NCBI GenBank assembly: GCA_963724765.1
Contig: CAVRVY010000003.1
Coordinates: forward strand, 416,001 to 480,000
DNA: 64,000 bases
Direction: 5' to 3'
Origin: an uncultured delta proteobacterium
Lineage (GTDB): Bacteria > Desulfobacterota > Binatia > Binatales > Binataceae
How positions within the stretch are numbered: position 1 is the first letter of the stretch; every line of letters starts with the position of its first letter. Both the position numbers and the translations under genes were made by a program. Positions 1-64,000 of the stretch are shown here, one piece after another. The notes below the pieces were generated by a model. That model worked only from the letters and a program-made list of their open reading frames with translations. It did not search any database and had not been told where the DNA came from.

Positions 1-306
1 GCCGCACTCCTCGCGCATCTCGCGCCGTGCCGCGAAAAGCGGGCTTGGGTCCTCCGGGTCGACCATCCCGCCGGGAATCTCCAAAGTGAAGTCGCCGACG
101 CCGTGGCGGAACTGCCGCACCATCACCACCTCGTTGGCGGGTGTGATCGGGATGATATTGATCCAGGCCGGCGCCTCGAGCACGAAGAAGTCGTGTTCGC
201 CGCGATGCGGATGCGAGCGCTGATGGCGATGCAGATCGAAGATCGGCGTCGCGTAGACGCGCTCACTCTTGAGCGTTTCCCAGCGGCGGGCTTTCGTGCG
301 CGCCAT
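1..306 (-). CDS. NUDIX hydrolase (ADP-ribose pyrophosphatase-like), runs off the window edge
   Basis: Not in the ORF track. Hand translation from ATG at 306 gives MARTKARRWETL...VRQFRHGVGDFTLEIPGGMVDPEDPSPLFAARREMREECG, which contains the Nudix box (G...AxRExxEExG). Confidence 0.85.
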   Translation of the reverse strand, partial: MARTKARRWETLKSERVYATPIFDLHRHQRSHPHRGEHDFFVLEAPAWINIIPITPANEVVMVRQFRHGVGDFTLEIPGGMVDPEDPSPLFAARREMREECG

Positions 307-336
307 CGCTAACAGCGCCGGTGCCGCACGCCGTGC

Positions 337-810
337 TTAGAACAGCCGCCCATACTCGATCGCCGGGCAGCGGTCCATCACGACCGTCATCCCGGCCGCA
401 CCCGCGCGCGCGGCGGCCTCAAGGTTGACCACGCCAAGCTGGCACCATAACACGCGCGCGCCCTTGGCGATCGCCGCCTCGGCGATTTCCGGCAGATATT
501 CGGAGCGCCTGAAGACGTCGACCATCTGGACCGGGCCGGGAATCGAGGCGAGGTCCGGGTAGCATCGCTCGCCGAGCGCGCCCATCAGCGCGTCGGGCCC
601 AAGCTGCGGATTGACCGGGATCACGCGGAAACCCTTGCGCTTGAGCAGCATCGCGATCTGCAGGCTGTCGCGCGCCGGATTATCGGAGCATCCAACCACC
701 GCGACCGTGGCCGGATGCGAGAGTATCTCGCGAATCTCGGCATCCGTGGGGTTGGTGAAGTCCATCAATTCGAATTCCTTGTCGAATTCCTTGCCGAATT
801 CGTTTGACAT
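337..810 (-). CDS. CoA-binding domain protein (YccU-like)
   Basis: VAVVGCSDNPARDS, IPVNP, VDVFRR, WCQLG and VMDRC motifs. Start may be the second Met at 765. Confidence 0.85.
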   Translation of the reverse strand: MSNEFGKEFDKEFELMDFTNPTDAEIREILSHPATVAVVGCSDNPARDSLQIAMLLKRKGFRVIPVNPQLGPDALMGALGERCYPDLASIPGPVQMVDVFRRSEYLPEIAEAAIAKGARVLWCQLGVVNLEAAARAGAAGMTVVMDRCPAIEYGRLF

Positions 811-825
811 CCCTTCGATGCCGTC

Positions 826-1356
826 TCATTCGTCGCCGAGCAGGCGATCGACGACTTTCGGGATGAGCCTTGCGATTTCGTCGCGGCAGACGTCGAAGAC
901 TTCGTAGCCCTGCTCGAACGGATCATCTATATCGCCCGACTCGCCGGCGAACGCGCGCAGTGTGAAAACTGCGCGCCCGGCGGCGGCCGGAAAGCGCTCG
1001 CGCAGGTCGCGCTCCTGCGCCACGGTCATCGCGATCACCAAGTCGGCCGCCTCCAGCATCTCCGGATGGCGTTTGAGGTCGGTCGAGGACGCTTCTTCGC
1101 CAATATCGATGCCGATCGACTTGAGCGTCATCCGGGTATCGAGCGAAACCAGCGCGCCGTCGCGAGCGTAGGGCGCGATACCGGCCGAGCGGATCTCGAT
1201 CGAGCCGTCGGCGCCGCGCGCGCCAAATTCGCGCCGCAGCATATGCTCCGCCATGATGCTGCGGGCGGTGTTGGCCGCGCAAATGATTAGCACCCGGCGC
1301 GCGCGCGTACCGCGCTGCGCGCCGCTCACGCGCGAACCGGATTCACCGTTAGGCAT
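826..1356 (-). CDS. Low-molecular-weight protein Tyr/Arg phosphatase family
   Basis: P-loop CAANTARS (CX5R), SAGI, ADLVIAM and IDDPF general-acid loop. Confidence 0.8.
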   Translation of the reverse strand: MPNGESGSRVSGAQRGTRARRVLIICAANTARSIMAEHMLRREFGARGADGSIEIRSAGIAPYARDGALVSLDTRMTLKSIGIDIGEEASSTDLKRHPEMLEAADLVIAMTVAQERDLRERFPAAAGRAVFTLRAFAGESGDIDDPFEQGYEVFDVCRDEIARLIPKVVDRLLGDE

Positions 1357-1363
1357 CGGCCGG

Positions 1364-2302
1364 TTAGCGCCCCGCGGACATGACCTCGGCCATGCTTTCT
1401 TTCTTGGTGACTCCCTTGGCGAGTTCTTCCTTCAGGCGCGTGCCGAGCGCCGCCGGCTCCCAGAAAGTGCCGGGCGCCGCGGCGACCTGCGCCACCGAAT
1501 GCCATCCGCGCATCAGCCACACCCGCCCCATCCCGACACGAAACACCTCGCCGTGAACGTCCTTGGCGTCGTCGCTGCCGAGCCACGCAACCAGCGGCGC
1601 CACGTGGGCGGGACTGAAGAGGTCGAACTCGCCCTGCTTGACGGCGGGCATCGTGGCCGCGGTCTGCGGCGTAGCGTCGATTGTCAGGCGGGTGCGGGCC
1701 ACCGGCGCGATCGCGTTGGCGGTGCATCCGTAGCGAGCCATCTCGCGGTCGATGATTATCGCAAATGCCGCGACGGCGGCCTTGGCGGTGCCATAGTTGC
1801 CCTGGCCGGCGTTGCCGAGCAGGCCCGAATCGGAGCTGGTGTTGATGAGGCGGCCGTTGAGCAGATTGCCGTTCTTCTGTTGCTCGCGCCAGTAGGCAGT
1901 GGCGTGGCGCGCCATGTTGAAGGTACCTTTGAGATGGACGTTGACGACGGCGTCGAAGTCCTCTTCGCTCATGTTGAAGATCATGCGGTCGCGCAGGATG
2001 CCGGCGTTGTTGACCACGATGTTGAGTTTGCCGAAGTTGTCCAGCGCGCACTCGACGATGCGCTTGGAGGATTTGAAATCGCTGACGCTTTCGAAATTGG
2101 CCACCGCCTCGCCACCGAAGCCGCGGATCGCTTTAATAACTTCCTCGGCCGGGGAACGTGACTGGCCGGTGCCGTCGAAGTGGCCGCCGAGATCGTTGAC
2201 TACGACCTTGGCCCCCTGTTTGGCCAGCAGCAGCGCCTCTTCGCGGCCAATACCGCGTCCGGCGCCCGTAACGATCGCGACCTTCCCATCAAGTAATGCC
2301 AT
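1364..2302 (-). CDS. Short-chain dehydrogenase/reductase (3-hydroxyacyl-CoA dehydrogenase-like)
   Basis: TGAGRGIG, NNAGILRD and YGTAK (YxxxK). Start moved to MALLDGK at 2302 behind an AGAGGA RBS. Confidence 0.9.
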   Translation of the reverse strand: MALLDGKVAIVTGAGRGIGREEALLLAKQGAKVVVNDLGGHFDGTGQSRSPAEEVIKAIRGFGGEAVANFESVSDFKSSKRIVECALDNFGKLNIVVNNAGILRDRMIFNMSEEDFDAVVNVHLKGTFNMARHATAYWREQQKNGNLLNGRLINTSSDSGLLGNAGQGNYGTAKAAVAAFAIIIDREMARYGCTANAIAPVARTRLTIDATPQTAATMPAVKQGEFDLFSPAHVAPLVAWLGSDDAKDVHGEVFRVGMGRVWLMRGWHSVAQVAAAPGTFWEPAALGTRLKEELAKGVTKKESMAEVMSAGR

Positions 2303-2625
2303 TGCCGTCTCAATCCTCTCTTTGTCGCGGGTTTCTTCCGCCTCTGGCAGATTTATCCCGTAACTCCGCCCTGCCGCAAGCTCCCGGAACCGGACGCGAT
2401 GCGCGTGAGTTGACTTGGCCGGCAGGCGTTGCGTCTGAGGCCCCACTGATGCGAACTGATGCAAAGGACGGCGCAGTTGGGCCGAACTCGTCTCCGCAGG
2501 TTTGCGCATACCGGCCCGGGTAGGTAATTATGTTGAGCTTCGGGGACCCGATGCCATGGCGTTGCTGGGGAGCCGCAACGGCCACGCCAGTCGGCCTAGA
2601 ATCTCGGTTGCGGAAGGTTTAAGCG

Positions 2626-3267
2626 ATGCAGAACCAGTTCGGCATTATTCAGATGATCCAGCAGGGTTACTATGCCACGTACCCGCTGATCGTCATCTCG
2701 ATCGTTTGCCTGGCGGTCATTTTCGAGCGCCTGTGGGCGTTGCGCGGAATCGGCTCCCGTGCCACCAAGACCGCCGACGCGCTGGTCGGCCCGCTGCGCC
2801 AGGGTAAATTCAACGAGGCCCTGCAGCGCACCGAAACCGGCCATACCGCGGCTGACCGCGTCTTCCATACGCTCATCTCGGGCGCCAAGGATCTCGACCG
2901 CGCGCGGCTGGAAGAACTCGACGAGGAGCGGCGCTTTGCCGAGCTGGTCGAGCTCAAGCGCTACATCTGGGTGCTCGCGACTTCGGGCGCCTCGGCCCCG
3001 TTCATCGGGCTGTTCGGCACCGTGGTCGGCATCCTGGTCGCGTTCCAGTCAATGGCGGTGATGGGCACCGGCGGCTTCTCGGTGGTGGCGGCCGGCATCT
3101 CGGAGGCGCTGATTTCAACCGCGTTGGGATTGGCGGTCGCGATCATCGCGGTCATTTTCTACAACTACTTCTCAGTCAAGATCGACAACATCAACGCCGC
3201 GATCCACATCAACGCCGCCCGCCTCATCGACGCTGCGCTGCAAGGGAGACAGGCCGTTGGCGGTTAG
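2626..3267 (+). CDS. exbB: MotA/TolQ/ExbB proton-channel protein
   Basis: Three TM segments with APFIGLFGTVVGI and GISEALISTALGL signatures. Confidence 0.9.
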   Translation: MQNQFGIIQMIQQGYYATYPLIVISIVCLAVIFERLWALRGIGSRATKTADALVGPLRQGKFNEALQRTETGHTAADRVFHTLISGAKDLDRARLEELDEERRFAELVELKRYIWVLATSGASAPFIGLFGTVVGILVAFQSMAVMGTGGFSVVAAGISEALISTALGLAVAIIAVIFYNYFSVKIDNINAAIHINAARLIDAALQGRQAVGG

Positions 3268-3712
3268 CGGACCCAAAAGCAGCGGCGAGATGTTCTGGCA
3301 GATAAACATCACGCCGCTGACCGACATCTTCCTGGTCCTGCTCATCATCTTCATGGTAACCACCTCGGTCACCATCGAGGCCGCCTCCCACGTCGACCTT
3401 CCGATGGCCGAGAACACTTCGCCCGAAAACAAGGGCGTTATCGTCACCTATACCGCCCAGCACGAGCTGTTCGTCAATTCCAAGGACGTGACCGAGCGCG
3501 ACCTCGAGTCGGCGCTGACCGACGCGCTGACCCGGGTCGATTCCAAGGTGGTGATTTTCCAGGGCGACGAGAAAGTCCTGCTGGGTGACATGATCCGGAT
3601 CCTGCAAATCGCCAAGTTGGCCGGCGCCCAGCAGATAGCGATCGCGGCCAAGCACGTCTCGCCGGGACAGTTCCAGCGCCTGCAAACCGGGCCGGGCGCG
3701 ACCGGCGGTTGA
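3257..3712 (+). CDS. exbD: ExbD/TolR family protein 1
   Basis: INITPLTDIFLVLLIIFMV with the conserved Asp. Overlaps the exbB stop. Confidence 0.9.
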   Translation: MAVSGPKSSGEMFWQINITPLTDIFLVLLIIFMVTTSVTIEAASHVDLPMAENTSPENKGVIVTYTAQHELFVNSKDVTERDLESALTDALTRVDSKVVIFQGDEKVLLGDMIRILQIAKLAGAQQIAIAAKHVSPGQFQRLQTGPGATGG

Positions 3713-3753
3713 CCCCGGCAAACGAGGCCGGAGCAAGAGGTTAGAACCAGTTC

Positions 3754-4248
3754 ATGGCGATAAGCCCTAATCAAAGCGGCGGTGTTTTCGCCGACATCAA
3801 CATCACGCCGCTGACCGATATCTTTCTGGTCCTGCTCATCATCTTTATGGTTGCAACCGCGATCACCATCGAGTCCGCCGCCCACGTCGACTTGCCCAAA
3901 GTTCAGTCACAGGCGACCACCGACAAACCCAAGGGCGTGGCGGTGATGTACACCGCGGACCATCGCATCTTCGTCAACCAGGGTGAGGTGAATGAGCAAA
4001 CGCTGCCGGCGGCGCTCCACGACGCTATCGCCAAGGATCCCGACAAGCTGGTGGTGTTCCAGGGAGACCCGGCGGTGATCTTGGCCGACATGGTCCGCAT
4101 CCTCGACATCGCCAAAACGGCGGGCGCCCAGCAAATCGCGATCGCGGTGGCCAAGCTGCCGGGCGGCGGTGGCGGCGGCGAGACGGGGGAGCCGTCCCTC
4201 CCCAGCGGACCGGTGGTGCCGCCGGAACCCGCTACCGGAGGACCCTGA
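3754..4248 (+). CDS. exbD: ExbD/TolR family protein 2
   Basis: Same INITPLTDIFLVLLIIFMV TM motif plus a Gly/Pro C-terminal tail. Confidence 0.9.
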   Translation: MAISPNQSGGVFADINITPLTDIFLVLLIIFMVATAITIESAAHVDLPKVQSQATTDKPKGVAVMYTADHRIFVNQGEVNEQTLPAALHDAIAKDPDKLVVFQGDPAVILADMVRILDIAKTAGAQQIAIAVAKLPGGGGGGETGEPSLPSGPVVPPEPATGGP

Positions 4249-4367
4249 CTTTAGTTGTACCGTCACCGAGAGCACAATATTAAAGGGCGCCCTCAGGCGC
4301 ATAACTGGAGCATGGGCGCCGCCTTTCGGGGGATCAGGGCCGGGGCCGTAACAGCAAAGGGCATCGC

Positions 4368-5582
4368 GTGACCGTCGCGGAAGAAATCGGCCTGCTTGCG
4401 GTCTCGGTAGTCGTTGTAGCGATCGGGCTGTTCTGGATCGCCACGCGCGCGCATCTGGATGAGGAAGATCCGGAAAAGGAAAAGCCCGGCTTCAAACATG
4501 GCCTGCGCCAGGGTCTGCGCTTCCTGCTTGGCCCGTTCCCACTTTCCATTGGTCTGCACGTCGTGGTCCTGCTCTTCCTGCTCTTCGCCGTGCACATGGA
4601 GACCGGCCAGAACTTCATTCCGATAAGCCTCCAGGCCGGTGGCGGCGGCGGCCAGACCAAACCCGGCGAAGACACCAACCTGCCCGAGATGCAGATGCCT
4701 GAGCTGCAGGCGCTGCCGATGGAGAAGCCCAAGCAGATCGACGCTTACGCGCGTGAGGCCGTCGTTACCGCTAACAACTACGTGCGCTCGGCGAACAGTG
4801 GAATCGGAATCGGCCGCGGCGGCGGCATAGGCTCGGGCTACGGCCAGGGCATCGGCGGCGGGTTCGGCGGCTTCATCAGCGGCCTGCGGCGCACCGGTCT
4901 CGACGTCGTGATCGTCATCGACGGGACGGGCTCGATGCGCCTGGTGATCGACGACGTAAAGAACAAGATGCGCCAGTTGATGCTCGCGATCCATGGGCTG
5001 GTGCCGACCGCGCGCGTGGGGATCATCGTCTTCGGCGGACGCGGCGAGCAGGTGCAAATGCTGCCGCTTACCACTTCGCCCGGCGCGGTGGTCCAGTTCC
5101 TGGGCGGCATCCAGGCTCGCAATGGCGGCGAATGGCAGGAAGACACGCTGGGCGCGGTCCGCATGGCGGTCGACAACATGGGATGGCGCTCGTACGCCAA
5201 GAAAGTGATCGTGCTGGTCGGCGACACGCCGCCGTTCAAGGAGGATTTCGATCCGGTCCTCCAATTCATCCGCCAGTTCCACGCTGAGAACGGAACCTTC
5301 AACACGGTCGACCTGACCGTCGAGGAGCACGAGCGCTTCATCAAACAGTGGCAGAGCTTCAGCGGGCCAGTGCCGGTGAGCGCCTCCTCCCTGCCGGAGT
5401 TCTACCTCGAAACCCAGGCGGCTTATCAGGCGATGGCGCGGGCGGGCGGCGGAACATGGCGCAGTCTGACCAAGGACGAGCACATCAACCAGCAGGTGTT
5501 GATCCTGGCATTCGGCGAGCAGTGGCGCTCCGAGGTCGCCGCGTTCGGCCGAGGCATCAGATCCACCAACGCCGACCCGTAG
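4368..5582 (+). CDS. Membrane-anchored vWA-domain protein with TonB-like N-terminal helix and linker
   Basis: Two hydrophobic segments, the second LSIGLHVVVLLFLL (SxxxH), then a Pro/Gly linker and a vWA domain with DVVIVIDGTGSM and LVGD. Confidence 0.75.
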   Translation: MTVAEEIGLLAVSVVVVAIGLFWIATRAHLDEEDPEKEKPGFKHGLRQGLRFLLGPFPLSIGLHVVVLLFLLFAVHMETGQNFIPISLQAGGGGGQTKPGEDTNLPEMQMPELQALPMEKPKQIDAYAREAVVTANNYVRSANSGIGIGRGGGIGSGYGQGIGGGFGGFISGLRRTGLDVVIVIDGTGSMRLVIDDVKNKMRQLMLAIHGLVPTARVGIIVFGGRGEQVQMLPLTTSPGAVVQFLGGIQARNGGEWQEDTLGAVRMAVDNMGWRSYAKKVIVLVGDTPPFKEDFDPVLQFIRQFHAENGTFNTVDLTVEEHERFIKQWQSFSGPVPVSASSLPEFYLETQAAYQAMARAGGGTWRSLTKDEHINQQVLILAFGEQWRSEVAAFGRGIRSTNADP

Positions 5583-6000
5583 GGTTCGTCACGCGAACTC
5601 GCTCCTTCACTCATACCTCGGCGGGCGGCGCAGGTCGCACAGCGCGCTGCCAAAACGGTGCGCAAAGCGATGATACCGGCGAACTCCGAGGTCGCGATAC
5701 AAATGCGCGCGCGGGACCGCGCGCCTCACCGGCGCTAACTGGGCAGGCCGGGAAACGTCGCCTTCGATAGTCCTTTCTTTCATATGACGCGCATCATATT
5801 AATTATTGATGCTACAATATGCAAAATCCATTCCTTTTGTCGAAGCGGCCAAATAATTATAAGTGCGCCACCACTACTACGTTCTTGACTAAGCTTTTGG
5901 CGGCTTTGAATGATATCGCGCAGAGTATATTTGTGATACAAACCAATCGGCGTTAAACTGCGTTTTCGATCAACCTTGTACTTTAAAGAGAGGAGATTGC

Positions 6001-6531
6001 ATGCGAAAGTTCTCTATTGCACTGTTCGCGGTCGCGGCCCTGGCCGTGACACTGTCGGCGGCGCCCAGCGCGCGCGCACAAGATAAAGCGCCGACAAAGA
6101 GCACCACCAAGATCGGCTATTTGAGCTGTCACGTCGCCAGCGGCTGGGGATTCATCTTCGGATCGTCGCGTAAGCTGCAATGCGTCTACACTCCGGCGGC
6201 AAAGGGCAAGAAAATCGAGGACTACAGCGGTTCGATCAGCAAGTTCGGAGCCGACATCGGCTACCTGCAATCTGGCGTAATCCTATGGACGGTGCTGGCG
6301 CCGGCGGTAAAGATCTCGAGCCCAGCCGGTTTGCTCGCTGGCCACTACGGCGGAGCGACCGCTAGCGCGACTCTCGGACTCGGCGTCGGCGGCAACCTGC
6401 TGGTCGGCGGAATGGATGGATCGATTTCGCTGCAGCCGCTCAGCATCGAGGGCACCACGGGCCTTAACGTCGCAGCGGGCGTGGCGATGCTGGATCTCAA
6501 GTTCGAGTCTGTATCAGGCGTCAAGCAATAG
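6001..6531 (+). CDS. Secreted DUF992-family protein
   Basis: Signal peptide, GYLSC, GFIFGSSRKLQC, GHYGGATASA and ISLQPLSIEG...GLNVAAG. AGAGGAG RBS. Confidence 0.85.
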   Translation: MRKFSIALFAVAALAVTLSAAPSARAQDKAPTKSTTKIGYLSCHVASGWGFIFGSSRKLQCVYTPAAKGKKIEDYSGSISKFGADIGYLQSGVILWTVLAPAVKISSPAGLLAGHYGGATASATLGLGVGGNLLVGGMDGSISLQPLSIEGTTGLNVAAGVAMLDLKFESVSGVKQ

Positions 6532-6569
6532 ATTCTTCAAGAGAACCTGATAGATTCTCCAAGAGAACC

Positions 6570-6609
6570 AAAAAAGAGGGCCGGGGATCGACATCCCCCG
6601 GCCCTTTTT
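6570..6609. terminator. Bidirectional intrinsic terminator
   Basis: A-run, AGGGCCGGGG stem, CCCCGGCCCT, then T-run, between convergent genes. Confidence 0.8.
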
Positions 6610-6621
6610 CATTGCCCGCGC

Positions 6622-8058
6622 TCAATCCGCGGCGGCGTTAGCGGCAGCCGCGGCGTCAACGTGGCTATGGAAGCGGCCGTAGCCGAAGTAGATCGCAAGT
6701 CCAATCGCCATCCAGACGAAAAACCTGATCCACGTGACCAGCGGCAGACTGGCCATCAGGTACAAGCACGACAGCGCACCCACGATCGGCACCAGCGGTA
6801 CAAACGGCGTGCGAAAAGGCCGGTGCTGACCCGGATTGATGTAACGCAGAATCCATACCCCCAGGCAGACCAGTACGAACGCGAACAGGGTGCCGATATT
6901 GGTCAGCTCGGCGATGTCCTGGATCGGCAGCAGCGCCGCTGTGACGCCTACCGCTGCTCCGGTCAGCACGGTCGGTATGTAGGGAGTCAGGAAGCGCGGA
7001 TGGACCCGGCTAAACGCCTGCGGCAGCAGCCCGTCGCGCGAGATCGCGAAAAAAATCCGCGACTGGCCGAGCAGCAACACCAGCAGCACCGAGGTCAGCC
7101 CCATCACGGCGCCCACCGAGACTACGCCGCCGATGAAGTTGAGCCCGCGCACCACGAAGGCCGAGGCCAGCGGCGCGTTCTTGTCGATCTCGCCAAACGG
7201 CACCATCCCGGTCAGCACCGCGGCCACCGCGATATATAGAGCCGTGCAGACGAAGAGCGACCACAGGATGCCACGCGGCAGATCGCGCCCGGGATCGACT
7301 ACCTCCTCAGCTGCGGTCGAGACCGCATCGAAGCCGATGTATGCGAAAAAGATGTACGCCGCACCCTTGGAAATGCCCGACCATCCGAACGGCGCGAACG
7401 GGCTCCAGTTCTGCGGACGGATGAAAAACATCCCGACCAGGACTACGGTCGCGACCGCGAACAGTTTGATTCCGACGATTATCGAGTTGAGCCGCGCGCT
7501 CTCACGGATGCCGACGTAGAGCACGGCCGAGATCAGCAGCACGATCAGCAGCGCCGGCAGATTGATGATCGCGCCCGGCTCTGAGCTGGGGGCAAACGCT
7601 ATCGCGTGCGGCAGACGTACCCCGATCCCTTCGAGAATCACGCGGAAGTATCCCGACCATCCCACCGCGACCGCCGCCGCGCCCACCGCATATTCCAGCA
7701 CGAGGTCCCAGCCGATGATCCATCCGACCAGCTCGCCCATCGTGGCATACGAGTAGGAATACGCGGAGCCTGCCACAGGAATCATCGCGGCGAACTCCGC
7801 GTAGCACAGCGCCGCCATCGTGCACGCCACGCCCGCCATGATGAATGAAACGATAAGGCCCGGCCCGGCCTGACGCGCGCCGACCCCGGTCATCACGAAG
7901 ATACCGGCGCCGATGATCGCCCCGATGCCCAGTGCGGTAAGGTCGAGCGCGCCGAGCGCGCGGCGCAGTCCGCCGCGATGCGGTCCGGCGTCGTCCAGCA
8001 GGGCGGCGACCGGCTTGCGGCGCAAGATTTGCGCTCTGAGAGCCGCTCCGCCCGTCAC
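6622..8058 (-). CDS. APC-family amino acid permease
   Basis: GAIIGAGIF, GSAYSY and FFAYIGFD motifs with about 12 TM segments. Confidence 0.92.
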   Translation of the reverse strand: MTGGAALRAQILRRKPVAALLDDAGPHRGGLRRALGALDLTALGIGAIIGAGIFVMTGVGARQAGPGLIVSFIMAGVACTMAALCYAEFAAMIPVAGSAYSYSYATMGELVGWIIGWDLVLEYAVGAAAVAVGWSGYFRVILEGIGVRLPHAIAFAPSSEPGAIINLPALLIVLLISAVLYVGIRESARLNSIIVGIKLFAVATVVLVGMFFIRPQNWSPFAPFGWSGISKGAAYIFFAYIGFDAVSTAAEEVVDPGRDLPRGILWSLFVCTALYIAVAAVLTGMVPFGEIDKNAPLASAFVVRGLNFIGGVVSVGAVMGLTSVLLVLLLGQSRIFFAISRDGLLPQAFSRVHPRFLTPYIPTVLTGAAVGVTAALLPIQDIAELTNIGTLFAFVLVCLGVWILRYINPGQHRPFRTPFVPLVPIVGALSCLYLMASLPLVTWIRFFVWMAIGLAIYFGYGRFHSHVDAAAAANAAAD

Positions 8059-8086
8059 CGCGAGGTCCCGTCTGTGCGCGAAGGCG

Positions 8087-8869
8087 TCACCAGGCCTGGT
8101 AGCCGCCGTCCACCGCCAGCATCGAGCCGGTCACGTAGCTCGAGGCCTCGCTGGCCAGAAAAATTATCGCTCCGCGGATTTCCTCGGGCCGTCCAAGGCG
8201 TCCAAGCGGCGTCGATTTTTCCATCCGCTCACGATTGCTGCCCTTGGCAATCCCGGCCTCGGTCGCTTCGGTCGGAATCCATCCGGGCGCCAGCGCGTTG
8301 ACCAGGATTCCGTAGCCCGCCCATTCGACCGCCAGCTGGCGGGTGAGATTGAGCAGTCCGGCCTTGGCCGCGGTGTAGGCCGAGAGGCGGTAAATCGAAC
8401 TGGCGACGGTCGCGTAGATGGAAACCACGTTGATGATGCGGCCGGGGCGCCTGGCTTCGATCAGGCCGCGCGCGACGCGCTGCGCCAGCATCATCGGCGC
8501 GGTGAGATTGGTCGCGATTGCGGCGTCCCAGGTTGCGCGCGGCAGGGTCTCGGCGCGGCCGGTGGGTGAGATGCCGGCGTTATTGATAAGGATGTCGACC
8601 AGGCCGAGTTCGCGCTTTGCCCGGGCGAGCGCCGCGTCGATTTGCTCGTCGGCGGTTACGTCGAGCTGGATTGCGGCGGTGCGCACGCCATACTCGCGCG
8701 CCAGATTGGCGGCGAGCTTCTCCAGGCGCTCGCTGCGGCGCGCGGCCAACGCGACGTCGGCGCCCGCCATCGCGAGCGCCCGTGCGCAGTCGACGCCGAG
8801 TCCCGACGACGCGCCGGTGACGAAGCCGATATGCCCGCGCAGCGAGAACAGCGACTGCAGCGAATCCAT
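8087..8869 (-). CDS. SDR oxidoreductase
   Basis: TGASSGLG, NNAG and YTAAK motifs. Confidence 0.9.
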   Translation of the reverse strand: MDSLQSLFSLRGHIGFVTGASSGLGVDCARALAMAGADVALAARRSERLEKLAANLAREYGVRTAAIQLDVTADEQIDAALARAKRELGLVDILINNAGISPTGRAETLPRATWDAAIATNLTAPMMLAQRVARGLIEARRPGRIINVVSIYATVASSIYRLSAYTAAKAGLLNLTRQLAVEWAGYGILVNALAPGWIPTEATEAGIAKGSNRERMEKSTPLGRLGRPEEIRGAIIFLASEASSYVTGSMLAVDGGYQAW

Positions 8870-8875
8870 CGGGTG

Positions 8876-9943
8876 CTATCGCTCCACCGCCGCGGCTGCG
8901 GCGTCGGCGGTTTTGGCGGCGGCCTCAGCCGCCGCCAAAACCGCGCGCTGGATGTCCGCGCCGCTCACGCCATAGTGCGTGACGGCGCGGAACTCGACCG
9001 GGCTCCGCGCACCGACCAGCACGCCGCGCTCGCCGAGCGCGGCGGCGAAGCGCCTCGCCCGCTCGGCGCCCCCGGCGACCTCGAAGAACACCATGTTGGT
9101 GCGCCGGCGCGCCGGATGCACTCGCAGCCCCGCAACGCGGCCGAGCCCTTCGGCCAGCGCGCGTGCGTTGTCATGGTCTTCGGCCAGCCGCTCGACCATC
9201 GCGGTCAACGCGACAATCCCGGCCGCCGCGATTATCCCCGCCTGGCGCATCCCGCCACCCAGCATCTTGCGGACGCGTCGCGCCCGTTCGACGAACGGGC
9301 GTGGCCCGCACAGCATCGTGCCCACCGGACAGGCGAGCCCCTTGGAGAGACAGAACGAAACCGTGTCGGCGTGCGCGGCGATACGGTTTGCGCTGGTCTC
9401 TAGCGCGAGCGCGGCGTTGAAGATGCGCGCGCCGTCGAGATGAACGCCAAGGCCGTGGCAATGCGCCAGTTCGGCGACCGCGTCCATGTGCGCGAGCCCG
9501 ACCGCCTCGCCGCCGCAGCGGTTGTGCGTGTTTTCCATCGCGACCAGCGCGTGCGGCGCGAAATGCGGATCGGGCGGCATCTCGAGTTCGGTCTTCAACT
9601 CGTCGAGCGCGAATTCGCCGTCGTCGGTGTTGCGGATGGGCGTCAGCACCACGCCGCCCAGCGCGGCGGCGCCGCCCGCCTCGTATAGATAAGTGTGTGC
9701 GCGCGCGCCGAGCACCGCCTTGGTGCCGCGCGCGCAATGCACCAGCATCGCGATCAGGTTGCCCATCGTGCCGCTGGCGACCAGCAGCGCGGCCTCCTTG
9801 CCCATCGTGGCTGCCGCCATCGCCTCGAGCCGATTGACGCTGGGGTCCTCGCCGTAAACGTCGTCGCCCAGTTCGGCGCGCGCGATCGCCTCGCGCATCT
9901 CGGGCGTCGGCAGGGTGACCGTGTCGCTGCGCAGATCGATCAC
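8876..9943 (-). CDS. ltaE: Low-specificity L-threonine aldolase
   Basis: IDLRSDTVT, SGTMGN, ENTHN, HLDGAR and CLSKGL (PLP lysine). Confidence 0.92.
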   Translation of the reverse strand: MIDLRSDTVTLPTPEMREAIARAELGDDVYGEDPSVNRLEAMAAATMGKEAALLVASGTMGNLIAMLVHCARGTKAVLGARAHTYLYEAGGAAALGGVVLTPIRNTDDGEFALDELKTELEMPPDPHFAPHALVAMENTHNRCGGEAVGLAHMDAVAELAHCHGLGVHLDGARIFNAALALETSANRIAAHADTVSFCLSKGLACPVGTMLCGPRPFVERARRVRKMLGGGMRQAGIIAAAGIVALTAMVERLAEDHDNARALAEGLGRVAGLRVHPARRRTNMVFFEVAGGAERARRFAAALGERGVLVGARSPVEFRAVTHYGVSGADIQRAVLAAAEAAAKTADAAAAAVER

Positions 9944-9955
9944 GTAAGCGGCCGC

Positions 9956-10825
9956 CTACTCGGGGAAGATCGCCTTGACCACTTCGTCGATCGCGCGCTT
10001 GCTGTCGGCCTCGTCGGTGAGCGACCAGGTCACGGCGACGGTCGCGGCGCGGCGCGGCGCGATTCCCTGGCGGATAAGCTCGCCGGCGTAGATCAGGAGC
10101 CGGGTCGAGACGCCTTCTTCGAGGCCCGAGGCCTTGAGGTTGCGCACCTTCTCGCCCAGCACCGCGAGCTGCATCGCCATGTCGCGGTCGACACCCGCCT
10201 CGTGCTCGATGATCTCGACTTCCTTGTCGGCCGGCGGATAGTTGAACTCGATAGTGACGAAGCGCTGGCGCGTGGAGTGCTTGAGATTTTTCTGGATGCT
10301 CTGGTAGCCGGGATTGTACGAGATCACCAGCAGGAAGCCGACGTGCGCCTCCAGCGTCTCGCCGCGCTTTTCGACCGGCAGGATGCGGCGATGGTCGGAG
10401 AGCGGATGGATCAGCACGGTGGTGTCCTTGCGCGCTTCGACGATCTCGTCGAGGTAGCAGAGCGCGCCGCGCCGCACCGCCTGGGTCAGCGGCCCGTCGA
10501 TCCACACCGTCTCGTCGGCCTGGATAAGGTAGCGGCCGACCAGGTCGCTGCCGGTCAGATCCTCGTGGCAGGCGACGGTGATGAGTTCGGTGGGACCATC
10601 GGGAAGACCCGCGAGGCGATGGGCCATGTGCTCGACGAAGCGGGTCTTGCCGCAGCCGGTGGGTCCCTTGAGCAATACCGGCAGACGCGCTTTGTAAGCG
10701 GCCTCGAAAATTTCGACCTCGTCACCGATCGGGAGGTAATAGGGGGCGTTATGCGGGTCGAGATGGCGGACTTCGGGCCCTTCGGCCTGCATCCTGGTAT
10801 CGAACTTTTTCAACTCAATCGACAT
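9956..10825 (-). CDS. CbbQ/NirQ/NorQ-type AAA+ ATPase
   Basis: Walker [31 protein letters not shown] and STRQRF. Confidence 0.9.
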
Positions 10826-10889
10826 TGCTCACCCTTGTGTGAGGCGCTGCGGGCGTGCCGCGGATTCTAAGAGAGCACGGCCATTATAT

Positions 10890-12323
10890 TCAAGCGACGC
10901 CTCTGCGGGGCATTATAGTAGACCCGCCGCGATGATCCTTCACCTCGTAGCCTTTCGCCTCCAGCTCCTCGCGTAGCTCATCGGCGCGCTCGAAGTCCTT
11001 GGCCGCTCTGGCCGCATCGCGCTCGCTCTGCAACGCGGTTACTTCCGATGGAAACTTTCCGCGTGCTGTCTCGCGTTTGGCTTCAAGGTCTAGCCCGAGT
11101 ACGGCGTCGAATCTCTTGAGTGTATTCCAGATTCTGCGGTCGTTGCGGCGATACGCGTCTCCCACTAATTCGAGCGCGACGGCGAGCGCCTGCGGAGTGT
11201 TGAGGTCGTTGTTGAGCGCATCGACAAAGCGTTCGTCGAACTCCTGCGCCCAGGGCGAATCGGCCGCGGCGTTCGCGTCCTCATCGGAGAGATTGCGGGC
11301 GAACTCGGCGAAGTAATCCAGGTTGCGCTCGGCGGCGCGCACCGCGTCGAGCGAGAACGCAAGCTCTGACCGATACTTCGCACCCAGGCAGAGCAGCCGA
11401 AACGCGAGCGGATTGATTCCCGCCGCCACCAGGTCGTCGAGCACCGGGAAGCGTCCCGCGCTCTTGCTGATTTTCGCCCCTTCCATCCCGACCAGGAAAG
11501 CGTTGTGCACGAAGTAGCGCACGAAGGGTTTGCCGGTCGCGCCTTCGGATTGCGCGATCTCGTTCTCGTGATGCACCGGGATATGGTCGAGACCGCCCGT
11601 ATGAATATCGATCGTCTCGCCCAGGTAGCGCATCGACATCGCCGAGCACTCGATATGCCATCCCGGATAGCCGCGCCCCCACGGACTTTCCCATTGCATA
11701 AGATGCTGCGGCTGATTGAGCACCCAGAGCGCGAAGTCGTGCGGGCTTTTCTTGTCGGGCGAATGTTCCAGCCGCTGGCCGGTGTGCTGCTCGTCGAGGC
11801 TCTGGCGCGAAAGCCGGCCGGTGCGGCTTTGCCCACGCCACTTTTCGACGTCGAAGTACACGCCCGAGCGCGTGATGTAGCCGTAGCCGTGCTCCACGAT
11901 ACGCTCGATGAGTGCGATCATGTCGGCGACGTGGTCGGTCGCGCGGCAGAGCAGCGGCGGCGCGGGCAGCCGGATATTGAGTTTGCCGCAGTCGCGCGTG
12001 AACTGCGCGATATAGAAATCCGCGACCTCGCGCGGCGTCTTGCCCTCGGCGCGTGCGGTCTTTTCGATCTTGTCCTCGCCGGCGTCGGCGTCGGAGGTCA
12101 TGTGGCCAACGTCGGTGATGTTCATCACGTGGCGGACGTCGTAGCCATTGAGCTCGAGCGCGCGGCGCAGCGTATCGACGAACACGTACGCGCGCATGTT
12201 GCCCAGATGCTGCGGCAGGTAGACCGTCGGCCCGCACGAGTAGTAGGTCACAGCGGGCGGATTGAGCGGCTCGAATTCCTCGATCTGGCGGCTCAGCGTG
12301 TTGTAGATCGAAAATGGCTTCAC
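10890..12323 (-). CDS. cysS: Cysteine--tRNA ligase
   Basis: CGPTVY, HLGN (HIGH), PGWHIECSAM, HHENE and KISKS (KMSKS). Confidence 0.95.
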   Translation of the reverse strand: MKPFSIYNTLSRQIEEFEPLNPPAVTYYSCGPTVYLPQHLGNMRAYVFVDTLRRALELNGYDVRHVMNITDVGHMTSDADAGEDKIEKTARAEGKTPREVADFYIAQFTRDCGKLNIRLPAPPLLCRATDHVADMIALIERIVEHGYGYITRSGVYFDVEKWRGQSRTGRLSRQSLDEQHTGQRLEHSPDKKSPHDFALWVLNQPQHLMQWESPWGRGYPGWHIECSAMSMRYLGETIDIHTGGLDHIPVHHENEIAQSEGATGKPFVRYFVHNAFLVGMEGAKISKSAGRFPVLDDLVAAGINPLAFRLLCLGAKYRSELAFSLDAVRAAERNLDYFAEFARNLSDEDANAAADSPWAQEFDERFVDALNNDLNTPQALAVALELVGDAYRRNDRRIWNTLKRFDAVLGLDLEAKRETARGKFPSEVTALQSERDAARAAKDFERADELREELEAKGYEVKDHRGGSTIMPRRGVA

Positions 12324-12375
12324 GTGGATTGCGCCTGCCGCGCGTCATCGGCGCTGCACACCTCCGGCGCCGCGC

Positions 12376-12807
12376 TCAACGCAGGCGCGCCGTCGCGGCC
12401 GCGACCGCCGCGTCGGTGTTGCGGTAGCGTCTGCCGGCGATGGCTTTGTATTGGCGGTCGGCGATCCATGCGTATCCCGGAAGATACCACAAGTAGGCGA
12501 ACAAGCTGCGCAGGCCGGCCTGGCGGCGCAGAATTTCATTGACCGCGCGCGCCCCGCGATACACCCGGCCGCGGTCGTCGATCACGTGCAGCTCGTAGAG
12601 CAGGTCGTCGAGCCTGAGCTCTGGAAACTGCGCCCGCGCCGCAGGCTCGTTGGCGTCCAGCAGTTCGAGCGACTCGGTATTGTCGTAGAGCACGATTCCT
12701 GCAGCGACGTTGCGGCACATCTCGCAGCCGCCGTCGTAGAGCACCGCGAGCTTGCCGGCCGTGGCCTGGGCCGCGATCCGTTGTGGCTCTCCGAACAGGC
12801 GTCCCAT
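12376..12807 (-). CDS. DCC1-like thiol-disulfide oxidoreductase (DUF393)
   Basis: VLYDGGCEMC (DxxCxxC) and YxxIAxxRY C-terminus. Confidence 0.85.
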   Translation of the reverse strand: MGRLFGEPQRIAAQATAGKLAVLYDGGCEMCRNVAAGIVLYDNTESLELLDANEPAARAQFPELRLDDLLYELHVIDDRGRVYRGARAVNEILRRQAGLRSLFAYLWYLPGYAWIADRQYKAIAGRRYRNTDAAVAAATARLR

Positions 12808-12823
12808 CGAGTGCGCGGCTTGC

Positions 12824-13339
12824 CTAACGCCGCGAGAGCCGCGGATTGGCCGCCATCCGCCGCAGCCGGTTGCGCTCGTGACTGATGCGCCATTCGTAAC
12901 CGTCGACCAGCGACTGCCATCCGGCTTCCGCCGTGTTGGCCGACTTGGCGAGCGTGGTCCAGGCGCTCTGGCCGTCGGAAAATTTCTTGATCGACATCAC
13001 CTCGGCTTCGGTCGATTCACCGCTCGCGTGCATGTAGGTCTCGATCACGCGGACCGGCTCGAGAAACGGGAAATACTTCAGGAGGGCCTTACGCAACGCG
13101 AGGTCGAGCGCATGGACCACGCCGACGCCGCGCGCCGCTTCGGTTTCCTCGACCCCGGCGATCCGGAGCACGACGGTCGCGTCGATCGTCATCCTGCCTT
13201 CGTTCAAGTCGTCGATCACGCGGCGGCGCACGACCACGAACGGAGGCTCGTAGTCGCCGGAGCGGCGCAGTTCGTCAAGCTCGCGCGAGGCCTGCGGCGT
13301 TTCGGCCTCGTAAAATATGGATTTCGATTCGTCCACCAT
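12824..13339 (-). CDS. Stand-alone LeuA/CimA-type allosteric (dimerisation) domain protein
   Basis: ATV..EAARGVGVVHALDLALRKAL..FP.L...SDG..WTT..S.N..EAGWQSLVDGYEW matches the citramalate/isopropylmalate synthase C-terminal domain. Confidence 0.7.
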   Translation of the reverse strand: MVDESKSIFYEAETPQASRELDELRRSGDYEPPFVVVRRRVIDDLNEGRMTIDATVVLRIAGVEETEAARGVGVVHALDLALRKALLKYFPFLEPVRVIETYMHASGESTEAEVMSIKKFSDGQSAWTTLAKSANTAEAGWQSLVDGYEWRISHERNRLRRMAANPRLSRR

Positions 13340-13509
13340 TCCGATTTCAATTCACCCACTTCGATTCTGCTCGACTATCCCAGCTTCAATTATCTTTCGC
13401 GTCCGCCGGCCTTTCAAGGCAAACGGCCCCGCGCGATCGTCTTTGACGGTGCAGGAATTTAACGCGCGGGTGGCTGTAATTCTTGACAACCGCTTGCAAT
13501 CATTGATCG

Positions 13510-15654
13510 ATGTTCCGGCTGTCACCACTGCTGGCCGCGATCATGGCCTTGGTTTCGCTTTGCGGCCCGGCCGTCGCCGATCCGGCGGCGCAGATAACCA
13601 TCCCGCTCACGATCGATTATTCCACGCTCGGCGCGGCGCTCAAGCGGCAGATCTACGACGCCCCCGGCGGCCGCGCAATCCTGTGGAAGGGCAACAACTG
13701 CGAGTTCCTGTACGCCGAGAACCCACGCTTCACCCAAAACGGCCCAACGACGGTGGTGCTCGAAACCGACGGCGAGCTTGGCCTGGGCGTGCCGCTCGGC
13801 GACCAATGCGTCAATCCAATCTCATGGCAAGGCATTATCGCGTTCGGCGCGACGCCCTACCTGACGCCGAACCTGACGCTGATGTTCCGGGTAAGCGACA
13901 TCAATCTCTACGACCGCCAGCACCAGAAGTCTCTCATCGTCGGCCGCGGCTTCGACCTGATCAAGGGCAACTTCATCCCGCGCATCGAGACTTTCAAGTT
14001 CGACTTGCGCCCGCCGATCGAGGAGTTCCGCGCGCTCGCCGAAGAGGCCGCGCCGCCCGACCAGGCCGAGCGTTTCAAACAGGCGCTCGCGACCGTCCAC
14101 GGCGTCGGGCCGGCCGTCGCGGCGCCCGAGGGTATAAAAGTGACGCTGGGACTGACCGCACCGACGCTGCCCGCGGCCGCGCCAGCCGCCCCCTCGGGCC
14201 CGCTGACACCGGCCGAGCTGGCAGCGTGGAATCAAAAGCTCGACGAGTGGGATGCGTTTATCGTGTTCGCGATAAAGCAGGTCGGCACCGCAGTACCCGA
14301 CAAGCAGTTTCGCGCAGACCTGCTAAATGTGCTGCTCGACGGACGCTATCGCCTGGCCCAGGCGATCGATCAGCCGCCCGCGCCCGGCGGCCCGGACCCG
14401 GTGCGCGTGCTGTTTCTCGATCAATGGCGGCAATTGCGCGACTTGGTGCGCAAGGCGGCGGCGCGCGGGCAACTGGGCGACCGCGCGCTCGAGTTCCTGT
14501 CGTTCTTATCCGCCGGCGACGCGCTGATGGCGTTCGATGAAGCCGCCCCGGCGCTCGGCGCGCGCATCTCCGCCTCCGACCTGCGCCGCCTCGCGCGCAT
14601 CATGGCTCCGCAATCGACCGCCGATCCGCTCCAGTTCAACTACCGCGAAGATCCGGAGCTGCAACACATTTTCGGTTTCACGCCGCCACCCCTGACGCCG
14701 GACTCCGTCGAGCCGTCCGATTCGGACGAGCCCGAGCCCACTGCGGCCGCGACCGCCGGCAGTCCGCAGACAAGTGGCGCAACGCCGCAAACTATGGCAA
14801 CGCCGCCGCCCAGCATGCCGGGCGCGCCATCCGCACCCGCTCGCGTTGCGCCTCCTATGTCGGTTGTGCCAGCCACGCCATCTATATCGGCCACCCCGGC
14901 TGGACCGTCGGCGTCCTCGCCGGCCGCGCCTCCTGCACGCTCATCCGAGCCGCCTGCAACTGCGAATGCACTGCGGATGAGCATCAGCACGGCGCTTCAC
15001 CTGTTGGATCCGGCGGACGTCTTCGCCGACGCGCCGCCGCAGCCTGCGGACTTAAAGCAGCTCGGAATGAGGCTGCGGCGCTCGGTAGTTAACGAAACCA
15101 ACGTGAACAGCTACACGCACGACCTCGGCGCGCTGCTCGACGCGGCGGCCGCAAGTGAAATCGCCAGCGAACGCCCCGACCCTGCGCTGCGGCCGACCTA
15201 TCGCGTGATTGTCAAGGCGGCGGCGTGGCAGGAGAGCTGCTGGCGCCAGTTCGTGATCGCGCGCGGCCGCATACGCTTCCTCGAATCATCGAGTCACGAC
15301 GTCGGCCTGATGCAGGTCAACCGCTACGTCTGGCGCGGCTTTTACGACGTGAGGCACCTCGAATGGGACATCGCATACAACGCGGGTGCCGGCAGCCAGA
15401 TTCTCGCGCGCCTGATGATCCGCGCGGCCGGCAAGGCCGAGCACGCGGACGATCCGGACGCGTTCGCGCGCTCTTCATATGCGGCATACAATGGCGGCCC
15501 CGGCGAATTGAACCGATGGCGCCGCGCGGACGAGCGGCATGACAAACGGCTGATCGATGAGGCGTTCTGGCAGAAGTATCGCACGCTCAAAGAGGGCCAG
15601 TCGCTGAACATCCTGAAGTGCGAGGCCGAGTGGAGCCAAGCCCCGGGGCATTAG
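13510..15654 (+). CDS. Secreted protein with C-terminal lytic transglycosylase (SLT) domain
   Basis: Signal peptide, long Pro/Ala/Ser linker, then AWQES (catalytic Glu), GLMQV and AAYNGGPG. Confidence 0.8.
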   Translation: MFRLSPLLAAIMALVSLCGPAVADPAAQITIPLTIDYSTLGAALKRQIYDAPGGRAILWKGNNCEFLYAENPRFTQNGPTTVVLETDGELGLGVPLGDQCVNPISWQGIIAFGATPYLTPNLTLMFRVSDINLYDRQHQKSLIVGRGFDLIKGNFIPRIETFKFDLRPPIEEFRALAEEAAPPDQAERFKQALATVHGVGPAVAAPEGIKVTLGLTAPTLPAAAPAAPSGPLTPAELAAWNQKLDEWDAFIVFAIKQVGTAVPDKQFRADLLNVLLDGRYRLAQAIDQPPAPGGPDPVRVLFLDQWRQLRDLVRKAAARGQLGDRALEFLSFLSAGDALMAFDEAAPALGARISASDLRRLARIMAPQSTADPLQFNYREDPELQHIFGFTPPPLTPDSVEPSDSDEPEPTAAATAGSPQTSGATPQTMATPPPSMPGAPSAPARVAPPMSVVPATPSISATPAGPSASSPAAPPARSSEPPATANALRMSISTALHLLDPADVFADAPPQPADLKQLGMRLRRSVVNETNVNSYTHDLGALLDAAAASEIASERPDPALRPTYRVIVKAAAWQESCWRQFVIARGRIRFLESSSHDVGLMQVNRYVWRGFYDVRHLEWDIAYNAGAGSQILARLMIRAAGKAEHADDPDAFARSSYAAYNGGPGELNRWRRADERHDKRLIDEAFWQKYRTLKEGQSLNILKCEAEWSQAPGH

Positions 15655-15667
15655 CAGCTCGCCAGCC

Positions 15668-16414
15668 TCACATCGCGAGGCCGCCGTCGACCTGGATCAC
15701 CGCGCCCGTGATGTATGACGCCGCGTCCGAAAGCAAAAACGCCACCATCGGCGCCACGTCCTCGACCGTGCCGAAGCGTCCGAGCGGAATCATCTCGAGC
15801 GCCTTGGCGCGATGCTGCTCGGAGAGCACGGCCGTCATGTCGGTCTCGATAAACCCGAGCGCGATCGCATTGGACCGCACGCCCAGCGGCCCCAGCTCCT
15901 TGGCCATCGCCTTGGTCATCCCGATCAGCCCGGCCTTGGAGGCCGAGTAGTTCACCTGCCCGGCCATCCCGACCAGCCCGGAGATCGACGTGATGTTGAT
16001 GATCGCGCCACGCTTGGCCTTCATCATGATGAACGCGCTGGCGCGCGCGACGTTGAACGCGCCGGTGAGATTGGTCTGGATGACCGCGGACCAGTCCTCC
16101 TCGCTCATCATCACCAGCAGCTTGTCGCGCGTCAGCCCGGCGTTATTGACCACCCCGTCGAGCCGGCCGAATTCGGCCTTGGCCGCGTTGACCATCGCGC
16201 GCACGGCCTTTAGGTCGGCGACGTCATTCTGGAACGCGATCGCCTTGACCCCGAGCGCGGCGATTTCGGCTTTCAGCTCCTCGGCCTGCTGTTCGCTCTT
16301 GAGATAATTGAAAGCGACGTTGGCGCCGCGGCGAGCGGCCTCGAGCGCGATTGCGCGGCCGATCCCGCGCGTCGCGCCGGTGATGACTATTCCTTTGCCC
16401 TCGAGATCTTTCAC
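15668..16414 (-). CDS. fabG: 3-oxoacyl-ACP reductase
   Basis: TGATRGIG, NNAGLTRD, GQVNYSASK and GFIETDMT. GTG start at 16414 preferred. Confidence 0.85.
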   Translation of the reverse strand: MKDLEGKGIVITGATRGIGRAIALEAARRGANVAFNYLKSEQQAEELKAEIAALGVKAIAFQNDVADLKAVRAMVNAAKAEFGRLDGVVNNAGLTRDKLLVMMSEEDWSAVIQTNLTGAFNVARASAFIMMKAKRGAIINITSISGLVGMAGQVNYSASKAGLIGMTKAMAKELGPLGVRSNAIALGFIETDMTAVLSEQHRAKALEMIPLGRFGTVEDVAPMVAFLLSDAASYITGAVIQVDGGLAM

Positions 16415-16437
16415 TTTTTCACTTTTCACTCTTTCAC

Positions 16438-16471
16438 AAAAAAAGACCGCCCGCACAAGGTGCGGGCGGTC
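16438..16471 (-). terminator. Intrinsic terminator after iscA
   Basis: GACCGCCCGCAC/GTGCGGGCGGTC perfect stem followed by a T7 run on the minus strand. Confidence 0.85.
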
Positions 16472-16501
16472 GAAATTGATCGAATTGAAATCGAGCCGCG
16501 C

Positions 16502-16918
16502 TCAGGCGCTGAACGACGATCCACAACCGCAGGTGCGGCTGGCGCGCGGATTGTCGAAACGGAATCCCCCGGCATGCAGACCCTCGACGTAATCGAGAGT
16601 GGTGCCGGCGATGTAGGGCAGCGAAATTTCATCGACGAGAATCTTCGCGCCGTCGATTTCCTGCGCCGTGTCGCCTTCCTTTTGTACATCGAAGCTCAGC
16701 GAATACTGAAACCCCGAGCATCCGCCGCCGACCACCGAGATTCGGAGCCCTTGCTCGGCGCCGAGGCCTTCCTTCGCATGCATCTGCTTGACCATCTCAA
16801 GCGCCTTGGGCGTCAGATTGATGCCGGGCACTCTCACGGCCGCACTATCACGAGCGGGCTCGTGCCGATGCTCGTGCCCGTGTTCATGCCCATGTTCATG
16901 TCGGACTTCTTCAGACAT
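16502..16918 (-). CDS. iscA: A-type Fe-S carrier (HesB/IscA/ErpA) with His-rich N-terminus
   Basis: GGGCSGFQY and CGCGSSF motifs, N-terminal HEHGHEHGHEHRHE. Confidence 0.9.
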   Translation of the reverse strand: MSEEVRHEHGHEHGHEHRHEPARDSAAVRVPGINLTPKALEMVKQMHAKEGLGAEQGLRISVVGGGCSGFQYSLSFDVQKEGDTAQEIDGAKILVDEISLPYIAGTTLDYVEGLHAGGFRFDNPRASRTCGCGSSFSA

Positions 16919-17183
16919 CCTGCAATCCTCCGGGCTGTTCTCCTGATGAGGCGCGCCGGTAGCGCGCTAAACAACTGGTCAATTCTAACCCAGCGACGCC
17001 TAACGGAGCAAATCCCCTGCTATCGGATGACCGCGCTGGGTAGTGTCCTAATTCTTTGAGGGTCGAAGTGTCCGGATTTGGGCAAATCCGGACAGCACCC
17101 CGCGCTGGAAGGCGGCTGCGCGGCGGGCGCAACTGGGCGATAATGCCTGACGGCCCAGGTGGACGACGGCGTCCGGCGGGACT

Positions 17184-18299
17184 TTGATGGCTCGACTCGA
17201 AGAAATTTTGACGGCGGTGGCGCACGAGCAGGGCTTCGTGCTGGTCGGCTTCGCACCGCTTCACCGCCTGGATCGTCGCCAGGAGTTTTTCAATCGATGG
17301 CTCGCCGAGGAGCGCGCAGGCGAGATGGGATGGCTCGGGCGCGATCCCGAGCGGCGGCTTGACCCGCGGCGGATCGATTCCCGCCTGCGCTCGGTCGTCA
17401 GCCTCGGCTATCCCTACGCCGCACCCGCAATCCCTGACCTCGATTGGCGCGCCGCGATGCGCGGTCGGATCGCGGCCTACGCGATGGGGCCGGACTATCA
17501 CGACACGGTGCTCGCGCGCGCTCGCGCGGTGGCAGCGCGGCTTAAAAGCGAGCGTCCCGACGCCGTCACGCGCGCGTACGTCGACACGGGCGCGGTGTTC
17601 GAGCGCGAATGGGCGACCGAGGCGCGCATCGGATGGTTCGGCAGGAACACCAACCTGCTCAACCGCCATCACGGCTCGTATTTCTTTCTCGCCGAAATTT
17701 TCACCGACGCCGAATTCACGCCGAACGGCGAGCCCTACCGCGAGCATTGCGGCACCTGCCGTCAGTGCCTCGACCTCTGCCCGACCGGCGCGCTGGCCGA
17801 AGGCTACGTTATCGAGCCGCGCGTGTGCATCTCCTACCTGACGATCGAGCATCGCGGACCGATTCCCGTCGCGCTGAGACCGAAACTCGGCAACTGGATT
17901 TTCGGATGCGACGTCTGTCAGGAGGTATGCCCGTGGAACGTAAGCGCGGGCACGGCATCTGACGATACGCTGATGCCGTTTCTGCCGGGGTTGATGGCGC
18001 TCGACGACGACGGCTTCCGCCGCCGCTTCGGCAAGAGCGCGGTCGCACGCACAAAGCGGCGCGGATTGCTGCGCAACGCCGCCGTGGTGCTGGGCAACAG
18101 CGGAAACCGCGACGCGGTGGCAGTACTGGCACGGTCACTCGTAGAGGAGATCGAGCCGCTGGTGCGCTCGCACGTGGCCTGGGCGCTGGGGCAACTCGGT
18201 GGCGCAAGCGCGCGCGCGGCGCTCGAGCGCCGGCGCAAGGCCGAGAACGACCCGGAAGTACAGGCGGAGATCGAAGTGGCGCTGGCGGCGCTGCCCTAG
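17184..18299 (+). CDS. queG: Epoxyqueuosine reductase
   Basis: YA.G.DYH, YVDTG, CGTCRQCLDLCPT, CISYLTIE, GCDVCQEVCPWN and HEAT-like tail. Confidence 0.93.
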   Translation: MMARLEEILTAVAHEQGFVLVGFAPLHRLDRRQEFFNRWLAEERAGEMGWLGRDPERRLDPRRIDSRLRSVVSLGYPYAAPAIPDLDWRAAMRGRIAAYAMGPDYHDTVLARARAVAARLKSERPDAVTRAYVDTGAVFEREWATEARIGWFGRNTNLLNRHHGSYFFLAEIFTDAEFTPNGEPYREHCGTCRQCLDLCPTGALAEGYVIEPRVCISYLTIEHRGPIPVALRPKLGNWIFGCDVCQEVCPWNVSAGTASDDTLMPFLPGLMALDDDGFRRRFGKSAVARTKRRGLLRNAAVVLGNSGNRDAVAVLARSLVEEIEPLVRSHVAWALGQLGGASARAALERRRKAENDPEVQAEIEVALAALP

Positions 18300-18390
18300 G
18301 CTCATCCGCGCTCCAGTGGCCCGGCGGCTCGCAGAATAAGCCGCAGCGCCCGCACTGGATGAAACGGAGGCGAGGCGTTATATAACAAAG

Positions 18391-19215
18391 ATGAATCCTG
18401 CGCGGACCGAATTTGCCCGCATCGCCACACGCGAGCCGATCCCGCTCGCCCACGGCGCCCTGCTAATCGCCAAGGAGGAGTATCCCGACCTCAACGTCGC
18501 ACACTACCTCGAGCATCTGGCGGCGCTGGGGCGCGCCGCTCAAAGCGCGCTGCGCGAGGCCGAGAACACGGTCGAGCGCGTGCAGACGCTCTCCGACTTC
18601 CTGTTCGTGCGAACCGGCTTTACGGGCAATCGCGACAACTATGGCGACCCGCGCAACTCCTTTCTCAACGATGTGCTGGAGCGCCGCCTCGGCATCCCGA
18701 TCACGCTCTCCGTGATTTACCTCGAAGTCGGACGGCGCGCCGGGCTCAACCTCTTCGGCGTCTCTTTCCCTTCGCACTTCCTGGTCAAGGCGGTCGACGA
18801 GCGCGGCGAGCTGATTATCGACCCGTTCAACGGCGGCACGATCCTCGACCTCGACGACATCCGCACCCGCCTCAAACAGATCTACGGCCAGCCAGTCGAG
18901 GTCCAGCCGGCGATGCTGAAGGCGGTGAGCGGGCGGCACATCCTCGCGCGCATGCTGCGCAATTTGAAAAACATCTATGCCAGCGGCGCCGACTGGCCGC
19001 GCTCGCTCGCCGCACTGGACCGCATCCTGATCCTTGAGCCGCGCGCGCCCGACGATATGCTCGAGCGCGCCGCGCTCTACGAGCGGCTGGAATGTTTCGG
19101 CGCCGCGCTCGAGGACTTCCAAAGCTTTCTCACGCAGTACGCCAACCATCCCGCGGCCGACGCGGCGCGCGAGGCCGTGGTGCGGCTCGCCCGCCAGGTC
19201 GCGCGGATCAACTGA
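18391..19215 (+). CDS. SirB1/YchA transglutaminase-like protein with TPR tail
   Basis: F.GN..NY.DPRNSFLNDVLERRLGIPITLS, FPSHFL, DPFNGG and RMLRNLK. Confidence 0.85.
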   Translation: MNPARTEFARIATREPIPLAHGALLIAKEEYPDLNVAHYLEHLAALGRAAQSALREAENTVERVQTLSDFLFVRTGFTGNRDNYGDPRNSFLNDVLERRLGIPITLSVIYLEVGRRAGLNLFGVSFPSHFLVKAVDERGELIIDPFNGGTILDLDDIRTRLKQIYGQPVEVQPAMLKAVSGRHILARMLRNLKNIYASGADWPRSLAALDRILILEPRAPDDMLERAALYERLECFGAALEDFQSFLTQYANHPAADAAREAVVRLARQVARIN

Positions 19216-19230
19216 TCGAGTTTGGTGCCG

Positions 19231-20700
19231 ATGTCGAACGAGGCCGCCCCAGAGGATTTTTTTGCCGCGAGCGAAGCCGCGGTCGCCGATACCAGTCTGC
19301 GCCGCAAGCTCGAGAACGCGACCGGGCGCCATCTCGAACACGTCGCCGCGACCCGCGCCGAGTTCCCCGCCTACGAGGCCGAGCGCGACGCTTCGCGGCG
19401 GATAAAGGAAGACTCGATCGCGCGGCTCGACGACCTGCTGGTCCAGCTCAAGGAGCGCCTGGAGGCCAACGGATGCAGCGTGTTTGTCGCCGCCGACGCA
19501 GCCGAGGCACGCAAGTATATCGTCGACCTCGCCCGTGAGCGCGGCGCGCGCCGCGTGGTCAAGGGCAAGTCGATGGCGACCGAGGAAATCGCGCTCAACC
19601 CGGCGCTGGTGGAAGCCGGATGCGAGGTGGTCGAGACCGATCTCGGCGAGTACATCGTGCAACTGCGCGGCGAGCGCCCCTCGCATATCATCACGCCCGC
19701 GATCCATCTCTCCAAGGAAGACATCGGCCTGCTGTTCAACGAGAAGCTGCACGTCCCCTACACCTCCGAGCCCACGGCGCTCACCGCGGTTGCCCGCGAG
19801 CGCCTGCGCGAAGTGTTTCTGGCCGCCGACATGGGAGTGACCGGCGCCAACTTCGCGATCGCCGAAACCGGCACGCTGGTGCTGGTCGAGAACGAAGGCA
19901 ACGGGCGGATGTCGAGCATGCTGCCCGAGGTTTTCGTCGCCGTGATGGGAATCGAGAAGGTCATCCCGTCGATGGCCGACTTGAGCCATTTTCTCGAGGT
20001 GCTGGCGCGCACGGCGACCGGGCAGAAGCTCACGACCTACACGAATTTCATCAGCGGACCGCGGCGCGCGGGCGAGGCCGACGGTCCGCGCGAAGTGCAC
20101 GTGGTGATGCTCGACAACGGACGCAGCACGATGCTCGCGGACCCGGTGCTACGCGAGGCGCTCTACTGCCTGCGCTGCGGAGCGTGCCTCAACGTCTGCC
20201 CGATATACCGGCGCGTCGGCGGCCACGCCTACGGCTCGACTTATCCGGGGCCGATCGGCTCGATCGTGAGCCCGAGCCTGTTCGGCGGCGCCACCGCCAC
20301 TTTGCCGTTCGCCTCGACGCTGTGCGGCGCGTGCCGCGAAATCTGTCCGGTGAAGATCGACATCCCGCGCATCCTGTTGCACCTGCGCTGGAAGGAAACC
20401 GCCGCCAAGAGCGACGGCACGCTGCCGACGCCCAAATGGCCGCGCGCCGCGCGGCGCGCGCGCGAGGGAGTCGAAATGTTTTCCCGGATGGCGAACCATC
20501 CGATGATCGTCCGCGTGATGGGCCGCATGGCCGCGCTCGCGATGTGGCCGTTTGCGCGCCACGGTTACGTGCGATGGATGCCGCCGCCGTTCGGCAACTG
20601 GACGCGCGTGCGCGACTTTCCAGTGCCGCGTTTCCGCCGCCGGCGCAAGGCCCGCAGCCGGGCGCAGAGCAAAGCCGCAAACAACGGGGCGCAAGCGTAA
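19231..20700 (+). CDS. lutB: Lactate utilisation Fe-S protein LutB/LldF
   Basis: KGKSMATEE, ETDLGEYI, PSHIITPA, ENEGN, CLRCGACLNVCP and STLCGACREICP. Confidence 0.92.
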   Translation: MSNEAAPEDFFAASEAAVADTSLRRKLENATGRHLEHVAATRAEFPAYEAERDASRRIKEDSIARLDDLLVQLKERLEANGCSVFVAADAAEARKYIVDLARERGARRVVKGKSMATEEIALNPALVEAGCEVVETDLGEYIVQLRGERPSHIITPAIHLSKEDIGLLFNEKLHVPYTSEPTALTAVARERLREVFLAADMGVTGANFAIAETGTLVLVENEGNGRMSSMLPEVFVAVMGIEKVIPSMADLSHFLEVLARTATGQKLTTYTNFISGPRRAGEADGPREVHVVMLDNGRSTMLADPVLREALYCLRCGACLNVCPIYRRVGGHAYGSTYPGPIGSIVSPSLFGGATATLPFASTLCGACREICPVKIDIPRILLHLRWKETAAKSDGTLPTPKWPRAARRAREGVEMFSRMANHPMIVRVMGRMAALAMWPFARHGYVRWMPPPFGNWTRVRDFPVPRFRRRRKARSRAQSKAANNGAQA

Positions 20701-20701
20701 A

Positions 20702-21400
20702 GTGGCCGAATTCCACAAGCTCATCGCCAACGTGCGCGACGCGCTGGAACACCCAGCCGCCGAGGCGCACAACGGCGCCGCCGCGTCGGCAGCGACCGTG
20801 CCGACGACCAAAGCGGCGCGCCGGGTGGAACTCGCCTCGCAGTTCGCGCGCGAATTGGAAGCGGTGGGCGGCCACTTTCTCGGCACGGTCATCCCCAAAG
20901 AGACGGTCGCGCGAGTTCTCGGAATTGCCGCGGCGCTCGACGCGCATACGGTGGCCGTCGGCGCGGGCATCCTGACCGACCCCACGCCGATCGTCGACGC
21001 ACTCGAGCTCGCCGGCATCAAAGTCTTCCGCACCGCGGCCGTCGCCGACGACGCGGCGCGTGCCGAATTGCGCGTGAGGCTCGCGCGATGCGATTTCGCG
21101 GTGGTCGAGGCCGACTACGCGATCGCCGCGACCGGCACGCTCGCGATGCTCGCGACGCCCGAGCGCCCCGGTTCGCTCACGCTGCTGCCGCCGGTCAACG
21201 TGATTCTGATCAGCGCCGAGCGAATCCTGCCCGACCTGGCCGCGACGCTGGCCGCGATCGGACCCGCGGCTATCGCGAGCCATCGCCTGGCCCTGGTCAC
21301 CGGCCCCAGCCGCACCGCCGACATCGAAAAGCGCATCGTGCTCGGCGTCCACGGCCCGCGTGAGATTCACGTCGCAGCGGTATGGTACGGCGATGACTGA
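20702..21400 (+). CDS. lutC: Lactate utilisation protein LutC/LldG
   Basis: AIAATGT and GPSRTADIE...GVHGP. GTG start follows the lutB stop. Confidence 0.88.
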   Translation: MAEFHKLIANVRDALEHPAAEAHNGAAASAATVPTTKAARRVELASQFARELEAVGGHFLGTVIPKETVARVLGIAAALDAHTVAVGAGILTDPTPIVDALELAGIKVFRTAAVADDAARAELRVRLARCDFAVVEADYAIAATGTLAMLATPERPGSLTLLPPVNVILISAERILPDLAATLAAIGPAAIASHRLALVTGPSRTADIEKRIVLGVHGPREIHVAAVWYGDD

Positions 21401-22115
21401 AGTACGGCTCTTCGGCACCTGCCTCGCGGAGGAATTTTACCCTTCCGCAGTCGACGCGGCGGCCCAGGTGTTGCGTGGGCTGAAGCTGAAGGTGCGCCCG
21501 CTACGCCGCGCGTTCTGCTGCGGGCAGGCCGCGTTCAACGAGGGGATGCGCGAGCAGGCGACCGAACTCGCGCGCCGTTTCCTTGGCGCATGCGAGCCCG
21601 GCACGCCGCTCGTCGTCCCGTCGGGGTCATGCGCCGCGATGGTCAAAATATTTTACGCTGACCTCTTGGCTGGCGATCCGAAACTCGCCGCTAAGGCCGC
21701 GGCGCTCAGGCCGTGGGTGTACGAATTTTCACAGTTCCTGGTCGGCGTGATGAAGGTGCGCTACCTGGGAGCGCGCTTCGAGCACGCCGTCGCCTACCAT
21801 CCGGGATGCCATCTGCTGCGCGAGATGGGCGTGCGCGATGAGCCGCGCCTGCTGCTGAGCGCGGTTAGCGGAATCCGCTTGTGCGAGCTGCGCAACGTGC
21901 AGGAGTGCTGCGGCTTCGGCGGGATGTTCTCGGTCAAGTTTCCGCACATCTCGGGCGGGATGCTCGCCGACAAGGTTGCGAGCGTGCGCGAGAGCGGCGC
22001 CGATACGGTGGTGGCGAATGACTGCGGATGCCTGATGCAAATCGGCGGCGGGCTCAGCCGCGCCGGAGTCGAGATCGAGACACGCCATCTGGCCGAAGTG
22101 CTGGCGTCAAGGTGA
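21393..22115 (+). CDS. lutA: Lactate utilisation CCG-domain protein LutA/LldE
   Basis: FGTCL, CCGQ, SGSCAAM, HPGCH, ECCGFGG and DCGCLMQI. Confidence 0.9.
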   Translation: MTEVRLFGTCLAEEFYPSAVDAAAQVLRGLKLKVRPLRRAFCCGQAAFNEGMREQATELARRFLGACEPGTPLVVPSGSCAAMVKIFYADLLAGDPKLAAKAAALRPWVYEFSQFLVGVMKVRYLGARFEHAVAYHPGCHLLREMGVRDEPRLLLSAVSGIRLCELRNVQECCGFGGMFSVKFPHISGGMLADKVASVRESGADTVVANDCGCLMQIGGGLSRAGVEIETRHLAEVLASR

Positions 22116-22185
22116 AGTGCTGGCGTCAAGGTGAAGTTCTGGCGTCAAGGTAAAGACCTGGCGTTGAGTTAGTGTCCTGGCCTCC
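22095..22185 (+). repeat. 19-bp tandem array, 4-5 progressively diverging copies, spanning the lutA stop
   Basis: GAAGTGCTGGCGTCAAGGT x2, GAAGTTCTGGCGTCAAGGT, AAAGACCTGGCGTTGAGTT, AGTGTCCTGGCC. Confidence 0.9.
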
Positions 22186-22194
22186 GCCGGACAC

Positions 22195-22351
22195 GGCCGC
22201 TCGCGAGCGGCCCCTACAACAGAAACGACCAGTTCCTTTGATCCCTCGCCCGCATTGTGTGCGGGAGAGGGCACAGAAGAAGAATCGCGCACCGGCATAC
22301 GCGGACGCCAGGAAAACCTTCTGTCTTGTAGGGGCCGTTCGCGAACGGCCC
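22195..22351. repeat. Inverted pair of GTAG-type REP palindromes (REPIN-like)
   Basis: GGCCGCTCGCGAGCGGCCCCTACA at 22195-22218 and TGTAGGGGCCGTTCGCGAACGGCCC at 22327-22351 in opposite orientation. Confidence 0.75.
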
Positions 22352-22437
22352 TTGTTCATTTCCAGCGAGGTCACACGCGCAGGCACACGGCCGGACGCGA
22401 GCGCGCGGCGGCCGAGCCTGCGGCGCAGCGCCGCGCT

Positions 22438-22887
22438 TTAGATGCGATTCCAGTTCTGCTGCGCGAGCACGTAGGCGATTTTCTGCAAGCGCTCGTCCAA
22501 CTGGCGCACCTGGTCGGCAATTCCCGCGCCCTCGTGAGCCGTGCCGCCGCCGTTGCTCGAGCGCGCCTCCAGATCCTCCTCGAGCTTGGCGATTTTGCTG
22601 CTCAGATGCGCAAGCTGCTCGGTCATCCGGGTGAGCTGTGCCAGTTCCTGAGCAAAGCTCTCGACCCGCTGCTCGAGCGCCGCGACCCGGCCCTCAACCG
22701 ATTTGACCGAGGCCCGTTTGGCCCGCGGTTTCTTGGGCGCCGCGCCGTCTTGCGCAGCGCTGGCTTCGGGAGCGTCGTAAGTCTCGGCAGTCCCGCCGCC
22801 GTCGCCGTTACCGTTTTGGCCCTCGCCTTCGCTAACGATCCCTTCACTAACGATCATCGACTCGTGCAGTTCCTTAGTCTCTGCCAT
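22438..22887 (-). CDS. Hypothetical coiled-coil protein downstream of phaC
   Basis: Acidic/Gly N-terminus, KKPRAKR patch and heptad-rich C-terminal half. AAGGGG RBS. Confidence 0.7.
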   Translation of the reverse strand: MAETKELHESMIVSEGIVSEGEGQNGNGDGGGTAETYDAPEASAAQDGAAPKKPRAKRASVKSVEGRVAALEQRVESFAQELAQLTRMTEQLAHLSSKIAKLEEDLEARSSNGGGTAHEGAGIADQVRQLDERLQKIAYVLAQQNWNRI

Positions 22888-22957
22888 CTTACTACTACCC
22901 CTTTCTCAATCCTTCCTGCGTTTCATCGCCAACCAGCCGCGGACTAATTACCGCTGG

Positions 22958-24703
22958 CTATTGTTGCAACACATACCTTCCGGGCGCGGGCTCGAGCGGC
23001 GGAAACCGCAGGCTGCCAAGGCTGGCCGGGGCCTCGTGCTTGTCGCCGGAACGCCTGTCGAGCCATCCGAGCCAGTGGTCCCACCATGAGCCCTTCTGCT
23101 CGGTAGCTTCCTTCATCCACGCGTCAGGATCGTCGCCCAGTCTGGAATTGACGTAGTACTTGGCCTTGAAGTTGGTCGGCGGGCATACCAGGGTCTGGAC
23201 GTGGCCGCTGGAGTTGAGCACGAACTCGGTCCGTCCGCCGAACAAACGCGCCCCGTTGTAAACCGCACGCCAGGCGCAGATATGATCCGTCATGCCGCCG
23301 ACCACGAACATGTCGTAGCCGACCTTGCGCAGATCGATCGGTGTGCCGAGAATCTCGACCGCGCCGGCGCGCGTCAGGCCGTTGCGCAGCAGCAATTCCA
23401 GGAAACCGGCGTGCAGTCGGGCCGGCAGGTTGGTCGAGTCGGCATTCCAGTACAGGATGTCGAACGGCGCCGGATCCTGACCCATCAGGTAGTTGTTCAC
23501 CCAGTAGTTCCAGACCAGGTCGTTAGGCCGCAGCCACGCGAACAGGCGCTCCATCTCCGCGCCGTTGAGCACGCCCTGGCGCCGCGAGCGCTCGATCGCC
23601 GCCGCCACGCCCTCTTCGGTAGTGAACATTCCGGTCATCGACGGCGCGCTCGAATCCAGCATCGTGACGACCAGCGTCGCGGCGTTGACGCGGCGGTCAC
23701 CGAGAGCCGCCAGGTAGCCGAGCATCAGGGTTGAAGTGATTCCGCCGGAGCATACGCCGAGCAGATTGGCCGTGGCGCTGCCGGTTATCTCGCACACCGC
23801 CTCCAACGCTTCCTTGATCGCGCTCACGTATTCGTCGAGGCCCCAAGCGCGATGCTCGGGCTTGGGATTGCGCCAGCTCACGGTGAAAAACGGCACTCCA
23901 TGGGCGACCGCGTACTCGGTCAGGCTGCGCTTGGGCGCCAGGTCCATGATGTAGAACTTGTTGATTTGCGGCGGTACCAGCAGCACGGGCCGTTCATACA
24001 CCTGCCTGGTTGCGGGCGTGTATTGCAGCAGTTCCAGCATCTCCGAGCGAAACACCACCGATCCGGGTGTGACGGCAAGGTTATGTCCGACGACGAACGG
24101 ACGTTTGTCGACCGTCCGCGGCATCCCATGGTTATTCCAAAGGTCGTCAAGGAAGTTGCGCAGCCCGTGCATCAGGCTGGTCCCGCCGGTCTCAAACGCG
24201 CGCTTGAGCGCCGCCGGATTGCTGAGCAGCAGGTTGGTCGGCGCCAGCGCTTCCGTCAGCAGCCGAACCGCAAAGCGCTGCTGCTCGGATTCCTTCCACT
24301 CGCCGTCTGCGCTCTCGGGCACCATCGACTGCAGCGTCGAACGCCAGACAAGGTAAGTCTGCATTATGCGGCGGAAGAAAGGATTGTCGGACCAGGTAGG
24401 GTCGGCGAAACGCTTGTCGCCATCCTCCGGGGTGACCTCGGAAACGCCGGCGGCGATTTTGATCAACTCAACCGCCATTTTGCTCAGTTGGCCGCCGAGG
24501 CCCTCCGGATGCTTGAGGGTCTCGTTGACGAAATTGGTCAGTTGCTCGAGGACCTGGTCTGAATCCAGGCCGACAAAGGGATTCGCGCCTAAAATAGCAT
24601 CGGCCGCCTTGACCGCCTGCTCGGGCGCTTCGGCAAACTCTGTGGATTGCTTCGTGATGGCCCTCACCTCGTCGCCCTCCCTCGACGCGATGCAACAGCC
24701 CAA
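22958..24703 (-). CDS. phaC: Polyhydroxyalkanoate synthase (class II-like lipase box)
   Basis: DKRFADP.W, PPQINKFYIMDL, GVCSGG, LRPNDLVW, DH, SGH and SWW. Real start may be GTG at 24667. Confidence 0.93.
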   Translation of the reverse strand: MGCCIASREGDEVRAITKQSTEFAEAPEQAVKAADAILGANPFVGLDSDQVLEQLTNFVNETLKHPEGLGGQLSKMAVELIKIAAGVSEVTPEDGDKRFADPTWSDNPFFRRIMQTYLVWRSTLQSMVPESADGEWKESEQQRFAVRLLTEALAPTNLLLSNPAALKRAFETGGTSLMHGLRNFLDDLWNNHGMPRTVDKRPFVVGHNLAVTPGSVVFRSEMLELLQYTPATRQVYERPVLLVPPQINKFYIMDLAPKRSLTEYAVAHGVPFFTVSWRNPKPEHRAWGLDEYVSAIKEALEAVCEITGSATANLLGVCSGGITSTLMLGYLAALGDRRVNAATLVVTMLDSSAPSMTGMFTTEEGVAAAIERSRRQGVLNGAEMERLFAWLRPNDLVWNYWVNNYLMGQDPAPFDILYWNADSTNLPARLHAGFLELLLRNGLTRAGAVEILGTPIDLRKVGYDMFVVGGMTDHICAWRAVYNGARLFGGRTEFVLNSSGHVQTLVCPPTNFKAKYYVNSRLGDDPDAWMKEATEQKGSWWDHWLGWLDRRSGDKHEAPASLGSLRFPPLEPAPGRYVLQQ

Positions 24704-24725
24704 TTACAGCCGTAGCAAAGGAGCG

Positions 24726-25757
24726 CTAGCCTAGCAACTCCAAGCCACGTTCAAACAGGCGTGGACCCGACAGGGCTATATCCTCCCAAGTCGGGTCCGG
24801 GCGTTTGCCGCGTCGATGTAACATCAGATTAAAAGCGGTTATAACCCCGAACCGGTAACCCGCGAACGCCCGGAACCATCGCACCTGGTTGATATCGACA
24901 GTTGAAGTCGCGTTCGAGGCATAAAGCCTGGCTACCTCGTCAGGAGAAAGCACGTGCGGCGGCAGCAGGCTAAGGGTTTCCCAGCTCTCAGGGTCTGAGA
25001 ACAAGCAAAGCCATCCGAGATCGATCAACGTCGCGCCTATTTGCGACAATTCCCAATCGATGACCGCGTTGAGGCGCCCAGCGTCGAACAAACAGTTGGA
25101 CCATTGGAAGTCGCCGTGCACGCATCCAACATGCACGCGCTCGGGCGGCGGCAGACTCTGGCGCAGGCGCGCGCGCAAGAGCGGTCCGCGACCGACGACC
25201 TTGGGGTCCAGCGTCGGCCGGTCGAGCAGGTTATCGAGGCGCTTCATTTCATCGGCCAGCGAAAGCGGCTCGCCCCAGGCCTCGCGGCGCGGCTCCCATG
25301 GCACCGCGTGCAGCGCGGCGAGCGCCTTGACCCCCTGCGTGACCATCGCGTGCGTCTCGGCAGCAGTATAGGTGCGTTCGCCCAGGGCGAGTTTGTCGCC
25401 GTTAAGAAAGCCGACCACGAAGAACGGCCGCCCAAACCATCGCGGGTCGCTGTCATACCATTTGACCGGCGGCACCGGCACGGCGGTCCCCGCAAGCGAA
25501 GCCATGATTCGCGCCTGGCGAACGACGTCGGTCGGCCCCGCTATCGGGACGCCCTCGGGCGCGAGGCGGATCACCAGCCGCTCGGTCCGTGGCGTCGCGC
25601 CGGCGCGATAAGTCAGCTCGAAGCTGTAGCTCAATCCCGCATGGCCGGGCAGCGCTGCGGGCTCGCCCACGCCGGCCTCGGGGTCGCCGGTCTTCTCACG
25701 CACCAGGAGCGTGAGCTGGCGCGCGATCTGCGCGATCTGATCAATCTGCGAATCCAT
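24726..25757 (-). CDS. APH/choline-kinase-like phosphotransferase
   Basis: HGDFQWSN and IDWELS motifs. Start placed at MDSQIDQ. Confidence 0.85.
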   Translation of the reverse strand: MDSQIDQIAQIARQLTLLVREKTGDPEAGVGEPAALPGHAGLSYSFELTYRAGATPRTERLVIRLAPEGVPIAGPTDVVRQARIMASLAGTAVPVPPVKWYDSDPRWFGRPFFVVGFLNGDKLALGERTYTAAETHAMVTQGVKALAALHAVPWEPRREAWGEPLSLADEMKRLDNLLDRPTLDPKVVGRGPLLRARLRQSLPPPERVHVGCVHGDFQWSNCLFDAGRLNAVIDWELSQIGATLIDLGWLCLFSDPESWETLSLLPPHVLSPDEVARLYASNATSTVDINQVRWFRAFAGYRFGVITAFNLMLHRRGKRPDPTWEDIALSGPRLFERGLELLG

Positions 25758-25834
25758 AATTGTGCTGATACTGACGCGGCCTCGCGGCCGATCCGCGGGA
25801 GATGGAACCGCGGACCGGCCGCAAACGGGGTTGT

Positions 25835-26485
25835 TCAGCCGCGCATCTTGAGCTTTTCGGAGGCGGGATGCAGGCTCGCGCTTGCGCTCGGGCGGGCTGC
25901 GACGCGCTTGAACCACGCCTGGAGGTTTTTAGCCGAAGCGGGGATCGGCTGGCCCACGCCGGTAGAGAAATCCGTGCAGCAATAGAGAATGATGTCGGCG
26001 ATGGTGAAACGGTCGGGCACGATCCAGTCACGCCCCGAGATCAGACCGTCGAGCCATTCCATCCGCTTCTGTGCGAGCGACTTGAGCGAGGGAGCCGCTT
26101 CGGGAAAAACCGGCATGCGGCTTTTGAACAGATCGAGGCCCTCCGCATAGCGGAACCCGTTGTAGATGTTCTCGGTGATGTTGAGCTCGACGCGGCGCTG
26201 CCACTGATGCGTCTCGGCGCGTTCCTCGGCCGTCGCTCCGATAAGCGCGGGCTTGGGATTTTTCTCTTCGAGGTAATCGAAGATGGCTACCGTCTCGCCG
26301 ATGGTCTTGCCGTTGTCGAGTTCGAGCGCTGGCAGTTGTCCGCCCGGATTGCGGTCGGTATAGGGAGGCCGGCGGTTTTCGGATGCCATGAGATCGACGT
26401 CTTGCGTCGGGATGGTGATGCCCTTTTCGGCGAGGAACATCCTGAGCGCGCGCGGGTTGGGACCGAAGGAGTTGTAAATTTTCAT
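25835..26485 (-). CDS. Glutathione S-transferase family protein
   Basis: MKIYNSFGPNPR, NPGGQLPALEL..G..I.E and FTIADI. AAGGAG RBS. Confidence 0.9.
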   Translation of the reverse strand: MKIYNSFGPNPRALRMFLAEKGITIPTQDVDLMASENRRPPYTDRNPGGQLPALELDNGKTIGETVAIFDYLEEKNPKPALIGATAEERAETHQWQRRVELNITENIYNGFRYAEGLDLFKSRMPVFPEAAPSLKSLAQKRMEWLDGLISGRDWIVPDRFTIADIILYCCTDFSTGVGQPIPASAKNLQAWFKRVAARPSASASLHPASEKLKMRG

Positions 26486-26778
26486 GCTGGTTGTCTCCTT
26501 GAGAATGAAATTTGCCAAATCAAAGTCGACAGCCGGCGAGCGGCGCGCCAAGACGCGCCGCTCACGGGCCAAACCGCCTATATCCAGAGCGCCTGCGGTC
26601 AGGCGTCCCCCGAGCGCCCCTACCCTAGACCATCCCGAGTTTCGAGTACACCGCCGCGAGCGGGGGTGCGGCGGTGCGGGCGGTTGCGCGGACGGGCGCG
26701 GCTGTGATTTTTTCTTGTGTGCCGCAGTGCACAGCACGAAACGCGCTGCCCGGGCGAAGCCGGGCACAACTAACGTAG

Positions 26779-28338
26779 ATGCGATTTTGTCCGCAATGTG
26801 GGACGCCGGTAATGCCCGGCGCGAAGTTCTGCGTCGGCTGCGGGACCTCTGTGACGGCGCCCGCCGCGAACGCGGCGGGCGCCGTCACCGGCCCGGCTGG
26901 CGGCGTCGGCGTCGGCGCGATGCGGACGCCGGCGGCGCCCGCATCCAGCGCCGCGCCCGTGGGGTCGCACTTCACACCGGCGTTTGCCGCGGTTTTCGCC
27001 GCCATCTTCGCGATTGGGCTTGCCGCCGCCGCCTTCATCCTGCGCCAGCAGCCGCAACGCGAGCGCCAAGCCGCCGGCGCTGCCGCACAGACCGGCGCCT
27101 CCGGCAATCTGCCCCCGGGCCATCCGGAAGTGATCAAGATCCCCGACAAGGCGCGCAAATTCATCGACGAGCTTCAGGCCAAGGCCGCCGCCGCGCCCCA
27201 TGACCTCGCCGCTTGGGACCGCTTCGGCGACGCCGCCGAGCGCGCCGCGATGTTCGATCCGTCGTACTACCCGAAAGCCGCGGACGCTTACGCTCACGTG
27301 CTGAAGCTCGACCCCAACGACCTTCCGGCGCTGCGCGGCGTCGGCAATATCGACTACGACCGCCGCCACTACGACGAGGCGATCGCCGCCTACGAGCATT
27401 ACTTGAGCCGCAAGCCTGACGACTCCCGCGTGCGGACCGATTTGGGCACGATGTACCTCTCCAGCGGGAATCCCGACGTGGCGATCGTCCAGTATAAAAA
27501 GGTGGTCGCCGCGCATCCTGATTTCTTCGAGGCCTATTTCAACCTCGGCGTCGCCTATGCCGAGCAGGGGGACAAACCCGTCGCCCGCGGCTACTTCCTC
27601 AAAGCGCGCTCGCTCGCGCCGGACGACAAGGCCCGGGGCGAGATCGATCAGATGCTCGCGACTATCGGCACCCAGGGAGCGGAGGGCGAGTCCGCCGCCG
27701 CCTCCGTCGGCAACGCCACGACTTTCCAGGGCGCGTTCGAACAGATGGCGCGCGGGCTGCCGATCGCGGGGCCGAAGGTCCACGGTGTGCAGTGGACCGG
27801 TGACAGCCACGCGCGACTGCTGATGGACAATTTTCCGATGGACCAGATGCCGCCGTTCGCGACGTCGCGCTTTCTCGGCGATTTGAAATCCGGAACCAGC
27901 GACGCGATGAAGTCCTATCACGTGCAGGGGCCGGTCACGGTTGAAATCGCCGACGCCGCGAGTAATCGCGTGATGCAGTCCGTGACGGTTGCCGCGGCCG
28001 ATACCTTGGCTGCCGGCGCTCCGGCGGCGGCCGCCGCCACTTCAGCCGCATCCGGATCTTCCGGGACTTTCCAGGATGCGGTGGCCGACATGATGCGTAA
28101 TCTGCCGGTGGCGGGGACGAAGGTCGCCGCGGTGCAGTGGCCCTCGACGATGCGGGCCAAGGTGATGATGGACAATTTTCCGATGGACGCGATGCCGCCG
28201 TTTGCGCGCGACAAGTTCATCGCGGACGTCAAGTCCGGCCTTGAGAGCGCCAAGAGCGCGCATAAGGTCGCCGGCACGGTGACGGTCGATATCGCCGACG
28301 CCCAGAGCGGCCGCGTGATGGAATCCGTCAGTCAATAG
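26779..28338 (+). CDS. Zn-ribbon/TM/TPR protein with duplicated C-terminal domain
   Basis: CPQC..CVGC, one TM helix, LPPGHP, TPR repeats and two ~89-aa copies containing MDNFPMDxMPPFA. Confidence 0.8.
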   Translation: MRFCPQCGTPVMPGAKFCVGCGTSVTAPAANAAGAVTGPAGGVGVGAMRTPAAPASSAAPVGSHFTPAFAAVFAAIFAIGLAAAAFILRQQPQRERQAAGAAAQTGASGNLPPGHPEVIKIPDKARKFIDELQAKAAAAPHDLAAWDRFGDAAERAAMFDPSYYPKAADAYAHVLKLDPNDLPALRGVGNIDYDRRHYDEAIAAYEHYLSRKPDDSRVRTDLGTMYLSSGNPDVAIVQYKKVVAAHPDFFEAYFNLGVAYAEQGDKPVARGYFLKARSLAPDDKARGEIDQMLATIGTQGAEGESAAASVGNATTFQGAFEQMARGLPIAGPKVHGVQWTGDSHARLLMDNFPMDQMPPFATSRFLGDLKSGTSDAMKSYHVQGPVTVEIADAASNRVMQSVTVAAADTLAAGAPAAAAATSAASGSSGTFQDAVADMMRNLPVAGTKVAAVQWPSTMRAKVMMDNFPMDAMPPFARDKFIADVKSGLESAKSAHKVAGTVTVDIADAQSGRVMESVSQ

Positions 28339-28500
28339 CAGCTTTCGGGCAGTAGCGGCTTTCGGGCAATGCCAGCCTGTGGGATTGCAATGGCGGTCGA
28401 AACCGAGAACCTGGAAACCGATCTCAATCTGGCTGAGCGGTTTCAGCGGCTCCACGTGCGCAAGCTGCGTAAGCCGCCAACCAAATTTGGAGGTCAACCC

Positions 28501-28896
28501 ATGAGCGGCTTCAAGGAATTTCTGCTGCGCGGCAACGTCATCGACATGGCGGTGGGAATCGTGGTCGGCGCCGCCTTCGGCACGGTCGTGTCCGCGTTCG
28601 TGAAAGATCTGCTAACGCCTTTCATCGCCGCGGTCGTGCGCAAGCCGGACTTTTCCAATATCGCGTTCACGCTCAACAGCAGCAGATTCATGATCGGCGA
28701 CTTCATCAACCAACTAATCTCATTTCTCATCGTGGCGGCGGCAGTCTATTTCGCGGTCGTGATGCCGGTGAACAAGCTGATTTCCCGCTTGCAGCCGCCG
28801 CCCGCGCCGACCACCAAGACCTGCCCTGAATGCCTGAGCGAGATTCCGATCGGCGCCAAGCGCTGCGCTCATTGCACCTCGACGCTCGCGGCCTAA
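28501..28896 (+). CDS. mscL: Large-conductance mechanosensitive channel with C-terminal Zn ribbon
   Basis: FKEFLLRGNVIDMAVGIVVGAAF, C-terminal CPEC...CAHC, GGAGG RBS. Confidence 0.93.
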   Translation: MSGFKEFLLRGNVIDMAVGIVVGAAFGTVVSAFVKDLLTPFIAAVVRKPDFSNIAFTLNSSRFMIGDFINQLISFLIVAAAVYFAVVMPVNKLISRLQPPPAPTTKTCPECLSEIPIGAKRCAHCTSTLAA

Positions 28897-28924
28897 ACCG
28901 GCGCCGGCCCGCGATGCTTCACCA

Positions 28925-29410
28925 TTAATCGACGGCCCATGGCGGATCTCCCGATTCCGCCACGCGGCGCAGATCCTCGAGCCATCCCTGATGGCCCCGC
29001 GCGAGCATCCGGCGCAGGTACCATCGCGCGAGCATCGGCACCCATCCGCGCTGCGCCTCCTCGGTGATTACGCGGCATCCCGTACCACCGGGCTCCAGCA
29101 GCCATCCATGGTAGGCGTAGAGTCCGGTCGCGCGCGCGTCCCATCCGAGTTCGCGATACGGCTCGAACATCCGCACGGTGCTGCGCACGCGCGTGCTGAA
29201 GGTGCGCCATTCGAACCTGCGGTCTGCGGCCAAATCCAGCCCATGCTGCCCATCGACGTAGTGAAAGCTCGCGCAGTTGCCGTACCACTGCGGCCAGCGC
29301 TCGGCCCCGATTAGCCATCGCCAGACCCGCTGCGGCGCCGCCGCAATTACAATTTCATTGTGCGCGTACACGGGAACGCTTCCCGGCTCCATCCCGCTCG
29401 GCCATTTCAT
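28925..29410 (-). CDS. SRPBCC/polyketide cyclase family protein
   Basis: IVIAAAPQRVW..L...ERWPQW and C-terminal amphipathic helix. Confidence 0.75.
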   Translation of the reverse strand: MKWPSGMEPGSVPVYAHNEIVIAAAPQRVWRWLIGAERWPQWYGNCASFHYVDGQHGLDLAADRRFEWRTFSTRVRSTVRMFEPYRELGWDARATGLYAYHGWLLEPGGTGCRVITEEAQRGWVPMLARWYLRRMLARGHQGWLEDLRRVAESGDPPWAVD

Positions 29411-29587
29411 CGCATTTCGGCTCCTTCCCGGTCATACGGGGCACAAGACTCCCACAAGGGGCTAGCTGCCTGCCTCCCCCATAGAATCATTATCGTCAAA
29501 ATGTGACAATTGCCGCTTAGACGTATTCACTATCGGCTAATGACGCGATTACCGTCATGACCGGAGTGGAGGGGAGGAATCAAAACA

Positions 29588-30577
29588 ATGAACGGCTCAG
29601 CGGATGTCGTGCTTCTGGGATGGATGGCGGTTGTGGTCCTGCTCGGATTGATTGTGCTGTTCGGTTCATGGTTCACCGTCGAGCAGCAGGAAGTCGCAAT
29701 CATCCAGCGCCTTGGGAAATTCCGGCGCATCGCGCGCGCCGGGCTCAATTTCAAAATTCCCCTGATCGACCAGGTCGTCGACAACGTCAACCTGCGCGTG
29801 CAGCAGCTGACAGTCAAGGTCGAAACCAAAACCCGCGACAACGTTTTCGTCCACGTGACAGTGGCCGTGCAGTTCTCGGTCTTTCCCGACAAGGTCTACC
29901 AGGCGTTTTATAGCCTCACCGACGCGACGCCGCAGATCACGGCCTTCGTCTTCGATGTGGTGCGCGCTCACGTTCCAAGCCTCGACCTCGACGACGTCTT
30001 CCTCAAGAAGGATGAGGTCGCACAGGCGGTCAAGGGCTCGCTGGGCGCACAGATGTCCGAGTACGGCTACGACATCCTGACCGCTCTGGTCACCGACATC
30101 GATCCCGACGAACGGGTCAAGGCGGCGATGAACGAAATCAACGCCAACCAGCGGCTGCTCGAGGCCGCCAAGGCCAAGGGCGAGGCCGAGAAAGTGCTCA
30201 AGGTAAAGCAGGCCGAGGCCGAAGCCGAGAGCAAGGCGTTGCAGGGCAACGGAATCGCACGCGAGCGCACCGAGATTGCGCGCGGCCTGCACGATTCGGC
30301 CACGATGTTCCAACAGGGATTGCCGGGCGCCACCGTGCAGGAAGCGATGGTGGTGCTGCTGCTGACGCAGTACTTCGACATGCTCAAGGAAGTCGGCGGG
30401 CGCTCCAACACGATCATGCTGCCGCACTCGCCCGGCGGGCTCAGCGACATCGCCGGCCAGATCCGCAGCGCGATAATCGCGGCGCGCGAGGTCCCGGTCG
30501 ATCACGACGACGGCCCGGCCACGCCTGCCGACGGCACGACGATGCTCGGCGGCGCGCCGTCACGCAACAGCGTTTAG
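29588..30577 (+). CDS. SPFH/band 7 domain protein
   Basis: N-terminal TM, RLGKF, ETKTRDNV, DIDPD..VK.AMNEIN and AEAE coiled coil. Confidence 0.9.
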   Translation: MNGSADVVLLGWMAVVVLLGLIVLFGSWFTVEQQEVAIIQRLGKFRRIARAGLNFKIPLIDQVVDNVNLRVQQLTVKVETKTRDNVFVHVTVAVQFSVFPDKVYQAFYSLTDATPQITAFVFDVVRAHVPSLDLDDVFLKKDEVAQAVKGSLGAQMSEYGYDILTALVTDIDPDERVKAAMNEINANQRLLEAAKAKGEAEKVLKVKQAEAEAESKALQGNGIARERTEIARGLHDSATMFQQGLPGATVQEAMVVLLLTQYFDMLKEVGGRSNTIMLPHSPGGLSDIAGQIRSAIIAAREVPVDHDDGPATPADGTTMLGGAPSRNSV

Positions 30578-30610
30578 CCAGCGGCTGCGCTCAATCGCGA
30601 AACTGGACGG

Positions 30611-31165
30611 TTATCCGGGCACGATTTCGTGCAGTGAATCGATGATGTCCTGCGCCGCGTAACCCCACAACCCATAGTGATATGCCGCGGTCACGCCGGC
30701 CGCCAGCATCGCGAGCATAATCAGCGCAAGCGGCGTACCCGCGTACCACGGCGCGGGGGTTGGATTCTCCTGCTGGCCCGGCGGATGCGTGACTATGACC
30801 GAGACGTCGTCATGGAGTTCCCGGTAATAGTCGCGCACCTCGGCGATCAGATGGTTGCGCACCTCGACCGCATTCGGGAGACCTTCGCCGGTGAAGCGCA
30901 TGATCTCTTCGAACTGGGCCAGCGCCCGTTCGGCGTGATCGGCAACAATCGAGAGGTACGCCAGCGGCACCTTCGCCAGCTTGCCCTTTCCGAGCCCGCG
31001 GAAGAGCCCCAGGGTTCTTTCAAAGTAGGGGAGACCGCTGCGAAAGCTGAGGTTACGCGGCTGCAAATCCTCGCGCGCCAAAACGGCAGGTTTAAGCCGT
31101 TCGAGTTTCTTGAGGCTCGCTTTCAGACGAGCTCTGTCGCTGCGTTCGGAACCGGCCATCGACAA
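30611..31165 (-). CDS. Hypothetical protein with C-terminal TM helix
   Basis: Helical soluble region followed by LALIMLAMLAAGVTAAY. Confidence 0.6.
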   Translation of the reverse strand: MSMAGSERSDRARLKASLKKLERLKPAVLAREDLQPRNLSFRSGLPYFERTLGLFRGLGKGKLAKVPLAYLSIVADHAERALAQFEEIMRFTGEGLPNAVEVRNHLIAEVRDYYRELHDDVSVIVTHPPGQQENPTPAPWYAGTPLALIMLAMLAAGVTAAYHYGLWGYAAQDIIDSLHEIVPG

Positions 31166-31323
31166 ATACCCCCGGCCCCCCGCAGCGCATTATGCTACGC
31201 GGTGTGTGTGGATGTATAGGCCTTTCTAAATAATTCTACCATCGTGCCTAGCTCATCAGCACCATTTTCGATGCTCAGTGCTTTCATTGTCAATCTAATA
31301 AGGTTTGATGAACGATAAGCGCA

Positions 31324-31908
31324 TTATAGCGAGGCAAACCGCCGGTTCTCGTGCGGCCATGGCGGCGAGTCCCGGACCGCGTCGAGCACCTGCTCGGGCT
31401 GCGCCACCACCTTCCACATCGCCCGATGCCGTTCGTCCATGAAGCGGCGCTCGATCGAGCGTTCGAGCAGTTCGATCAGCGGGCGGTAGAAGTCCTCCGT
31501 GTTGACGATCACGATCGCGCCGCCGAAGAGCCCCAGCCGCTTCCAGGTTATCGCCTCGAACAGTTCCTCGAACGTGCCGCATCCGCCGGGTAGCGCGACG
31601 ACCGCGCCGACCGAGTCGATCATCAACCGTTTGCGCTCGTGCATGTCGTTGACCACCAGTAACTCGGTGAGCCCGCGATGCGCCCATTCAAGATCGTGCA
31701 TGAAAGACGGAATGACGCCGATTACGCGCCCGCCTGCGGCCAGCGCCGCGTCCGCCAGATGACCCATCGAGCCCACGCTACCGCCGCCATAAACGGTCGT
31801 GTGGCCGGCGCGCGCAAGCTCGCGCCCCAGCCGTGCGGCGGCCTGATGATAAATCGGATCACATTGACGGCTCGACGCGCAGTATACGCATACCCGCATG
31901 TTCACCAT
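31324..31908 (-). CDS. LOG-family nucleotide phosphoribohydrolase
   Basis: CVYCASS, VYGGG..G.MG, MHERK and PGGCGTFEE. Confidence 0.9.
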   Translation of the reverse strand: MVNMRVCVYCASSRQCDPIYHQAAARLGRELARAGHTTVYGGGSVGSMGHLADAALAAGGRVIGVIPSFMHDLEWAHRGLTELLVVNDMHERKRLMIDSVGAVVALPGGCGTFEELFEAITWKRLGLFGGAIVIVNTEDFYRPLIELLERSIERRFMDERHRAMWKVVAQPEQVLDAVRDSPPWPHENRRFASL

Positions 31909-32406
31909 GGTTGGGATCGTAGCCGACTCGTCGCGCCTCGCACAGCCGGACCGGCGCGCCGATGTCACGCGATATGCACAGCCCGGAGTGAAAAAGCAAA
32001 AACATAAGAGGCCTTTTTGGCGTATCTCGCTCGAGCCTCGAGCCACCGCGATGCGCTAGTGGACGCAGGAACTGGGCAGGGTGGCCAATGCCACGGAAGA
32101 CCTGAAGGACGACAACGGCGGTTGCGGCTCGAACTTCAGCGTCCACCGGGATTCAGCCACCACATCTTCGGCATCGGTTGCAGCCGTATCTTCGGCGTTG
32201 ACCCGCCACTCTTCTGTATTCTCCAGAGCAGTTTAGTGGTGCTTCAAGCCAGTTCCTCTTGTCCAATACGCGAAAAAAATTCCAAGCGGTTCTCTCCTCT
32301 GCTCCGTGGATGTCTTAAAGCGTCTTTTCCTAGATAACTTCTGCCATAACGCTCTTATTGGCTTGGTCTGTGAGACCATGATAAACCGTGCGCGAGGTCG
32401 GCTTGC

Positions 32407-32706
32407 ATGGCGCAGCAGCAAAAACCACCCGGAATGCCGCAAAGAAAGTGGCGTGAAATCCTGTGGACCCAGGGGATGTTTGACCACGAAGAGGCGGTGC
32501 GTGAAATCAACAAGCACTGGAAAGAACCGCGCGTGTGTTCGGTATGCCATCAGAACAACTGGGCGGTCAGCCCGGAGATCGTGCGCCTGTGGACCACGCG
32601 AATGAAGAATGCTTACCCGTGCGTCAACATGGTGTGCCAGAGTTGCGGTCACACGATGCTGTTCAATGCCACGGTTTTAAATCTGCTGCCTGAGGGCAAA
32701 AGCTGA
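32407..32706 (+). CDS. Small Zn-ribbon protein
   Basis: CSVC...CQSCGH..LFN pattern with GAGG RBS. Confidence 0.6.
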   Translation: MAQQQKPPGMPQRKWREILWTQGMFDHEEAVREINKHWKEPRVCSVCHQNNWAVSPEIVRLWTTRMKNAYPCVNMVCQSCGHTMLFNATVLNLLPEGKS

Positions 32707-32725
32707 GCGAGTATACTGGGCGCGT

Positions 32726-33523
32726 ATGGAACGGACACGCATCAATGGAGTTGAACTTGCTTACGCGATACACGGAAACGGCGCGCCGCTGGTCATGATT
32801 CATGGCGCGCAAGGCGATCAGAGCATGTTCGCCGATCTTGCCTCCGCATGCGCCGCCGAATTTCGCGTGCTCACCTTCGATCAGCGCGGCTCAGGGCTGA
32901 GTGAGAAACCGGATATCGACTACAGCATCGCGATGCTCGCGGACGACACCGCCGCTTTGATCGACCACGTGGGCTTTGCCCCGGCGCATATCATCGGGGT
33001 CTCGATGGGCGGAATGATCGCTCAGGAGTTGGCGCTGCGTCATCCAGGAAAGGTTCGCACATTGGTTCTGGGATGCACCACGCCCGGCGGGCCACACGAG
33101 ATTCGCGCTGAAGGGAACGCGCTCGGCGCCGCGTATTCGCTCCAGCCGATGTCGGCCGAGGAGCGCGGCACGGCGCTGGCGCAAGCGGTATACAGCAAGG
33201 GCCATCTGGCGCGGCATCCGGAGATCATCGCAGCGATGATCGAAGCGCGCCGTCGCCGGCCAATCGATCCGGTTGCGCTGGGCCATCGGATGAAAGCGCT
33301 ATCTGAGCATGACACCTACGATCGGCTGCCAAATATCAGTTGTCCGACGCTGGTAATTACCGGCAAAGACGACGCGCTGATCTCATGGGAAAACTCGCGC
33401 GTCCTTGCGGAGCGCATCCCGGGGGCCAGGCTCGAGATCCTCGATCCCGCCGGACATTGCTTCTGGCTGGAGCGCCCGGAGGAATCGCGCGCCACGATCA
33501 TGCGCTTTCTGCATAGTGTGTGA
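32726..33523 (+). CDS. Alpha/beta hydrolase
   Basis: HG oxyanion motif, DQRGSG.S, GVSMGG nucleophile elbow, Asp in GKDD and His in AGH. Confidence 0.9.
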   Translation: MERTRINGVELAYAIHGNGAPLVMIHGAQGDQSMFADLASACAAEFRVLTFDQRGSGLSEKPDIDYSIAMLADDTAALIDHVGFAPAHIIGVSMGGMIAQELALRHPGKVRTLVLGCTTPGGPHEIRAEGNALGAAYSLQPMSAEERGTALAQAVYSKGHLARHPEIIAAMIEARRRRPIDPVALGHRMKALSEHDTYDRLPNISCPTLVITGKDDALISWENSRVLAERIPGARLEILDPAGHCFWLERPEESRATIMRFLHSV

Positions 33524-33606
33524 TCTTTAGCTCCTTCCCTCTCAGTTTTTAGGAGAGCCGAGCTACTGAATAGTACGCTTCCAATATGTACTAGCTATTT
33601 TTAACT

Positions 33607-33645
33607 CCCTCCCCCTCAGTTTGGGAGAGGGCGCGGGGTGGGGGT
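33607..33645. repeat. Dispersed CCCTCTCCC-loop-GGGAGAGGG palindromic element
   Basis: Reverse-oriented copy. Related copies at 22243-22271, 52562-52600 and 54161-54202. Confidence 0.65.
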
Positions 33646-33811
33646 CGAGCGAGGAAGCGCCGGATGTCCTTTATTCCGGCGCTTCCTCGTCCGGTTTTTT
33701 CGCAATGCGCGTGCGGATGATGTCGAAAGAGACTGATTAGGGGCGGCGATAAGAGGGAGTTAAGAATAGCTAGTAGTCCGCGGCAGGCTAGCCGCGTATA
33801 TCGACTCCGGC

Positions 33812-33848
33812 AAAAACTCGGGGGGCCGGGCGTTAGCCCGGCCCCCCG
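33812..33848 (-). terminator. Intrinsic terminator about 350 nt downstream of nrdJ
   Basis: CGGGGGGCCGGGC/GCCCGGCCCCCCG stem followed by AGTTTTT on the minus strand. Confidence 0.75.
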
Positions 33849-34202
33849 CCGCTCCACATCCTCAACCCCGCCCCACACTTCTCAAGCGAGGCTGCTCCCC
33901 GCCGCTCACATCCGCGCCCTCCGCGCACCGCCCGCTCGATTCAAAAACCGACTCCTTCAAAGGAGTCTCAGCGCTCCCCGCCGCCGCCGCTTATCCCCCA
34001 CCAATTCATCCCGCCCGACTCGCTCCACCTTCGAACTTCGCCAATCGCCTTTTCAGCCTCCCCCTCACCTCTTACCGATCTGCCCTCGACTCCCGCGCAA
34101 CCCCCTCACCCTGAGCTTTTTCACCAACACTCGCGACGCTGCTCCGATGTCGCAGCTTGCTTCACCTGATAACCCTCGCGTCACCGGTCTCGCCCACGTG
34201 CA

Positions 34203-37064
<2,862 letters not shown>

Positions 37065-37179
37065 CGTCCACTCCTCCTCGTCAACCGCCCCGCTACCGCT
37101 CATCAATGGTAAGTTCGGAAGTTACTCCAGTGGGCGGCAGAGTCAAGAGCCCAACCCCAATGGGTAGTATATTACAACC

Positions 37180-37211
37180 TGTGGACAACCCATAGGAGGG
37201 GTTGTGGATAA
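37180..37211 (-). promoter_or_regulatory. DnaA boxes in the nrdJ/dciA divergent spacer
   Basis: TTATCCACA (perfect, 37203-37211) and TTGTCCACA (one mismatch, 37180-37188) on the minus strand. Confidence 0.6.
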
Positions 37212-37382
37212 TATCTGGCCAATTTTCGCCAATATAAGTGCAGCTAATTTAAATACGTAAAAGAATGAATCCTGGTTACGCCGCCGCGGCTGTGGAAACA
37301 TGATCATTTTGAGTCCCGTGCTCGTGCGACAAATCACCGTCCAACCATTGCACGGAGCCGGCGGAGGATTATCGTAAGCCCG

Positions 37383-37832
37383 ATGGCTGTACGGCGGCGC
37401 AGGGCTCCCGAGCCGATCGCGAGTACGCTCGGCTCGATCATCGACCGGCTCGATTCCGAGGGTCATTTTGCGATCGTGCGGCTGGTCCAGGCGTGGCCCG
37501 AAATCGTGGGCGAAACGATCGCGCGGCGCACCGAGGTGGTCGAATTGAAATTCCACACCGCCGTCGTAAAGGTCTCGGGCGCGATGTGGATACAGGAACT
37601 CAATCTGCTTAAGCCCGAGATTCTCGCGCGGCTCGCCGCGCGCGTGGGCGACGATGCGGTGCGCGACCTGCGCTTCGTGCAGGGACGATTGAGCCGCCGC
37701 CCCGCCCGCCCGCGGCTGCGTACGGTAGCGCGCGCGCCGCGGCGCGCGATCGAGTTGCCGGAGCTCAAGGACCCCGAACTGCGCCGCGCCTTCGAGAGCC
37801 TGATCGAGGCCTGGGGACGTGCTCCGCGCTAG
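37383..37832 (+). CDS. dciA: DciA/DUF721 family replicative helicase loader
   Basis: AWPEIVG..IA..T...L.....VKV...W.QEL...K..IL..L......VRDLRF. Confidence 0.8.
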   Translation: MAVRRRRAPEPIASTLGSIIDRLDSEGHFAIVRLVQAWPEIVGETIARRTEVVELKFHTAVVKVSGAMWIQELNLLKPEILARLAARVGDDAVRDLRFVQGRLSRRPARPRLRTVARAPRRAIELPELKDPELRRAFESLIEAWGRAPR

Positions 37833-37973
37833 CATCGAGCCGAGCAGATTCGTAAGATACACAGGTCCTTAGCAGGTTTTGGTTTTGGGGGGCGGCCCGG
37901 TGGTTGTGCGGGGGCGCAACCGCACCGCAGTCGCAGCGAACTAACGCACCTGACCCGAGGGAGGGGACGAGGC

Positions 37974-38405
37974 ATGAAACGGATCGCTTCAATGTTGATC
38001 GGCGCGCTTTTCGTAGGAGCCGGCTTCGGTCTCACGATGGCGCAGGAAGGAGCCGCACCCGCACCCGCGGCTCCCGCAGCGGCGGCGCCCGCCGCGCCAG
38101 CACCGGCGGCGCCAGAAGCTGCTACCAGCGCGCCGGCGCCAGCCGCTGCTGGCGATCATGCGAACGAAGTCAAAGCTTTCCACCGTATGATCAAGATGCA
38201 TCATCGGCTGTGGCGGCGGCTGAAACAGAACCCCACGCTCGTCAAGGATGACACGTTCGTGGCGAAATATAGCGATCTGCAGCTCTACTTCAGCAAGTAC
38301 CAGGGCTCGAGGGATCGCTTCCTGGCCGATCCGGGCGCCTACTTGAAAATGTCTGAGAAGAAGGCCATGCATCGGGAAGAGACCCGGGGGACCGGCAACG
38401 AGTAG
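37974..38405 (+). CDS. Secreted hypothetical protein A (Ala/Pro linker followed by shared domain)
   Basis: Signal peptide. Paralogous to 38729-39223. Confidence 0.75.
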   Translation: MKRIASMLIGALFVGAGFGLTMAQEGAAPAPAAPAAAAPAAPAPAAPEAATSAPAPAAAGDHANEVKAFHRMIKMHHRLWRRLKQNPTLVKDDTFVAKYSDLQLYFSKYQGSRDRFLADPGAYLKMSEKKAMHREETRGTGNE

Positions 38406-38728
38406 AAGGCTCTGGCGCGAGTGGGGCGGCGCATGAGGCTCGCTCCACTATTGCGTTTGCAACGGGGCCTTACGGGAAGCGAGTCGTCGCTCCGCGTTTA
38501 GTAATTCGGCGACTCGTCCCGCGATGCCCCTGGCGCAGACTTTACCGCATCCGATGCGTTTGCCGGCGCCCGCGAGCGGTGTAATAAAATAGTTAAAGTT
38601 TGCGGCTTTGACTTGTCGTGGTTGCGGGCCGGCTCCAATCAGACGGCCCGCGCTGAGGGAGAACGCTCCGCGCTCAGCGCTTTGCGCCGGCCGGACGTTT
38701 CTGGGCATACATCGAGCGTCAGGAGGTT

Positions 38729-39223
38729 ATGAACATGAGACGAGCCTTATCCGTAGCCGTCGCGATGCTGTTGGCGGGCGGTCTTTCGGCGCCGGCATTC
38801 GCGCAGGCGCCTGCGCAGGTCACTATCGGTCACGAGATGACCAACGAGGACCTCAACACGGCCGAGTTGGCGGCTTTCGATCAGGTCGCCACCTCCAACC
38901 TCAAGATGTCGCGCCAGCTTGCGGCCAACCCTCGTCTGGCCAACAACAACAAGTTTCTCAATCGATGGTCCGACCTGAATAATTTCTTCACCAAGTACCC
39001 CGGCTCCAAGGAACGCTTCCTGGAGGATCCGGGCAACTACCTCGCCCAGGTACACATGCATCACTTGGTGCGCGCGGAGCACAAGAAAAAGTCCGCTGCC
39101 GCGCCGGAGACCAAATCAGAAGCGCCGGCAACCGCGGCGCCTGCGCCGGGCGCGGAGGCTCCGGCGGCACCTGCGGCGCCGGAACCCGCGGCTCCGCCAG
39201 CCGCGCCGCCATCCAATCCGTAG
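38729..39223 (+). CDS. Secreted hypothetical protein B (shared domain followed by Ala/Pro tail)
   Basis: AGGAGG RBS and signal peptide ending AFA. Paralogous to 37974-38405. Confidence 0.8.
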   Translation: MNMRRALSVAVAMLLAGGLSAPAFAQAPAQVTIGHEMTNEDLNTAELAAFDQVATSNLKMSRQLAANPRLANNNKFLNRWSDLNNFFTKYPGSKERFLEDPGNYLAQVHMHHLVRAEHKKKSAAAPETKSEAPATAAPAPGAEAPAAPAAPEPAAPPAAPPSNP

Positions 39224-39294
39224 CGCGTAGTCCGTGGGCGCGTAGTCTATGGGCGCGTAGTCCGTGGACGCGCGACCCGTGACGGGCGGGCGGC

Positions 39295-39702
39295 TTACAT
39301 TTTTCGCGGCAACGAGAACTCCGGGAAAATCCCGCTCAGCTTGCGGCGCGCGCGATCGAAGGAGAAGTGATTGAAGGGCTTGACGATATAGTCGAGAGCG
39401 CCTTCGCCGACAAAGGTCGCGCGGACCTTTTCGTAGGGGATGGAGCTGGCGATAATGATCGCGGTGCAGGGCGCTTCTTTTTTGATCGTGTCAAACAGCT
39501 CGCGGCTGCCTATCCCTTGTGCCTCGGGCATCATCAGATCGAGAATGACCAGGTTTGGCGTGCGCTCGCGAAACAGGGTCAGGGCCCCGAGCGCATTTTC
39601 GGCCTCATCGATCGTTCTGATGCCATAAATCGCCAGATGATATCGAACGGCCTTGCGAACTACCGGTGAATCGTCAACGACCAGCGCGCGAACGGACATC
39701 AA
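39295..39702 (-). CDS. Single-domain response regulator (CheY-like)
   Basis: LVVDDS, ILDLMMP (phospho-Asp) and YIVKPF. Confidence 0.9.
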   Translation of the reverse strand: MMSVRALVVDDSPVVRKAVRYHLAIYGIRTIDEAENALGALTLFRERTPNLVILDLMMPEAQGIGSRELFDTIKKEAPCTAIIIASSIPYEKVRATFVGEGALDYIVKPFNHFSFDRARRKLSGIFPEFSLPRKM

Positions 39703-39719
39703 GCTCTCCTCCCTTCAGT

Positions 39720-39842
39720 TCCATGAGCATCTTCGCATGAGCATCTTCGATGAATCCCGCCGACTAATCCGCGGACTAGTTCGGGGACTAATCTGACGAC
39801 TAGCCTGAAGACTGGCCTGAACATCGGCTCGAACATTGATCC
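39720..39842 (-). repeat. Stepwise-drifting 12-14 bp tandem array between kinase and regulator
   Basis: Minus strand: ATCAATGTTCGA GCCGATGTTCAG GCCAGTCTTCAG GCTAGTCGTCAG ATTAGTCCCCGA ACTAGTCCGCGG ATTAGTCGGCGG, then CGAAGATGCTCATG x2. Confidence 0.75.
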
Positions 39843-39859
39843 GCCGGGCCCGCCGTTCA

Positions 39860-42800
39860 TCAGATCGTCGCCGCCGCGCCCGCCCGCTCAAGCCGCTCGG
39901 GCAAGCCTGCGGCCTCATCGATAAGCTTCCTGGTGCGGAAGATCGTCTCTTCAATTTGCGGTCCCTGAGCGCTCATCTGCACACCCTCGCATAGCGCCCC
40001 GAAGCCGGCCGCGCCGAGCGTGAGCGAGGAACCCTTGAGTGCATGCGCCAACTTACGAATCGCTTCGATATCGCGAGTGGCGACCGCCGACTGAAGCGCC
40101 ACGACCCCTGCTGACAGTTCCGCGCGATATACTTCAACCATTTCCAGAAACAAGTCATCGGCCGGCCCGCTCGAAAGAGAACGCAGTTCCCTGATCGTCG
40201 ATAAATCGAAAGCGTCCGCCTCACGGCAATCGTGCTGAGGGCGATCGTGAGGTTCGGCCGCCGGCGGCGGCGCGGCCGCCGCCATCGCGGCGACAGGTTT
40301 GCCCGCGGATTCGCCGAACGCCCATCGATCCAGCATCGTGGCGAGCGGCAGTAACTTGACCGGCTTGGCGAGAAAGTCGTCCATGCCGGACGCCAGACAG
40401 CGCGCGCGCATGCTCGCCATCGCATGGGCGGTCATCGCGATTATGGTCGCGCGATGGCCGGATTTTTCTCGCCCTCTGATTTCGGCGGTGGCCGTATAAC
40501 CGTCCATACCCGGCATTTCGCAGTCCATCAGAATGATGTCGTGGTGCCTGAGCGCAACGGCCGCGAGTGCGCCATAGCCGTCGTTGGCGACCTCCGCCGT
40601 ATAGCCGAGCCTTTCCAACTGGGTCCTGGCGAGCGAGGAATTAACTAAATTGTCGTCGACCACCAGTACGCTGACGGCTTTGCGCGCGGCCGAGTTGTCT
40701 TCCCCGACCGTCGCGGACTTACCTTGCGCAACCGCTTGATTGGGGGCCGGCTGATTACCCTGCAAGAGCGCCATCAGGCAGTTGAGCAAGTGCGACAATC
40801 TGATCGGCTTGGAGATGGTGGCGTCCGCGCCGCCCGCACCAGGAGCCATCGCACCCGGGGCCAACGGACCAATTGCGAGTACCTTGATCCCGGCCAGCGC
40901 AGGGTCGCGCTTGATTGCATCGATCAGGGTCGGGCCGCCGACCTCGGCCAGTGTCGCGTCAACCAATGCCAGATGAAACGGCTCCCCTCTCGCCGTGGCC
41001 GCGCGCAGTTCCTTCAGTGCGCTGGCCGCAGTGTTCATCGACATATTGGAAATGCCCCACAGGGTAAGGTACTCGGATAGCGTCCGGCGATTGGTCGCGC
41101 TGGGCGTGACAACGATCGCACGCATCCCGGCAAAGCTGTCCTCTCCCAGTATCAGTTTGGTTGTGCCGGCCTGCGCGCTGTCGCGTTCCAGGCGTGCGGT
41201 GAAATGGAAGGTCGATCCCTTGGCCGATTCGCTCTCGAACCCAATCTCCCCGCCCATCTGTTTGACCAGGCTGGCGGCGATCACCAGGCCCAGGCCGGTG
41301 CCGCCGTATTTGCGCGCGGTCGAACTATCGGCCTGCACAAACGGCTGGAACAGCCGCCCCTGGACTTCGCGCGGAATCCCGATTCCGCTATCGCGCACCT
41401 CAAAGGAGAACAGCAGATCGTTATCGATCTCCTGCAGCTTCGCCACCGAAAGCGACACTTCGCCGTGGTGGGTGAATTTGACCGCATTGGAGAGCAGGTT
41501 GTTGAGAATCTGCCGCAGGCGGTTCGGATCGCCGCGCAGGTTTCCGGTTATCCCAGGGGCCACGAAAAGCGCTAGCTCGATCCCCTTGTGGGCGGCGGTC
41601 GCGACGAAGTCGTGGATGGTCTCCTCCACCAGATGGTCAAGCGAGAAACTGACCTCTTCGAGCACGACCTTCCCCGCGGCAAGCTTCGAGAAGTCGAGGA
41701 TGTCTTTGACGATGGTGAGTAGGAGCTCGCCGCTGGAACGGATCTGGTCCGCCTGCTGGTGCTGCACGGGCGAAAGATCGGATAGCAGCAGAAGTTCCGT
41801 CAGTCCGATGATCGCGTTGAGCGGGGTGCGCACCTCGTGGCTCATGCTGGTGAGAAATTCGGACCTCACGCGAACCGCCTCGAGCGCGAGATCGCGCGCC
41901 GCCTGCATCTCGGCCTGAGCGAGCTTGCCCTGGGTATTGTCGTGATAGGCGACCGCGAAGCCCGTCACCCGGCCCTCGGTGGGGCGAATGCCGCCCGCTG
42001 TCACCACAACCTCGATTACCGCGCCATCCTTGCGCATCCGCCTGGCCTCGGCGGTCTGCGTAGCGCGGCGATTTTGGCCCTTGGCCCCAAGGTCAATCAG
42101 CCGCGGTTCGCCCGCCGGCACCAGCAAGCCAGCCGACCTGCCAACGATCTCGGCGGCGGTGTAGCCGAAGAGCCGCTCCGCACCCGGATTCCAGCTAGTG
42201 ACGATGCCGTCATTAGTGATGGTCATCATGCCCTCGGGAACCGACTGAAAAATCGAACTGACCAGACTGGTTTGTTCGAGCAGAGCGGCGGTCCGCTCGG
42301 CCACCCGTTGCTCCAAAGTCGCGTTGAGCCTTTGCAGGTTCTCGCGACTGGACGCCAGATCCTCGGCGTTTTTGCTCGCGCGTACGGAAAGCCTGGTTGC
42401 GTGAAACCCGATAATCAACAACCAAAAGATCACCGCGCCACCGGTCACCGTCGCGGTCACGCTTCGCCTGTAGGCCATGCGCGCTACCTCGCTCCGCTGC
42501 GCCATGACCCGGTCTTCCTCAGCCGTCATCTCGTGCAGTCCCCGCGCCACATGCTCGAACCCGCTACGGAGCTCAGCCCCTTCGGGCTCTGCCGTGACTT
42601 GCGCGAGGCTACGAGTCAGGGCCAACTGCCTAATCTGCCGGCCTTCAATAACCAGCCGGTCGATTGTCCGGTCGACTTCGTCGACCAACCGCTGCTCCGC
42701 CGGATTGTCGCTGGTGAGCGTCCGCAGCGCGGCGGCCTGCTGTTGCAACCCGGAAAGATCGCGCAGGAGGCCGTCCAGCCGCTTTGAATCTCCACTGCGG

Positions 42801-43063
42801 TAGTAGTCCTGCGTGGCAGTGGCGCCGGAGAAAGTATCCGCTCTGGTCACTTCCAGCACGTCGAGCACGTTCTGCGTATGGGTTATCCAATCGCTTCGCT
42901 CGGCAAGAGCGTCCAGATCGCCGAACGCGGTCCATATAACGACCACGGCCGCGACCAGCGCCGCGGCGAAGCCGAACCAGATTAGTCTGGTGCTATCGCC
43001 GAGGGGGGGCAGCCATCCCGTAACGGCGGAGCGTATCTTTGCTGTGCTTCGCGGCTCGGCCAT
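39860..43063 (-). CDS. Hybrid sensor histidine kinase (CHASE3-PAS-HisKA-HATPase-REC-REC-Hpt)
   Basis: LTSDNP.EQ (CHASE3), SWNPGAERLFGY (PAS), MSHEVRTPLN, NAVKFT, DSGIG, GGTGLGL, LMDCEMP and AHALKGSS. Confidence 0.93.
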   Translation of the reverse strand: MAEPRSTAKIRSAVTGWLPPLGDSTRLIWFGFAAALVAAVVVIWTAFGDLDALAERSDWITHTQNVLDVLEVTRADTFSGATATQDYYRSGDSKRLDGLLRDLSGLQQQAAALRTLTSDNPAEQRLVDEVDRTIDRLVIEGRQIRQLALTRSLAQVTAEPEGAELRSGFEHVARGLHEMTAEEDRVMAQRSEVARMAYRRSVTATVTGGAVIFWLLIIGFHATRLSVRASKNAEDLASSRENLQRLNATLEQRVAERTAALLEQTSLVSSIFQSVPEGMMTITNDGIVTSWNPGAERLFGYTAAEIVGRSAGLLVPAGEPRLIDLGAKGQNRRATQTAEARRMRKDGAVIEVVVTAGGIRPTEGRVTGFAVAYHDNTQGKLAQAEMQAARDLALEAVRVRSEFLTSMSHEVRTPLNAIIGLTELLLLSDLSPVQHQQADQIRSSGELLLTIVKDILDFSKLAAGKVVLEEVSFSLDHLVEETIHDFVATAAHKGIELALFVAPGITGNLRGDPNRLRQILNNLLSNAVKFTHHGEVSLSVAKLQEIDNDLLFSFEVRDSGIGIPREVQGRLFQPFVQADSSTARKYGGTGLGLVIAASLVKQMGGEIGFESESAKGSTFHFTARLERDSAQAGTTKLILGEDSFAGMRAIVVTPSATNRRTLSEYLTLWGISNMSMNTAASALKELRAATARGEPFHLALVDATLAEVGGPTLIDAIKRDPALAGIKVLAIGPLAPGAMAPGAGGADATISKPIRLSHLLNCLMALLQGNQPAPNQAVAQGKSATVGEDNSAARKAVSVLVVDDNLVNSSLARTQLERLGYTAEVANDGYGALAAVALRHHDIILMDCEMPGMDGYTATAEIRGREKSGHRATIIAMTAHAMASMRARCLASGMDDFLAKPVKLLPLATMLDRWAFGESAGKPVAAMAAAAPPPAAEPHDRPQHDCREADAFDLSTIRELRSLSSGPADDLFLEMVEVYRAELSAGVVALQSAVATRDIEAIRKLAHALKGSSLTLGAAGFGALCEGVQMSAQGPQIEETIFRTRKLIDEAAGLPERLERAGAAATI

Positions 43064-43408
43064 TTGGCTTCTTATCCGAGCAAGCCATGTGCCACGCGAT
43101 CGTTGGATTTGGGTTTCGCCAATATGGGCTTACAGAAACCAATTCGCGGAGAAATATTCCCGCCGCAGTCGAGCGCGGTCGCTTGGTGTCCCGCGTTCGA
43201 TACAGACGCCTCGCCAATTTCTCGCCGCAGTGGCTCAATCAAGAAAAAGCCGTTGGCTCAAGTCAAATGAAAATGTGTGGCTCTCTCTCAACACGACGTG
43301 GGTTTATGGCCTCCGCGCTCGTTCTTCATCCCATAAAAGAAGCCGAAACCGCGCCGGCCTGCGGTCGTATTCCCAAATTAGCTGGAGTAACCTCTGGCGA
43401 GGCGCTCG

Positions 43409-45074
43409 ATGCTTAAAGTCGGCAACATGCCGCAAGACAAACGCGCGCTCCACGCGCTCAACCGGCTGGCCTTTGGGCCGGCGCCAGGTGACCTCGAGCG
43501 CGTCAATCAGATCGGCGTCGACCGCTACATCCGCGAACAACTCAGTCCCGAATCGATCCCCGTTGCGCCTGACCTCACGCAACGCGTCGAGGCTCTCAGG
43601 ACGCTGCACATGACGCCGGTCGAGCTGTTCGTGACTTTCCAGCTTCCCGTGCAACAAGCCAAGGGTGACACGGACGCGCAAAAAAGCGGCGCGCCGGCGC
43701 TCGCAGGTGATTCTCCAGGAGGCGGTCGAGGGGCGGTTGATGCGCGCGATCTATGGACCACGCCAGTTGCAGGAGGTGATGACCGCCTTCTGGTTCAACC
43801 ATTTCAACGTCTTCGCCGGCAAGGGCCTGTGCCACCTGTGGATCGGCGCGTACGAGCAGGAGGCGATCCGGCCGCACACGATGGGCCGCTTTCGCACGCT
43901 GCTCGGCGCCACCGCCAAGCATCCCGCGATGCTCTTCTATCTCGACAACTGGCAGAACAGCGCGCCCAACAGCACGGCCAAGCGCGGCAAATTCGAGGGC
44001 ATTAACGAGAACTACGCGCGCGAGGTGATGGAACTGCACACGCTCGGAGTCAACGGCGGCTACACGCAGGCTGACGTAACCGCGCTCGCGCATATCCTTA
44101 CCGGATGGGGCCTGCAAAAGCGCGGGCAGGCCGGGATGGGGATGGGCGCCCCGGCAATGGGCAATCCGGGGATGAACCCGCTGGGAATGAGACGGATGGG
44201 TGGATGGAGGCCCCCGTGGCGGCCGGGCCGAGCGCCGTTGCCCGGCGCCGAGGGCGACCAGTACGGCTTTTATTTCGACCCGAGCCGCCACGACTTCAGC
44301 GACCAGGTCTTTCTTGGCCGCACCTATGGCGGCGGCGCGGGAATCGCCGCGGGCGAGCAGGCGTTCGACGTCCTGGCGCGCGCGCCGGCCACCGCGCGGC
44401 ACCTGAGCTATCAGCTCGCGCAATACTTTGTGGCGGATAATCCTCCACAGGCGTTAGTGGCGCGGATGGCCGAGCGCTTCGAGCAGAGCCAGGGCGACAT
44501 CCGCGCGACGCTGGAGACGCTCTTCTTCAGCCCCGAGTTCTGGGACGAGCGCTACTTCGGGGCCAAGTTCAAAACTCCATACGACTACGTCATCTCGGCC
44601 GTGCGCGTGACCGGCGCGCCGGAGATCACCAACTACCGCCCGCTGTTCGGCACGATGACCCTGCTCGGGATGGCGCCGTATGGGCACGAGACGCCCGATG
44701 GCTATGCGAACACGCGCGAGGCGTGGCTCAATCCCGACGCGATGATGACGCGGCTCAGTTTCGCCACCGCGCTCGGCCAGGGCCATCTGCCGCTGCTCGC
44801 ACCGCCGTTCGAGGCGGGTGGCCGCGGCGGTCCGGGGTTTCGCGTGAAGTTCAAAAATGGCGGCGGCCCCGGCGCGAAGATGTACGAGTTGAGCCCGCCC
44901 GACAACAGCGCTCAGCGCAACAAGGGTGTTCAGATGGACCCGCCGGAGCCGGCGCAACTGGTCGCGTCGCTCGGCGGCAATTTCTCGGCCAACACGCGCG
45001 AGGCGATCGAAGCCGCGCCGGTGCAGTTGCGCTCCGCGCTCGTCCTCGGAAGCCCGGAGTTCATGGCGCGCTAG
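43409..45074 (+). pseudogene. DUF1800-family protein interrupted by a frameshift at an A6 run (43680-43685)
   Basis: N-terminal HALNRLAFGP is in one frame and FWFNHFNV, YLDN, NENYAREVMELHTLG in another. Removing one A joins them as DAQKAARRRSQV. Confidence 0.75.
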
Positions 45075-45167
45075 CGAGCGGCGGAGTTAGGAAAAATGGG
45101 GCGCAAACGCGAAGACCACCGATGCTGTGATCCGCGACCTTGTGACCCGCAATGCGGTGAGGAGGGC

Positions 45168-46433
45168 ATGCGGCGCGAGCGCGGCGTGACGCTTGACCGG
45201 CGCGCGTTCCTGCGACGCGCCGCGATACTCGGCGGAGCGGGCGTCGTGATGCTCAGTCCGACCGCGTGGGCCGCGCGCGCGCTCGGCGGCGATTCAAGCC
45301 GCAAGCGGCTGGTGGTGGTGTTCATGCGCGGCGCAGTCGACGGGCTTAACGTGGTGGTCCCATACGGCGAGCCGAATTACTACGACTCGCGCCCGACGCT
45401 CGCGATCGCGCGCACGGGCGGCGATGGCGCGATGGTCGACCTCGACGGGTTCTTCGGGCTCCATCCCGCGCTGGCCACAATCGAGCCGCAATGGCGCGAC
45501 GGCACGCTCGCCTTCGTTCACGCCTGCGGGTCGCCCGACCCCACGCGCTCACACTTCGACGCCCAGGATTACATGGAAAGCGGCACGCCGGGCGTGAAAA
45601 GCACCAGCGACGGATGGATGAACCGAGTGCTCGCGGTGATGCCCGGCCACGCCTCGCCGACCGAGGCGTTGAGCCTGGGCGCCAACGTCCCGCGCATCCT
45701 GTCGGGCCGGATGCCGGTCGCCAATATCGCGCTGGGGCGCGGGGCGGCGCGCCCGCTACCGCTGGACCGGCCGGTCGTCGAGACCGCCTTTGACCGGATG
45801 TACCGCGGCAGCGACGCGCTCAGCCACGCCTATCAGGAAGGGCGCACGGCGCGGGCCCAGTTGATGACCGAGCTCGAACAGGACATGACCGAGGCCGACA
45901 ACGGCGCGCCATCGCCCAAAGGATTCTCCGACGACACCGGCCGCCTCGCCCATCTGATCGCGCGCGACCCGAGCATCCGGCTCGCCTTTCTCGCGCTCGG
46001 CGGATGGGACACGCACGTCAATCAGGGCTCGTCCAAGGGCCAGCTTGCGAACCATCTGCAACCGCTCGGCGCGGGGCTCGCGAGTTTCGCCACCGCCCTT
46101 GGGCCGCACTACCAGGACACGGTCATCCTGGTCATCTCGGAGTTCGGACGCACCGTGCGCCAGAACGGCAACGGCGGCACCGACCATGGCCATGGCAACG
46201 TGATGTGGGTGATGGGCGGTCCGGTGCGCGGGCGCAAGGTGTACGGCGCATGGCCGGGGCTCTCGACCCAGCAGCTTTACCAGGAGCGCGACTTGGCGGT
46301 GACGACGGATTTCCGCGAGCCGATCGCGACCGTGCTGCGGGGCCACATGGGACTTGGCGACACACAGATCGACCGCGTCTTTCCGAACCGCCCGCGCTCC
46401 ACCGGCCACACCGCGAGTTTGATCGCGGTATGA
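45168..46433 (+). CDS. DUF1501-family protein, Tat-exported
   Basis: DRRAFL twin-arginine signal, RGAVDGLN, RSHFDAQ, GGWDTH, SEFGRT and GTDHG. Confidence 0.9.
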   Translation: MRRERGVTLDRRAFLRRAAILGGAGVVMLSPTAWAARALGGDSSRKRLVVVFMRGAVDGLNVVVPYGEPNYYDSRPTLAIARTGGDGAMVDLDGFFGLHPALATIEPQWRDGTLAFVHACGSPDPTRSHFDAQDYMESGTPGVKSTSDGWMNRVLAVMPGHASPTEALSLGANVPRILSGRMPVANIALGRGAARPLPLDRPVVETAFDRMYRGSDALSHAYQEGRTARAQLMTELEQDMTEADNGAPSPKGFSDDTGRLAHLIARDPSIRLAFLALGGWDTHVNQGSSKGQLANHLQPLGAGLASFATALGPHYQDTVILVISEFGRTVRQNGNGGTDHGHGNVMWVMGGPVRGRKVYGAWPGLSTQQLYQERDLAVTTDFREPIATVLRGHMGLGDTQIDRVFPNRPRSTGHTASLIAV

Positions 46434-46505
46434 TCGAGATCTGACCCGCGCTGAATGTTCGTGAACCGCCCTCTTCTCAGGACAAACCCAAAAATACCCG
46501 CCGCG

Positions 46506-47465
46506 TCATCGTGAGGCGCTGGCGCTGGCCGGGCGATACGAGACCAGTTCCTGGCTCTTGAAATCTGGATCGGTGGTTTCGCATTTGGCCAGCGCGTTCA
46601 CCTCCGGCGCGTACCAGCAGGTCATCTGCATGTTGGAGAGCCCGGTCCGGTACACGATTTTGAGCTTGAGCGCGTTCAACGTTCCGGCCGGCACCGTCAC
46701 CTGCTCCCAACCGATCGCCTGGCCGTGCGTGTTGCCCCAGATCCGGCCTTGTTCGGTCTTTAACAGCCAGTCCTTCGACCATTTCTTGCCGGCCCACAGC
46801 GGAAACTTGAACGTACCGAGGTCGGGATCGAACGAGCCGATCAGCGTGCCGACGTGCCCGGAGATGAGGTTGCCGTCGAGCGTGTAAGTGTTCTGATGGC
46901 CGAACCAGTTGACGACCATCCGGTTGCCCGCGATTCTCACCACCTCGATCTTACCGTCGGTATCGTTGAGCCGGGAGACCCAGGTATCGCCGACTTCAAG
47001 TTTAGGCGCCGGGATTTCGCGATGCTCCGGGTTGGGCCGGTCGACGACGACCACCTCCTTGTGGCGGCAGAACGTACACGGCCCCGTCACTTCGACCGCC
47101 TCGGCCGTCACGATGAAATCGCTGCCGTCGGCGCTTGCACCCGTGGCGACATGAGTGATCGCGTCGACCCGATCCTGGTACTGGCCAATCGCCAGGCTGC
47201 GCAATTTCTCGTTGATGTGTTCGGTCTCGATCGCGGCGCCTGAGAACGGCTCGCTGTACTTTATCTCGCCGAGCGTCTGATGAGGCTCGGACAGATCTCC
47301 GGTCATCACCATGACCTGCGAGCGGTTAAGAGTCACCGTCTCTTGATGAATCATCTCCTGGCGGTTGCGCTCTTGCTGGGCGCATCCCTGCGCCGCCGCC
47401 ATCGCGAGCATTGCCGTCGCGAGCATCAGCAGGGCTCGCCGCGCCTTTGAACTCCCGCTTCGCAC
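46506..47465 (-). CDS. Two-domain putative lipoprotein
   Basis: Signal peptide with AQGC lipobox-like site, CTFC motif and C-terminal beta domain with VGDTW, VTVPAG and WYAP. Confidence 0.7.
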   Translation of the reverse strand: MRSGSSKARRALLMLATAMLAMAAAQGCAQQERNRQEMIHQETVTLNRSQVMVMTGDLSEPHQTLGEIKYSEPFSGAAIETEHINEKLRSLAIGQYQDRVDAITHVATGASADGSDFIVTAEAVEVTGPCTFCRHKEVVVVDRPNPEHREIPAPKLEVGDTWVSRLNDTDGKIEVVRIAGNRMVVNWFGHQNTYTLDGNLISGHVGTLIGSFDPDLGTFKFPLWAGKKWSKDWLLKTEQGRIWGNTHGQAIGWEQVTVPAGTLNALKLKIVYRTGLSNMQMTCWYAPEVNALAKCETTDPDFKSQELVSYRPASASASR

Positions 47466-48104
47466 GCGTAACAGCGTACCACGCCAATGCCCGCCGGGAG
47501 CAAGGCGCGCTCGCGCAACCTATGAAACAAGCCGGTGGCGAGGGCTACAACAATTCGATCGGTGAGAATTCATCCGATGATGCTGACCAAGAGGCTCGTC
47601 GATTTGGACAATATTGAGCGGTTTGAGCATGTCGGGATTGTTAACAGGAGCGGCATGAGGCTGACGATCGTTGTGCAGTAGCCGGGTGTAACCGCGAGAC
47701 CGGCATCTTCGTACTGATGATCGGCTGATGAACCGGATCGATAGTCTCCTGCCCAAGGCGGGGCCGGGGTCGTCCCCCCCACCCGGCCCCGCCTCCCTCT
47801 CACTGCGCAAGAGGGCCGCGCCATTCGCTAACCTATTTGACTTTTCGTGAAACGGATTCCGCGTTGGGAGGAATTTCGCTTAACCAAAGAGGCGAACAAA
47901 GGAATTTCCACGCCCCCTCCGGTAGCGGAAAAAAGTCGGGAGTCCGGCTCGGGCGAGATTCCCGGCCATCTCTGGACGGGCAGAGTGAGCGCTACCTAAT
48001 CGACTCTTACAACCTTGGACTCTTACAATCGGAGTCCTACAACCTGGAGTCTTAGAGGCGCGTTCCTGGCGAGGCGGGCTGGGCGGCGAGCGCGTCGCCG
48101 GATA

Positions 48105-48914
48105 TTACTGGTCGCCTCCGAGCTTCTGCATTTGCTGGTCGACCTCGCGCATCTTGGTGAGCCGCTGGTCGGTCGGTATCAAGCGCGAGTCGCGCTGAGC
48201 CGTCTGCTGCTCGCTGTGCACGGTGGGCAGTTCGCCGTCGATCTTTTCCAGCGACTCCTGTGCCAGCTTGCGCACCATCGGGTTCTTGTCGTTGGTGACG
48301 GTCCGGACCAGGGTGTCGGTTGCGTGCGGGTCGCCGATCTCGCCCAGCGCGAAGACCGCGGTGCCGCGGGCCGCGTCATTCGGAGCTTCCTTGAGGTAGC
48401 CGACGATCGGCAACGTGCCGCGCGAATCGCCGATCCGTCCGAGCGCGGCCACGATATGGAGCTTCACCACCTGCTGCGTCTCGCGCAGGAACAACTGCTG
48501 CGTCATCAGGGGCACCGCTATCGTCGCTTGCTGGGCGCCCAGGATGTCGATCGCGCGAATCTTGACCCGGATATCGGGATCGGTCAGCCCCTCGATCAGT
48601 ATTTCCTGGGCCTTCGGTTCGGTAACGTCGCGCAGCTTGTCGAGCGCCTCGGCGCGCACGCGCGGATCGGCGTCGGCCATCCCCTTCTTGGCGTCCTGCT
48701 CGAGCTGGTCGGGGGATTTTTCCTCCTGCCCCTTCTGGCCGCCTCCCTGCATCATCCGGCCCATCATATTGCCGGCGCCACCCGGAGAGCTTAAGCCGCC
48801 GAATTGCGCGAGCGCGGTCACCGGCGGCATCGCCAGCGCCAACAGCAGGCCCCCAGAGAAAATCAGGCTAGCTTTTGACAATTTCCATGTCCTCGACGGT
48901 TGCGGCAAAATCAT
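48105..48914 (-). CDS. Secreted HEAT-repeat protein
   Basis: Signal peptide and repeated D.DP.VR..A...L units. Start uncertain. Confidence 0.8.
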   Translation of the reverse strand: MILPQPSRTWKLSKASLIFSGGLLLALAMPPVTALAQFGGLSSPGGAGNMMGRMMQGGGQKGQEEKSPDQLEQDAKKGMADADPRVRAEALDKLRDVTEPKAQEILIEGLTDPDIRVKIRAIDILGAQQATIAVPLMTQQLFLRETQQVVKLHIVAALGRIGDSRGTLPIVGYLKEAPNDAARGTAVFALGEIGDPHATDTLVRTVTNDKNPMVRKLAQESLEKIDGELPTVHSEQQTAQRDSRLIPTDQRLTKMREVDQQMQKLGGDQ

Positions 48915-48922
48915 CGATGAAA

Positions 48923-49858
48923 ATGGCTTCCATTGCAAGCGTAGGATTACGGCCGCTTAGAGCGATCGTCGCCGCGATCGTCATAAGCGTCTGTGCGGCG
49001 GTCATCACGGGGGTGAGCGGAGCGGCGCCAGGCGGGTCGTTACGCGAGGCCGGCTCGGCCGCCGGGCATTCGGACTCGGCCGACCCTGCGGTGGTATCCG
49101 TACGCCGACTCCCCGACGGCATCAGGGTTCCCAGGTATTCGCCCGGCCCGATGCCGTTCCATCCGGGCCAGGAACTCTTCTACCAGGCCTCGTGGATTGG
49201 AATCCCGGCCGCAGGCGGCAAGGTCGTTTTGCATCCTCGCGAAGGTGCCAGCGCACTGCTGAGCGCGGAGATCTGGATCAGCACCAATCGCCTGACCGAC
49301 AAATTGTACCGGATGCGCGATTACCTCTGCGAAGATTTCACCACCTCGCTCAAGCCGACCGAGATGAACATCCGTCAGAACGAGGGCCGCCGCCACGACA
49401 CCTTCAACGTTACCTTCGATCATCGCGACCACGTGGTCACGCTGGTCAAGCATGGTCCGCGTGGCGCGCAGACCCGCAAGTTCCTCTCCTACAATCCTTC
49501 CGGGCCGGTGTCGGGCGCGATGATGGCGCTGTCGCAGCCGCTTGAGGCGGGTGATTCGCTGAGCTTCGACGCCTTCAGCGGCACCACGCGCTACATCTTC
49601 GAGCTAAAGGTGATTCGGCGCGAGCGTATCGGCACGCCGCTCGGCGAATTCGACGCTTTCAGGATCGTGCCCTCGGTCACTTACTTAAGCGACGGGAAGA
49701 TCAACGACGAGGTGCATGACACAACGCTATGGGTGTCGGCCGACGCGCGCCGCCTGCCGTTGCGGGTCGAGTCGGCGGTCTTCATCGGGAGCGTCAGGAT
49801 CGACCTAGTCAAGGTGATCGACCCCGCCAGTGCCACGCAACAACAGGCCAAGCGATGA
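48923..49858 (+). CDS. DUF3108-like exported beta-rich protein
   Basis: PF.PG.EL.Y..SW.GI.A, RE.I.TP.GEF.A and LW.SAD..RLP.R. Start uncertain. Confidence 0.75.
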   Translation: MASIASVGLRPLRAIVAAIVISVCAAVITGVSGAAPGGSLREAGSAAGHSDSADPAVVSVRRLPDGIRVPRYSPGPMPFHPGQELFYQASWIGIPAAGGKVVLHPREGASALLSAEIWISTNRLTDKLYRMRDYLCEDFTTSLKPTEMNIRQNEGRRHDTFNVTFDHRDHVVTLVKHGPRGAQTRKFLSYNPSGPVSGAMMALSQPLEAGDSLSFDAFSGTTRYIFELKVIRRERIGTPLGEFDAFRIVPSVTYLSDGKINDEVHDTTLWVSADARRLPLRVESAVFIGSVRIDLVKVIDPASATQQQAKR

Positions 49859-49944
49859 GCGCGATAGTTTGGGAACACGCGGGCGCTTTGCTAATGCATA
49901 GGAATCCCGAGGCAAGGGCCAGTGAAAAAGTGAAAAGTTGAAAA

Positions 49945-50544
49945 ATGGCTAAGAAACTCGAATTTTTCTACGATTGCTCCAGCCCCTGGACGTACCTGGC
50001 TTTCAGCCGGATCGAAGACGTCGCGCGCCGCCACGGCGCCGACCTGATATGGCGGCCCATCCTGGTCGGCGGCGTCTTCAACGCCGTCAATCCCTCGGTG
50101 TACGAGGGCCGCGAGCATCCGGTCAAGCCGAAGGTGCGCTACTACGACAAGGACCTGCAGGACTGGGCGCGCCTTTACGGGCTCAAGATCGGCCATCCCA
50201 CGGTCTTCCCGGTGAACTCGGTGAAGGCGATGCGCGGGGCGTTCGTCGCGATCGAGCACCACAAAGTTTCGCCATACTCGCGCGCGGTCTTCGCGGCGTA
50301 TTGGGGCGAGGACCGCGACGTGAGCCGCGACGAGGTCCTGCGCGACATCGTGCGCGCGGCCGATCTCGACCCCGACGAGTTTTTCAAAAAGATCGGCGCG
50401 CCCGAATACAAGGACAAGCTGCGCGTCAACACCGAGGAGTTGATCGCGCGCGGCGGCTTCGGGTCGCCCACGATGTTCGTCGATGGCGAGATGTTCTTCG
50501 GCAACGACCGCCTGGTGCTGGTCGAGGATCGGCTCTCGCATTAG
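49945..50544 (+). CDS. 2-hydroxychromene-2-carboxylate isomerase / kappa-GST (DsbA family)
   Basis: FFYDCSSPWTYL, WRPIL.GG, FP.NS, G.FGSPT and FGNDR. Confidence 0.9.
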   Translation: MAKKLEFFYDCSSPWTYLAFSRIEDVARRHGADLIWRPILVGGVFNAVNPSVYEGREHPVKPKVRYYDKDLQDWARLYGLKIGHPTVFPVNSVKAMRGAFVAIEHHKVSPYSRAVFAAYWGEDRDVSRDEVLRDIVRAADLDPDEFFKKIGAPEYKDKLRVNTEELIARGGFGSPTMFVDGEMFFGNDRLVLVEDRLSH

Positions 50545-50597
50545 CGCGTGCGGCTGGTGGTCGGACGGACATAACGCGCCGTTCGTTTGTGATACCG

Positions 50598-51302
50598 ATG
50601 CCCGTTACGAGCATCGCTGACTTCGCCTCCCTGCCCGAGCGTGTGCGAGCGTTCATCGCGCTTAGGCTCGACGCCGCGGTCGACGACGCGATTGCCGCGC
50701 TGATCGAGCGTTTGCGCGCGCCCCAAAACGATACCCCACGAGACGATCTCCGACACGAAGGCATCCGATGGATCCGGCGCGCGAACTTCCATCTGACGCT
50801 GTTGTTCCTCGGCCCCTCGGTGCCGCGCGAGCGTCTCGCGCCGATCGCTGACGCGCTCGCCACGATCGCAGAGACGACCGCCCCTTTTGAAATCGCGGCG
50901 CGCGGCGTGGGTGTCTTTCCGACCCCGGCGCGCCCGCGCGTCATCTCGGTTGGCCTCGATTCGGTTGGATTCGAGGGCGGCGGCTTGGCCGACTTGGCGG
51001 CGCGCGTGACGGAGGCGGCCGCGCGATGCGGCTTCGCGCCGGAACGGCGCGCCTATTCGCCTCATCTGACGATCGGCCGCGTGCGCTCGCTCCCCGCTCC
51101 GGTGTGGCTTCGGCAGAGGCTCGGCGAGGCGGCGGATTCGCGCTTCGGAGTCTCGCGGATCGAACGCGTGATACTTTATCGAAGCGAACTTGGGCGAAGC
51201 GAACTTGGGCGGAGCGAGCTTGGGCGGAGCGAGCTTGGGCCTCAATCGTCGACGTACCACGAGCTGGCCGCCTTCCCGCTCGGCGCCCGCGAGGGCGGGT
51301 GA
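50598..51302 (+). CDS. thpR: RNA 2',3'-cyclic phosphodiesterase (2H family)
   Basis: RAFIAL, HLTL and HLTI motifs, directly upstream of recA. Confidence 0.88.
51180..51239 (+). repeat. In-frame 15-bp x4 repeat encoding (RSELG)4 in thpR
   Basis: CGAAGCGAACTTGGG x2 then CGGAGCGAGCTTGGG x2. Confidence 0.95.
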
Positions 51303-51442
51303 ATCGAGCGCCTCGGGGGTACGGGGTTAGATTTAGCGGACGGTATGTTGACGCGTGTGCGGCGCGGCTAGCGCTATCCGCCGCTTTTTGTGGCAAGATT
51401 CGCTTTTACATAGGAGTCGAAAACCCGCCGGGCGGGAAAATC

Positions 51443-52537
<1,095 letters not shown>

Positions 52538-52671
52538 ATTCCCTCCCCACCTTTCCAATGCTCCACCCCCCGGAGGGGCAGAGGGTCAGGGTGAGGGGGT
52601 TAAAGATTCAGCGCGAGAAGCGCACAGAAAAGGCATCCGGCGCTTCCTCGTTCGACCCCCAGCCCATCCTA

Positions 52672-52727
52672 CCCCAAGACACTTACCCCAAGACACTTGC
52701 CCCAAGACACTTGCCCCAAGACACTTG
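52672..52727 (+). repeat. 14-bp x4 tandem repeat
   Basis: CCCCAAGACACTT(A/G) four times between recA and the helicase gene. Confidence 0.95.
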
Positions 52728-52912
52728 GAGGAGGTGTTAAACAGGACCAGAAGCGGAGGTGCCGTTGATTTCATAGCCGCGGCTCTGTACGCTACTAGCG
52801 AATGCCCGCAGAGGCCGACCAGGGCGCCGCCTCCGATCGCGCCCACTTTCTCAACCCCCAATATTTGGAAAGGCCGTTTTGCCATCAACAGGCGACGGTC
52901 GAAGTGTAAGCT

Positions 52913-54115
52913 TTGTCCTTTACCGATTTCTCTCTTTTCCCTGAACTCCAACGTTCAATCCGCGACTGTGGCTATCACGATCCGACGCCCGTCCAGAGCG
53001 AAACCATCCCCGTGGCGCTCGAAGGCCGCGACCTGGTGGTCAGCGCCGAGACCGGCAGCGGCAAAACCGCCGCGTTCCTGATTCCGCTCATCGACCGGCT
53101 CCATCGTAAGCGCGCCAAAGGGCCGAGCGCCCTGGTGATCGCGCCGACGCGCGAGCTGGCGGCCCAGTGCGGCCAGGAATTCACCCGTCTCGCGCGCCAT
53201 TGCGGCCTCCGTGCGGCGGTTATCGTCGGGGGCGAGTCGATGCGCCGTCAGATCGACGACCTGCACGCCGGTGCCCAGGTGCTCATCGCATGCCCCGGCC
53301 GGCTCATCGACCTGATGGAACAGGGCAAGGTGAGCCTGCAGCATATCCAGGTCGTGGTCATTGACGAGGCCGACCGCCTGCTCGACATGGGTTTCCTGCC
53401 GCAACTGCGGCGGGTGATGCGCACGCTGCCCAAGGAACGGCAGACGATGATGTTCTCGGCCACGATGGGCTCCGGGCCGGAAGCGATCGCGCGCGATTTC
53501 CTGCATCGCCCCGAGCGCATCATGATCGGCCGTAAGGCCGCTCCGCCGCCGTCGATCAGCCAGACCATCTACCCCGTGCAATGGGGCGACAAGGAAGCGA
53601 TGCTGCTCGAGATCCTCGGCAAGCCCGAGGTGCAGAGCGCGATCGTCTTTACCCGCACCCGCGTGCGCGCCGAGCATATCGGCAGGATGCTCAAGCGCCA
53701 CGGCCTGCGCACCGCCGTGATTCACGGCGACCGCTCGCAGGCCGAGCGCAACACGGCGCTGAGGACGTTCAAGGCGGGAACTTGCCGCGTGATGGTCGCG
53801 ACCGACGTGGCCGCGCGCGGGCTGGACATCCCCGGCGTCTCGCACGTGGTCAATTATGATCTGCCGGAGGACGCCGAGAGCTACATCCATCGTATCGGGC
53901 GCACGGCGCGGATGGGCCGCGAGGGCGAGGCGATAAGCCTGGTGACGCCGCAGGAGCGCGTGTCGCTGGGCCAGATCGAACGGGCGCTTGGCGAAGAGAT
54001 CAAGCGCGAGCAAGTCGCGGGCTTCGAGGCGCCCGAAGTGAAAGCGCCCAAGCCGGTGACGCTGTTCAGGTCGGGCGCGGGACGCGCGCGCGGCCGCTCA
54101 CGCTCGCGCTGGTAG
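52913..54115 (+). CDS. DEAD-box RNA helicase (RhlE-like)
   Basis: Q motif, ETGSGKT, PTRELA, DEAD, SAT, ARGLD and HRIGRTAR. TTG start. Confidence 0.95.
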   Translation: MSFTDFSLFPELQRSIRDCGYHDPTPVQSETIPVALEGRDLVVSAETGSGKTAAFLIPLIDRLHRKRAKGPSALVIAPTRELAAQCGQEFTRLARHCGLRAAVIVGGESMRRQIDDLHAGAQVLIACPGRLIDLMEQGKVSLQHIQVVVIDEADRLLDMGFLPQLRRVMRTLPKERQTMMFSATMGSGPEAIARDFLHRPERIMIGRKAAPPPSISQTIYPVQWGDKEAMLLEILGKPEVQSAIVFTRTRVRAEHIGRMLKRHGLRTAVIHGDRSQAERNTALRTFKAGTCRVMVATDVAARGLDIPGVSHVVNYDLPEDAESYIHRIGRTARMGREGEAISLVTPQERVSLGQIERALGEEIKREQVAGFEAPEVKAPKPVTLFRSGAGRARGRSRSRW

Positions 54116-54274
54116 CCGACGCGCGCGATTCAGAATCTTCCGCTTCAGAATTTCCAATGACCCCTCACCCCACCCTCTCCCGCGAATAATCGCGGGCGAG
54201 GGCATAAAAAGAATCAAATCAAAATTGCAAAAATCGATAGACGGGCGCTGGGCGTCGGCATCCGCATTGGCGCG

Positions 54275-55429
54275 CTAACCCCACAGCTCGCGGGTCGCGA
54301 GCCGCGCGCCGTCGGCCATCGCGCGGAACTTGGCCCACGCGATCGACGGCACCACCCGCGAGAATCCCGCAAAGGTCGCGAAGCCGCAGTCGGTGCCCGC
54401 GATCACGTTGTCGCGCCCGACCACGTTGGCCAGATTGCAGATGCGCATCGCGACCACCTCGGGATGCTCGATAAAGTTGCTGGTCGAATCGATCACGCCC
54501 GGGATCAGAATCTTGCCGGCGGGCAACTTTGCCTCGCGAAACACCTTGAACTCGTGCTCGTGGCGCGGATTGGACGCCTCGTACGAAATCGCCATCGGAC
54601 GCGCCTTGAGCACGATGTCGATGATGTCGCCGAGCGCGATGTCGTGATGGTGCGGCCCCTCGTAGTTGCCCCAGCATAGATGCAGGCGGATGCGCTCGGG
54701 CGCAACGTCACGCAGCGCGTGGTTGAGCGCCTCGACGTGCAACTCGGCGACCTTGCGAAACTCGGCCGTGCTGGAATGCGCGAACTGGATATGCCGGCTC
54801 ATCGCGAGATCGGGGCAATCGACCTGCAGCAGGAAGCCGGCGCGATGGATGGCGTCGTACTCGACCTTCATCGCGTCGGCGAGCGCGGCAATATAGGCCT
54901 CGTGCGTGGGATAGTACGTATTGCCGAGGAACTGCGCGATCACGCCCGGCGACGCGGCGCTTAAAAATCCCTCGGCCACGCTGGCGCCGGCGAGCGCGGC
55001 CTTGAAATTGTCGAGGTCGCGCTCGAGCTCGTCGCGGTTGCGGTAGGCGATCGGTGCATTGCACGATGGCCGTTTCATCGGCGGCGCCTTGCGCCCCAAA
55101 AACGCGCGCTGGGTGAATTCGGGAAAATCGGCCATGTCGGCGGCACTGAGCGAGGCGCGCTTGGTGGTCTCGTCGCCGAAGCCGCTCAGGCGGTCCTTGA
55201 CGTAGGTCGAGTAGCCGATTTTGCCCATCTCGCCGTCGTTGACGATATCGACCCCGACCTCGACCTGCTTGCGTACGATTTCGGCCACCGCCGAGCGCAC
55301 GCGCGCCTCCAAAGCGCCGCGGTCGGCGAGTTCGCCGGACTCCCTGGCGAAGAGCATCGCGGCGAGGTCGTCGGGCCGTGGCAGGCTGCCGGTATGGGTG
55401 GTCAGAATCCGTTCGGTGCTGCGCTTCAT
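54275..55429 (-). CDS. Cobalamin-independent methionine synthase II family protein (single barrel)
   Basis: TTHTGSLPRP, DGE, LQVDCP, HLCWGN (Zn) and TDCGF. Confidence 0.88.
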   Translation of the reverse strand: MKRSTERILTTHTGSLPRPDDLAAMLFARESGELADRGALEARVRSAVAEIVRKQVEVGVDIVNDGEMGKIGYSTYVKDRLSGFGDETTKRASLSAADMADFPEFTQRAFLGRKAPPMKRPSCNAPIAYRNRDELERDLDNFKAALAGASVAEGFLSAASPGVIAQFLGNTYYPTHEAYIAALADAMKVEYDAIHRAGFLLQVDCPDLAMSRHIQFAHSSTAEFRKVAELHVEALNHALRDVAPERIRLHLCWGNYEGPHHHDIALGDIIDIVLKARPMAISYEASNPRHEHEFKVFREAKLPAGKILIPGVIDSTSNFIEHPEVVAMRICNLANVVGRDNVIAGTDCGFATFAGFSRVVPSIAWAKFRAMADGARLATRELWG

Positions 55430-55453
55430 CGTTCGCTATGCCCCAATCGTCTC

Positions 55454-55525
55454 TCTTTATGATCGCTATTCAGGAATTCTTTATGATCGCTATTCAGGAA
55501 TTCTTTGTGATCGCTATTCAGGAAT
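55454..55525. repeat. 24-bp x3 tandem repeat in a divergent promoter region
   Basis: TCTTTATGATCGCTATTCAGGAAT x2 and TCTTTGTGATCGCTATTCAGGAAT. Confidence 0.95.
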
Positions 55526-55690
55526 GGAGCACTAGCAAAGTCGCGCCCGGCGCAACAGGGAGACGCGGGCTCTCGCCCGGCCGTGCGACAACCCCTCCGG
55601 CGTTTCGTGGTTCGCTTTATTCTCCGGTGGCGCTGGGTTATGACTTGCATCTGGGGATCATCGAGAAAGACCCCCCCTCATGAGGACCTA

Positions 55691-56890
55691 ATGGATTTCA
55701 CGCTGTCGCCCAAGGTCGTGCAGTTGCAAAAGCGCGTCTCCGACTTCATGAACCAGCACGTCTATCCGATCGAGAAGCGCGTCGAGGACGAGATGAGCGT
55801 CCCCGGCAAGGAGCACACCGAACCCGAAATTCTCAAGGAGGTCCGCAACAAGGCCAAGGCCGAGGGACTGTGGAACCTCTTCATGCCCGACGAGCACTAC
55901 GGCAAAGGGCTGAAGGTGGCCGAGTACGCGCCGCTCAGCGAACTGATGGGCCGCAGCTTTATCGGCTCACGCGCGTTCAACTGCATGGCGCCCGACACCG
56001 GTAACATGGAAATCCTCGCCGACTTCGGCAACGCGGAGCAAAAGAAGCGCTGGCTCGAGCCCTGCCTGGAGGGCACGATGCGCACCTGCTACTCGATGAC
56101 CGAGCCGGAGACCGCGGGCTCCGACCCGACCCAGCTTGCGACGCGCGCGGTGCGCGACGGCGACTACTACGTCATCAACGGCCACAAGTGGTTCACCTCG
56201 GGCGCGGTCGGCGCGTCGTTCGCGATCGCGATGGTGGTGACCGACCCCAAGACCGAGCCGCATCGCCGCGCCAGCCAGATAATCGTCCCCACCGACACAC
56301 CGGGATTCCAACTGGTGCGAGCGGTGTCGGTGATGGGCCATGCGGGCGGCGGCGGCCATTGCGAGATCGTCTACAAGGATTGCCGCGTGCCGGTGACCAA
56401 CCTGCTCGGCGAGGAGGGCAGCGGCTTCGCGATCGCGCAGGCGCGCCTGGGTCCCGGCCGCATCCATCACTGCATGCGCATGGTCGGCGTGGCCGAGCGG
56501 GCGCTTGAGCTGATGTGCAAGCGGGCGGCGACGCGCTTTACCCACGGCAGCCTGCTCGGGGACAAGGCCAATATCCAGCAATGGATAGCGGATTCGCGGA
56601 TCGAGATCGACGCCACGCGCCTGATGGTGATGCATGCGGCGTGGAAGATCGACACCGCCGGCAAACGCGAGGCGCGCCAGGAGATCGCGGAAATCAAGGT
56701 GCAGGCCGCCAACATGGTGATGAATGTGCTTGACCGCGCGATCCAGCTTCACGGCGCACTGGGGATGACCGACGACACGCCAATCGCCCGATTCTGGCGT
56801 GAGCAGCGCGCGATGCGGATCGTCGATGGCCCCGACGAAGTCCATCGGATGCAAATTTCGCGGCGCGAAGTGCGCCGCTGGCAGCAATAA
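55691..56890 (+). CDS. Acyl-CoA dehydrogenase (ACAD10/11, LvaC-like)
   Basis: GLWNLF, FNCMAPDTGNME, MTEP, INGHKWF, RLGPGRIHHCMR and DGPDEVH. Confidence 0.92.
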   Translation: MDFTLSPKVVQLQKRVSDFMNQHVYPIEKRVEDEMSVPGKEHTEPEILKEVRNKAKAEGLWNLFMPDEHYGKGLKVAEYAPLSELMGRSFIGSRAFNCMAPDTGNMEILADFGNAEQKKRWLEPCLEGTMRTCYSMTEPETAGSDPTQLATRAVRDGDYYVINGHKWFTSGAVGASFAIAMVVTDPKTEPHRRASQIIVPTDTPGFQLVRAVSVMGHAGGGGHCEIVYKDCRVPVTNLLGEEGSGFAIAQARLGPGRIHHCMRMVGVAERALELMCKRAATRFTHGSLLGDKANIQQWIADSRIEIDATRLMVMHAAWKIDTAGKREARQEIAEIKVQAANMVMNVLDRAIQLHGALGMTDDTPIARFWREQRAMRIVDGPDEVHRMQISRREVRRWQQ

Positions 56891-56932
56891 CTACGGCAGC
56901 GCAGACTGGCGCGAAGACGACCAGGAACGGAT

Positions 56933-58078
56933 ATGGCGGAGCAACAGGCGCAAACCTCGGCGCAAAACTCGGGACAGACCTCTGCAACGGACGACCTCGG
57001 CGCCGAGTATGGCGAGGTGCGCGAGGAGGAGCGGCTCGACTGGCCCAGGCTTCAGGCCTACCTGCGCGAGCACGAGGTGCCCGGCGCCGGCTCCGCGATG
57101 GAGGTCAAGCAGTTTCGCGGCGGCAGTTCCAATCTGACCTATCTGCTGCGCTTCGCCGACGGCCATCAGTGGGTCGTGCGGCGGCCGCCGTTCGGACCCC
57201 TGCCGCCGTCGGCCCATGACATGTCGCGCGAGTACCGGGTGCTGTCGCGGCTATGGCAGGGATTTTCCGCGGCGCCGCGCGCGATCGTGCTGTGCGAGGA
57301 TGTTTCGATCATCGGCGCAACGTTCTTCGTGATGGAGCGGCGGGAGGGCGCGGTGATCAAGAATCGCCATCCGTTGCCGCCCGAGATCGACGCCAAGCCC
57401 GAGACCTTCCGCCGTATCTCCGAGAGCCTGATCGATACGCTCGCCGACCTCCACGCGGCCGACTACGAAAAGATCGGCCTCGGCGGCCTTGGCCGCCCCG
57501 AGGGCTTTTTGCAGCGCCAGATCACCGGATGGATGGGTCGGTGGGAGAAGGCCAGGACGCGCGAAGTGCCGCTGATGGAAAAGCTCGGCACGTGGTTTTT
57601 GGAGCACATGCCGGCGGCGCAGAAGCCCACCCTGCTGCACAACGATTTTTACCTGCACAACGTGATGCTGGCGGCGGGCGACTCGGGCAAGGTGGTCGGC
57701 GTGTTCGACTGGGAGATGTCGACGCTCGGCGATCCAATGATCGATCTGGGGCTGACGACCGGCTACTGGCGCCAGCCCGATGACCCGCCCGAACTAATCG
57801 CGCTCTCGCAGGGCTATGCGCATACCACGGCGCCCGGCTTCCTCAGCCGCGACGAGTTGATCGAGCGTTACGCCAGGCGCAGCGGACGCGACGTGAGCAT
57901 GGTCGACTACTACCGGGCGTGGGCCAACTGGAAAACCGCCACGGTGGTCGAGCAGATTTACGTCCGTTATGTGCGCGGCCAGACCAATGACCCGCGCTTT
58001 GCCAACATGGGCGAGTGGGCGCCGGTGCTGGCGCGGCAGGCCGCGCGAGTCGTTGCCAAATTCGGCTTTAGGGAGTAA
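56933..58078 (+). CDS. Phosphotransferase (ACAD10/11 kinase domain, LvaA-like)
   Basis: QF.GG.SNLTY, RRPP.G.L.PSAHDM.REY, HNDF..HN and DWEMSTLGDP. Confidence 0.9.
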   Translation: MAEQQAQTSAQNSGQTSATDDLGAEYGEVREEERLDWPRLQAYLREHEVPGAGSAMEVKQFRGGSSNLTYLLRFADGHQWVVRRPPFGPLPPSAHDMSREYRVLSRLWQGFSAAPRAIVLCEDVSIIGATFFVMERREGAVIKNRHPLPPEIDAKPETFRRISESLIDTLADLHAADYEKIGLGGLGRPEGFLQRQITGWMGRWEKARTREVPLMEKLGTWFLEHMPAAQKPTLLHNDFYLHNVMLAAGDSGKVVGVFDWEMSTLGDPMIDLGLTTGYWRQPDDPPELIALSQGYAHTTAPGFLSRDELIERYARRSGRDVSMVDYYRAWANWKTATVVEQIYVRYVRGQTNDPRFANMGEWAPVLARQAARVVAKFGFRE

Positions 58079-58360
58079 ACCGCAATTGGCACGCGGCGAT
58101 CCGCGTGCGCAACCTTGGCAGGGGCTGCTAAAAGCTCTCGCAGAGCCAACGCTCTACATATGAAGACCGGCGGCGGCCGCGCGGGATGCCTGGTCTGCGT
58201 CGCGGGGGTGTTAATTTGGCCGGTCTTTGGATTAGACTATCTGGACTAAGCTGTCTGGGTTAAGTCACGAGAGTCTAAGTTACGGGCGGGAATTTGAGTT
58301 ACGGGTCAGATTACGAAGTCTAGTGGATGGGCGGGAGCCCCTCCGGGAGGATTTGCGGAC

Positions 58361-59230
58361 TTGCACGCGATCAACTACGAAGCTCCAAAAACATTGAAGG
58401 ACGCGGTCGCACTGCTCGCCCAACACGGCGAGAAAGGGCGCCCGCTGTGCGGCGGCACCGATCTCATCATCCAGTTGCGCGCCGGAGTGCGCCGCCCCGA
58501 CCATATCGTCGACATAAAAAAGATTCCCGAGCTGGGGCATCTCAGCTACAACGCCAAGCAGGGGTTGCGGCTGGGCGCGGCGGTGCCGGCGATCGAGGTC
58601 TGCGAAAACAAGGACCTCCAGCGGCACTATCCCGGCCTGGTCGAGGCCGCGCATCTCATCGGATCGAACCAGATCCAGACTCGCGCCTCGGTCGGCGGCA
58701 ACCTGTGCAACGGCTCGCCGGCGGCCGACACCACTCCGGCGCTGATTGCGCTGGGCGCGCGGGCGCGCGTGGTCGGGCCCAAGGGCGAACGCGAGATCAA
58801 GGTCGAGGAGTTCTGCACCGCGCCCGGACGTACCGTGCTCACGCCGGGGGAGCTGCTGGTCGAGATCCTGATCGACGCACCCAAGCCGCATAGCGCGGAC
58901 GCCTACCTGCGTTTCATCCCGCGCAACGAGATGGACATCGCGGTGGTCGGCGTGGGCTCCTGGCTGCATCTGGACGGCGACAAGGTGAGCGCGGCACGGA
59001 TAAGCCTCGGCGCGGTAGCGGCGACGCCGTTGTTCGCGGCCAAGGCGTCCGAGTCGCTGGTGGGCAAGAAGCTCGACGACGCGGCAATCGATCGCGCGGC
59101 CAAGCTCGCAATCGAGCTGAGCTCGCCGATCGACGACATGCGCGGCACGGCCGAGTTCCGCCGCCACCTGGTCGGCGTGCTGACCAGGCGCACGCTGCAC
59201 ATCGCGGCCGAGCGCGCTCGCAAGGCGTAA
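58361..59230 (+). CDS. Molybdenum hydroxylase FAD subunit (CoxM/XdhB-like)
   Basis: GGTDL, IG..QIQ.RASVGGN..NGSPAAD and PIDD.RG..E.R. TTG start after GGAGG. Confidence 0.92.
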   Translation: MHAINYEAPKTLKDAVALLAQHGEKGRPLCGGTDLIIQLRAGVRRPDHIVDIKKIPELGHLSYNAKQGLRLGAAVPAIEVCENKDLQRHYPGLVEAAHLIGSNQIQTRASVGGNLCNGSPAADTTPALIALGARARVVGPKGEREIKVEEFCTAPGRTVLTPGELLVEILIDAPKPHSADAYLRFIPRNEMDIAVVGVGSWLHLDGDKVSAARISLGAVAATPLFAAKASESLVGKKLDDAAIDRAAKLAIELSSPIDDMRGTAEFRRHLVGVLTRRTLHIAAERARKA

Positions 59231-59320
59231 GGGCCCGCGCGGCGGGCAACGAATCATCGGCGGCGGCATCGAAGTAACCGATACTCAAACCTGAACGGAC
59301 AACCGGCAAAGATATAGACG

Positions 59321-59806
59321 ATGGATCATAAAACAGTAGTAGAAGCGACGATTAACGGTGAACAGATGGAATTCCTGTGTGAGCCGCGCCAGAGCCTGCT
59401 CGAGGTCCTGCGCGACGTGCTGGGGATGACCGGTAGCAAGGAAGGATGCCTGACCGGCGACTGCGGCGCTTGCAGCGTGATCATCGACGGCCGCGCCGTC
59501 TGCTCGTGCCTGATGCTGGGCGTCGAGGCCGAAGGCCACAAGATCGAGACCGTCGAAGGGCTCGCCAGCAGCTCCAAACTGCATCCGTTGCAGCAGAAGT
59601 TCCTCGAGAACGCGAGCCTCCAGTGCGGGATCTGCACGCCGGGCTTTCTGATGTCCGCCAAGGCGCTGCTCGATCACAACCCGCATCCGACCGAGGCCGA
59701 GATTCGCTACGCCTTAGCGGGCAATCTTTGCCGATGCACCGGCTACGACAAGATTGTCCACGCAGTGCTCGAAGCCTCCAAGGCGGGCGCTTCCAAGGCG
59801 GCCTGA
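59321..59806 (+). CDS. Molybdenum hydroxylase [2Fe-2S] subunit (CoxS-like)
   Basis: GC..GDCGAC, SC, QCGICTPG and GNLCRCTGY. Confidence 0.95.
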   Translation: MDHKTVVEATINGEQMEFLCEPRQSLLEVLRDVLGMTGSKEGCLTGDCGACSVIIDGRAVCSCLMLGVEAEGHKIETVEGLASSSKLHPLQQKFLENASLQCGICTPGFLMSAKALLDHNPHPTEAEIRYALAGNLCRCTGYDKIVHAVLEASKAGASKAA

Positions 59807-59877
59807 GGCTCGCGGCGGCACGATTGCAAACGGCGGCCGGCACAGAAACAGTTCTGGATAAAGGGAGATAGCTGAAC

Positions 59878-62172
59878 ATGGCAGCGACGACAGAAGGAAC
59901 CCATCAATTCCGGGTTATCGGAACGCGCCCGATCCGTCACGACGGCGTCGAGAAGGTGACTGGGGCGGCCAGGTACGGAGCCGACTATGCGTTTCCGGGG
60001 ATGCTTTTTGGCAGGGTGCTCCGCAGTCCGCACGCCCACGCGATTATCAAATCGATAAAGACCGACAAGGCGCTCAAGCTGCCCGGGGTAAAGGCGATTG
60101 TGACGGCGGCCGACCTCCCTGAGCTGCCCGACCGCATCGAGCAGGGCGGCGAGCTTCCGATTAACCTGCACCATCTGTCGTGCAACATCCTCGCGCGCGG
60201 CAAAGTGCTGTATGACGGCCATGCGATCGCCGCCGTCGCCGCGACCAGTCCACATATCGCCGAGGAAGCGTTGCGCCTCATCGAGGTCGACTACGAGGTG
60301 CTGCCCCCGGCGATGACGGTCGAGGACGCGATGGCGCCGGGCGCGCCGATCCTGCTGCCGGCGCTCCGCAACAAGGAAGACGGACCCGACAAGCAGACCA
60401 ACGTCGCGGCCCACGTGCAGTTCAAGCGCGGTGACGTCAAGGACGGCTTCAGCAAGGCCGACTTCGTGATCGAGCACAGCTTCAAGACCGCGATGGTGCA
60501 TCAGGGGTATATCGAACCGCACAACGCGGTCGGAATCTACAACTCCGACGGCCACGCCACCATCTACTGCTCGACCCAGGGCAGCTTCCTGGTGCGCTCG
60601 CTGAGCGCCGCGGTGCTCGGAATTCCCGAGGGCAAAATCCGCGTGGTGCCGGCCGAGATCGGCGGCGGCTTCGGCGGCAAAACCACGATTTACCTGGAGC
60701 CGCTCTCGGTGCTGCTCTCGCAGAAGACCGGCCATCCGGTGAAGCTGACGATGAACCGCGCCGAGGTCTTGCGCGCGAGCGGCCCGACCTCGGGCGGAAC
60801 GATCCGCTGCAAGATGGGCGCGACCAAAGACGGCAAGCTCGTGGCGGCCGAGATCTGGATGGCGTACGAGGCGGGCGGTTTCCCGGGCTCGCCGGTGCCG
60901 ATGGGCGCGATGTGTATCGTGGCGCCCTACGACATTCCCAACATCCTCATCGACGCCTACGACGTGGTCGTCAACCGGCCCAAGACCGCGGCCTACCGCG
61001 CTCCGGGCGCGACCAACGCCGCGTTTGCCTCCGAGACCATCATCGATGAGCTCGCCGAAAAGTGCGGCATCGACCAGTGCGACTTCCGTATCCTCAACGG
61101 CGCTCACGAAGGCACGCCGCAGACCGCCGGGCCTCCGTTCAAGCGCATCGGGATGATCGAGACGGTCGAGGCGATCAAGAACAGCCCGCACTACAAGTCC
61201 AAACTCGAGGGCAAGAACCGCGGCCGCGGCGTCGCCACCGGCTTCTGGTTCAACATCGGCTTCCAGTCCTCGGCGATGGTCAATATCCATAACGACGGCA
61301 CTGCCAGCGTGGTCACCGGCTCGGTCGATATCGGCGGATCGCGCGCCTCGATGGCGATAATCACAGCGGAGGTGCTCGGCCTGGATGTCAATGAGGTCCG
61401 CCCGCTGATCGCCGACACCGATTCGATCGGTTATACCGACGTGACCGGCGGCAGCCGCACCACCGTCGCCACCGGGCTTGCAGTCTACGAGGCGGCGCAA
61501 GACGCCGTGCGCCAGCTCAAAGAGCGCGCGGCTAAGCTTTGGGAAAAGAAGCCCGAGGAGGTCGAATTCAACAACGGCTTGCTGAGCGCAAAGGGCAACG
61601 GCATCAAGCCGATGTCAATCAAGGACATCGTTCCTCGGCTCGGCCGTACCGGCGGCCCGATCACCGGACGCGCCACGGTCAACGCACGCGCCGTCGGTCC
61701 GGCCTTCGCCACGACCTGCGTCGATGTCGAAGTCGACCCTGAAACCGGCAAGGTCACGATTCTGCGCGCCACTTGCGCTCAAGACGCCGGCAAGGCGGTC
61801 CATCCGAGCTACGTCGAGGGCCAGATGCAGGGCGGCACCGTGCAGGGCCTCGGCTGGGCGCTCAACGAGGAGTACTTCTACGACGCCAAGGGCCTGCTGC
61901 GTAACTCGGGATTGCTGGACTACCGGATGCCGACTTGCCTCGACCTGCCGATGATCGAAACCTGCATCGTCGAGGTTCCCGCACCCGGCCATCCGATCGG
62001 CTCGCGCGGCGTGGGCGAGGTCTCGATCGTGCCACCGCCGGCCGCGGTCGCCAACGCTATCGCGCACGCCGTGGGCGTACGAATGACCGAGCTGCCGATG
62101 TCGCCGGGACGCGTGCTCAAGGCGATCCTGCACAAAGAAGGCGCAGCGGTGGCGTCAGCCGCGGCCGACTGA
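59878..62172 (+). CDS. Xanthine-oxidase-family molybdopterin large subunit, substrate unknown
   Basis: KVTG.A.Y, RSPHAHA, GGGFGGK, AYRAPG, GGSR, EGQMQGG and GVGE. Confidence 0.9.
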   Translation: MAATTEGTHQFRVIGTRPIRHDGVEKVTGAARYGADYAFPGMLFGRVLRSPHAHAIIKSIKTDKALKLPGVKAIVTAADLPELPDRIEQGGELPINLHHLSCNILARGKVLYDGHAIAAVAATSPHIAEEALRLIEVDYEVLPPAMTVEDAMAPGAPILLPALRNKEDGPDKQTNVAAHVQFKRGDVKDGFSKADFVIEHSFKTAMVHQGYIEPHNAVGIYNSDGHATIYCSTQGSFLVRSLSAAVLGIPEGKIRVVPAEIGGGFGGKTTIYLEPLSVLLSQKTGHPVKLTMNRAEVLRASGPTSGGTIRCKMGATKDGKLVAAEIWMAYEAGGFPGSPVPMGAMCIVAPYDIPNILIDAYDVVVNRPKTAAYRAPGATNAAFASETIIDELAEKCGIDQCDFRILNGAHEGTPQTAGPPFKRIGMIETVEAIKNSPHYKSKLEGKNRGRGVATGFWFNIGFQSSAMVNIHNDGTASVVTGSVDIGGSRASMAIITAEVLGLDVNEVRPLIADTDSIGYTDVTGGSRTTVATGLAVYEAAQDAVRQLKERAAKLWEKKPEEVEFNNGLLSAKGNGIKPMSIKDIVPRLGRTGGPITGRATVNARAVGPAFATTCVDVEVDPETGKVTILRATCAQDAGKAVHPSYVEGQMQGGTVQGLGWALNEEYFYDAKGLLRNSGLLDYRMPTCLDLPMIETCIVEVPAPGHPIGSRGVGEVSIVPPPAAVANAIAHAVGVRMTELPMSPGRVLKAILHKEGAAVASAAAD

Positions 62173-62184
62173 GTATTCGTCAGA

Positions 62185-62218
62185 AAAGGGCCGGGCCCGT
62201 CCTGGGGCCCGGCCCTTT
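62185..62218. terminator. Hairpin terminator after the large subunit
   Basis: AAAGGGCCGGGCCC/GGGCCCGGCCCTTT perfect stem. Confidence 0.7.
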
Positions 62219-62272
62219 CAATTTGTGCCTGCCGCGATTTCATGCCTACCGTGATGTAATGACTGTGAACTT

Positions 62273-62542
62273 ATGCCGACCGTCATAGTCCCCGCGCTGT
62301 TGCGCCCGCTGACCAACGGACAGGAACGCGTCGCCGTACGTGGCGCCACCGTACGCCAGGTCGTCGAAGATCTCGCGCGCCAGTTCCCCGGCATCGAGAA
62401 GCATCTCATCGAGGACGGCGATCTGAAATCGGGCATCGCCGTTTCGGTCGACGGCGAGATGGGGGTCGGAGGCCTGCTCGACCCGGTTAAAGAAACCAGC
62501 GAAGTCTACTTTCTGCCTGCGATCGGCGGCGGCCTCCAATAG
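62273..62542 (+). CDS. MoaD/ThiS family sulfur carrier
   Basis: V.VPALLR..T.G, VSVDGE and LPAIGGG ubiquitin-like C-terminus. Confidence 0.85.
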   Translation: MPTVIVPALLRPLTNGQERVAVRGATVRQVVEDLARQFPGIEKHLIEDGDLKSGIAVSVDGEMGVGGLLDPVKETSEVYFLPAIGGGLQ

Positions 62543-62559
62543 CCGCGGTCCGCTCGAGC

Positions 62560-63873
62560 ATGGCCGAAACTCCTGCCTCTCGCGCTACGCCGGCCGACGC
62601 TGAACGATCGTATCCCGCAATCCCGACCAGCGCCGTAGTCGCAACGGTGCTGGGGAACGCGCTCGAGTTTTACGACTTCACCACCTACGCCTTCTTCGCG
62701 GTGATGATCGGGCGCGCGTTCTTTCCGTCGCACGATCCATTCATCAGCCTGCTGCTTTCGGTTGCCGCGTTCGGGGTCGGCTTTGTCACCCGTCCGCTGG
62801 GAGGCGTCCTGATCGGCGCATACGCCGACCGCGCCGGGCGCAAGCCGGCGATGATGCTGAGTATCGGATTGATGGCGGTGGGGATGGTGCTGCTGGCGGC
62901 GACGCCGCCCTACGCGACGATCGGGCTCGCGGCGCCTTTTCTGGTGGTCTTCGCGCGCCTGATCCAGGGCTTCGCGCTCGGCGGCGAAGTCGGACCTTCC
63001 ACCTCGTATCTGCTGGAAGCCGCGCCGGCGGGAAAGCGCGGGCAGTACGGGGCCTGGCAGATTGCGGGCCAGGGAGCGGCCTCTGCCCTCGCGGGATCGC
63101 TTGGAGTGACACTGTCCCTTCTGCTCGACGCCGACGCCATGCAGTCCTGGGGCTGGCGCATCCCGTTCATCGTCGGCGTCGCCATCGTGCCCGTGGGAAT
63201 CATCATGCGCGGCCAATTGCAGGAGACCGTGGACCTCGGAGCGCGGACCACCCATCCGAGCGCGGGCCACGTGCTCTCCGCCCTGCTCAAGCGTCACACG
63301 CGTCCGCTGATGCTGGCCCTGATGCTGATAACGAGCGGCACGATCGCGACCTATATCGGCGTCTACATGACGACTTACGCGCTCAGCACGCTTCACATGG
63401 CGACCGGCGCGTCGATGAGTGCCACGGTGGTGGTGGGTTTGTGCCTGCTGGTATTCGGGCTGGCTGGCGGATGGATCTCTGACCGGATCGGACGCAAACC
63501 GGTCTATCTAGCCTCCAAGCTGGCGCTGACCGCGGTGGCCTATCCAGCCTTCGCGGTAATTAACCGTCATCACACCCTCGCCGCGCTCCTCCTGATGGCC
63601 GGGCTGATGTCCGCACTGAACGCGCTTGGCGGCGTCGTGCTGGTGGTGATTCCGGAGTGCTTCCCGAAATCCGTGCGCAGCGCGGGCCTGTCGATTGTCT
63701 ATGCGGTCGCGGTCACCGTCTTCGGCGGCACCACGCAAGTCGTCGTGACCTGGCTGATTCATGCCACGGGCAATCCGCTCTCGCCCGCCTGGTATCTGAT
63801 AGCAAGCAGCACGATCGGCGTCGTGGCAATCCTGATGATCGCGGAAACCAGGGACGTCGCGCTGGCGGACTGA
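62560..63873 (+). CDS. MFS transporter, metabolite:H+ symporter family
   Basis: GNALEFYDF, RPLGG, ADRAGRK, ARLIQG..LGGE and SDRIGRK. Confidence 0.93.
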   Translation: MAETPASRATPADAERSYPAIPTSAVVATVLGNALEFYDFTTYAFFAVMIGRAFFPSHDPFISLLLSVAAFGVGFVTRPLGGVLIGAYADRAGRKPAMMLSIGLMAVGMVLLAATPPYATIGLAAPFLVVFARLIQGFALGGEVGPSTSYLLEAAPAGKRGQYGAWQIAGQGAASALAGSLGVTLSLLLDADAMQSWGWRIPFIVGVAIVPVGIIMRGQLQETVDLGARTTHPSAGHVLSALLKRHTRPLMLALMLITSGTIATYIGVYMTTYALSTLHMATGASMSATVVVGLCLLVFGLAGGWISDRIGRKPVYLASKLALTAVAYPAFAVINRHHTLAALLLMAGLMSALNALGGVVLVVIPECFPKSVRSAGLSIVYAVAVTVFGGTTQVVVTWLIHATGNPLSPAWYLIASSTIGVVAILMIAETRDVALAD

Positions 63874-63960
63874 TCGTTCGTCACTTGGCTCATTGGCCGA
63901 TGCGCGGGGGCTCTGATACGCTCCGCCAGACATCTTTTGCGTCAAGGAGGGCCGGAATTC

Positions 63961-64000
63961 ATGCCGCGGATGATGAACGACGCCGCCTTCAGGGCCTACG
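63961..64000 (+). CDS. Start of a gene truncated by the window edge
   Basis: AAGGAGG RBS then ATG, open to the end of the window (MPRMMNDDAAFRAY). Confidence 0.5.
   Translation, partial: MPRMMNDAAFRAY

Follow-up and report, generated by a model that had tools for sequence, protein, structure and literature searches.

Our analysis indicates that four adjacent genes in a 64,000-nucleotide stretch of DNA from a soil bacterium of the Binataceae (the window; C3:416001-480000) probably encode a proton-motive-force motor of the ExbBD/TolQR type, the third in the genome, with its own vWA transducer. Ton and Tol are the two textbook routes that bring energy to the Gram-negative outer membrane, and the motor described here counts as a third because a complete Tol-Pal locus and a Ton locus lie elsewhere in the genome. 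The system belongs to the class of "vWA force transducers", predicted in 2025, by computation only, with the same architecture and operon (Mol Biol Evol 2025; PMC12204202); membership is judged here by that paper's description, the reference of which is a Tichowtungia protein. New here is a Binataceae member of the published class, with local variations.

Architecture of the operon and of the transducer

The operon (window positions 2626-5582; Table 1) comprises an exbB/tolQ-like gene, two exbD/tolR-like genes, and a gene for a vWA-headed membrane protein of 404 aa. The original prediction had proposed exactly this ExbB-ExbD-ExbD-vWA arrangement; all four genes are found at the coordinates it gave, with Pfam domains that agree. 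At their junction, exbB and the first exbD gene share 11 nt. The exbB product scores below equivalog level against both NCBIfam TolQ (111.7 bits vs. a cut-off of 221) and NCBIfam ExbB (81.8 bits vs. a cut-off of 206.2), and a tree of 16 ExbB sequences, which bears on whether vWA-linked motors share one origin, has long branches and leaves 9 of its 13 inner forks open. The motor retains its key residues: the ExbB Thr residues, in TM2 and TM3, together with the TM1 Ser, and the ExbD Asp, which in paralogue 1 (transmembrane Asp23) is present in 16 of 16 aligned sequences. The two ExbD paralogues carry, as had been claimed, identical transmembrane helices: all 19 residues of INITPLTDIFLVLLIIFMV, Asp included, are the same, the two genes agree at 52 of the 57 bases that encode them, and the whole proteins are ~58-60% identical. 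In two soil metatranscriptome runs, contigs match parts of all four genes at 90-95% identity; these contigs are from relatives, and DNA carry-over is possible.

Table 1. Genes of the operon and segments of the vWA protein (window coordinates)
Feature	Position	Strand	Basis
exbB/tolQ-like motor subunit, 213 aa	2626..3267	+	Pfam MotA_ExbB 1.5e-28
exbD/tolR-like paralogue 1, 151 aa	3257..3712	+	Pfam ExbD 1.3e-22
exbD/tolR-like paralogue 2, 164 aa, Gly/Pro-rich tail	3754..4248	+	Pfam ExbD 4.6e-24
vWA-headed TonB/TolA-like transducer, 404 aa, GTG start	4368..5582	+	Pfam VWA_2/VWA 1.7e-10 / 7e-07
Extra N-terminal hydrophobic helix, aa 7-25	4386..4442	+	helix 3-30 in AF2 model
TonB-like membrane helix with Ser60-x3-His64, aa 53-76	4524..4595	+	homologue alignment
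Candidate motor box QNFIPISLQ, aa 81-89	4608..4634	+	alternating hydrophobics; analogy to TonB D-box
PEMxMPE box in linker, aa 103-113	4674..4706	+	P106 Pro in 48/59, P111 in 50/59
Gly-rich segment, aa 144-169	4797..4874	+	alternate residues Gly
vWA domain with variant MIDAS, aa 176-400	4893..5567	+	pLDDT mostly >90; Foldseek

In the vWA protein, the strings on which the original prediction was built (LSIGLHVVVLLFLL, GIGIGRGGGIGSGYGQGIGGG, DGTGS, and LVGD) are all present, as is the Pro/Gln spacer, with 6 Pro and 6 Gln among the 43 residues that follow the membrane helix. The AF2 model of the protein has a mean pLDDT of 81.5. Its vWA domain matches Rpn10, integrin I-domains, and BatB in Foldseek (E ~1e-8); against the PDB, the search returned generic vWA domains only and no specific relative. 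The MIDAS, proposed in the original prediction as a metal-dependent grip, is a variant, in which D185-x-T187-x-S189 and D286 are kept and the usual Thr loop is replaced by GG(D/E)xxE; among 59 homologues, the residues are conserved in 59 (D185), 58 (T187), 56 (S189), 58 (E258), and 48 (D286). Ahead of the vWA domain, the Gly-rich segment has an invariant Gly at every second position (15 of 15 Binatia-type sequences), and pLDDT falls below 50 at residues 142-162. In the candidate motor box, conservation of alternating hydrophobic residues is seen at positions 84, 86, and 88, with V, I, or L at position 86 in 50 of 52 non-gap sequences and L, I, F, V, or M at position 88 in 51 of 52; the AF2 model has no strand there, and pLDDT is <50 from residue 85.

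The sequence evidence on topology predicts a periplasmic vWA domain. FHA/YscD-like cytoplasmic domains precede the same membrane helix in 19 of 30 longer homologues, and a zf-HC2 domain does so in 1 of 30; a domain of either kind fused ahead of the helix would place the vWA domain in the periplasm. The extra N-terminal helix, hydrophobic in all aligned Binatia forms that do not have a zf-HC2 N-terminus, would then require an N-terminus-out topology. The inter-helix loop carries 6 Lys/Arg residues; none precedes helix 1, and the 30 residues past helix 2 contain 1.

The same fusions bear on a different reading, in which the vWA protein serves mainly in trans-envelope signalling or sensing, with a ligand, or motor strain, at the head being reported to the cytoplasm. 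FHA is a phospho-signalling module, close relatives (P0109) have an anti-sigma-type zf-HC2 N-terminus in place of helix 1, and anti-sigma factors in TonB-dependent signalling provide an analogy. However, the window's protein has no cytoplasmic domain, just a cytoplasmic loop of ~30 residues, and the loci compared show no conserved sigma factor, kinase, or phosphatase gene next to the operon. We consider a mainly signalling role unlikely.

Within ~5 kb of the operon, the neighbours are SDRs, a phosphatase, DUF992, an amino-acid permease, an aldolase, and CbbQ. We weighed the CbbQ/NorQ AAA+ gene (9956-10825) as the source of a MoxR-type partner for the vWA domain and rejected it, since CbbQ is a cytoplasmic protein and the vWA head is predicted to lie in the periplasm.

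Conservation of the Ser-His helix and of linkage to the motor

Ser60 and His64 are invariant in 59 of 59 aligned homologues, which range from 24 to 66% in identity, and also in 15 of 15 Binatia-type sequences. Homologues of the vWA protein number 662, and those that are named come from Candidatus Binataceae; as a query, the protein returned 581 clusters at E <= 1e-10; the same helix and the DxTxS motif are found together in 78 of 96 full-length cluster representatives. Named members of the class come from Binatia, Gammaproteobacteria, Alphaproteobacteria, and Planctomycetota. A profile search with the 46-sequence alignment A2 returned Binatia-type proteins almost exclusively; a metagenome scan used a narrower alignment, A3. 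Beyond Ser and His, the SHLS positions vary: L71 is Leu in 36 of 59 homologues, and V75 occupies the position of the last Ser of TonB. In the available text of a cryo-EM preprint on the E. coli proteins, the Ser-His contact with ExbB/TolQ is visible, and the Leu and Ser of SHLS are described as less conserved. According to the same text, a TM1 Trp and a TM3 Pro of E. coli ExbB complete the Ser-His network; in the window's ExbB-like subunit, these positions are Leu and Ile.

Motor genes adjoin the vWA gene at 21 of 22 Binataceae loci, at 42 of 43 distant gammaproteobacterial loci, where the vWA proteins are 26-30% identical to that of the window, and in 5 of 5 further genomes from the class or phylum, which have a single exbD gene or carry the vWA gene in first place; the loci are mutually related, so that these counts overstate independent support. 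Linkage is thus retained in distant lineages and through three different gene arrangements. Three of the four tests set for the original prediction (conservation of the SxxxH helix, linkage to exbB/exbD, and topology of the vWA domain) favour a motor-coupled transducer, and the original interpretation is supported in part.

Comparison with known systems and with the published class

The vWA protein resembles TonB in its inner-membrane Ser-x3-His helix, which follows a basic/Phe-Pro stretch, in its long linker, and in sharing an operon with the motor. It differs in that the system has two ExbD paralogues and in that nothing in TonB corresponds to the extra N-terminal helix. At Pfam E values up to 0.1, no TonB C-terminal domain (PF03544/PF13103) is detected in the protein. 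The window as a whole contains no match to a TonB C-terminal domain or TonB-dependent receptor, in line with the earlier claim that none lies nearby; the nearest matches outside it are at C3:765869 and C3:851931, and the genome has a separate receptor-ExbB-ExbD-TonB locus. With TolA and TolQ-TolR, the system shares the helix motif and the motor type, and NCBIfam places the subunits nearest TolQ/TolR, but all of them score below the equivalog cut-offs. No tolB, pal, or cpoB accompanies the operon; the genome has its complete TolQRA-TolB-Pal-CpoB locus at C3:1.19-1.20 Mb, and the absence of tolB and pal from the vicinity had likewise been noted correctly.

The AglRQS motor of Myxococcus consists of one ExbB-like and two ExbD-like subunits, and the window's operon shares this 1+2 layout. 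A vWA domain also occurs in both systems, fused to a TonB-like anchor here and borne on an outer-membrane lipoprotein in Agl-Glt. The likeness raises the alternative that the module powers surface adhesion or gliding, in the manner of Agl-Glt with its vWA adhesin CglB. Adhesion or gliding is the function proposed in PMC12204202, and Myxococcus vWA domains are adhesins according to the accessible part of PMC9946355. However, a vWA domain tethered to the inner membrane by ~90 residues cannot reach the cell surface, and none of the genes within ~5 kb of the operon is Glt-like. We regard this alternative as very unlikely. Least probable of all is that the protein is an ordinary Bat-like membrane protein beside a spare ExbBD motor to which it is not functionally coupled: BatB and an aerotolerance-related protein are at Foldseek ranks 9 and 10, and BatB matches weakly in NCBIfam, but the score is 13.8 bits vs. 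a cut-off of 350, and an invariant Ser-His helix with linkage through three arrangements would be unexpected of chance neighbours.

A motor with its own vWA transducer is what the published class describes, and the window's system shows three of its features: the SHLS helix, above all the Ser and His; a C-terminal vWA fold, seen by Pfam, AF2 (pLDDT >90), and Foldseek; and the operon. The class description further includes a beta-strand motor box in a disordered linker; the corresponding stretch here keeps alternating hydrophobic residues, and the AF2 model gives no strand and low confidence for it. No TPR gene lies beside the window's operon; TPR co-occurrence is said in PMC12204202 to be frequent in the PVC group. 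The main text of that paper contains no occurrence of "Binat". The Binataceae protein differs from the published class in its extra N-terminal helix and long Gly-rich segments, and the TPR partner is unlinked here rather than adjacent. Both ExbD subunits retain the Asp here; in the gammaproteobacterial clade, Asn takes its place in the second ExbD. Of the claim that the genes form a new energy-transduction module, the distinction from Ton and Tol holds, since these have separate loci; the idea itself was already in PMC12204202.

Candidate target and proposed mechanism

A candidate target is named by gene neighbourhoods. At 59 of 64 gammaproteobacterial loci, the next gene after that for the vWA protein encodes a TPR protein, and at 23 of 36, a DUF1302 gene precedes exbB; in this clade, the motor, vWA, and TPR genes sit inside a DUF1302/DUF1329/BNR/RND module. 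This placement goes beyond the main text of PMC12204202. In the Binataceae genome, a vWA paralogue lies ~2 kb from a BNR-MMPL-DUF1302-DUF1329 run. We suggest, from the neighbourhoods of the gammaproteobacterial clade and of the paralogue, that the target of the vWA transducer is in the outer membrane. No TPR, DUF1302, or DUF1329 gene adjoins the window's operon, and no DUF1302, DUF1329, BNR, MMPL, or TPR gene is found within 6 kb of the vWA gene at 24 Binataceae loci. The only other motor-less Binataceae locus (L020) has no DUF1302 or DUF1329 gene within 6 kb, so the paralogue's neighbourhood is a single case in the Binataceae lineage. With TPR proteins of closer relatives as queries, an unlinked TPR homologue was found in the genome (C2:122613-125048; E 2.6e-37); phmmer with the gammaproteobacterial TPR proteins gave no match there.

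Onto the observed architecture, conservation, and gene linkage, we place the following inferred stoichiometry, docking, force transmission, and partner. By analogy to Ton and Tol motors of solved structure, an ExbD1/ExbD2 pair, both members of which retain the proton-carrying Asp, would sit within an ExbB-like ring. The transducer would be held in the inner membrane by its TonB/TolA-like helix, with Ser60 and His64 docking on the rim of the ExbB ring as do the same residues of TonB and TolA, and the short beta-prone stretch past the helix may be caught by the periplasmic domains of ExbD. The Gly/Pro/Gln-rich linker of ~90 residues would extend into the periplasm, and the motor would act on a partner bound by the vWA head. 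The most likely partners would be the large TPR protein and the module of an outer-membrane DUF1302 barrel and DUF1329 lipoprotein. Against this scheme stand the Leu and Ile at the ExbB TM1 and TM3 positions, the N-terminus-out topology that the extra helix demands, the lack of a modelled strand in the candidate motor box, the open forks of the ExbB tree, and the absence of TPR, DUF1302, and DUF1329 genes beside the operon.

The DUF1302/DUF1329/BNR/RND genes are described as a co-fitness module, with fitness phenotypes on fatty esters in pseudomonads, in the excerpts available from two preprints (bioRxiv 10.1101/072470, section 51; 10.1101/2020.07.04.188060); as described in those excerpts, the module has four genes, and the motor, the vWA protein, and the TPR protein are absent from the description. 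We put forward tentatively, as a possibility less likely than not, that the motor, the vWA transducer, and the large TPR protein are the missing energy source of this module, constituting a TonB-independent, proton-driven route. If so, the route would move hydrophobic compounds or envelope lipids through the periplasm and outer membrane. In the Binataceae genome, where 22 DUF1329 genes and at least three BNR-MMPL-DUF1302 clusters occur, two vWA transducers would share the one motor in the window, much as several TonBs share one ExbBD.

That a third transducer class has a head of its own implies another kind of target and an as yet undescribed process. The vWA transducer class is widespread, the DUF1302/DUF1329/BNR/RND neighbourhood names a candidate target, and the module's fitness phenotypes in pseudomonads make the hypothesis testable in culturable Gammaproteobacteria instead of in uncultured Binataceae.

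Motor operon distinct from Ton and Tol

The genome (5.4 Mb, with the window at C3:416001-480000) contains three MotA/ExbB-family genes, one of which opens the operon in the window. One of the three heads a full TolQ-TolR-TolA-TolB-Pal-CpoB locus; another is preceded by a TonB-dependent receptor gene and followed by ExbD and TonB genes. Because these separate Tol and Ton loci are present, the operon in the window is neither the organism's Ton system nor its Tol system. This agrees with the original prediction of a module apart from both, and its statement that no TonB C-terminal domain or TonB-dependent receptor lies nearby is confirmed (zero TonB_C or receptor matches within the window). The nearest NCBIfam models for the motor subunits are TolQ and TolR, with scores far under the equivalog cut-offs, and the named homologues of the vWA protein are from Candidatus Binataceae. 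Every sequence string quoted in the prediction was found in the operon; the vWA protein has an additional hydrophobic helix, at residues 7-25, that was absent from that description.

Operon and nearby features of the window (gene calls and Pfam E-values)
Feature	Window position	Strand	Pfam match
Four-gene operon	2626-5582	+	
ExbB/TolQ-like protein (first gene)	2626-3267	+	MotA_ExbB 1.5e-28
ExbD/TolR-like protein, exbD1 (second gene)	3257-3712	+	1.3e-22
ExbD/TolR-like protein, exbD2 (third gene)	3754-4248	+	4.6e-24
vWA-domain protein, 404 aa (fourth gene)	4368-5582	+	VWA_2 1.7e-10
420-nt AT-richer gap carrying promoter-like sites, then DUF992 gene	5583-6531		DUF992 4.7e-45
CbbQ/NirQ/NorQ-type AAA+ gene	9956-10825	-	AAA_5 7.6e-31; CbbQ_C 5.2e-28

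The 19-residue helix with the proton-carrying Asp is identical between the two ExbD proteins. The DNA encoding it (window 3302-3358 vs. 3796-3852) is identical at 52 of 57 bases, and elsewhere the proteins are ~58-60% identical, a pattern suggesting either gene conversion or a very strong constraint. In relatives, RNA-library contigs contain joints that jump from about 3197-3281 to 3776; these joints fit single-exbD relatives or assembly collapse across the exbD repeat.

The DUF992 gene was rejected as part of the system because it follows the operon in the closest relatives only (13 of 24 loci, in one of the 13 at about 5.8 kb). No CbbO/NorD-like vWA partner gene adjoins the CbbQ-type gene, which lies next to a beta-eliminating lyase gene and, from translation only, a putative cysteinyl-tRNA synthetase gene.

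Linkage and conservation of motor and vWA protein

Among 24 Binataceae loci, 2 of them truncated at the vWA gene, exbB-exbD-exbD lies directly upstream of the vWA gene at 21 of the 22 usable loci, including loci with vWA proteins only 50-60% identical. In a second set, obtained by scanning metagenomes with a clade of distant homologues (identity to the vWA protein of the window 26-30%; where named, Gammaproteobacteria), a same-strand exbB lies 843-1522 nt upstream of the vWA gene at 42 of the 43 loci having sufficient upstream DNA; loci inside each set are mutually related, and the counts are not independent trials. Two exbD genes in the intervening DNA were confirmed with Pfam at both loci checked (L043 and L091). 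A phylum sample of 121 genomes, including the present one, gave seven matches at E <= 1e-20, and linkage was found in all five genomes examined of the six others: in three, from the same class, only one exbD is present and the order is exbB-exbD-vWA, and in two, from another family, the order is vWA-exbB-exbD-exbD. This survival of linkage through gene rearrangement is the strongest evidence for the predicted motor-vWA coupling.

The TonB-like S-x3-H helix is likewise conserved, as the original prediction required. F52, G55, P56, S60, and H64 are invariant in 15 relatives (45-66% identity), and S60 and H64 are each retained in 59/59 aligned sequences, with identity down to 24%. In the same 59 sequences, the MIDAS motif is retained at D185 in 59, at T187 in 58, and at S189 in 56. 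A homologue search of cluster representatives returned 2294 proteins at E <= 0.001; among the representatives listed with at least 330 residues, a hydrophobic helix containing S-x3-H, with D-x-[ST]-x-[ST] after it, is present in 78 of 96, and another two representatives fall narrowly under the hydrophobicity threshold used for the helix.

The vWA head is most likely periplasmic, as judged from loop charges, from domains ahead of the Ser-His helix in homologues, and from TonB and TolA, which have the same membrane orientation. Six Lys/Arg fall in the loop between the helices, compared with zero ahead of helix 1 and a single one over the 30 residues that follow helix 2. Of the long homologues scanned, 19 of 30 (P0183-P0269) have an FHA/YscD-like domain on the N-terminal side of the Ser-His helix, and one long, Binatia-type form (P0109) has a zf-HC2 anti-sigma domain there; both are cytoplasmic domains, and their presence hints that these variants take part in regulation or signalling on the cytoplasmic side. 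AlphaFold2 models residues 166-400 as a vWA fold (pLDDT above 90) and residues 85-105 and 142-162 as disordered; Foldseek matches for the model were generic vWA domains only.

Adjoining genes as a lead on the target

The gene order in the gammaproteobacterial clade is [MMPL]-[DUF1329]-BNR-DUF1302-exbB-exbD-exbD-vWA-TPR (about 750 aa)-DUF1329. In phmmer counts, the TPR gene follows the vWA gene at 59 of 64 loci (at least one of the five misses, L059, does have a TPR match, beyond the start window set for the count), DUF1302 lies ahead of exbB at 23 of 36, and DUF1329 lies downstream at 35 of 42. A TPR protein of 843-859 aa adjoins the system in four of the five class or phylum genomes, and an unlinked homologue is present in the Binataceae genome (C2:122613-125048). 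That homologue (811 aa; locus L116, C2:119657-125048) comes immediately after genes for a histidine kinase, a KaiC-like ATPase, and a response regulator.

DUF1302, DUF1329, a BNR protein, and an RND/MMPL exporter are described as a co-fitness module of unknown biochemistry (10.1101/072470, 10.1101/2020.07.04.188060). The genome contains 22 DUF1329 (LolA-like) open frames (36 matches) and three DUF1302 matches, and at least three further BNR-MMPL(-DUF1302) clusters lie at C4:408-417 kb, C2:426-432 kb, and C1:629-635 kb; the DUF1329 and BNR-MMPL(-DUF1302) numbers are an unusual expansion. A second vWA transducer (C4:113804-115042, 412 aa, 49% identical) has the same Ser-His helix, no adjoining motor, and a BNR-MMPL-DUF1302-DUF1329 run ~2 kb away. 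At its locus (L108, C4:104432-115042), the paralogue is upstream of a 219-aa gene without a Pfam match, followed by an opposite-strand Kelch gene and then the run. The other motor-less Binataceae locus (L020) has no BNR, MMPL, DUF1302, or DUF1329 genes within 6 kb of its vWA gene, and the paralogue next to the module is a single case in the Binataceae lineage.

Relation to the published class

A computational study describes 'vWA force transducers', in which an SHLS helix is joined to a C-terminal vWA domain through a disordered linker that bears a motor box; the study gives an AF3 model with the His docked on the motor and lists the function of these proteins as unknown (Mol Biol Evol 2025, PMC12204202). 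We found no other papers on the class in literature from 2023 onward. Because the study describes the same class, the original prediction of a distinct energy-transduction module, right in kind, re-derives a published computational prediction and is not new. The DUF1302, DUF1329, BNR, and RND/MMPL families are not mentioned in the main text of the study.

In contrast to the published class, the window's protein has an extra N-terminal helix and long Gly-rich segments, and its operon has no adjoining TPR gene; relative to the SHLS motif, the third position is usually Leu here and the fourth is Val. Compared with what is described of the E. coli ExbB contact network, Leu and Ile replace Trp and Pro in the ExbB-like protein of the window, and the TM1 Ser is retained. 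Both Binataceae ExbD proteins have the proton-carrying Asp. In the gammaproteobacterial clade (L043, L091, L045, and L058), this residue is replaced by Asn in the second ExbD, and the gammaproteobacterial motor would, from its sequence, have one protonatable Asp per ExbD dimer. We conclude that the window contributes a Binataceae member of the vWA force transducer class, a module that would work by analogy to Ton and Tol.
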